Origin: Octopus bimaculoides
Lineage: Eukaryota
NCBI RefSeq assembly: GCF_001194135.2
Contig: NC_068988.1
Coordinates: 77,747,018 to 77,811,017 of the forward strand
Length of the DNA stretch: 64,000 nucleotides
Direction of reading: 5' to 3'
Every line of letters starts with the position of its first letter. The stretch's first letter is position 1. The translations under genes were made by a program, and so were the position numbers. Shown one piece after another: positions 1-64,000 of this stretch. The notes under the pieces are model-generated. The model was not told where the DNA came from and searched no databases. It saw only the letters and a program-made list of their open reading frames with translations.

Positions 1-351
1 TCAACTGGACGGGCCAGAACGAGGTGTGTCTTTGAGGTAAAAATTTCAATTTTTGAACTTGGCATTCAGCTATGGCACCCTCTCCATACACAGCACAAAT
101 GTCGTGAGCAGCTTTTGCANNNNNNNNNNNNNNNNNNNNNNNNNNNNNNNNNNNNNNNNNNNNNNNNNAGAAGGAGGTGTCAATAATACTCGTTTTTCTT
201 AACTTGACATTCCATTTTAATGATCTGAAAATAAACAAAAATTAACTAAAATTAACTAGAAAAAAAAAAGATTCCAAAATGATTCAAAAATAGAATTCCT
301 GAAAAAAATAGATTCCAAAATTTAAAAATGCAATAAATTCAAAAATTCAAA

Positions 352-383
352 AAAACCCCGCAGGAACTTAGTTGCCAACCCAA
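352..383. mobile_element. mariner-type terminal inverted repeat (element end)
   Basis: The reverse complement reads TA-TTGGGTTGGCAACTAAGTTCCTGCGG, resembling mellifera-subfamily mariner TIRs, and abuts TA. The rest of the element is not recognisable. Confidence 0.45.
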
Positions 384-400
384 TATATATGTATATATAC

Positions 401-436
<36 letters not shown>

Positions 437-587
437 GTGTGTGTAAAATATATATATATATATATATATAATACATCTGCTTGTTGTTTACATACCTCAG
501 GAGTGCCTCCGGATTTAAACATCCCCTGGTTGATTGGATACTTCAGACTACCCCTGAAATATTGAAGCAATCCTATCATATACCTAT

Positions 588-619
<32 letters not shown>

Positions 620-699
620 CACTAAAGTGAACAAGGGCACTAATCAGCCTCAGTATTGCTAGAAATGAGAGTCAAAACAACTCAATAGCCAAACGGAAG

Positions 700-1652
700 A
701 TGGAAACATATCACCTGTATCAAAGCATAATAAGCATTCTAAATGCTCTGAAATCATCAGGACATCTGAATTTATCCAGTAAGTTCAACAATCCCAGAAA
801 GTCCATGAGATTAATTGCAAAAGATCTCCATGTGTCAGAAGGAACAGTCAGAAAGATAGAAGTCTTATATGATGAGGAAAGGTCAATTTGTCAGAAAAAG
901 CAAATGAAAATCACTATATCAGATTTAAATGGCTCTTAAACAAACTGAAAAATCTGGCAGAAGAAGATTTGATCTGGTTTTCCTCAAATGAGAAAAATTT
1001 CGATCAAGATCAAAAAGTTAACTGAAGAAATGACAGGTGCTTATGTGCAGACCCTTCTGAAGTTTCAAGTGTTATGCATACAAAATTTCCTGCAACTGTC
1101 ATGGTTTTAGGGGTTATCAGCAATGAAGGATATGTGATGCTGCCTTACTTCTTTCCGCAAGGCCTTAGAGTTAACTTTGCTGCCTACATTGAGGTCCTGG
1201 AAATAATTGTTAAGCTCTGGATAGACGATGTATGCAATGGAAGACCATATGTGTTTCAGTAAAACACTGCACTTTTGCAAATGGCTCTAGTAACACGGGA
1301 CTGGATGGCTGAAAATTTTCATGATCACATAACCCCTAACATTTTGCCTCCTACCTCCCCAGATCTCTAAAATCCATTGGACTATTACATGTGAAGCATT
1401 GTTGAGAGAGAGGTCAATGAAAACACCCATAGCACCACAGATTCTTTGAAAGCTGCCATAGTCAGACTAATGTCCAAAATGAACCAGGACCACTTGACTG
1501 GAGCATGGAGATGACTTAGATCTCATACAGAAGCAGTTGCTGAAGCTGAAAGTAGCTATACTGAATAACATACAAAATAAATTTATTATCTATTATCATA
1601 TATCTGTTCTTTTACAAACATAAATCTGTCCTCAAATATCTTACATACCCTG
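700..1652 (+). pseudogene. Decayed Tc1/mariner-superfamily transposase (maT/DD37D-like)
   Basis: HTH-like NPRKSMRLIAKDLHVSEGTVRKI; KFPATVMVLGVISNEG...GRPYVFQ; downstream LPPTSPDL/PLDYY motif; multiple stops and frameshifts; ends CCCTG-TA at 1648-1654. Confidence 0.8.
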
Positions 1653-2537
1653 TATGTAGANNNNNNNNNNNNNNNNNNNNNNNNNNNNNNNNNNNNNNNN
1701 NNNNNNNNNNNNNNNNNNNNNNNNNNNNNNNNNNNNNNNNNNNNNNNNNNNNNNNNNNNNNNNNNNNNNNNNNNNNNNNNNNNNNNNNNNNNNNNNNNNN
1801 NNNNNNNNNNNNNNNNNNNNNNNNNNNNNNNNNNNNNNNNNNNNNNNNNNNNNNNNNNNNNNNNNNNNNNNNNNNNNNNNNNNNNNNNNNNNNNNNNNNN
1901 NNNNNNNNNNNNNNNNNNNNNNNNNNNNNNNNNNNNNNNNNNNNNNNNNNNNNNNNNNNNNNNNNNNNNNNNNNNNNNNNNNNNNNNNNNNNNNNNNNNN
2001 NNNNNNNNNNNNNNNNNNNNNNNNNNNNNNNNNNNNNNNNNNNNNNNNNNNNNNNNNNNNNNNNNNNNNNNNNNNNNNNNNNNNNNNNNNNNNNNNNNNN
2101 NNNNNNNNNNNNNNNNNNNNNNNNNNNNNNNNNNNNNNNNNNNNNNNNNNNNNNNNNNNNNNNNNNNNNNNNNNNNNNNNNNNNNNNNNNNNNNNNNNNN
2201 NNNNNNNNNNNNNNNNNNNNNNNNNNNNNNNNNNNNNNNNNNNNNNNNNNNNNNNNNNNNNNNNNNNNNNNNNNNNNNNNNNNNNNNNNNNNNNNNNNNN
2301 NNNNNNNNNNNNNNNNNNNNNNNNNNNNNNNNNNNNNNNNNNNNNNNNNNNNNNNNNNNNNNNNNNNNNNNNNNNNNNNNNNNNNNNNNNNNNNNNNNNN
2401 NNNNNNNNNNNNNNNNNNNNNNNNNNNNNNNNNNNNNNCTATGGACAGACCATAGTTAAGTTCCAGGTTCGGTGATTATGCAAATAAAGAGTCCAACGTA
2501 GGTCATATATCAGCATGTGTATATATAAAAAAAAAAA

Positions 2538-3476
2538 TTTTTTCCAAATGAGATAAAAAAAACCAAGGCTGTGAAAATTTTAGAACATTTATGAATAGAA
2601 GGTCTTACAGCTGTTTCCGGGATATTTTTTATTTCCCTTCATCAGAGACGGTGTGAGAAAATGGTTAAGCAATAGTTAATTTAGATAAGATATGAAATAG
2701 AGAGTGAAGTGGAGGAATGAAAATAGATGTGAGATATGCAGAGATATTGCATTTATAGATCCATTATTTAGGTAGAATGGTATACATATAAAATTTCAAT
2801 ACCTTGTGAGTAAATTCTTATAGTATTTAAAATTGGTCATTCCAAGTATAGAGTTTGTACATGGTGTTATTGAATCGAGGGTTTTATTTAAAGTGACTTA
2901 AAAGTTGGGAATGTATTTGTAAGGTCAAATGGAAAACAGGAAGAAAGGAATAAAGAAAAAAAGAAAATGAAAAGAAAAAGAAAAGCAAGGAGAGAGATAA
3001 TAAAGAGATGAAGAGAGGGGAAGTGTACCAGTTAGTGGTCAGTCAAGATGAATTGATAGACGGAATGGTGGGGGTGAGGGTGATAGAGAGAGAAAGATAT
3101 GAGAGTATAAAAAGATGATAGGGTAAAGAGTAAAGTGGTGTCAGATAAAGGAAGGGGGGTTACACAGAGAGAGAAGTATAATAGTGTAAAAAAAAAAAGG
3201 AGTGTCAGGTATGTAGTGATAGAGTCTAAGTGATGGGGCAGAAAGAGGTGGTAGGGGTAGTAATATGGTGGAATGAAGAATTTTGGAATATAGATTAGGT
3301 TGGTTGGACAAGTCAGTGCTTAGTAGTAGAAGAAAATATATATGTGAAGATGTATACAGATGTAAATATTAAACATGTATATATATATTTATACAGATAT
3401 TTACAGCTGTAAGACCTATTTATAAATGTTCTAAAATCTTCACAGCCTTAGTTTTTTTTATCTCATTCTGAAAAAA
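2538..3476 (-). mobile_element. Penelope-like 3' fragment flanked by ~75-bp inverted arms
   Basis: 2538-2614 is the reverse complement of 3403-3476. It contains an HHR motif and purine-rich filler like other PLE remnants in the window. Confidence 0.55.
2602..2649 (-). ncRNA. Minimal type I hammerhead ribozyme motif (PLE-type)
   Basis: Minus strand: GTCT-CTGATGA-A-GGGA..TCCC-G-GAAA-CAGCTG-TA-AGAC. Stem I is GTCT/AGAC, stem III is palindromic ACAGCTGT, and there is an A.G mismatch at the base of stem II. Confidence 0.7.
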
Positions 3477-3510
3477 CACAAATATAAATACATTACACAT
3501 ATATATACAT

Positions 3511-3555
<45 letters not shown>

Positions 3556-3619
3556 TAAGCATGCTCTGGAAGTGAGCAAGGCCCATTTTACTATGCAATG
3601 TAAGTGTGCATGAATATCA

Positions 3620-3880
3620 TGGTATATATGTGCTGAGAGAAAACTGGACAGAAGGGTATTCAGAAGTAGTGTGCAAGAAAGAAGACTGCACTTGTATAGT
3701 CACATAAGGCACATGGATAAGGATAGCTATCTAAAGATATGTCTACTGACAAATGTAGAGGACAAAGACACATGGGATGATGTAGTGAAAGCAGACCTCA
3801 TGAACTTGAATTTCATGAAGATACAAAAAATTGGGATGTTTAGTGATGGATGATCCTTGAGAAGACATGCTCAATGCAGC
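3620..3880 (+). mobile_element. RTE-clade LINE, C-terminal fragment
   Basis: QERRLHLYSHIRHMDKDSYLK...TWDDVVKADL matches the RTE C-terminus seen at 49670-49890. Confidence 0.7.
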
Positions 3881-4223
3881 ACAACTGACATCTGGATGTG
3901 CTGTGGATGTACCTATTACATATGTTCACAAATGGACACCTCATCCATCTCTTTATACCCACATTTCTGCCCCTGCAGCCAATTACCCTCCTGATACCAC
4001 ATTTTCTTATTCATTAATAGTCTCCACACCCACTTCTTACATAGATCTCCTCTCTTATCACACTGCACCACTGAATTCTGTCTTCACATACTACACCTGA
4101 CTTTCTCTCTCTCTCTTGCCCTTCACCTGTCACCTGTATCATCATTACTATGCTGTTACTTTCTTCTTACATCTCTCTACTCCTTCACTCCAGGTATCAC
4201 TGGTAATCTTTAAAAAGCATTTC

Positions 4224-4358
4224 ATTTGGCCTCATACAACTTAAAGTTTTATAAGTTCATTAAAGAAACCTAGCTCATTGGGCTCATGTGGCCATCTGAA
4301 CCCAAAGAGCTAGGTTCCTTTAATGAGCCCACAGAACTTTAAGTTGCATAGACCAAAT
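4224..4358. repeat. Imperfect inverted repeat / MITE-like hairpin
   Basis: ~60-bp arms (e.g. CAACTTAAAGTT/AACTTTAAGTTG, GAAACCTAGCTC/GAGCTAGGTTCC) around a 10-nt loop. Confidence 0.6.
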
Positions 4359-4459
4359 CAAACCTTCTTGAAATAATAATATATGTAACTCCTACTAAAT
4401 GTATTGAGTGCCTTTTTCTTTTGTTTGTTCGCTCATTTGTGTAACCATATATCTTTTAT

Positions 4460-4812
4460 TTTTTTTACTTATTTCATTCATTAGACTGGAACCATGCAGG
4501 GGCACCACCTTGAAGAATTTTATTCAAATGAATCAACCCCAATCCTTATTTTTCAAAGTACTGGCACTAATTATATCAGATCCTTTTACCAAACTGCTAA
4601 GTTACAGGAACATAAACTCATTAATTGTCAAGCAGGTGGGGGACAAACAAAGAGACACACACATATATGATGGGCTTCTTTCAGTTTCCATCTACCAGAT
4701 CCACTCTCAAAGCTTTGGTAGGCCCAAGGCTATAGCAGAAGACACTTGCCCGGTGTGTCTTACTGTGAGATTTAACCCAGAACCATGTGGTTGGGAAACA
4801 AACTTCTTACCA
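4460..4812 (-). mobile_element. tRNA-derived CORE-like SINE (family 1)
   Basis: Same head (GGGCTTCTTTCAGTTTCC...GGCTATAGTAGAAGACACTTGCCC) and tail as the copies at 9362, 48610 and 59995. Confidence 0.8.
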
Positions 4813-5569
4813 CATACACACGCACACATATACACACCTTCATCATTATTTCATATTTCTTTTCCAGGTTTCAAAAGTGATGATGATTGTGTTGATGCTG
4901 GTGGTAGTGGTAGTGGTCAGATGATGATGGTGGTGGAATTAGTGGTTCCACATAGTTCTAGTGTTTCAATTTTGGCATGATGTCTACAGTTAGATGCTCT
5001 TCTTAATACCAACCTCCTTGCAGAGAGTACTTAATTCATTTCCAAGGCAACAGTACTTGTGTGGTCACCATGCAACCTGGCAAGCAAAAGAGCCTCCTGG
5101 ACTGCATGGAAGTATAGTAGAAAGGGAAGTAACAAGAGTTACATAGAAGTAAATGTAGTGAGTGACAAAGGTGTGATAGGTTGATGGTTGATTTGATATA
5201 CATATATATATCACATCCAGTATTACCAACAATAGCAGCCACATCACCATCGGCAATGGTAGCAGCAATATTACAGCCGGGGATGATTACTACAGCAACA
5301 ACAGCCACAGCGATATCACCAGATCCACACCTCATAATAACAGCATTGACAGCAGCTATAGTAACAGCAGTTGCAAATACATATCCAGGTCTGGAGCCAA
5401 TGGAAGATGCACCAGAAATGGGAACACAGCCAACACTCAAGTCTGGAAACATATCAGGTCAGCCAGAACTGCCTTCAAGTGGCACCTATACAACCACAGG
5501 TCCTCTTTTCGGATTCCGGTAAGATGATTCATCACATCCCTAGCATGTCACATGTGGTGCATCAAAGAT

Positions 5570-5750
5570 GAAGAACAATATCAAGTGGAGGATCATAGAG
5601 CAATCAGGATCCTATACTAATAGGAGCACATGCTGCAAGATTTGCATAGCTGAGTGAGCAAGGATCCTCAAAGACTCACTGAAATTAGGATTATTGAATT
5701 CCCTGCAAGAAACTGAAAGTTACTGCATCCACTTCAAATGCTACATGCTG
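5570..5750 (+). pseudogene. Penelope-like GIY-YIG C-terminal remnant
   Basis: Translates NNIKWRIIEQSGSYTNRSTCCKICIAE, resembling the IKW..Y....C.LC..EK segment of PLE endonucleases; degenerate. Confidence 0.45.
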
Positions 5751-7417
5751 AAAGCATGGAATTCCTCATTCATCGATTAGATCTGCAAAGGTTCTTACAA
5801 GGTAAAAACAACCTAAGGGTGGAGTTCCCCATTTTGACCTATATACACTGGTCTAATGATGATAACCTGTCCTCGCCAACCCATATTGTTTATTCTTTGT
5901 TTACTTACTAACTGACTGTAATGGATTTCTACCTTTGAGGTTTGAAGAACTATATGGCTGCAGACTCTGAATAGTTGTCCATGGATGCAAAAACATTGGT
6001 CATTCTATGACTGAACACAGACTTAACTGCATATAAATATATTACTGTTCTATGCTTTAGAGTGTGTTTCTTTTTCACATATATGATACATTATATATAT
6101 ATATACATAGATAGATAGATGATAGATACATAGACAGACAGTCATGCAGATAAACAGCAGTATAATTATGTTTATATACATATATGNNNNNNNNNNNNNN
6201 NNNNNNNNNNNNNNNNNNNNNNNNNNNNNNNNNNNNNNNNNNNNNNNNNNNNNNNNNNNNNNNNNNNNNNNNNNNNNNNNNNNNNNNNNNNNNNNNNNNN
6301 NNNNNNNNNNNNNNNNNNNNNNNNNNNNNNNNNNNNNNNNNNNNNNNNNNNNNNNNNNNNNNNNNNNNNNNNNNNNNNNNNNNNNNNNNNNNNNNNNNNN
6401 NNNNNNNNNNNNNNNNNNNNNNNNNNNNNNNNNNNNNNNNNNNNNNNNNNNNNNNNNNNNNNNNNNNNNNNNNNNNNNNNNNNNNNNNNNNNNNNNNNNN
6501 NNNNNNNNNNNNNNNNNNNNNNNNNNNNNNNNNNNNNNNNNNNNNNNNNNNNNNNNNNNNNNNNNNNNNNNNNNNNNNNNNNNNNNNNNNNNNNNNNNNN
6601 NNNNNNNNNNNNNNNNNNNNNNNNNNNNNNNNNNNNNNNNNNNNNNNNNNNNNNNNNNNNNNNNNNNNNNNNNNNNNNNNNNNNNNNNNNNNNNNNNNNN
6701 NNNNNNNNNNNNNNNNNNNNNNNNNNNNNNNNNNNNNNNNNNNNNNNNNNNNNNNNNNNNNNNNNNNNNNNNNNNNNNNNNNNNNNNNNNNNNNNNNNNN
6801 NNNNNNNNNNNNNNNNNNNNNNNNNNNNNNNNNNNNNNNNNNNNNNNNNNNNNNNNNNNNNNNNNNNNNNNNNNNNNNNNNNNNNNNNNNNNNNNNNNNN
6901 NNNNNNNNNNNNNNNNNNNNNNNNNNNNNNNNNNNNNNNNNNNNNNNNNNNNNNNNNNNNNNNNNNNNNNNNNNNNNNNNNNNNNNNNNNNNNNNNNNNN
7001 NNNNNNNNNNNNNNNNNNNNNNNNNNNNNNNNNNNNNNNNNNNNNNNNATATATATATATATATATATATAATGGAATGAGAGAGAGAAGAGAATTAGTA
7101 TAAACTATCATACAGACAATGATTTCTATAGCTATAAATCTATAAAACAACAACATGAAAGCTGCCAAAAATAGAAATAGAATGAAATATTCAGAGAAAT
7201 GACACGATAGGAACTTGATTAGCAAAACATTGCAGAATCTATGGAGATCTGAATTGGTGATGTACACATACAAATACACATACATACATGTGAACATCAT
7301 ATATATATGTGCGTGTGTGAGTGTGTGTGTGTCTATGTATGTATATATACACATATATATGCGTGTGTGTGTGTGTGTATATATGTATATATATATGCAT
7401 ATCTATGTATATTCTTT

Positions 7418-7620
7418 TATTCTTTTACTTGTAACAGTCAATTGACTGTGGGCATGCTGGAGTACTGCCTTTTAGTCGAAGAAATCAACCCCTGGACTTA
7501 ATCTTTGTAAGCCTGGTACTTAATCTATTGATCTCTTCTACCAAACCTACAGGGATGTAGGCACACCAACATCGGTTGTCAAGCAATGATGGAGGGGGCA
7601 AACACAGACATAAACCACAC
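7418..7620 (-). mobile_element. SINE family 1 tail (head probably in gap)
   Basis: TTTTACTTGT..CAGTCA..GACTGTGGGCATGCTGGAG...GGTTGTCAAGC. Confidence 0.75.
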
Positions 7621-7679
7621 ACATAAATATATACATACATACATATATATATATCATCATCATCATCATCATCGTCGTT

Positions 7680-7722
<43 letters not shown>

Positions 7723-8620
7723 NNNNNNNNNNNNNNNNNNNNNNNNNNNNNNNNNNNNNNNNNNNNNNNNNNNNNNNNNNNNNNNNNNNNNNNNNNNNNN
7801 NNNNNNNNNNNNNNNNNNNNNNNNNNNNNNNNNNNNNNNNNNNNNNNNNNNNNNNNNNNNNNNNNNNNNNNNNNNNNNNNNNNNNNNNNNNNNNNNNNNN
7901 NNNNNNNNNNNNNNNNNNNNNNNNNNNNNNNNNNNNNNNNNNNNNNNNNNNNNNNNNNNNNNNNNNNNNNNNNNNNNNNNNNNNNNNNNNNNNNNNNNNN
8001 NNNNNNNNNNNNNNNNNNNNNNNNNNNNNNNNNNNNNNNNNNNNNNNNNNNNNNNNNNNNNNNNNNNNNNNNNNNNNNNNNNNNNNNNNNNNNNNNNNNN
8101 NNNNNNNNNNNNNNNNNNNNNNNNNNNNNNNNNNNNNNNNNNNNNNNNNNNNNNNNNNNNNNNNNNNNNNNNNNNNNNNNNNNNNNNNNNNNNNNNNNNN
8201 NNNNNNNNNNNNNNNNNNNNNNNNNNNNNNNNNNNNNNNNNNNNNNNNNNNNNNNNNNNNNNNNNNNNNNNNNNNNNNNNNNNNNNNNNNNNNNNNNNNN
8301 NNNNNNNNNNNNNNNNNNNNNNNNNNNNNNNNNNNNNNNNNNNNNNNNNNNNNNNNNNNNNNNNNNNNNNNNNNNNNNNNNNNNNNNNNNNNNNNNNNNN
8401 NNNNNNNNNNNNNNNNNNNNNNNNNNNNNNNNNNNNNNNNNNNNNNNNNNNNNNNNNNNNNNNNNNNNNNNNNNNNNNNNNNNNNNNNNNNNNNNNNNNN
8501 NNNNNNNNNNNNNNNNNNNNNNNNNNNNNNNNNNNNNNNNNNNNNNNNNNNNNNNNNNNNNNNNNNNNNNNNNNNNNNNNNNNNNNNNNNNNNGATAGAT
8601 AGATAGATAGATAGATATAT

Positions 8621-8747
8621 GAAGAGCGTAGCTCGAAACGTTAAAGACTTTCTCTATTCCCGAGCGTTAAACTAATACATCCATTTGTTGTTTACATCAC
8701 CTGTCCTCGTCTGTTTTTTTTTTTCGTAAATTCTCCCATATATATAT
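8621..8747 (+). mobile_element. PLE-type terminal segment with partial HHR-like motif
   Basis: GAAGAGCGTAGCTCGAAACGTTAAAGACT; homologous to the minus-strand terminus of the PLE at 12215-12340. Confidence 0.5.
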
Positions 8748-9176
8748 ATATGCTGATGGTCATTTGTAGTAATGATGGTTGATAACTGTGGTAGCAATGT
8801 AGAGGATGATGATGATGAATGAGAGTGTTAGTGTTGGTGATGTTGGTGGTGATTACAGTGTTGTTGTTGACTGGTAACATCAATACAGTTATGATTGTGT
8901 AGGTTGAGATTTGCTGGCTAATCTGGGCAGTAAGAGGCCACCAGTGGGTTACAGTTACAGGGAAGAATGACTGGTCGGTACATGAACTTTTTATTATATC
9001 AATGCCAGCTATCTCTTCCCTGGTGTGACAGTGTAATCAATAGAGAGGGTGAACTTACATGGCTTCAATAAATACCACATATGCAAATGAGTTGTGATTA
9101 TTGTTGATCACCTAATCTATAAGAAATAACAGCTACATTTCCCACAATTCTCATAGCACAGTACAATTGTGTAAAA

Positions 9177-9852
9177 GTGAGGTTCTCAACCATTTTTACC
9201 TACAAACCCCTTTGATTCCTATTTTCCTTGCCTGGACCCTCATACCCATTCGATGTTTAAAAAAATCCTATTATATTTTCATATTAAATATTATTAGGAA
9301 TTGTACAACAGAATTCTTAAAATATTTCATGTATTGTTGAACCATAATCAATTAATTCTTTTATCCTTTTACTTGTTTCTGTCATTAGACTGTGGTCATA
9401 CTGGAGCACCACCTTAAAAAGTTTTTTAGCTGAAGAAATCAGCCACAGGACTTATTCTTTGTAAACCTGGTACTTATTTTATCAGACCCTTTTGCTGAAC
9501 CGCTATGTTACAGGTATGTAAATACATCAACATCAGTTGTCAAGTGATGGTGGGGGAATAAACACAGACATAAAGACACACACATATAAATATATATATA
9601 CATACATATATATATATATATACGATGGGCTTCTTTCAGTTTCCATCAGCCAAATCCACTCACAAGGCTTTGGTCAGCCTGAGGCTAGAGTAGAAGACAC
9701 TTTCCCGAGGTGCCACACAGTGGAACGAAATCCAGAACCACGTAGTTAGGAAGCAAGCTTCTTACCACACAACCATACCTACACATAAATGTTAACAACA
9801 AAATCTTATATGGACCCTCAAGGGTCATATGAATCCCAGTTGAGAACCACTG
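9177..9852. mobile_element. hAT-type MITE with 8-bp TSD and nested SINE
   Basis: TIR core GGTTCTCAAC / GTTGAGAACCACTG; identical flanking 8-mer GTGTAAAA at 9169-9176 and 9853-9860. Another right end of this family lies at ~34070-34124. Confidence 0.75.
9362..9785 (-). mobile_element. SINE family 1, full length, nested in the MITE
   Basis: Tail, internal (AT/AC)n and tRNA-like head all present. Confidence 0.8.
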
Positions 9853-9982
9853 GTGTAAAAGAAGAAATTGTCAATGCTGGAGCAACTTTTGATATTAGAA
9901 CTTCTTGGTAAAGGTTAACCCAGGGCAAAACAACAACAGCAGTAGTTTCCATGGAGATTCTGATATCTTGTATATGTCTTTT

Positions 9983-10530
9983 ATCTTTTACTTGTTTCGG
10001 TTATTGGATTGCAGCCATGCTGGAGCACTGCCGTGAAGGATTGTAGTTGAACAAATTGACCCCAGGATTTATTTATTTTAAGCCTAGTACTTATTCAATC
10101 ATCTTTTTTGCTGAACTGCTAGATTACAGTGATGTAAACACACCAACACCAGTTGTGAAGTGGTGGTGGAGGACAAACACACACACAGACATATTTAGAG
10201 GAAAGATTTAATATCCATGCAGATACTGAAATTCTTTATGTTAAATGCCAAGGCTGGTTCTTTCAGACATTGCATTTTATGGTAAACTTCCTTTAACTCT
10301 TATAACTCACCGTCTGAAGGAACCAGCTTTGATACTTTACATATATATGTGTGTATGTGTGTGTGTGACAGGCTTCTCTCAGTTTCCATCTACCAAATTT
10401 ACTCACAAGGCTTTGGTTGGTCTGAGACTATAGTAGAAGGCACTTGCCCAAGGTGCCATGTGGTGGGACTGAATCTGGTACCATGTCGTTTGGAAACAAA
10501 CTTCTTATCACACAGCCATGCCTGCACTTA
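9983..10530 (-). mobile_element. SINE family 1 with ~170-bp insertion in its internal microsatellite
   Basis: Tail 9983-10190; head 10365-10530. Confidence 0.7.
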
Positions 10531-11477
10531 TATTTCAAAATGCTGCAGCATTGTTGTTGCAACACCCATTTGAAGTTTGATTCTTTGTGTAACACAACAC
10601 TTCACAACACTATACCCCAGCACACAATACAAACTACACTTCACTCCTCTGTATTAAACTTACTCTCCATTCTGTTACACACCACTTCTATAAAATGGGA
10701 ATTGCTACAAATAATATAAAACACCACAATTTCTTTTCTCATGGCTGTCAACACTTAATATTACAGTTATATGTAAGTTATATGTAAAACAATAACAACA
10801 GCCATACAAACAGTAACATAACATGTTAGCACTGACAGCTGTAGTCATAGTAGCTGCACTACCAATGCCACCACCATCAGTATCACAACAATCAGCAACA
10901 GCAGCAGCAGTTGTAGCCTGTTCAATGGCAATAATAACATACATCTATAATATATTTAGGTGAAGAAATAAATTATTTGAGTGTAAATATTCATAAATAT
11001 GCATACACTCACACATACATACACACATGCTCTCTCTCTTTCTCTCTCTCTCTCTCTCCCATAGAAACACATACATTACATTTATACAATATAAAGTGCA
11101 GAAGCAGCAGCAGCAAAAGAAGAAGGAAAATGAGGAAAAGGAAGAGCAGAAAAAAAGAAGAAGAATTGAAAAGGTACTCTTTTAATGTTTAATATGTTTA
11201 TGTGGTTAAGCAGGTTTTTTCATAATCCCATGCCATTGCGTTCCACTTCACTGCACAAAGACTTGGGTTGACCTAAAGATTTGTGAGTGACAAGAAATAA
11301 CATGAGAGTCAAGTAGGGGTACTCTCTTGTTTTGGAGTGGTGCAATTAATATGGTACCCAGTTTAGCACCAATTTTGCCCTATATATATTTTGTCTTTGG
11401 ATACCTCTAGTGAAGTTCACCTTAATTTCCCTTAATTTAATGTCAGCATTTGGCCCTTAAATGGTGGTATGTGGCAT

Positions 11478-11710
11478 ATGGCTAGGGAGTTGCACACATG
11501 ATCATAACATTGTGGTTTTGATTCCTGGACCAGGTGATGCACTGTGCTCTTAAGAAAAACACTTCATTTTATGTTGCTCCAGTCCACTTAGCTGGCAAGA
11601 GTGAGTAATCTTGTAATGGATTGGCATCTCATCCAGGGGCGGGAGAAATACATATGCCACAGAATCTGAAAAACAAGGCTTATAACACTAGGGCTTGAAA
11701 AGGACTTTTG
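11478..11710 (+). mobile_element. tRNA-derived SINE (family 2), decayed
   Basis: tRNA-like head, GTGCTCTTAAGAAAAACACTT core and GATGGATTGGCATCTCATCCAGGGG; head related to 40395-40620 and 62680-63000. Confidence 0.55.
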
Positions 11711-11857
11711 ATCCTTTTCGTCTTTTAGATTTGGTCCTCAGACACCTTAAGAGTTTGCTCTGTTGCTGCCTATTTGGCCCATGGCTATGAGTAATAGTCT
11801 CTGCTCTGCTGGGATTATACAGGCAACATCACTGGCTTTTCTCCCATTGTCTTAGAG

Positions 11858-12030
11858 CATCGCTTGACAACTGGTGTTGGTTTGTTTATGTCCCTGTAAC
11901 TTAGCGGTTCAGTAAAAGGACCAACAGGATAAGTACTAGGCTTACAAAGAATAAGTCCTGGGGTCAACTTGTTTGACTAAAGGTGGTGCTCCAGCATGGC
12001 CGCAGTCAAATGACTGAAACAGATAAAAGA
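11858..12030 (+). mobile_element. SINE family 1 tail
   Basis: GCTTGACAACTGGTGTTGG...CCAGCATGGCCGCAGTCAAATGACTGAAAC. Confidence 0.75.
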
Positions 12031-12063
12031 ATATATATGTATATGTATTATATATATATGTAT

Positions 12064-12184
<121 letters not shown>

Positions 12185-12214
12185 GTATATTTATATATAT
12201 ATATATATACAATT

Positions 12215-14200
12215 GAAATTTATAGAAAAACAAAAGACAAAGACTAGTGTATGAACAACAAGCAAATATATTAGTTCGACACTCAGGAGAAATGAAAAAG
12301 TCTTTTATGTTTCGAGTTTACCCTCTTTAACAGAAAAGAATAAGAGAAAATAAACAGAGAGAATGAAAAAGTTTGTGTTGTTTTCAGTAGTCCAACATGG
12401 CGAATGTTTAGAAAAAAGAGGTTGAAAGAAAGGGATATAATAATAAAACAGGGAGATAATAGTAAAAATAGAGGTTGAATGAAAAGAAGATAATAATAGT
12501 GCTAGTGATCCCACCAAGAGAAGGTGTGTGCATGTGTATGCATGTGAGAACGGTGTGTGCGAGTGTGTTTGTGTGAATAGGGGCAAATGACTCTGATGTA
12601 TGTGAGTGTGTGCGTGTGTAATGTGTGTGTGTGTGTGTTGGGTGTAGCAGTTGATGTGTGCACATGTGTGTATATGTGTGTGTGTGTGTGACCAAACTGT
12701 GCATGTGCATGGAGTATGTATGTGGGTGAAAGTTATCTTTGTCTATGTATTTTGCATGTGTTTTGTGTGTTATGTGTGTATGTATATATTGTCTGGGTTC
12801 AGGTATTATGTGCTTGTGTGGGTGTGGGAGTGTGCATGATTGTGTGTGATGTGTGTACTGTGTTAAACAGTGAGTGTGGTTGCTCATATAGTGGTATTCG
12901 TGGTGACACTATTGAAGATTGTGTGTAGGTGTGTGAATGATGGTGTTTGTGGTATTGGTGCTGAGAAGTGGTCAGTACCATGTATATGGAGTGGTGTGGG
13001 ATTGGTGTCAAATGAAGAGAGGCGAGGTTGATGTCAGATGAAGAGAGGAGGTGAGTTGAGCCCATGTGGTGCAAAGGAGAGGAGATTAATTCCTATTCAC
13101 GGAGGAAGCGGAAGTCTGGGTAGACCCTGTGCAAAGACAGTCCAAACACAGACAGATGTTGTAGTGAATGACCGGTAGAGTGGAAATGGCAAGAGAACAG
13201 GCTGTCATTGCCTAGTCTCATGTCTCAGAGGTGCTCTGTGAACCTGTCAGCCAAACAGCATTGCATTTGACCAATGTACAGGGAAGTACAGAGAGAGCAG
13301 GAGATGCAGTAAATGATGTTACTAGAAGTGCCGGTGAAGATGTTGGTGATGTTATTGGGACAATAATGGGTGCCTGTGAGGATGGTGGTTGTTGGAGAGG
13401 TAGGGGCAGGTGCAACAGTATGGGTGAGAGCAGGAGAATGAGCTAGGCTGGGAGGTGGGGTTAGGGAAGAAACTGTGGACCAGGAGATCATGCAGGTTAT
13501 GGGCTCATTTGAAGGAGGAAAGGAGTAGGTTGGGAATATATGCAAGGTGCAGGGGTTGGACTGGAGTCGCCAGAAGGCTTGGAGAATGGTGCATTGGAAG
13601 GGCAGTGTGAAGGGGTGGTGGGTGAAGGGAAATGGAAGATGGGCTACAGCAAGGCAGGTGCAAGGAAAATGAGTAGAGGCACAGTCCACAGATCATGCCC
13701 TGGCAAGGGCAGTGTGGATAGTGGTGAGGGGATATCTACGAAGGATGGTGTGGCGAGGCATGAGTTGAGACTGAATCTCAAAGTCATGGTTGTCACTGCA
13801 GAGCCAGGGGATGGAGAGCTTTGTGTGAGTAGGGCAGAAGGAAGAGAAGTTAAGGTAGGAGTGTGAGTCAGTGTGTGTGTAGTGGATGGAGGTAGTGAGA
13901 GTGGAGTGGTGTATGCTGACAAAAATGAAGAGTTAGAGATAGTGCAGGAGAATTCGAGGGTAGGATGGAAGGATTGGAGAAAAGAGAGGAAGGAGTCTAG
14001 TTGTTTGCAGGAGAGTAAAGTCGGACCGATAGAGCCAACACTATAACAACTGCTTAATTTGAGAGTGGGACCAGTGAATTGTGAGAATATCTGGGCCTCA
14101 GTGTAGCCAATGAACAGGTTTGCATAGTTGGGCCCATTCTCATTTCCATGGCCACTCCTGAGACCAATTGGTAAAAATCTCCCGCGAATGAGAAACGGTT
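12215..14200 (-). mobile_element. 5'-truncated Penelope-like retroelement (RT C-terminal half, GIY-YIG, 3' terminus)
   Basis: Minus strand: GVAM./RMGPNYANLFIGYTEAQIFSQFTGP (RT, ~14050-14160); LCSDNHDFEIQSQLM; FTGTSSNIIYCISCSLCTSLYIGQ...LADRFTEHL (GIY-YIG, ~13225-13340). Stops and frameshifts present. Confidence 0.85.
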
Positions 14201-14245
14201 GAGGGAGTGGTATTATGTATGTGTGTATGTATGTATGTATGTATG

Positions 14246-14290
<45 letters not shown>

Positions 14291-14384
14291 GTGTGTATGT
14301 GTATTATACATGTATATATATATATATATGTATATATATGCGCGTGTGTGTAGATATATATATATATATACATATATGTACATA

Positions 14385-14584
14385 TAGGGCTAAATAGTAG
14401 TAGCATTCTTCCCTTTCATAGGACTGTCACATCAAGTTGACAACATACCATCACTTTATCATGCTGTTACTGTATAAATCTCTGAGAGATTTAGAAATAT
14501 ATAATTTCTATTTTCAAAATCAGTGAATGTATTTCACTTGAAATATGTGTTTTCAAAGGTGAATAGGCATCAACAGCTAGCAAG
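14385..14584 (+). repeat. 343-bp unit, copy 1 (partial, up to the insertion site)
   Basis: Aligns to 19772-19971; starts abruptly in (AT)n and ends at CAGCTAGCAAG. Confidence 0.9.
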
Positions 14585-14824
14585 GCGATGCCCTTTCGTC
14601 TATGACATGGTGTCGTTTTCAGTTATTACCTGTGGTATGTGAGTTCATCTCCTGTTCTGTTATTGTGAAATTTTGTTATTGAAGATTTTATTGGGATTTG
14701 AACTGTTGTCCTGTGGAAAACTGTAATTTTCATCCTACAGGGTAGAAAATTTCTGTAAATTATTTATTGATTTGTGAATTTGTGAAGTAAATTTGTGAAA
14801 ATTTTTATGTTAACCAATGAAGTT

Positions 14825-16163
14825 ATGGACACTCAAGCAGCCGTTAGCTGTGCTACAGCAGCGGGAAGGGGTGTAAATAGCGACGTTGTGCAAGTCAAGG
14901 AAGTCAAGTTCGATGAAAGAAGACTTAAAAAAGCTAACGATCTAATTGCTAAAGAAGGAAACAGCCTGAGACTCCAAATGAAATATTGGAAGAAACAGCG
15001 AAAAAACAGTTGTTTATAGAACACTGTCAAATAGCAGCAAAAAAGTTGAATTAGCAACAATTGAAGAAATGGAGGAGTGCCTCAAGGAGGTGAAGCACCT
15101 TACCACGTACTACACCAGAGGCAAGAAGTATGGCACAGTGGAGGTACGGTTTGCAATTGAACAGGACGCAATAAAGTGCTCCACTGTGTCATTAAGGTCG
15201 GATGAGTGGGCACTACTGCCAACCTATTGTGGCAAACGTGCGGCCAGAATTAGGATTGGCAGAGTGCCTCCAGAAATTGATGAAATGTGGCTGGTGGTGG
15301 CAATTCTCTTCAACGCTGAGGAGGAAACCAATGTCCTGAAGGTCACGAGGACAACGGAGGTGAATTGTTTTGGATACAGTCTTGAGGTAATAGTCCAAAT
15401 TAACATCCCAGATCTGCATAAAATTGTGGATGAGATTGTGTTACCGGAGGACATCAAACTACAAGTGGTAGAGGAGGGAAGGCATCCCAACTGCTACCAG
15501 TGTGGGGTATGGGTCACATGCAAGCGAGGTGTCCCCACAAACAAGAAGTTGAACAGGAGCAGGAGGAGGTGGAGCAAGATGTGGTAGCACAAGGCCAGGT
15601 AAAGGAAGTAATGGAAGCAGCAGAAGCAAAACATCCAGTCGCAAAGAAAAAGTAATAGTGGGAGGAAAATGCATTATCACCTCCCAAAAGCCCACAGAAA
15701 AAGAGAAAAGGCAATTTGGAGGAGATGCAGATAGAAGGTGCAGAAGGAGCAAAAAAGAAAATTGTAGAAGAGAGAACAAACAAAAAAGAAAGCATGCAGA
15801 AAGGAAAAGAAGCAACAACGAGGAGTAGCAATAAGATGGACACACAAGTACCAGGAACAGTGGGAGAGATTGGAAATGGAAAGAGGAGGCGAAAAGAAGA
15901 AATTTGAGGAGGATGGTGGAATACAAGAAGAGTATAGAGATAGAGAAGAGAATTAGGAAGTTGAAAAATGTTATAAGAGTTAAGATAACGGGAAGTGAAT
16001 ATACAGAGCAGTTTTGCTGAAAAGTGATAGAGCGGATAAATTGAAAGAATTGTTCGGCGAGTGGATTGATTTAACGGCGTTGTGGTTTAAATGTGAGGTG
16101 TTGCCACCAGCGGTGGCATTTGAAGACATTGTGCAATACTTTGTCGATGAAAATAGTAACTAA
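14825..16163 (+). pseudogene. ORF1 of element A (gag-like; zinc knuckle, acidic/basic linker, extra C-terminal domain), frameshifted
   Basis: MDTQAAVS...KHLTTYYTRGKKYGTVEV...LLPTYCGKRAARIRIGRVPP...EGRHPNCYQCGV (CCHC knuckle broken by a frameshift)...KELFGE..LPPAVAFEDIVQYFVDENSN*. Confidence 0.8.
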
Positions 16164-16237
16164 AATTTGTAAAATTGAAATGCATTTTAAAAAAAAAAAC
16201 CATAAACTGTACACGAACATGAATTGCATAAACAGTT

Positions 16238-16645
16238 TTTAGTAGAAAGTGGGTTATACATCTTTAGATGTATACCTGACTTTCCTACTATAAAATTAGA
16301 ATATAACGGAACGCTGAACTCCAGACCATCAACTTAAACAACACTTTATTTAGGTGGTAAATATATACATCTTTATTTCTTGTTGTTACAGCTTCTGTGT
16401 ATATGAGCATAGTTGTTGGGACGTTGTTCTGTAGTTGTAAGCGAGCTGTCGAGCGTAAGTCCGAAAGATGTAGAGAGACAGCTTAACACGTAAAGAGACT
16501 GTCTCCAGGTTGGAGTATTAGAGACACTCTTGACACGTCCGTGCTCATGGTCGGCCGACCGTAAAAGAGAAAGATTAAAGCGGGAACGCTTGCTTGTTTA
16601 ATTCCACGCATGCGTGAGACTACGCATGCGCACGGCGTTACTACA
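16238..16645 (-). mobile_element. Solo LTR (Gypsy-like), 408 bp, 4-bp TSD AGTT
   Basis: Ends T(T)TAGTA...TACTACA (TG..CA inverted termini with one mutation); AGTT at 16234-16237 and 16646-16649; removing it restores alignment with the 3' UTR of element B; AATAAA on the minus strand. Confidence 0.8.
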
Positions 16646-16793
16646 AGTTAAATGACACTGTTTGCGTACGGGGCGCAAATAAGACATTTCATTTTTCTCA
16701 TTATATCGCTATATTCATATTCATTTGAATTTCGTTTTATGTACCCCACTGTATTGTGTTGTCTGTCTTTGTTTGTCCCTTCTTTCTAAGAGC

Positions 16794-17119
16794 TGTAGGG
16801 AAGTGGTTATACACCATTAGGTGTACACCGCTTCCGTACATTAAATTTCTGGAAGAAACAACGGAACGCAGATTCTGAACAACATAACAATATTTATTTA
16901 CAGTGGAATTCAGTTCACGCTTGGAGGGAATTCGGTAGCTCGTCGCCCTCGGTTACTGAGACGCCTCCTGAATGATTTCCGTGGTTATTTGTTATTTGTG
17001 AAGCTCTGGTGCTGACATGTGAGAGAGCTCTGTTGGACGTCTTGGCTCGACGGAGATCAGTCAACGAAGAGACTGAGAAAAGGCGCCAAAGCTGGGTGTC
17101 GAACTCTACGCATGCGCAT
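16794..17119 (-). mobile_element. Second LTR (related subfamily), runs into gap
   Basis: Begins TGTAGGGAAGTGGTTATACACC, similar to the LTR1 terminus; GCATGCGCAT motif; interrupts the 3' UTR after GAGC. Confidence 0.65.
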
Positions 17120-17387
17120 NNNNNNNNNNNNNNNNNNNNNNNNNNNNNNNNNNNNNNNNNNNNNNNNNNNNNNNNNNNNNNNNNNNNNNNNNNNNNNNNN
17201 NNNNNNNNNNNNNNNNNNNNNNNNNNNNNNNNNNNNNNNNNNNNNNNNNNNNNNNNNNNNNNNNNNNNNNNNNNNNNNNNNNNNNNNNNNNNNNNNNNNN
17301 NNNNNNNNNNNNNNNNNNNNNNNNNNNNNNNNNNNNNNNNNNNNNNNNNNNNNNNNNNNNNNNNNNNNNNNNNNNNNNNNNNNNNNN

Positions 17388-17738
17388 CCCCAGCTCTTAT
17401 ATTATTTATTAAATTCAGAAATACAGCAAACACGAGGGTCAACAGTAACAACAGATCAATAATTTATTCCTGGTTGGTGTAGAGCCGTTTGGTTCCCGGG
17501 TGAAAGGCATGCCGCTATAATACCAAAGGAAGCTTCGACCACATGTCGGGGTCGATGTTGTCAGAGAGCCTGGAAAACGTCCTGTCACGACGGTTGCTGG
17601 GTGAATAAGAGAGAACGCTATATCTTTATTCTCCACGTGTTGCATTGCGCATGCGTGCTCGGGTACTTCCGCTGACGGCAAATCCCTTGCACATGCGCAA
17701 TGGCACTTCCCAAGATGGCGGCCACACGCGCCACTACA
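17388..17738 (-). mobile_element. Third LTR (related subfamily), emerges from gap
   Basis: Ends GCCACTACA; contains GCGCATGCG and CAAGATGGCGGCC; its sequence differs from LTR2 at homologous positions. Confidence 0.65.
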
Positions 17739-17757
17739 CTTATAATAAAGAAAAAGC

Positions 17758-19619
17758 ACCTCTTTCGTCTGCAACATGTTGTTGTCTCCAATTATTACCT
17801 GTGGTGAGTTCGTTTCCTGTTCTGCTTATTGTAAATTTATGTTATTTTGAAGTGAAATACTTTAATTGAAATTGAACTGTTGTCCTTTGAAAAACAGTAA
17901 TTTTTGCCCTGCAGGGTGGAAAAATTTCTGTTAATTTTATTGTGAACTTTGATTTTTGCGAATATATTTTCTAGAAATTTTCTTGTCATTTGTGACAAGT
18001 GTAAAGCAACGAAGTAATGGAGACCCAACCAGCCGTCAGCTATACTGCAGCAACAGAAAGGGGTTTGAGTAACGATGTTTTGCAAGTGAAAGAAGTGAAG
18101 TTCAACGAAAAGAGATTGAAAAAGTCTAATGAGGAAGGAAACAGTCTGAGGCTGACCCTGCCAAAAGAAGCATTAGAGGAAACAGCTCAAAAACCTGTAG
18201 TGTATAGGATACTGTCAAACTCAAGTAAAAGGGTGGAAATAGCGACCGTTGAAGCAATGGAAGAATATCTAAAGGACATTAAACACCTAACGACATTCTA
18301 CACCAGAGGCAAGAAGTATGGCACAGTCGAGGTATGGTTTGCAACTGAACAGGACGCAATAAAGTGTTCCACAGTGCCATTGAGGTTGGAAGAGTGGGCA
18401 CTACTGCCAACCTACTGTGGCAAATGTGTGGCCAGAGTTAGGATTGGCAGAGCACCCCCATAAATCGATGAAGCGTAGCTGGTAGCAGCCATCCTCTTCA
18501 ACACGGAGGAGGAGACCAATGTGTTGAAGGTCACGAACAACAGAGGTAAACTGGTTTGGATACGGCCTTGAGGTGATGGTCCAAATCAGTTTACCGGACT
18601 TGCATAAAATTGCAGATGAAATTATGCTGCCAGAGGATGTTAAACTAAGAGTGGTAGTGGAGGGAAGACCTCCCATCTGCTACCACTGTGGAGTACGGGG
18701 ACACATGAAAGCAAGGTGTCCCCAAAAGCAAGAAGTAGAACAGGAGCAGGAAGAGGCGGTGGTGGAACAAGGAGTGGTAGCACTAAGCCAAGTAAGTGAA
18801 GAGATGGAAAACGTAGAAAAAAAAAATACTCAGTTGGAAAAAGAAAGAAGAAAAGAGATGAAAATGCATATTCACCACCAAAAAGCTCGCAAAAAGAAGA
18901 CAAAAGGCAACATAGAGGAGATACAAATTGAAAGAACAGAAATAACAAAAAAGAAAATTACAGAAGAAAAAACAAGTATGCAGAAAGGAAAAGGAAGCAA
19001 CAATTAAGAGTAAGAGAGAGATAGAGATGGTTGAGACACAAAAACCAGGAACGTCAGGAGAGAATAGAGACGGAAGAGGGGCAGGAGTACCGAAAGGAAA
19101 AAATGTGAGGACGTTGATAGAGTATAAAAAGAGCATAGAAATGGAGAAATGGATCACTAAAATGAAAAAAGTAATCAGAGTAAAATTATTGGGGCATGAG
19201 GATACCGAAGACAACAAGGCAGTTTTGCTAGAGAGAGAGAAAGTAGAAAGATTAAAAGAATTATTTGGTGAACAAATTGTAATAATGGTCCGATGTGACA
19301 AACTACCACCAGTGGTGCCATTTGACGACATAATAGAGTACATAGTAAATTGAAAGTAAGTGAAATTTTTAAAACTTAGAATAATATTTTAAAAGGAAAA
19401 CGTTGTAAAGAAGAATAATGAACTGTACGTGAATAATATGTTACTTAAACAGTTAAATGACACAGCCTGCATGAGGGGCACAGGTAAAATATTTTTCATT
19501 ATATCATTATATTCATAGTTTCATTCGATTTATGTTTTTTGTACCCCCATTGTATTGTGTTGTCTGTCTTTGCTTGTCCCTTCTTTGTATGAGCCAATGT
19601 GCTCGTAATAAAGAATAAT
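17758..19619 (+). mobile_element. ORF1-only (HAL1-like) element B
   Basis: 5' end CTCTTTCGTCT matches the start of A; ORF1; ~260-bp 3' UTR; AATAAA at 19607-19612; immediately followed by target sequence GCTAGCAAGCC. Confidence 0.85.
18017..19353 (+). pseudogene. ORF1 of element B (~440 aa reconstructed; 2 nonsense, 2 frameshift lesions)
   Basis: METQPAVSYT...RGKKYGTVEV...LLPTYCGK...VVVEGRPPICYHCGVRGHMKARCP (CCHC knuckle)...EYKKSIEMEK...LKELFGEQ...LPPVVPFDDIIEYIVN*. Confidence 0.85.
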
Positions 19620-19973
19620 GCTAGCAAGCCATGTTACTCCAGACTGATGATGAGCAATGGCTCTGTAACTAGTCTCTGGATGCTAGCTTTGCTGGGTGGA
19701 GGTGCTTATCTCCCCTTTGAAAACATAACGACACAAGAAATGTGTCAAGGCCAACAGGAAAAGGTGTTTCCTAGGGCTAAATAGCAGTAGCATTCTTCCC
19801 TTTCAAAGGACTGTCACATTAAGATGACAATATGTCATCACTTTATCATGCTGCTACTGTATGAATCTTTCTGAGAGATTTAGAAATGTATTATTTCTAT
19901 TTTCAAAATCAGTGAATGTATTTCACTTGAAATATGTTTTCAAATGTGAATAGGCATCCACAGCTAACAAGCC
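19620..19973 (+). repeat. 343-bp unit, copy 2 (complete, target site to target site); retrozyme-like monomer
   Basis: GCTAGCAAGCC at 19620 and GCTAACAAGCC at 19963; contains an HHR fold and many hairpins. Confidence 0.9.
19638..19680 (+). ncRNA. Minimal type I hammerhead ribozyme motif (GAAA>GTAA variant)
   Basis: TCCAGA-CTGATGA-T-GAGC-AATG-GCTC-T-GTAA-C-TA-G-TC-TCTGGA: 6-bp stem I, 4-bp stem II, palindromic ACTAGT stem III, GUC triplet (predicted cut after 19674). Confidence 0.7.
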
Positions 19974-20268
19974 GCGCCATTTTTCTTTGTGTCATTTTGA
20001 TTGCCACCATTGTTATGTGAGTTCGATTCTGGTTATTTGTTATTATAATTTGTTGATTACTGTATTGTCATTTCAACTATTGTCTGTGTGTTAACTGTAG
20101 TTTTCACCCTGCAAAGCCGAAAATACTGTTTAAAAAAAAATTTTGTCGTTGGAATATTGCTTTCAAAAATTTTTTTTTGTTTGCCCAGTACTGGGCGTTG
20201 TTTTTGTCAGTAATAACAAGCAACGAAAAATAGAATTTAACATTAATTCCAAGAAGGACTTCCCTGCA

Positions 20269-21652
20269 ATGGGAAATGACTGTACTACAAAGGATACCGA
20301 GGAAAAGACAAGTTTTTCTGCCATGGTTTGCAGCAAGGAGGTCGAGATGGAGTTTAAAATGGAACAAATGTACAATTTTAGAAACTTAATTTTAAAAAAG
20401 TGACGGCGAAACGAAGTTAATGCCGCCCCCAGAAACAGTAGCGGAAATAAATGCAAGAACAGTTGTATACAAAGTATACAGTGTAAAAAAAAAATGGAAG
20501 TAAAGAACGAGGTAGTTGAGACGTGCTTGGCACCAGTGTGGAATAAAATATGCTACGTTGGCTAAGGAATATGTAGTGCGACTGTGGAAGCACAGTTCCA
20601 ATCGGCCAACGTAGCTAAGGAAATATCTACAAGAACTCTAAAAAAACAACGAAATTATGCTGCTTCCCACTTATCTAGGTCACAGAATGGCAAAAATTGT
20701 AATTAAAGAAATCTTAGTAGGATACGAAGAGTTGTGGGTAGCGGCGGCAGTCATTTTTGATGCAGAGAATGAAGTAAATATACTGCAGATGACCAAAAAG
20801 ACACCGTAAACTGGAAAGGTCAAACGCTTCAATTGGTGGTTCAAGCCACCAATGAAACTCTTGAAAGTTTGCCTGACAGAATTTTTGTAGGGGAGGGACA
20901 TACAATTTGTGTGTTAGTAGAGGGACATAAGCCCCGATGCTTTAAGTGTGGACAGAAGGGCCACGTTCAGTCTACTTGTACCAAGAAAGAAAACACGTGG
21001 TGAAAGAAGCAGAAAAGCCAGAGAAAACAACAGGTAATGACAAAACAGAAAAAAAGTTAATAAGGGAAAAGCTCCGGAAAAGAACGAGGAGATGGAATTT
21101 ACCCAGGGGATACATAAAAAGAAAAAACAAATACCGTGGACTCTCCTCTCCAAACCAAAAAAATCTTACCATACAGACAACGTATAAAAAATTCTCTACC
21201 CCATCCCAGTGGTACTGTGTTTATTGGAACACAGTTTACCAAACCCCTCCCCATAAATCAGGAGGAAAAAGTAAAAAAAAAATGAAAAATTTATTTCATT
21301 CGACGCAAAAAATGAAAGAGCTTATAGATATATAAAAGCCCACTACCAAATAAAACTGTTAAGAAGAACGGTGGACAACAAGTCTGACGTTCGCTTTGCA
21401 AAGGTAGAGGAAGAGGCGTGGAAGGACAAGTCGTTACAGGAACGTTTACAGAACCAAGAGATAAAGGATGTAACACAGGATGTGGTGGAGGGCAAAGCGA
21501 TTTTTAGCCCAGCAGCCACACCAATCGAGAGCCCGGTGAAAAGCCCAGCGGCTACATCTACCAAAGGGAGAGAGGGGGAAGCAGGCAGACATAAACTGCC
21601 TTGCTCCCTATCGAAACTGTCAGTAGGTCCTTTTTTCTTCATCAATGTTTAA
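20269..21652 (+). pseudogene. ORF1 of element C (broken)
   Basis: LLPTYLGHRMAKIVIKEILVGYEELWVAAAVIFDAENEVNIL is homologous to A/B; knuckle VEGHKPRCFKCGQKGHVQSTC at ~20917-20979. Confidence 0.75.
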
Positions 21653-24600
21653 GCTAGGTTGTGTGAATGTGCATTAATGAGGTCGAAATGGAAACAGGTT
21701 TGTTTCCTGGACAACCTCAGGACACGTGGACTAGATGTGGCTATTGCAACCAAGTCCAAGATGAGCGGACCTCAAGCGTTCTCATCTCTTCTAAATGGTT
21801 ATGAGAAATTTATTTTTCCTGGCCGAGGAAGAGGAGGGGGCGTGGCAGTCTTTATTGGGGAGAGCTTGGACTTACAGGTAAGTACTGTCTTTCTGGACCC
21901 ACAAGGTAGGCTGATCATCCTTGATGTGACACATGTAAATAAGCAGTCCTTCAGGTTGATAGCTGGCTACGCTCCTAATGAGCATGGATAGTTGGGTTTT
22001 TTACAAGACCTGGAGCACGTCTAAAACAATAGTTCTAGTTGGTGACTTTAACACTATCCTCGATGCGTGGGTGGATAGTGTTGGCTCGACTGATAGTGAG
22101 GGGAATTCTGGCTTTAAGGGTCTACTAGAGAGCTTTAATCTAGTAGACCATTACCAACTCGATGAGCCAAGCATTCCACAGTGGACGTGGAGTTACAACG
22201 ATGGCTCACACAGATCATACTTAGGGTATTCGTTAGGAAAAGAGATAAGAAAACTTTTAGTTGTCCACAGTTTTGTATTGTGCCTTACACGGATCACAAA
22301 TTCGTGATGTGTGAGGTACATTTAGATAAATGTCATCGACAGGGACCTAGATGAACAAGTCTATTTTGACTTGTGAAGTCTTTCATACCCGTGTTAAGGA
22401 GTTAGTACAGAGGGCATTATGTGGCACCATCATTAATAATAGATGGTGGCATGCCCTTAAAAAGTCACCCATTTAGAGTCCATTAGATATAGCAATCAGC
22501 TAAGTTTAGATAGGACTAGAATAGAGGGCGATTTAGTTAAGAACCTAGACGAGGCTGTGGAATCTGGCTCTGCATCAAGAGTGCTGTTGGCGAGAACGGT
22601 CTTGTACCGTCACCTCAATTCCAAGCACAAAGGTTGCAGAGCTAAGCTACATACAGGGAAACAAGAAGGTATTAACGTTGCCAGATGGGCACGTCATGTG
22701 GAGTCAAAGAGGTAAGAATGCCTCTATAAAGTCTTTAACTGACAAACAGGGGCGCAAGATCTATGGACAGGAGGAGATGCAGAAAGTCTTTCACCAGCAT
22801 TTCGCCTGCTTGTTTGGGGAGGGCGGTTCGCTTGAGTGAGGGAAGGCCTTAAAGGACTTCCTAGCCAGTGGGCCATGACTCTTGGCATGTGAGGTGGAGT
22901 GCTGTGAAGGACTGATCACTCCTGCAGAGGTAAAAGAGGTGTTGACTGAGTGCACCGGGGAAAAGTCACCAGGGCTGGAAGGTCTGCCCTATGATTTTAT
23001 CGTTGTATGCCAGACTTGTTCAGGGATATACTGGCAGGTGTCTATACAAACTGGCAACAGAATGGGAGGATTCCCAGTTCTGTGAGCCGGAGAGTGATGA
23101 CACTGGTCCAGAAAGACCCAAGCAAGGGGGATAATATTTGCAATTATAGGCTCATAGCTATACTTAATGTAAAGTTAAAGATTTTGGCCAAGGTGTTAGC
23201 GAAAAGGTTGTTGGCTGTCATGGAGAAACTTGTAGGAAAGGCACAGACATATGCAATCCCAGACAGGTTGATCCAGGACAATCTTCACCTTATCCGCTAC
23301 ACCTTAGTCAGGGTTGGTAAATTATCTGGCAAAGGTGGGGCAATGGTCTATTTAGACGAAAGTAAAGCATTTGATAGGGTAGTCCATCGGTACCTGACAG
23401 CAGTTCTCAAAGCGGCTGGGCTGGACCCAGGCTTTCACAGATGGATCTCTGCTATGTACAGTGGCATCAAGTTCACAGTCCAGATAAACGGTTACCTGAT
23501 GGAGCCGTTTTCAATCAAGCGCTCAGTTCGTCAAGGGTGTCCCTTGTCTCTGCTCCTATACATGTTGGCTCTTGAGCCATTGCTGCTGAAGTTAGGGTAG
23601 TTGGGAGACAACCCTAATGAAATTAGATGCGGTAAGTGTGTTCATCGTCACCTTCATCGTGTTCAACGAAGCACAGCTACCTTGTGTAGAAGATGCTCTC
23701 AGAGGATATGAGGCAGTGGCAGGGGCAAAAGTTAACAACAACAAGTCCATCGGCTTGTGCCTTGACACCTGGAGGAGCAAGTCAATATTGTCCAGTGTCG
23801 TGGGTCACTGGACAGATGGTCCTGTTAAATTGCTTGGAGTTTGGTTTGGACCGGACTCCCAGACAGAGATGAATTTGGAGCGAGGTGGTAGACAAAGTGG
23901 AGGCACTAGTCTGGACTTGATCCGGAAGGGCTCTGTCCTTGAAAGGGAGGGCGGAGGTGGTGCAGGTGTTTATTGCATCTGTAATCACCTACCACCTGAC
24001 CCTTGTCCCTTGCCCCGATTCATGGCTAAACAAGTTGGAATGACTCCTTTTCCACTTTTTGCGGAAGGGAGGAAAGCCACTTGTGAGGCACTCTGTTTGC
24101 TGCCAGGAAACGTTAAAGGGTGGTTTAGGAATGCCTTGGCTAATGATGAACAGACATGTGTTGAGGCTGAGACATCTCTGGCACCACCTGGAAGGTGATA
24201 AGGTGCAGAGTCCACTAGCAGAGGGATTCTTCCCGCAACCGGCAAAAAGGAGTGCCGAGAGGCACTCTTGCTTATCCACAAGACGCGCAAGGCTGGCAGT
24301 GGGAATATCACCTCGGTGTTCTATAGAGGGTGGTAGAGTACAAAAATGATGATGTCCAAAGAGTGGCCCTGGGGTTCGACGAGAACCAACTCACCAACCT
24401 GTATCATAGGACTGTCAGGCCAGGATATTTAGATAATTATCAAAAATCCCTGGCTTGGTAGTGTTACAGGAATGCTTTACCTGTTTGCAAAAAGTTATCG
24501 AGGCATGGAATGTCAGTGCCACTGACATGTCCAAGATGTGGGCTGGACGATGAAACCATTCAGCACGCTTTTGTACAATGTCGGGAGCTGTCAAGCTTGA

Positions 24601-24929
24601 TAAGTTATGTAGAACTTGTGTTGCCACATCTGGGAGGAGTATGTCTATCGGCTGGATCTATAATAAAGATGGTACCGCCAGCTGGACTCTCAAAGGAAGG
24701 TGAGCCATGTTTTCTCTGTATGGTTGCACTATTGAAGGAGTGCGTATGGAGATCTAGATTGGAAGGTATTGTGACAGGGTCCTTCATCTCTGGCTCCAGG
24801 TTGCTAACTTACTTCAGGTACCATCTGAAGAGCAAGATGGGGTTGGAGAAGAAAACTCTGTTGCAGAGTGTGTACGAAAAACAATGGAAGGATGTGATGA
24901 GAAAGGTGGGTGTTAATAACCCAACTTAA
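21645..24929 (+). pseudogene. ORF2 of element C: APE endonuclease, reverse transcriptase and C-terminal Zn finger; many stops/frameshifts
   Basis: GGGVAVFI, GRLIILDV, LIAGYAPN, IVLVGDFN (APE); KSPGLEGLP, NYRLIAILN..KILAKVLAKRL, YLDESKAFDRV, SVRQGCPLSLLLY (RT); CPRCGLDDETIQHAFVQC (zf-RVT-like). ATG overlaps the ORF1 stop (ATGTTTAA). Confidence 0.92.
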
Positions 24930-25156
24930 TCATCAACAAAGGAAGAAATAGATAGTTGCTGGGCCTTACAGGCTGCCGGGTGCATTCCTTCTATTTAAAA
25001 AAAAAGTTTTAAAAACAAAGTCAAAATTAAATTGTATATAGCTGAAATTCAAATTTTTTAAATGTCCATATGAACTCATCATAACACTTTTATGTATTTG
25101 TAATGTCTTGTAATGTCTCCATCTGTGTAAGATTTTTATAAGCATAATAAAAAAAT

Positions 25157-25362
25157 CAGCTAGCAAGCCATGCTACTCCAGATTGATGATGAGTCTCTGG
25201 ATGCTGGCTTTGCTGGTTGGAGGTGCTTATCTCCCCTTTGAAAACACAAGGTCACAAGAAATGTGTCAAGGCCAACAGGAAACGGTGTTTCCTAGGGCTA
25301 AATAGCAGTAGCATTCTTCCCTTTCTTGGGACTGTCACATTAAGTTGACAACATACCATCGC

Positions 25363-25364
<2 letters not shown>
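25157..25364 (+). repeat. 343-bp unit, copy 3 (partial; HHR has an 18-nt deletion)
   Basis: Aligns to 19620-19845 apart from the missing CAATGGCTCTGTAACTAG; ends in (AT)n. Confidence 0.9.
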
Positions 25365-25428
<64 letters not shown>

Positions 25429-28400
25429 TACATAATACATGCATACATATATATATATTATCATTTAGCTTTTACTTGTTTCAGTCATAAGACTGCAATC
25501 ATCTGTAGACAGATAGGTGTAAACACACCAAGTCAGTGTTCAAAAAACACCCACCCAGATTGATTGATGCATTTATTTTGGAGTTGTTATCTTCTGTTTA
25601 GTGTGGAACATTGGAAAAGGAGGTGTTATGAACTGAGAACAAAAGACCAGGTCTCTCTGTATACATATATTTGTACATATATATGCATGTATGTGTATCT
25701 GTGTGTTTGTGTGCTAGTATATACACAGGCACATATGCACATATATAAAGACATGTTCACAGCTACAAGAACATAATTTGGCATCCCATGACATAATGTA
25801 AATGTTTCTGCGCCTGACTTACATTAGTGAAACACAGTTAAAACATAAATAGTATGGACTTTTCTAAATATTCTACATAAACAAGAATATATTTCTTTCC
25901 GCTACTTCATATATAATTCTATGTGGTATTCAAACCAACTACAGTGTGAGGTAGTTTAAAACTTATTCTCTTTTATGTTATTCAACTTCATTGTTGCGTT
26001 GCCTACAAAAATATCAAACATTTGAAATGAGGGGAAATGCTAATAATCTAAGAGAGATAGTTCTATAGAACAGAGTTTCTTAAATTTACAACCTCACGAA
26101 TATTTTCTTTCATTAATTTTCCTTTTAAAGTATGTTGTTTTCCTTTGTAGATTTTCTGCTGTTTCCAGCAATAGAAATTTGCACAAAGTCAGTCTCTCCT
26201 CACTTGGCACACTACCTAAAGTAATAGAAGTATAACTAATACAATCAACTACATTCTAGTAACTGCTATAATACTAGTAACAGTACCAGTAATAGTGTCA
26301 GTAATACTACTGGTAATAGTAAATCATAGTATTGATAATAGTACCTGCAATAGTACATGTAATAGTACCGTAAATAATATAAGGAAGAAATTTGCCATCA
26401 TTATGCTAGTATTTGGAACCTAGATTAAATTTTGATGAAAAGTTTTAATGTAGATTACTTTAAAACAAGATACTTATGTAGCAGGGATATTCAGCAACCA
26501 CTCAATGTTACAATTTGCTAGAATGTTGCCCATGTGTTCAACAAAAAATCTGAGCAATCACAACTTCTCATGGAATAGGCTCCAGTGACAATCTCATTTT
26601 TTGGTGTGCTTCCTTCTGAGCCTATCAACCAGTATAAATTTGATACACCATGACTGCTAGACAGAGAATTTTGGGATGCAACAGAGAGAGCATTGGTAAA
26701 TACTGTTGGAAATGACCAAAAGAAATAGCAAACAGTAGCTGACAACACCAAAGCAATGAACAGTTATAGGACAAACGACATCAGAAGTCAGTAGCTGGCA
26801 TGCAGCTAACCACCCTTTATCTACTGCTACAACTACACCAAGAACAATAACATTCAAAAATTTCTCAGCAACATTTGTTTTTGCGTATGAAAAGTATAAA
26901 ATTTTTTTCTCAAAAATCTCACCAGAGTTCAGTGTTTTTCTTCATACTCTTGTATCATAGCACCTGGGGTGGTCTTGGAAGGTTTATTACCAAAAGGGTT
27001 AACCCTTGTAAACCATATTTCTGCTGAAAATAATGTATAGTTAGTAAGCTAACTTTCTTATTAATCTCATATTTGCAATACAAATTTGCATAAAGTTTTG
27101 AGGGAAGGTTTTAATTTTAATAACTTTTAAAACAGAAATTTGCATTATAGAACCAGGGATGGGCTCAGGCAGGATGGTACCAAAAAAGTTACATACCTCA
27201 TTTACCTTTAAACACTTACTTTATTTACTAAATTTGTTTCATTAAAATTCTTAACAAATAGTAAAACCCATCTCTTACAAATCCCATTTTGTAAGGATGC
27301 TGTTGTCCTTGTTTACAAACACAAGTGGGTGGTGTTCCTTTCACAAGTTGAACAAACTGATAGGGGAATATTGAAGTCTCAGTCACCTTTACAATAAATT
27401 TCATGTTACTATCAATAGGGTCACACCAACAGTAAATGTTCAGGTTTTGTTCATAAATATGTTTGGAAATGATAATGTTATTTTGACATCGTTAATATGT
27501 ATAATAATCTGCTTGTTCATTCATCCGTTATACTTTAGTTGGTTAGAGATGTGGAGGTGGAGTAAAAGTGGGAGAGAGGGGTAGTGTGAGTAGATAAGAA
27601 AGAAGTGAGGAAGATGTAGAGAAAGATGTACAATAAGGCCAAATGCATCACATGGTTAGTTTAAGGGAGAGGTGAAGGGCAAGAGAAAAAGATGGTGAGA
27701 GAAAAGAGGGAGATAGAAGTTTAACAACGTGCAGTAGGGTAGGGAGGGAAAGGTAAAGAGAAAGAGATATGTTTAGGATACAATATTCAGCAGAGGAAAT
27801 GTGAGAGAGCAGACAGCCAAGCAGTGCATTATGCTGTCACACATGTGGTTAGTGGAAGAGAGAGGTGAAGAGAAAGAGAGAAATTATAAGACATGAAGAG
27901 GGTTAAAAAGTTTGTTGAAGTGGTAGAGAGGAAAATTTTTAAATAATGTCATATATTATTGACTGGAAGTGAAACAACTTAGCAAAATAGAAATAAAAAT
28001 GCAAATCATCCTTTCTTTCTTAAATAGCTTCTCTTAATCTTTATTGTTCTGTGGAATTTCACAGGTCCCACTAGTTATCATATATTTATAATAGAAAGAT
28101 TAAAGGATAAATGAATTGATGGATAGACAAACAGATAGACTGAGACAGATTGATCAATAGATTGACCAACAGATAGATAATAGATAGATCGATAGATAGG
28201 TAGATAGATAGATAGATAGAAAGAATGACAGACAGCTAAACAGACCAAGAGATAGATAGTGTCAGGTCACCAAGACATGTTTGTCATCAATATCTCTGTG
28301 TTGTCTACTCCCATATCAAGTACCTTCACTTGATTTCAAGTGTATTGTTTTATTAGTTTCCAACTTCTCAATGTTTTATTACATCACTTATATTGACACA

Positions 28401-29450
28401 GATTAATAGAGGATTTAATTAGTTACCCAACTTGTTCACCATGGGCTGTTTTGTTTTCTATTTTATACAAGTGTCAATGAATAAACAAGCTATAAACTAT
28501 CTTTTGTTTTTGAACTGACCTATAATCATCACTGGTGTCACAGTTGTCTTTGTTATTCTTCTTATTATTATTGCATTGTTGTTGCTTCTGCTGCTGTTTT
28601 TGTTGTTGTTGAGGTAGTGGTGGCAGTGGTGTATATGCTACAAAACATCACCATTACACGAAGGATTTCAGGCAAAGTTCTGTGTTTGATTTTTACTGAA
28701 AGATTTGTGAGCAACAGTTTCACTGGTTACAGCTTTGCAACAAGCCATGCACTGGTTACAATGTACATCTCGCAATGAAAGGGGATAAAGGAGTGTCTGT
28801 GTTACTTATGGTGAATTTACCACAATAAGATATTAGTCTGTGACACATCAATTGTCATTGAATACTCACCAATGAGTCAATCTCTTACCAATGCTTGCAT
28901 ACTGTCATCATCGTCATGTTCATCATCATTGTCATTTTTATCATTATAATCAACATTACACTCATCATAGTCATTTTCTTCATTGTTGTCATCGTTATCA
29001 TCATCATCATTACCATCATCATCATTACCATCATCATTATCTGGTTTACAATAATAGAGTGTAATAGAATGTAATTATTTCATGAGAATTCCATATGCTC
29101 CATCATATTCTCAAAAATTCAGCCTGAGACATGGTCATGCTACAAACACATAGTCCTAAGATTTATGCTCAAGGCTGTAATAGCCATAGAGTTTTACAGA
29201 TTTGGATTATGTAAAAGCAGAATGAAATATTTATTCAAAATTTCATATCTTTACAATGGTTTTGGTTGCAATAACAATGTTAGCCATGTCAGAAGAAGAT
29301 AATAATTTTAAAATAATAAAAAGCTGAAAAGAAAATCTCTAGTAAAATGGCAAGCATTGTTATTGGTAATGAAACAATTGGAAAGGTAAGAAATTTTAAA
29401 TAAAAATTTCTTTATTCTATTACATAATCTGGATATATCTATACATGTAC

Positions 29451-29489
<39 letters not shown>

Positions 29490-29948
29490 NNNNNNNNNNN
29501 NNNNNNNNNNNNNNNNNNNNNNNNNNNNNNNNNNNNNNNNNNNNNNNNNNNNNNNNNNNNNNNNNNNNNNNNNNNNNNNNNNNNNNNNNATATATAATTA
29601 TCATCATTTAATGTAGGTCTTGTGTGTTAGCATTTGGATGAATGGTTTGACAAGATCTAATGAACTGGCGGACCACCAAATTCTAATGCCCATTTTGGCA
29701 TAATTTCTACGGATGCATAACCTGCATGAAGTTTCCAATGCCAACCAGATTTCAGAGAGTTTAGGATTTTTTATTCATGACATGGGAATTTGTGTGGTCA
29801 TTAGGTAATATGCAAGACCAGCAAAAAGACCACTCAACTGAGTGGGATTTTAGTAGAGAGGGAGGTGGCTTTATACCAGGTGTTGAGAGGCCACAGTATG
29901 AAACAGGAACGGGCAGATGTAGTTTGCTAGTGAGACGTTTTTATTGAT

Positions 29949-29990
29949 GTACCTGAAGAGACACAGAACAGGTCAAAACATGTGTTGTAC
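29949..29990 (+). ncRNA. Decayed minimal type I hammerhead motif followed by AATAAA
   Basis: GTAC-CTGAAGA-GAC-9nt-GTC-AAAA(GAAA)-C-ATGT-G-TT-GTAC; AATAAA at 29993. Confidence 0.55.
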
Positions 29991-30434
29991 CCAATAAAGT
30001 CTATTACACATTCCATCTATTTTATTAATACTGTTACCCCAGCTGCCACTATAAAGTTCCTGCCATAAATCTATGGATAATAACAGGCAATTGAAACTGT
30101 GTTGGTGCTCTACTCATCATCCATTAATACATTTTGTACAATTTCTCCATTGTCTATCTATCTATGTATATNNNNNNNNNNNNNNNNNNNNNNNNNNNNN
30201 NNNNNNNNNNNNNNNNNNNNNNNNNNNNNNNNNNNNNNNNNNNNNNNNNNNNNNNNNNNNNNNNNNNNNNNNNNNNNNNNNNNNNNNNNNNNNNNNNNNN
30301 NNNNNNNNNNNNNNNNNNNNNNNNNNNNNNNNNNNNNNNNNNNNNNNNNNNNNNNNNNNNNNNNNNNNNNNNNNNNNNNNNNNNNNNNNNNNNNNNNNNN
30401 NCTTTTGTATGATCGTGTATAGAGGAATATATTA

Positions 30435-30868
30435 TTTAAAAGAGTTCCAACTCTGTCTGTTTTTATGTTTTATTTATATTCTTATAAAATTAATGTGGGA
30501 TATAGAATATGGAATATATAATATAAAAAGTAAAATGAAATGAAGTATTGAATGTCTTATTGAATATATGAAATATTGAGTATTAAATATAGAGTATTAA
30601 ATATATAAGGACTGGTATACTTTCCTGCTTCATGGCAGTCATCAAGGTCCCGTCTGACAGATGACAGTACATCTGTCAGATTGAAGACTGCCATGAGGCA
30701 GGAAAGTATACTAGTCCTTATATATTTAATACTCAATATTTCATATATTCAATAAGACATTCAATACTTCATTTCATTTTAATATTTATATTATATATTC
30801 CATATTCTATATCCCACATTAATTTTATAAGAATATAAATAAAACAGACAGAGTTGGAACTCTTTAAA
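30435..30868. repeat. ~430-bp DNA palindrome
   Basis: Arms of about 200-230 bp, nearly identical, centred on TCTGACAGATG-ACAGTA-CATCTGTCAGA (30653-30680). Confidence 0.9.
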
Positions 30869-30897
30869 AAACATATATATATATATATATATATATA

Positions 30898-32164
30898 TGA
30901 GGGGGTACTAAAAAGTTCCTGGCTTTAAGGGTATTGTGAAAGGGTAGAGCTATTACATTTAAAGAGGTGGTAGGACAACTATTTAGGAGAAGATAAGCAA
31001 AAAATCATGCTTGTATACAGTATTTCTTTCTCTGTTTTTCAGATTTAATGCATGATGCCAGGAGCTGGATTTTGGTAAAATTGAAGCCTGGGCAATCATG
31101 AGGTTTCTCTTTTAGCAAAAATCCATGATGAGATGAAGGAAGTCTTTGAGGATGGCTGCTCATCTTACTCTACTGTGAAAATCTGGGTGTCAAAGTTTTG
31201 GACTGGTCATTTCAAGGTTACCGATGAATCCTAGACAGGGCAGCCAACTTCCACGACCACAGAGGATAAAAGCCAATGCTGTGCATTTCATGATTCTCAA
31301 AGACAACTTGATTTCAGGTAGAGTCATAGCTGAGACTCTGGGTATTTCCTGTAAATGTGTTGGCCACATCGCCCATGACATTCTGGACATGAGAAAGCTT
31401 TCAGTAAAATGAGTGCCAAAATGCTTGAACACAAATTGGAATCACATCAACTGATGACACCAAAGGTGATTTTGGATTGATTTGCAGCAGGAGAGGCTGA
31501 TTTTATGGCTCGTTTAGTCACCATGGATGAATCGTGACTTCATCATTATGATCTCCCAACCAAGCAGCAATCAATGGAATAGCACCAAAGTAGTTCATTG
31601 TGTCCCAAGACGTTTTGGACTCAGAAGTCAGCTGGAAAGATTTTGGCTTCAGTGTTCTGGGACAAAGATGAAGTATTCCTCATAAAATACTTGTCAAAGG
31701 TTCACAACATCAACACAGAGTACTACATGTCACTGTTGATTGAACTGCATGAAGTTTTGATGCAGAAACACAATGGAAAGCTGAGCCATAGCATCCTGTT
31801 TTTGCAGCACAATGCATCAGCACACACAGCACATGAAACTCTACAGAAAATACACGACTTTGGTTTTGAATTGATAGACCATCCAGCTTACCCCTGACTT
31901 GGCCCCCTCTGAAAATCACCTCTTTCTCCAACTGAAGGAACATCTCAAGGGAAAGAAATCTCACTCCAGTTTAGAAGTAATTACTGCTACAGAGGCCTCG
32001 CTGGAGGCCCAACCTCCCAATTTCTTTTTTACAGAGCTTAGAAAAACTGAAGGACTGCTGCAATAAGTGTGTGAATCTGAGAGGGGAATATGTTGGATAA
32101 AATCATAATTAACTGATCCTCCTGTATTTTCTTTTACCCAAAGTCAAGAACTTTTCAGCATCCC

Positions 32165-32168
<4 letters not shown>
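30898..32168 (+). mobile_element. Full-length decayed mariner (DD34D) element, ~1.27 kb
   Basis: TIRs TGAGGGGGTACTAAAAAGTTCCTGGCTTT / AAAGTCAAGAACTTTTCAGCATCCCCTCA with flanking TA; TMDES, SAGKILASVFWD, LFLQHNASAH, LIDHPAYP-DLAPS motifs. Confidence 0.9.
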
Positions 32169-32201
<33 letters not shown>

Positions 32202-32214
32202 CATCATCATCATC

Positions 32215-32525
32215 ATCATCATTATTATTTAGTGTCCATTTTCCATGCTGGCATGGCAGTTTCACTGCAACTGATAAACCGGATCCAGTCTGAATTTGGC
32301 TTGGTTTCTACAGCTGCATGCCCTTCTTAATGCCAACCACTCCATGAGTGTAGTGGGTACCTTTTATGTGTCACCAGCACTGGCGACAACTATCATTTTA
32401 CTTGGTCTGATGAGTCTTCTCAAGCAAAGCAAACTGCCGACCATTTGTCATCACGTCCATGAGACCCAACATCCGAAGATCATGCTTCACCACCTCGTCC
32501 CATGTCTTCTTCCACAGGTTCTCTC
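32215..32525 (-). mobile_element. RTE 3' UTR/tail fragment
   Basis: (CAT)n followed by TTTTCCATGCTGGCATGG...CTACAGCTG.ATGCCCTTC.TAATGCCAACCAC. Confidence 0.7.
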
Positions 32526-32841
32526 ATATATATACATATATATGTATATAAGTGTGTGTGTGTGTGTGTGAGTACATATGTGATTTTTATATATATAGAT
32601 ATATATATCCTTATATATATATATGTGTATACATAGATAGATATACATATATAAAACTATATACATATATATACATATGCATATATATATATATATATCT
32701 ATATCTATCTATATATATATATATATAAAATATACAAGAATAAGGGCAGGGAATCGTCAATTAATAATAGAATTAAAAATTAACAATTTTGCCAAGTAGT
32801 TCAGTATGAAAAAAACCTTTATCGGTAAAACTATTTATCAT

Positions 32842-32887
32842 CGTAAATATACAGGGATTAGCAATTGCTAATCCCTGTATATTTACG
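32842..32887. repeat. Perfect 46-bp palindrome abutting a gap
   Basis: CGTAAATATACAGGGATTAGCAATTGCTAATCCCTGTATATTTACG. Confidence 0.9.
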
Positions 32888-33335
32888 NNNNNNNNNNNNN
32901 NNNNNNNNNNNNNNNNNNNNNNNNNNNNNNNNNNNNNNNNNNNNNNNNNNNNNNNNNNNNNNNNNNNNNNNNNNNNNNNNNNNNNNNNNNNNNNNNNNNN
33001 NNNNNNNNNNNNNNNNNNNNNNNNNNNNNNNNNNNNNNNNNNNNNNNNNNNNNNNNNNNNNNNNNNNNNNNNNNNNNNNNNNNNNNNNNNNNNNNNNNNN
33101 NNNNNNNNNNNNNNNNNNNNNNNNNNNNNNNNNNNNNNNNNNNNNNNNNNNNNNNNNNNNNNNNNNNNNNNNNNNNNNNNNNNNNNNNNNNNNNNNNNNN
33201 NNNNNNNNNNNNNNNNNNNNNNNNNNNNNNNNNNNNNNNNNNNNNNNNNNNNNNNNNNNNNNNNNNNNNNNNNNNNNNNNNNNNNNNNNNNNNNNNNNNN
33301 NNNNNNNNNNNNNNNNNNNNNNNNNNNNNNNNNNN

Positions 33336-34031
33336 GATCAAGAGTATGAATACAGGGAAAGCCCCCGGCCCATCAGGAATCACTGCAGAGATGCTCAAAA
33401 TATCTGGCAGCGTCAGCTATAGCCTAGTCACCCGTATTGTTAACCAGGTGATACACAAAGGAGTCATACCCAATGACTGGTGTAGCAACACCATTGTCAA
33501 CTGCTACAAAGGTAAAGGTGACGCTTTAGACACAAACAATTACAGAGGTATCAAGTATTTGGACCAGGTAATGAAATTCATGGAGAGGGTCATAGCCCAA
33601 CTAATTAGGGAGAGAGTCAGTTTAGATGAGATGCAGTTTGGGTTTGTGCCAGGGAAAAGCACTACTGATGCTATATTTCTGGTAAGACAGCTGCAGGAGA
33701 AATACCTAGCCAAAGATAAACCTCTGTACCTGGCTTTCGTTGACCTGGAGAAAGCTTTTGACAGGGTCCCCCGCTCCCTTATCTGGTGGTCAATGAGGAA
33801 ACTAGGGATAGATGAGTGGTTAGTGAGAGCTGTGCAAGCCATGTACAGGGACGCTGTCAGTAAGGTGAGGATTGGCAACGAGTATAGGGAAGGATTCCGG
33901 GTAGAGGTAGGTGTCCACCAAGGTTCAGTCCTCAGCCCCCTCCTCTTTATCATAGTCCTCCAGACAATAACACAGGAATTCAAGATGGGATGCCCCTGGG
34001 AGCTCCTCTATGCTGATGACCTTGCCCTAAT
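33336..34031 (+). mobile_element. RTE-clade LINE reverse transcriptase fragment (open ~230 codons)
   Basis: GKAPGPSG, NNYRGIK, QFGFVPGKSTTDAIF, AFVDLEKAFDRVPR, GVHQGSVLSPLLF, LYADDL. Confidence 0.92.
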
Positions 34032-49067: not shown

Positions 49068-50293
49068 CGAAGGCAGACAAATCACAAACCCCTTCAGGTA
49101 GAATGGCCCTGCTCGATCTGTAGAAAAGGCATAGGTAGAAACTCCATAAGATGTACCTGGTGTAAACTATGGACACTTAAGAGGTGCAGCAATATCAAAG
49201 GCAGGTTAACTAGGAAGATAGTTTTTGCGTGTGGAAGATGCACAGGGGCAATAAACACTGAAGATGTACAGAAAACAGATTCCATCACATGCCAGAGAGA
49301 AAAACTAGAAGTAGTTGATAGCTTCTGTTACCTAGATGATCAAGTCAGTAGCTGGGGAGGATGCTCTGAGAGCATAGCTGCTAGAATAAGAATAGCCTGG
49401 GCAAAGTTCAGAGAACTTCTACCTCTGCTGGTAACAAAGTGACTCTCACTCAGAGTGAAAGGTAGACTGTATGATGCATGTGTGCGAACAGCCATACTAC
49501 ACAGCAGTAAAACATGAGCTGTGACTGCTGAAGACAAGCGTAGGCTTGAAAGAAATGAAGCTAGTGTACTCCATTGGATATGTAATGTCAGTGTGCATAC
49601 AAAACAAAGTGTAAGTGCCTTGAAAGAAAAGTTAGGCATAAGAAACATCAGGTGTGGTGTGAAAGAGTGACGACTGCACTGGTATGGTCATGTATTGCAT
49701 ATCGATGAGGACAGCTGTGTGAAGAAGTGTCACATCCTAACAGTGAAAGGAACCTGTGAAAGAGGTAGACCCAGGAAGACATGGGATGAGGTAGTAAAGT
49801 ACAACCTTCAAACTTTGGGCTTCACAGAGGCAATGACAAGTGACCGAGACCTTTGGAAATATGTTGTGATTGAGAAGACCCAGCAAGTCAAGTAAGATCA
49901 TAGCTGTGGCTGATGCCAGTGTTGCATAAGTGGCCCATTTAAAAGTACCCTTCAATTATCGGACAATATGCTGTGAAGACCTGCTGAGTCAAGTGAAATC
50001 ATAGTCGTGGCTGATAACAGTACTGCCTGATTGGCTCCCCTGCCGGTGGCATGTAAAAAGCACTATTTGAGCATGCTTGGTGCCAGTTCCACTTGGTTGG
50101 CCCTTGTGCCAGTGGCACATAAATAGCACCCACTACCTCTCGGAGTGGTTGGTGTTAGGAAGGTATCCAGTTGTAGAAACCTTGCCAGATCAGATTGGAG
50201 CTTGGTATAGCCTCCTGGCTTGCCAGTCCTCAGTCAAACCGTCCAACCCATGCCAGCATGGAAAGCAGACGTTAAACGATGATGATGATGATG
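49068..50293 (+). mobile_element. 5'-truncated RTE LINE (PHD-like module, thumb, C-terminus, 3' UTR, (GAT)n)
   Basis: WPCSICRKGIGRNSIRCTWCKLW...LEVVDSFCYL...RIRIAWAKFREL...RLHWYGHVL...GRPRKTWDEVV. Confidence 0.9.
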
Positions 50294-50336
50294 ATATGTA
50301 TATATGTATATAGGTATGTGTGTGTGTGTGTGAGTG

Positions 50337-50417
<81 letters not shown>

Positions 50418-50514
50418 TTGTATATACATGCATGTATACACACACAAATACACACATGCACACACATACACACACAGAGAAAGAGACGAGTGTTAGGTTC
50501 ATTGCTTTGAACTA

Positions 50515-51100
50515 GAGAAAAAGTGACAATCCATACTGTGGAAACACTCCTTCTCATTTGCTCCAAAGAAGGTCAATGTCATTTCATAGGTACGGATGGT
50601 TATGGCCAGTTTTTTGGGATGCAAAAGGCACCGTCTTTATTGACTATCTTCAAAATGGCCACACCATCAATAGAGAGTACTATGACACCTTGCTGAGGCA
50701 GTTACAAGAGGCTATCAAGACCAAACGCCCAAGAAAATTGATGAAAGGAGTCTTGTTTCATCAGTACAATGCTTCAGCATGCGAATCCTTGCTTACAATG
50801 GCTAGTGTGCATGACTGTGGCTTTGAAATGATTGATCCCCATCTTTTTTCTTCTCATTTGGCTCCATCTGACTATCAATTTGTTCTCCAAAATTAAAAAA
50901 AAAGAACACTTGACTAGGAATCAGTATCACAGATTTGATGATGTCATATCTGGTACTGATGACCTTTTTGACCAACATGATGAAAGCTTGAGATCCAAGC
51001 ACTGCAACATCAATGGAAGAAGTGTGTTGACAGCAAGAGGGACTATTTTAGAAAATAAACCTCATTTGGTCATATTTCATGAGATTTTAAACTTTTCAGA
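50515..51100 (+). pseudogene. mariner transposase 3' half, decayed
   Basis: VFWDAKGTVFIDYLQNGHTINREYY...GVLFHQYNASA...HLAPSDY. Confidence 0.85.
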
Positions 51101-51490
51101 TATATATGTCTGTGTTCGGATTGTCTTTGCATCATCTTTTCTCCTAATCGCTGTGTCTATTCTGTACCTTCTCATCTTCGTACCATCTCTTCTACTCACT
51201 GTGCCCTGCAAGAGATAAGTACTTGATTTGTGCATGTTAAATATTTCCTTTCCCATTCCTCCACCATTATATCCTGCTACCCTTCCTTGCTCTTTCCCCA
51301 AAAAATCATATCGAAATGAGGAGAGAGCATATTCTGGCAATGTTCACCTGTCCTCCTTTATTGACTCTCTTTTCACCATACTCTCTTGGATATGTTACTT
51401 TGAGGATATGCTCTGGTTCCTTGTCATCATTTCTCTTCCACATACTACTCTATCCACCCATATATAACTTTGTTTAGGCCTGCATCTTCT

Positions 51491-51636
51491 GTGAATAAAG
51501 GAAAGATTAGATGAAACTAGGTTATAGAAGGGTCAAAAGTAATGCTATGGGATTAGTGAGTGTCAACTCACTAATCCCATAGCATTACTTTTGACCCTTC
51601 TATAACCTAGTTTCATCTAATCTTTTCTTTATTCAC
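51491..51636. repeat. Near-perfect hairpin: 71-bp arms, 4-nt loop, 1 mismatch
   Basis: 51491-51561 is the reverse complement of 51566-51636; loop GTCA. Confidence 0.92.
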
Positions 51637-54600
51637 CTATATGTTAAAGATAGGATTGTACTGCACCTCTTCCTCAACCTTATTCACTCCTCTATCAATT
51701 ATATAATTAAAGGAAATAAGACATGAAAGATTACTAATGAAATTGGAGGAAGAGCCAGAAGCTTGTTCCCTTTGCCTTTCACTTTAACCCCTTATCCCCT
51801 TATATAGTATAACACATCTGGCCATGGGGAAATATTAATTTGTTTCAAAACAGGTGAGGATGGTGATATGACAGGTATCTGGCCAAAGAAAATCTGCCTC
51901 AGCAAATTATGTCTGACCCAGGTAAGCATGGAATAGCAGACTTTAAAGCAAGGAAGAGGAGGAGGAAGTATTATTATAGTTTTAAAAACCTAGCTGATAA
52001 TTGTAGAGTAATTTAGGTATTACAGGTGTGCAATATTTCAATGGTTGTTTGAAGATATCACCTTTGAGAAAGATATCAGTGTAACCAGTATATCTATTTT
52101 ACTATCTCACCATAGTGTTATGTTAATAGGGAAACTAGTGATGTGTCTCTATCAACCCAGCTATCTGTTCTCTGCCTTTGATACACAACTGCTTCATATA
52201 CATTCTGTCTTTTACTCAAGTTAAACTGGAACATTTAATCAATTATACACACAGATCAAGATTCATTGAGCAAATCTGTGAACCAAATTTAATCAATCAC
52301 ACAGAAATTGGTTAAGTTCTTCGATATATAGTGATGTCAACATGTAAGCAATCTTCCATTGATTGGATCAATATCTTCAATGAAACATCAAACTGTAAGG
52401 GTTACAGAAACTTTGATCAACACCTCTTTACATTATGCACCATTACCAACTGTACATATATATTGATCACTCCATGTTGTTGTTGTTGTTGTCTAACCCA
52501 AGGTTGACCCTGACTAAGTAGACCTGTGGTTAAAGTCATACCAGCCATCACCATCCCTCCCATAATTTTTATCTTTTTTTTTTGTTTTCACATTTACCCT
52601 TTTCTTTATAAGACAGTAGAGCTTAATGTCAGGAAGATTTACTTACTGTTTCTAGCAGGTTAAATGACCACAAAGAGGTAATATCATTAGCTTAATCATT
52701 ATTGTTTGTCTTCTAAAGTTGATTTTAATTAATTTTCAATATATTGTTCTATTGAACCTGAGGAAATGGTCATGTGGGTCAACAAGTTTGTTTCACTTCT
52801 ACATAGTTTGCAGTTCAGTCTCATTGTGTGACAGGTATCATAGGTGAGTTCCTTCGATCATAACTTTAAGTCAACCTGAACGAAAATATATAATTTGTAT
52901 TGTATGGTTTAAATCACTGGGATGCTAAGAATATAACAAGGAGTGCTTGCTACACTTTGCATAACTAAGTTGATTGGATTTACATAAGAAAAGCATCTTA
53001 CCAATCATTGCAATCCTGGGTTGCCTCCTTTGTGACATTCAACATCATGCATTCAACTCACACCACTTGTCCTATCTTCCTTTTGACATGTTAAACCAGC
53101 TCCAACAATGTTTTTAGTAACATATCTTATCATATATACACCCCTGTGATCAACATTCGTACCATCTTTACAGAAAATGCTCCTCCAGGTCAATGATTCT
53201 GTTACCTTGGTACCTTACACAATAATAATAATAATAATGTTCATCTGGTGTTGTCGCCGACGACCAGGGCATCACATGGGAGAAGAAGATGGGTCATGGT
53301 GCAGCCACTTGTGACGAATGAGGCTGATATGTGCTCGGAAGGTTCTGCCATAGGTCAAGCACTGGTGGTCTGTTGGGAATGAAGGCTTCTGCGGATCTAT
53401 TCTGTTCATAGGAGGTGGCACCATATATGCACCCGTAATTCAGCAGAATACTCCCATATATTACTACTTTCAAAGCCCATATTTCACTATCATACAACAT
53501 CAAACTCTGAATCCCAGAACATTAATATCTATTTTCCATTCAGAGATAGAATTTTTTCGTTGCCATAAGAAGTAATAGCTCCCTGAAATTCTCTGGCTTC
53601 TCTTGCCTTGTGTATATGTATACACAAACATATACACCCACATAAAACACATGCACACACTCATGTGTGTGTGTGTGTGTGTAGGCACAGTATGGCTGAA
53701 TAGTCAAGAAGTTTGTCTCACAGCTTTGAGGTCCTATGTTTGATTCTGTTGCATAACAACTTGAGCAGGTATCATTTTCTATAGCCTTGGGTCAACCCAT
53801 TCCTTGTAAGAAGAAATTATGTGGGATCCTACTGAAAGAACTGTGCCAGTAATTCAAAGGTCCAGCCTTCTTATGCTTTTTTCAACTGACTCTGCTTCAG
53901 AATTCAATGAGCTTCATTGTTCAGTTGACTGAGCAACTGAAAACTTGAGACCAGACATTTTGAACAAGATCCATTTATTTATTACATATACACACACATA
54001 CTCACAGCCATGTGTGTGTGTGTGTTCGTGTGTATTGTTATGAACACATATATCACACCTTGATATTTTGTCACCCTTTCAATAATATGAACAATATCTC
54101 TCCCTATGTTTATACATGTGTATGTGATCACATAATATATATTTTTCTTTATATCAACAAACATAAATTATACATAGCTTTCTAAATCTGTCTATATAAA
54201 ATGCATGTTTTTTCCCTATAAATGTCTGTGCATGAATGATATGATTTCTATATGTATGCATATACAATGCATTTTATTCTATGCATGTATCTACATAAAT
54301 TGTATATCTTCATATATGTGTAGATATATTTAATGTTTCCCTATACATGCATATGCATAAGTTACATATATCTATATACATGTTTGGGAAGATAAAGAGG
54401 CTGGGGTTGAGAAAAAAACTTTGTCAGTGTAGAGAAAATGTTCACTTCAAACTATGGAGAATATTCTGTTGGCTGTTTGAAAAGACAGCAATCCTGGAAT
54501 TCTTCTGGAGACTTAAAACTAGAATATAGAGAAGCAATAATCTAGGTTGACTGCTTTGACATCATTTATCACTGTTCAGAGATATGAAAGACAAGCAAAG

Positions 54601-55135
54601 TAAACCTAACCAGCTTCCTGCTATCATCTTTTCTATATTCTACCTGTTTGATAGCCTGCTGTGGTGTGCATATCTGAAATTGGATATATAAAGTTGAAAT
54701 GAAAATTCCTTTTCAGTTAGAATTCTAATATATTGCATCCTAATGACAAAGTATCTGGAATCAGATATATTTAATCTTGGAGTAGTGAGTCGCAGAAAAA
54801 GATATGGTAAATTGTAAAATTTATGTCACCACTGTCTCATTAATTTCTACTGCTTGTATATGAAATGAAATGAAAATCACTCATAATTCTTAATTGGATG
54901 CGTGCTCTCTGAAAATTATAATATCCCCTACTTGTAGCATGTCTAAGAGAAGTTTACTCATGAAGTCCACCTCTCACCAGGTTATTGACTTTGACAATAA
55001 ATCATAGATAAGCAATACATGCTACCCACACATTGAAGATAGTACAACTCTACAGCATGCATACATGCATGCACGCACACACACACATACACACATACAC
55101 ATGCACACACATACAACTCAACACAACACACTACT

Positions 55136-55174
<39 letters not shown>

Positions 55175-55324
55175 CACATGCAACACTCATACATGTACAC
55201 ACTCATAGACATCATCAAGTAAAAAGCGAGCTGACTCATCATGAAGTTGTTCACCGACACTCCCTACTCTACTACTACTACTACTACTACCACTACTACA
55301 ACCACCACCACCACCACCACCACC

Positions 55325-55365
<41 letters not shown>

Positions 55366-57424
55366 AGTGGTCGTTGAGCTGACTGGGCCTCCAATACCTA
55401 AACCTACCAACAAACCCTGTCTTCCATCTTTTCAGGTACCAAACCAGGACAGTAGATTAACAGCACTGTGAAAACATTGGACCAGGTACCTTGTGGTATT
55501 TGTTCCAGTTCTTTGCATTTTGAGTTCAAATTCCATCATGATCTACTAAAGTAGTAGGCTTAACCCATTGCTCACTTTAATACCACTGTCTGGCACTTTG
55601 GCTGACCGTAGCAGGGTCCACTCAGCTGCATATATTCAGGTCAGGCTTCCTGTTTGAAAAGACTTCACTTCCTTCCCTCCAACCTATCTTGGAGACTCTA
55701 TAGTGGGTCATAGGCACTGCCTTCCCTCCTAACTGACATGACCCACTCTAGACATTATTTTCTTTCTTCACAAAACATCTTCCTGCTGGTAGCCTCTTCC
55801 TGTCTGATCACAGTTCTTTCTGAATATTTAAGAAGAACACTAACCACTTAGATCTCACCAGTCTTAGAATTCCTGTGCATGATAAGACCCCAGATCAAAC
55901 TCTTAGAAATATGTCATTTGTTAGCTTCTCAACTTTTTTTCTTCCAACATTTGGCATTGCAATGTTAATAACCAAAACATTTACCATTTTTGACACAGAA
56001 AATAATGTCAAGCATATTATTAGTAACCAACAACATGGTGTTATATTCATTTCATGAAGTGTTGAAGGAAATTTTCATTATTTCTAAGACTGATTTAATT
56101 TCATTTGATTACAGTTGAACTTTCCCAATGAAGTTGAAGCTAAATAGTACAGCTTAGGAAACATAATAGTAAAATATTCAATATCATTTAATGTGTCTGA
56201 AGAAAATATACAAGATGTACAGGCCTTGGTGTCCCTATGTTTCACAATATGCTTATCTTTCTTTTTGGGTAAGCTGTTGAAGTCTTAGTAATGGTTTTGT
56301 ACCATTGCACTGGTATCAACATTATAAATAGAGTGAAGTGCATTGTGTATGTACTTAATGTAGATACCAGCCCATAACAGTTGTTCAAACAAACATCAAC
56401 TGCATCAATATCCTCTGTGCTGAAGAACAAAATTTATAGACAGCACTTTCCTCTAGAACCTTTTATTAACCCAGCACCTCTTTTCATTGAATGCCGTCTT
56501 ACAAACATCATCTTCACATATCTTGGTGAGGAGGAGGAAGCAGATTATTTTAACAGATATCTGTATGAATTAGTGGTCCTATGTTAGAATTTTAGGAGAA
56601 ATAGTTTAAAAAGGGAGGACTTATATAAGAAAATTATATAGGACCTTGGCACACTGGTAGTCATGTCTTCTCACTGATAATGCAATGTACATTTCGTATT
56701 CTAATCTTAGCAAATATGTGTAAAATATAGGAATTGTACCTAGTCTAAGATAAAAAAAATTGCAACAACCACCCTCTAAATGCTGAGCACCCCTACAGCA
56801 CACATTTGTGAGGTTACAGTGACCCAAAGGCAAAACACTGTTCTGGCTAAGAGGCACTGCTCAAGGCAAATCCATTAAACCAAGGTGAAAAACAAATGAC
56901 ATGAAGGGCCAAACCAATAAAATAGATTCAAGAGTTTTCCATAAAATCTATGGTAGAAGTACATGCCACTTATATATGAAATACGGTAGCATATTTAGGG
57001 ATTTAATTTAGGGATATAATTTACCATATTTTTTTGTTGTTTCAAGAAGTGGGCAATGGACAGCTTTACATTATCTTTTCTAAAGAGACAGATCAAAACA
57101 AACTTAGTTGTGATATTCATATGTTTGTTAAGAATGTTATCAATGTAAATGAAGTGATACAGTTATGAAAGAAAAAAGGCAGAGTGCTATTAATGGAGTT
57201 TATTTTGTATACTGTAGATTAATTTCTTCAGAAAACTCCTAAGATGAGGAAGGAGATCCAGGGCTTGCAGTTCTAAAGAAGGATGGGAGATGTTTGATGA
57301 AAATATTAAGAAATGGGATACAGGAGAATTCCTGGTAAGAAGACAGATAGATATATTGTATGGGCTTAGGTTTGACATGACTGAATAAGTGTGCGCATGC
57401 ACACACACACACACACACTCAGAG

Positions 57425-57590
57425 TACATTCTGTGCAGTGGCATTAGGAAGGGCATCCAAACATAGAAACCATACCAGAGTGGACAATGGAGTATGGTGC
57501 AACCCCCAGCCTTACCAGCTCCTGTCAAACCTTCCAGCCCATGCTAGCATGGAAAATGGATATTAAATAATGATGATGATGATGATGATG
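57425..57590 (+). mobile_element. RTE-type 3' tail
   Basis: GGCATTAGGAAGGGCATCCA...CCCATGCTAGCATGGAAAA..(GAT)n. Confidence 0.7.
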
Positions 57591-58334
57591 AAGTATTCCC
57601 AACTGAGGTTACCTTGTAAGAAAAAGAGCAACCAGTAGTGAGAGAATTCTTTACTACCATAATGTACAAGGCAACCCTTCTTGTTCTGTGTCATAGTGGA
57701 ATGCACCTGGTACTCACTGTAGGGTGAGTAGCAAATGAACAGAGAAAACAAGATGAAGAGGTCTCTTTGGTCCTTTCCCATTGAGAATATGACATTTTCT
57801 CTAGTGACTGAGTGCAGATAAAACACTTTGTATTGTGCTTGGCAACAACAAGGGCATGCAGCCATAGAAAATATGACAAAAATTATAGATATCAGAAACA
57901 GTGAGGGCAGTAGCTATACAATAAGAACTGACTAGGACAGAGGTGGCCTGTCCAAACCATGGCAAGATGAAAAACGAACTTGAAAATGGAGAATTGATGA
58001 TGATAATGATGATGATGATGATGATTACACGCACGCACACACACTCACACTCACACACACACACACGCACACACACACACACACACACGTGCCCACATAC
58101 ACATGCACACACACATATGCACGCACACACAAATATACAAACGCATATGCCAGCAAGGAAAATGGATGTTGAGTGATATGTTGATGACATACCTACCTAC
58201 CTACCTACCTACCTACATACATACATACATACATGCATACATACATACACACATGCATATATATGTATATATACATGCACATATATGTATGTCTCTATCT
58301 CTATACATATGCACACACTCACACACATTTTACT

Positions 58335-58565
58335 CTTTTACTCTTCTACTTGTTTCAGTAATTTGACTGTGGCCATGCTGGAACACTGTCTTTTTGTCAG
58401 AGAAATCGACCTCAGGACTTATTGTTTGTAAACCTGGTATTTTTTCTATCAGTCTTTTCTGCCGAACCACTAAGTTATGTCGATGTAAATGAACCAACAT
58501 CGGTTGTCAAGCAATGGTGGTGGGGACAAACACACACACATAAATATATACATACATATATACAT

Positions 58566-58608
<43 letters not shown>

Positions 58609-59760
58609 NNNNNNNNNNNNNNNNNNNNNNNNNNNNNNNNNNNNNNNNNNNNNNNNNNNNNNNNNNNNNNNNNNNNNNNNNNNNNNNNNNNNNNNNNNNN
58701 NNNNNNNNNNNNNNNNNNNNNNNNNNNNNNNNNNNNNNNNNNNNNNNNNNNNNNNNNNNNNNNNNNNNNNNNNNNNNNNNNNNNNNNNNNNNNNNNNNNN
58801 NNNNNNNNNNNNNNNNNNNNNNNNNNNNNNNNNNNNNNNNNNNNNNNNNNNNNNNNNNNNNNNNNNNNNNNNNNNNNNNNNNNNNNNNNNNNNNNNNNNN
58901 NNNNNNNNNNNNNNNNNNNNNNNNNNNNNNNNNNNNNNNNNNNNNNNNNNNNNNNNNNNNNNNNNNNNNNNNNNNNNNNNNNNNNNNNNNNNNNNNNNNN
59001 NNNNNNNNNNNNNNNNNNNNNNNNNNNNNNNNNNNNNNNNNNNNNNNNNNNNNNNNNNNNNNNNNNNNNNNNNNNNNNNNNNNNNNNNNNNNNNNNNNNN
59101 NNNNNNNNNNNNNNNNNNNNNNNNNNNNNNNNNNNNNNNNNNNNNNNNNNNNNNNNNNNNNNNNNNNNNNNNNNNNNNNNNNNNNNNNNNNNNNNNNNNN
59201 NNNNNNNNNNNNNNNNNNNNNNNNNNNNNNNNNNNNNNNNNNNNNNNNNNNNNNNNNNNNNNNNNNNNNNNNNNNNNNNNNNNNNNNNNNNNNNNNNNNN
59301 NNNNNNNNNNNNNNNNNNNNNNNNNNNNNNNNNNNNNNTCTTATGATATTTACTTTACTTTATATTATACTCATTTATTGTGCTTTTAATTATTAATTTT
59401 TCTATATGTGATAGTGGATTTTCATCGATGAGTTCTTGAAAATTGGTTATTTTCCCTAAAACTATATATTTTATATATACTTTATCTATAAGGCTCAATT
59501 TAATTTTAATTTTTTATAAATTGATTTTAATTGAGTTTTTTACCTGTAATTTTAGATTTTGTCCCTAATATTATTATATATATATATATATATATATGAT
59601 GAGCTTCTTTCAGTTTCCGTCTACCAAATCCACTCGCAAGGCTTTGGTCTGCCCAAGGTTATAGTAGAAGACATTTGCCCAAGCTGCCACACAATAGGAC
59701 TGTACCCAGAATCATGTAGTTGGAAAGCAAGCTTCTTAGCACACAGCCATGCCTGCACCT
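58335..59760 (-). mobile_element. SINE family 1 tail and head on either side of a gap
   Basis: Tail 58335-58535; head 59597-59760; may be one or two copies. Confidence 0.65.
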
Positions 59761-59994
59761 TTTTATAAAATGTTTGTTTTGATATCAAAGTATATATAAA
59801 AAACATTTTAACAATAATCTGAATGTTTACTCAGTACGTTTTAGTAGAGTACATAATTATTGACTTTTACAAGGAAAAGATTAACAGTGACTTCAAAGTT
59901 TTGGCTTGCTTACCATCTGATGTTGAGCAAGTCAAAATTTTGAAGTCACTGTCAACGTTGCATTACAAGAATCAATATATAAATTGATTTTTGC

Positions 59995-60285
59995 AATGTG
60001 TGGCTGTGTTGTAAGAAGTTTGCTTCCTAACTACATGGTTCCAGGTTCAGTCCTACTGTATGGCACCTTGGGCAAGTGTCCTCTTCTATAGCCTTTGCCC
60101 AACCAAAGCCTTGTGAATGGATTTGGTAGATGAAAACTGAAAGAAGGCCGTCGTATATGTATTTATGTGTGTATGTCTTTGCATCTGTGTTTGTCCTCCA
60201 CCACCATTTGGCAACTGATGTTAGTCTTTAAGGTGGTGCCCCAACATGGCCACTGTATAATGACTGGAGCAAGAAAAAGATAAAG
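59995..60285 (+). mobile_element. SINE family 1
   Basis: GTGTGGCTGTGTTGTAAGAAGTTTGCTT...GGCACCTTGGGCAAGTGTC...CAAAGCCTTGTGAATGGATTTGG. Confidence 0.8.
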
Positions 60286-60350
60286 ATAGAAGAATATATA
60301 TATATATATAATCGGTCATAATGTCTTACGTTTAAGATGATTCCCATGCT

Positions 60351-60434
60351 TTCCCTGATGAGAAGGTTACAATTTTAATATCAAAGACCGCTATGGATCA
60401 CACAGGTTGTAATCCTTTGAAACATATGTAGGAA
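60351..60434 (+). ncRNA. Type I hammerhead ribozyme with intact catalytic core
   Basis: TTCC-CTGATGA-GAAGGTTACAA-34nt-TTGTAATCCTTT-GAAA-CATATG-TA-GGAA; palindromic ACATATGT stem III; GUA triplet; AATAAA overlaps the 3' arm. Confidence 0.75.
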
Positions 60435-60634
60435 TAAAGTATGCAATTATAACATGCGTTTTCTCCAATCCTTAAATTCTTAATTATACTCAAATACCCA
60501 AAATTTCAAGGAGTTCCTGCCTTAAAAACAGGAACTAAACCACAATTATTTTGTGTTCTTTGCTACATTGGTTTCTATTAACCCATTTATTCTATCAGAA
60601 GAATTTTTATTCATTAAGATAGAAGAAATACACA

Positions 60635-60695
<61 letters not shown>

Positions 60696-61267
60696 TCACT
60701 CACACACACATATATATATATATATGTGTGTGTGTATATTATATGTATATTATATGATGATTACTTCATTTTCACAGACAATTGCCATCTCCTTGTGCTT
60801 CCACATTGTCAATGCATTTCTGACTTTCCATTCATGACTTCTCAGATGAACGTTCACTCCTGTTGCAGATCTGCATGGTTTGAAGCATAGGTGAGAGATG
60901 AGAGTTGTAACACACTTAGGTCTGCACATGTTACCACTCTTCAATCACTTTAGGACTTACAGTAGATGGAATGACAAGTGAAGTCAGCATAAAGAGACGT
61001 TTGTACATCATTGGATTATAGTGATAAATGCTTGTACAACACAGGTACCAATCTTTGAGTCTCTGTGATTAGTACTTGGTGACAGCCAAAGTGAGATAAT
61101 CAATAATCATGTGAAATGCAGGTTTAACATCGGTGTCCCTCTCCTAGAAGGACACTGTGGCAATAACTAGGGATTCCTCACTTTACTATGCTTCAGGTCA
61201 GAGTAGACTTGGGAACAATAGTGGCTAAGAGGTGTCTCTACACACCTCAAAATCCTTGATGTATGTA

Positions 61268-62165
61268 TATATCAGTTTCAAATTTTGACACACGGCCAGC
61301 AATTTCAGGGGATGGGGCAGTTCGGTTAAATTTGACCCTAGTATTTGACTGGAACCTATTTTATTGACCCTGCAAGGACAAAAGGCAAAGTCAACCCCAG
61401 TGGAATTTTATCTCAGAAGATAAAGGTGGACAAAATATTGCTAAACATTTTACTTGGTGTGCAAATGATTCTGCCAGCTCATCACCTTAATGTATGTATA
61501 TATTATATCAATATTGGTTTAAAAACTTGGCACAATGCCAGCAATTTCATTAGAAATAGTAAGTCAATTACATTGACCCCAGCACTCATCTGGTACCATT
61601 TTTATCAACCCCAAAAGGATGAAGGGAAAAGTCAACCCCAGAAGCATTTTAACTCAGAATGTAAGGATGGATGAAATGCTGCTAAGCATTTTGTTTGGAG
61701 TGCTAATGATTTGGCCAGCTCACCACCCTATATTCCATATTAATATTTATTTCAGATTTTGGTACAAGGCCTGCAAGTTTGGGGCAGGGGTAAGTCAATT
61801 ATATTGACCCCAGTACTCAACTGCTAGTTATTTTATCAACCCCAAAAAGATGAAAGGCAAAGATGATCTCAGTAGAATTTGAAGCTGCTAAGCATCTTGA
61901 CACATGGGCTAATAATTCTGCCAGCTCGCCACCTTAATAATAATAATGATCCTTTCTATTATAGGCACAAAGCCTGAAAAGTTAGGGGAGGGGGCTAGTC
62001 AATCACATAGACACCAGTACTTGACTGCTACTTATTTTATCAACTCCGAAAGGATGAAATGCAAAGTTGATCTCAGAAGAATTTGAATTCAGAACATAAA
62101 GACAGATGAAATGCTGGAAAGCATTTTGCCCAGTATGCTAACAATTCTGCCAATTCACCACCTTA
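61268..62165 (-). mobile_element. Four head-to-tail copies of a ~220-bp tRNA-derived SINE (family 3, Deu/Nin-like core)
   Basis: Units at ~61268, 61510, 61745 and 61950, each with TTGACCCCAGTA..CTGGT.C.TATTTTAT.AACCCC.AAAGGATGAAAGGCAAAGTC and CTGCCAGCTC.CC.CC. Confidence 0.75.
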
Positions 62166-62579
62166 CACCATATTAATATCAATATTATAATACTGCTAAG
62201 AAATATGGTAGCCTTCTAATGCCACACAGGCTGTGATACCATATAAATTAGTAATAATTACCTAACAATAAGAACAATATTTTGAAAATGATATAGCTCT
62301 ATTTAAATTGCTAATTTTAATCAGCTTTTAAGAAATACTCAGATCAGTTTAATGAGTGAATTTAAAATGAAATATAATGAGATATTAACCGAAGTCACAT
62401 TGCTCCTTGAGAGACATGTAGCTTAGATAATAAAAAACTATAAGTGTGTATTTTAATTATATGTTTGGTGTCATATATACATGAGTGAGAGTATGTGAGT
62501 ATGTGTGTATGTATGTATATATGAATCTCTATCTCTTCTCACTCTCACTTTCTCTCTCACTCTCTCTCTCTCTCTCTCC

Positions 62580-62631
<52 letters not shown>

Positions 62632-62679
62632 ATATTATATATATATGTATATTATATATATATATATATATATGATATA

Positions 62680-63000
62680 GGGCAAAGACCTCCTTTGTTC
62701 ATGAATGACCATGGGACTGCACCTAGAAAGTACCCTCCGAGGTACAAGTCTGAGCAAGGTTGTTTATGGAAGTCCATGTATACCAGCCTCCCCTCTCTAT
62801 ACCACCGATGTTGTCCAAGAGAAAGTCAAAGGCCAATACAGCTTGGCACCAGTTATGTTACAACTCATTTCTATGGCTGAGTGAACAGGATCGATGTGAA
62901 TTAGTGTCTTGCTCAAGAACACAGCACACAGCTTGGTCAGGGAATCAAACTCACTACCTCATAATTGTGAGCCCAATGCTTTAACCACAGAGCCATGCAC
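62680..63000 (-). mobile_element. tRNA-derived SINE (family 2), full length
   Basis: GTGTCTTGCTCAAGAACAC core and tRNA-like head as at 40395. Confidence 0.7.
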
Positions 63001-63001
63001 C

Positions 63002-63045
<44 letters not shown>

Positions 63046-63447
63046 TGCACAAACAAATATACACTTAAATAAAATACATGTATGCATGTAGGTATATATA
63101 TGTATGCATATATATACCTACATATAATTACATATATATATTTTTGTATTTCAGGACAGGCATTTTTCTTTTGCTAAATAAACACATGCAACTTTATATA
63201 TATTTCTTGACTTGTTTACTAATGTTCTTAGTTTATTTGAACTCATGTCCATTATCCAGAAATCTTTTATCACACATCTGTGACCTCTTCAGTGACACAT
63301 TTTGCTTTTGTGTGTGTTCTTATGGTTTCATCCAAGGAAATACTGGTTCAATACCTTGTATTTTAGGGGAATTAATTTCCTCAGGCATATACATATAACA
63401 TATAGTTTATATTCATATAAAAGAAGTATAAAGAAAATGGACATTAG

Positions 63448-63819
63448 AAGCTTAATAATTGTTTATTATTAACAGCAAATTGATCATCTTCGCTTACAGC
63501 TGTTTTAGTTAATACTCAGTAAATATTAAGTAACTATTAAACTTATTTTTATGTGACCTGAGCATTTTCAGAGGGAAAAAATATACCCTTGGATGCATTA
63601 TATGTGTTTATGCATTCATTATAGCAGATTCAGTCTGTTATGATGAATGCATAAACACATATAAAACATCGAAGGGTATATTTTTTCCCCTCTCAAGATA
63701 TTATACTCAGGTCACATAAAAATAAGTTTAATATTTACTTAATATTTACAGAGCATTAAGTGAAACAGCTGTAAGTGAAGATGATTAATTTGCTGTTAAT
63801 AATAAGCAATTATTAACTT
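63448..63819. repeat. ~370-bp imperfect palindrome with GAAACAGCTGTAAG in its arms
   Basis: Centre GCAGA-TTCAG-TCTGT (63624-63638); arms of about 180 bp with scattered mismatches. Confidence 0.85.
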
Positions 63820-63843
63820 CCCAATCTCCATTTTATTTTTCTT

Positions 63844-63881
<38 letters not shown>

Positions 63882-63911
63882 GTATATATATATATATGTA
63901 TATATATAAGG

Positions 63912-63958
<47 letters not shown>

Positions 63959-64000
63959 ATATAATGTATATATATATATATATATATATAATATGTATAT

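Follow-up and report, generated by a model that had tools for sequence, protein, structure and literature searches.

Decayed L1-superfamily LINEs at one site of a small octopus repeat array that carries a hammerhead-like motif

The targets of site-specific LINEs of the Tx1 group are often themselves mobile elements. Tx1L inserts into the piggyBac derivative Tx1D of Xenopus, crocodilian Tx1-Mar into Mariner-N4 and Tx1-9_AMi into Harbinger, while Keno occupies U2 snRNA genes and Kibi/Koshi occupy microsatellites, and families targeting LTR elements and satellites have also been published (PMC4494074). The octopus locus described here lies in a 64-kb window (the whole stretch of DNA that was analysed) and contains at least three LINEs, here called A, B and C. 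It resembles the Tx1 systems in its APE-type, L1-superfamily elements, in their zinc-knuckle ORF1, and in their presence at one defined repeat sequence, in one orientation and with short duplications. It differs in that the target is a 343-bp repeat with what appears to be a hammerhead relic, in that all octopus copies are dead, and in that specificity is read from two events at one locus and placement is made at the level of the L1 superfamily. A preliminary description of this DNA had proposed a new system, a parasite of a parasite. Neither would be new in kind, since published Tx1 families already target satellites and LTR elements as well as mariner, Harbinger and a piggyBac derivative (PMC4494074); the locus looks like a known habit of L1/Tx1-like elements directed at a new target, not a new kind of system. 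A LINE target with a hammerhead relic was not found reported in the literature.

R2 is co-transcribed with rDNA and processed by an HDV-like ribozyme. Like R2 and R1 in rDNA, the octopus elements are apparently site-specific LINEs in a tandem, potentially transcribed target, lie in the orientation of the target transcript and have a candidate self-cleaving RNA near the junction. The R2 ribozyme, however, is the element's own and cuts at its 5′ junction, whereas the octopus hammerhead relic would belong to the target, lies 8-49 nt downstream of the element 3′ junction, and any role in processing would be conjectural; R2 moreover uses a restriction-like endonuclease where the octopus LINEs have an APE. 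HAL1 elements are ORF1-only LINE derivatives of mammalian L1. B (and A) resemble them in keeping a 5′ UTR, ORF1 and a 3′ end but no ORF2, and would need a partner's ORF2 protein. In contrast to HAL1, B is not a deletion derivative of C, a candidate origin that was rejected because the two ORF1 proteins are only ~31-41% identical and the 3′ UTRs do not align.

We consider it probable that members of two related LINE lineages entered the same site of a small, decayed retrozyme-like array and then decayed in their turn. As seen, this is a single decayed locus in line with the established pattern. If it were confirmed genome-wide, a retrozyme-like or Penelope-derived repeat would be a new target class for Tx1-type LINEs, a defined 13-bp recognition sequence would be available for the study of how APE endonucleases gain specificity, and three layers of dependence would be present in a cephalopod genome, namely a Penelope-dependent repeat, LINEs nested in that repeat and ORF1-only derivatives.

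Layout of the array and its target site

The locus is composed of the following features, in order:

14226-14386 (no strand): (TA)n/(GTAT)n microsatellite, left bound of the array (TRF and sequence)
14385-14584 (+): unit copy 1, partial, unit positions 142-341, ending in the target site
14576-14584 (+): left duplicated-site copy of A(+B), GCTAGCAAG, the last 9 nt of unit copy 1
14585-16793 (+): element A, a LINE whose 5′ end is complete, ORF1 only, frameshifted
16794-17753 (+): stretch unlike B or C, with an assembly gap at 17120-17387
17754-19619 (+): element B, a complete 1.87-kb ORF1-only LINE derivative
19620-19628 (+): right duplicated-site copy of A(+B), GCTAGCAAG
19631-19973 (+): unit copy 2, the sole complete 343-bp unit; its final 13 nt (19961-19973) form the left duplicated-site copy of C
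19974-25156 (+): element C, a full-length (5.2 kb), dead LINE of the L1 superfamily
25157-25169 (+): right duplicated-site copy of C, CAGCTAGCAAGCC
25170-25367 (+): unit copy 3, partial, unit positions 1-216
25366-25458 (no strand): (AT)n microsatellite, right bound of the array (TRF and sequence)

The three pieces of the 343-bp unit are ~91% alike by sequence comparison. Excising the inserts, each with one copy of its duplicated site, yields one in-register array of 2.2 copies (743 bp), which bears out the claim of ~2.2 tandem copies made in the preliminary description. The excised array aligns with itself over 420 nt at an offset of 343; TRF, run on the same sequence, did not report the 343-bp period, though self-alignment recovers it. 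Copy 3 breaks off at position 216 into (TA)n, with no element body after that end, and the rest of the 64-kb window holds no further unit copies or empty sites. The window as a whole includes 12 gaps (7.4% N).

With up to two mismatches allowed, the 13-mer CAGCTAGCAAGCC is found four times in the whole window, at 14574, 19618, 19961 and 25157, against a chance expectation of 0.74, and none of 100 shuffles reached four. Both internal copies of the site in the array are occupied by inserts in the same orientation. The A(+B) insertion is bounded by a 9-bp duplication and the C insertion by a 13-bp duplication with one G/A difference; these coordinates agree exactly with the earlier statement that both sites are filled by different elements, each with a TSD, and, like the layout itself, are shown by the sequence. 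The uninterrupted target form in the unit is CAGCTAGCAAGCCATG and the reconstructed empty site is TGAATAGGCATCMACAGCTAGCAAGCCATGYTACTCCAGA, the two reconstructions being mutually consistent (..CAGCTA[G/A]CAAGCC ATG[T/C]TACTCCAGA..). There are two insertion events, comprising three or four elements, at the same site within 2 nt and at one locus. The site of the ordinary L1 endonuclease is A/T-rich, and by direct reading the insertion point here differs from it.

The same coordinates bear on whether sequence specificity is involved at all. The array could be a local hotspot of open, hairpin- or nick-prone DNA, or the coincidence could be due in part to misassembly of a short-read scaffold with many gaps, as the number of gaps and the proportion of N in the window, the position of one gap between A and B, the hairpin-rich unit and the inverted partner (TGCTAGCT) of the site (AGCTAGCA) ~50 nt downstream would all suggest. 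We hold this to be distinctly unlikely: both nicks agree within 2 nt, a coincidence with an estimated chance of ~5/343 for the second event given that the array is hit, the elements are related to each other, and the B 3′ junction, unit copy 2, C and unit copy 3 lie on a single gap-free stretch (17388-29489). Even a wrong scaffold join would turn the A junction into a third independent match to the site.

The inserted elements and their relatives

Element C, the longest insert, has the following coding regions:

~20269 onward (+): ORF1, with a CCHC knuckle near 20893-20997
21677-22461 (+): endonuclease (APE)
22843-24238 (+): RT
24468-24887 (+): C-terminal zinc-binding domain

Its ORF1 matches Pfam zf-CCHC (3.1e-5) and its RT matches RVT_1 (1.4e-18), the nearest solved structure to the RT being human L1 ORF2p (1e-24, with R2 at 1e-17). 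The APE is represented by four tblastn pieces against the Exo_endo_phos protein of an intact relative (joint E 8.6e-28); its direct Pfam matches are weak (E 0.015-0.04, under the cut-off) because the copy has decayed. C ends in ..ATAATAAAAAAAT. It contains at least six frameshifts and many stops in all frames, and its ORF2 aligns with that of the intact relative in at least nine homologous pieces spread over three frames. C had been proposed as the autonomous element of the system; with these frameshifts it is dead and not autonomous.

In A, ORF1 comprises an RRM-like region and a decayed (mutated) CCHC knuckle. A is 72% identical to B, the homology ending 25 nt before B's end, and has ~400 extra bp relative to B (16199-16645). 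In B, a 5′ UTR precedes a frameshifted ORF1, whose CCHC zinc knuckle matches Pfam zf-CCHC (9.5e-5); a 3′ UTR follows, the tail being ..TAATAAAGAATAAT, and no 343-bp unit stands directly in front of the element. The earlier view of A and B as non-autonomous ORF1-only elements survives as far as their coding content goes, but both are broken and B is no deletion derivative of C. The stretch between them partly repeats a module of A (16801-16872 resembles 16247-16317, and CTACGCATGCGCA occurs at both 16623 and 17109) and ends in ATAATAAAGAAAAA, abutting B's first base without intervening target sequence; it represents a long 3′ region belonging to A or else a fourth element. The two flanks of the gap within it neither overlap nor align and no homology-supported reading frame crosses it, so that continuity between A and B is unproven.

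A, B and C have common 5′ ends that align from the first base, and the 3′ terminal motif ATAATAAA(G)AA is common to B, C and the stretch ending at 17753. A, B and C are related L1-superfamily LINEs, and the lineages are probably L1-Tx1; L1-Tx1 families have been annotated in Octopus vulgaris (PMC13282606). A protein search with the RT gave a match in Octopus sinensis (78% identity) that covers only a C-like internal fragment without ends, and with the ORF2 C-terminus a single Logan protein was recovered, on contigs that break off short of the 3′ end. Relatives in the ENA assembly ERZ21867824 (~49% protein identity) form head-to-tail clusters, and inspection of their ends and flanks revealed no clear common target and no hammerhead. 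Because these relatives cluster without an obvious common flank, clustering alone may be a family habit.

Across the 5′ junction, the unit copies are 90.6% identical and the adjoining elements 64.3%; the corresponding values for the 3′ junction are 84% for the unit (91% without the deletion) and 57% for the elements. This identity break falls exactly at the junctions, and target and inserts therefore have separate histories. The preliminary description had itself raised the possibility that the 343 bp are part of the elements' own termini, and the contrast between ~91% in the unit and 57-64% in the elements argues against it and for the unit as target. A duplication of a composite unit-plus-element block was also considered and rejected, since the elements differ far more than the units.

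Mouse L1 promoters contain repeated 5′ monomers. By analogy, the unit could be the LINEs' own 5′ monomer and the locus a head-to-tail LINE array, in which the apparent duplications reflect transcript starts at unit position 331-333. Such a reading fits the lack of empty units in the window, the protein collection and the metagenome contigs, the contact of each unit piece at the locus with a LINE end, the head-to-tail clusters of relatives in another genome, and the abutment of the stretch ending at 17753 on B. It is nevertheless unlikely in our judgement, because the unit does not diverge with its element (91% in the unit versus 64% in the 5′ UTR, with the break exactly at the junction), B is wholly without a monomer, the unit piece after C runs into (TA)n and not into an element body, and excision of the inserts leaves an array in perfect register.

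The 343-bp unit and its hammerhead-like motif

The unit is tandem and non-coding, and its length falls inside the roughly 150-400 bp size range of retrozymes. The RNA of unit copy 2 is strongly self-paired, with an MFE of -102.1 kcal/mol (z = -4.51 relative to 100 dinucleotide shuffles, all of them less stable). The unit matches no Rfam family. A search of the protein collection with a 57-codon ORF that spans the empty site matched nothing, and the 17 matches of a unit 18-mer to metagenome contigs were all chance matches 18-20 nt long. A tRNA origin of the unit was rejected, a tRNA-like gene being absent from it. A descriptor scan located one further feature in unit copy 2:

19639-19679 (+): hammerhead-like type-I motif

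The motif reads CCAGA CUGAUGA U GAGC-AAUG-GCUC U GUAAC UA GUC UCUGG. In its core, 10 of the 11 fixed bases match and GUAAC replaces the required GAAAC (A13 -> U); helix II comprises 4 bp, its 5′ end being marked by an unpaired base, helix III comprises 2 bp and has the palindrome ACUAGU, and cleavage is predicted after 19674. The target site ends ~8 nt 5′ of stem I, as had been noted, and this stem is 5 bp long (19639-19643). The hammerhead region is covered by copies 2 and 3 only, copy 1 stopping short of it, and in copy 3 the motif is lost, the sequence there reading TTGATGA and helices II and III having gone with an 18-nt deletion. Of the HHR fold originally claimed, the type-I architecture thus stands in copy 2, with a core substitution, and the fold is gone from copy 3; we read it as a decayed, mutated relic in one copy. 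In metazoan type-I hammerheads, helix II has 4 bp and an unpaired 5′ base, and helix III, of 2 bp, has a palindromic loop (PMC4209133). A decayed repeat, retrozyme-like or Penelope-derived, is therefore the probable identity of the unit, which appears to carry a relic of this type.

Comparison with metazoan non-LTR retrozymes and Penelope-like minimal hammerheads adds further points of likeness, including tandemly repeated, non-coding units that measure a few hundred bp and have <50% GC (PMC7761336, PMC4209133, bioRxiv 10.64898/2026.07.22.740005), a type-I hammerhead whose helix III is weak and palindromic, RNA that pairs extensively with itself, (TA)n flanks, and an array that forms a partial multimer, as expected from rolling-circle cDNA. 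The octopus units differ in that the core is mutated in the one copy where the motif survives and has been deleted from the other, an intact type-I catalytic core of the kind that defines a retrozyme being absent from them, and in that they number only 2.2 copies.

The LINEs may also have targeted the site in an ordinary dispersed or satellite repeat whose hammerhead likeness arose by chance, with no ribozyme ancestry. We regard this as a possible but somewhat doubtful account. In its favour are the wrong core base, the presence of the motif in one copy only, the silence of Rfam and the small number of copies (2.2, too few for a consensus). Yet the chance expectation of the motif is 0.07 per 64-kb window and far lower per 343 bp, its architecture, palindromic helix III included, fits the published metazoan type-I form (PMC4209133), and at 2602-2649 of this window the descriptor scan found a minimal hammerhead with a perfect core, hence such motifs are native to this genome. 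Rfam reported no hammerhead at the gathering threshold in the whole window or at E<=10 in the units; this carries little weight because it also missed the perfect-core minimal hammerhead, which served as a control.

A probable order of events

Under the favoured account of two LINE lineages at one site, a small dispersed array of the non-coding, self-pairing 343-bp repeat would have sat inside a (TA)n microsatellite. Later, two related L1-superfamily lineages would have integrated at CAGCTAGCAAGCC by target-primed reverse transcription, in both available places, with targeting presumably by a sequence-specific endonuclease. The first-strand nick would fall at the 5′ edge of the 13-mer, or 2 nt inside it, and a second nick 9 or 13 nt downstream would produce the duplications. 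One event would have delivered full-length C and the other A and B, arranged head to tail and sharing one duplication, their joining being most readily attributed to a jump of the reverse transcriptase from the 5′ end of the B RNA to the 3′ end of the A RNA. All copies would have decayed afterwards.

A more elaborate scenario, which we think highly improbable, is that some cephalopod LINEs form a lineage of specialists that exploit a hammerhead-bearing retrozyme as a safe harbour; the target ribozyme would trim read-through transcripts ~45 nt past the site and the resulting target-bearing 3′ end would guide the next precise integration. Such trimming of the 3′ end by a ribozyme of the target would be the 3′ mirror image of the 5′ ribozyme processing of R2.

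The array is a partial multimer with (TA)n at both sides, and some Penelope-like elements insert preferentially at (TA)n (PMC8557442).

Target-site matches and the 343-bp array

The 13-mer CAGCTAGCAAGCC, the sequence hit by the inserts, was found four times on the + strand of the window when up to two mismatches were allowed (≤2; at 14574, 19618, 19961 and 25157), while shuffled sequence gave a mean of 0.74 matches and never reached four. The array block comprises three pieces of a 343-bp repeat (the unit), ~91% identical in pairwise comparisons, and three LINE inserts of the L1 superfamily (A, B and C):

14226-14386: (TA)n microsatellite, left border of the array block
14385-14584: unit copy 1, unit positions 142-341
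14585-16793: element A
17754-19619: element B, complete, 1.87 kb, ORF1 only (zf-CCHC, 9.5e-5)
19631-19973: unit copy 2, full 343 bp
19974-25156: element C, with a reverse transcriptase (Pfam RVT_1, 1.4e-18)
25170-25367: unit copy 3, unit positions 1-216
25366-25458: (TA)n microsatellite, right border of the array block

The target duplications placed by the preliminary description proved correct, namely 9 bp for A and B together and 13 bp with one mismatch for C. Excision in silico of 14585-19628 and 19974-25169, performed by script to rebuild the array, yielded a self-alignment 420 nt long at an offset of exactly 343, and the two reconstructed empty sites agree (..CAGCTA[G/A]CAAGCC ATG[T/C]TACTCCAGA..). 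No further unit copy occurs elsewhere in the 64-kb window, which therefore offers no genuinely empty site, and the unit was not found in the protein collection or metagenomes searched.

Whether the unit is a target or part of the elements' own termini is addressed by the junctions. On the 5' side, comparison of the 190 bp of unit sequence preceding A with those preceding C gives 90.6% identity, against 64.3% between the 5'-most 190 bp of the two elements themselves; on the 3' side, the unit sequences that follow B and C match at 84% (91% excluding an 18-nt deletion), against 57% between the 3'-most 190 bp of these two elements. This break in identity, together with the restored periodicity, favours a reading in which the LINEs would have inserted into a pre-existing 343-bp array, and speaks against the unit being the LINEs' own monomer in the style of mouse L1. 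B has no unit ahead of its first base, and the unit following C runs into (TA)n with no element after it. Duplication of a composite block was also considered and rejected on the same break and periodicity.

Given one hit in the array, we estimate at ~5/343 the chance that a second would fall no more than 2 nt from the first in unit coordinates, and the site differs from the A/T-rich site of ordinary L1. The rival to site specificity is a hotspot or an assembly artefact. There are twelve assembly gaps in the window (4718 N in total, 7.4%) and very numerous (TA)n, (TG)n and (AC)n microsatellites; it resembles a scaffold assembled from short reads of a repeat-rich, cephalopod-like genome, and its repeat junctions therefore deserve long-read confirmation. 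A single gap-free stretch nevertheless runs from the 3' junction of B through unit copy 2 and C to unit copy 3, and the main argument is thus independent of the adjacency of A and B.

The inserts and the stretch between A and B

Domains of C were mapped by matches to an intact related LINE:

20893-20997: CCHC knuckle
21677-22461: APE
22843-24238: reverse transcriptase (RT)
24468-24887: C-terminal domain

C had been proposed as the autonomous partner, but these matches are scattered over all three frames and stops are many, which identifies it as a dead copy. Compared with solved structures, its RT is nearer to human L1 ORF2p (1e-24) than to R2 (1e-17). The ORF1 of B is frameshifted. A, B and C can be aligned from their first bases onward, A and B at 72% identity, while the ORF1 protein of C is only about 31-41% identical to those of A and B; judged by these alignments, A/B and C are related yet distinct lineages. 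Among named homologues, the best is an Octopus sinensis sequence, which covers a portion of the RT at 78%. Protein-based retrieval returned only an internal C-like fragment, in O. sinensis, together with short contigs that stopped before the 3' end.

The homology of A to B stops at 16793 and B begins at 17754, leaving a 960-bp stretch (16794-17753), unlike both B and C, that contains the gap 17120-17387. The flanks of this gap neither overlap nor align, and no homology-supported reading frame crosses it, the ORFs listed there being runs of N. In part, the stretch duplicates one module found in A (16247-16317 resembles 16801-16872), CTACGCATGCGCA is present at both 16623 and 17109, and its end is ATAATAAAGAAAAA, the terminal motif of B and C, abutting the first base of B. 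From the module repeat and this terminal motif, the stretch is either a long 3' region belonging to A itself or a fourth related element. A and B are thus only putatively adjacent across the gap; were the join wrong, the 5' junction of A would add another independent insertion at the shared target site. A promoter-like cluster of motifs is also located in this stretch: the palindrome CGCATGCGC occurs three times (16623, 17109 and 17647), AAGATGGCGGC lies near 17715, and TATAATAAAG stands immediately ahead of B. The CGCATGCGC and AAGATGGCGGC motifs resemble NRF1 and YY1 binding sites.

Hammerhead-like motifs

Rfam reported no hammerhead in the unit. Our own descriptor scan found one candidate at 19639-19679 (CCAGA CUGAUGA U GAGC-AAUG-GCUC U GUAAC UA GUC UCUGG), with a 5-bp stem I, a 4-bp helix II with an unpaired base at its 5' end, a 2-bp helix III with the palindrome ACUAGU, and 10/11 fixed core bases matched (A13 is U). 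Its architecture is that of metazoan type-I hammerheads acting as dimers (PMC4209133, PMC7761336). Copy 3 reads TTGATGA, and the 18-nt deletion has removed its helices II and III. The rival reading as a chance resemblance is to be weighed against a chance rate of 0.07 per window in dinucleotide shuffles; in our reading the motif is the putative remnant of a decayed ribozyme rather than a functional one. Strong self-pairing is predicted for the unit RNA (z = -4.51). A retrozyme-like, Penelope-mobilised origin would fit the unit, its (TA)n flanks and partial-multimer form being compatible (PMC8557442; bioRxiv 10.64898/2026.07.22.740005).

The target core AGCTAGCA (19622-19629) has an inverted partner, TGCTAGCT (19681-19688), just beyond stem I; the two pair in the predicted RNA fold as part of the helix closing the hammerhead domain, and the copy 3 equivalent of the partner (25202-25209) is mutated to TGCTGGCT. 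Both unit copies have a reading frame that runs across the empty site without a stop (57 and 51 codons; 19609-19783, and 19952-19973 with 25170-25300) and is preserved by the 18-nt deletion in copy 3. The frame has no homologue in the protein collection and is therefore probably due to chance.

Elsewhere, the scan found a perfect-core minimal type-I hammerhead at 2602-2649 (-) (GUCU CUGAUGA A GGGA..UCCC G GAAAC AGCU GUA AGAC; chance expectation 0.017 per window). Rfam did not detect this motif either, so its silence on 19639-19679 is uninformative. The motif adjoins one of two 61-nt inverted-repeat arms (2538-2598 and 3416-3476; 92%, 817 nt apart), the other holding only its 3' part, and the region, which abuts the gap 1661-2438, resembles Penelope-like elements in their typical inverted and truncated arrangement.

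Proposed mechanism and related LINEs

In the mechanism we favour, the APE would first nick the target in a sequence-specific manner, either where the 13-mer begins on its 5' side or 2 nt further in, target-primed reverse transcription would follow, and a second nick would fall 9-13 nt downstream; A would have been joined to B by a template jump, with one duplication for both. Tx1 families with specific insertion are known for a piggyBac derivative, mariner, Harbinger, LTR elements, satellites, snRNA genes and microsatellites (PMC4494074), so that Tx1 elements have an established habit of homing into other transposable elements. In O. vulgaris, the annotated repeats include L1-Tx1 families (PMC13282606). 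Our literature search turned up no publication that connects LINEs, Tx1 or otherwise, with a target carrying a hammerhead. LINE homing to the 343-bp unit is a plausible further example of this established kind, from one decayed locus.

Three other LINE RT fragments in the window (33337-34062, which abuts the gap 32888-33335, 43392-43823 and 47223-47875) share only ~31% protein identity with C and thus belong to different families; none has the unit beside it. In a second animal genome, contig ctg120036l (ENA ERZ21867824, 1494-12862) carries three copies of a related LINE family, ~49% identical to C in protein sequence. These copies follow one another head to tail inside 12 kb, separated by no more than ~55-70 bp, and GAGTCTA(A/G)TCAG recurs in two downstream flanks, an arrangement that may reflect a clustering or targeting habit.
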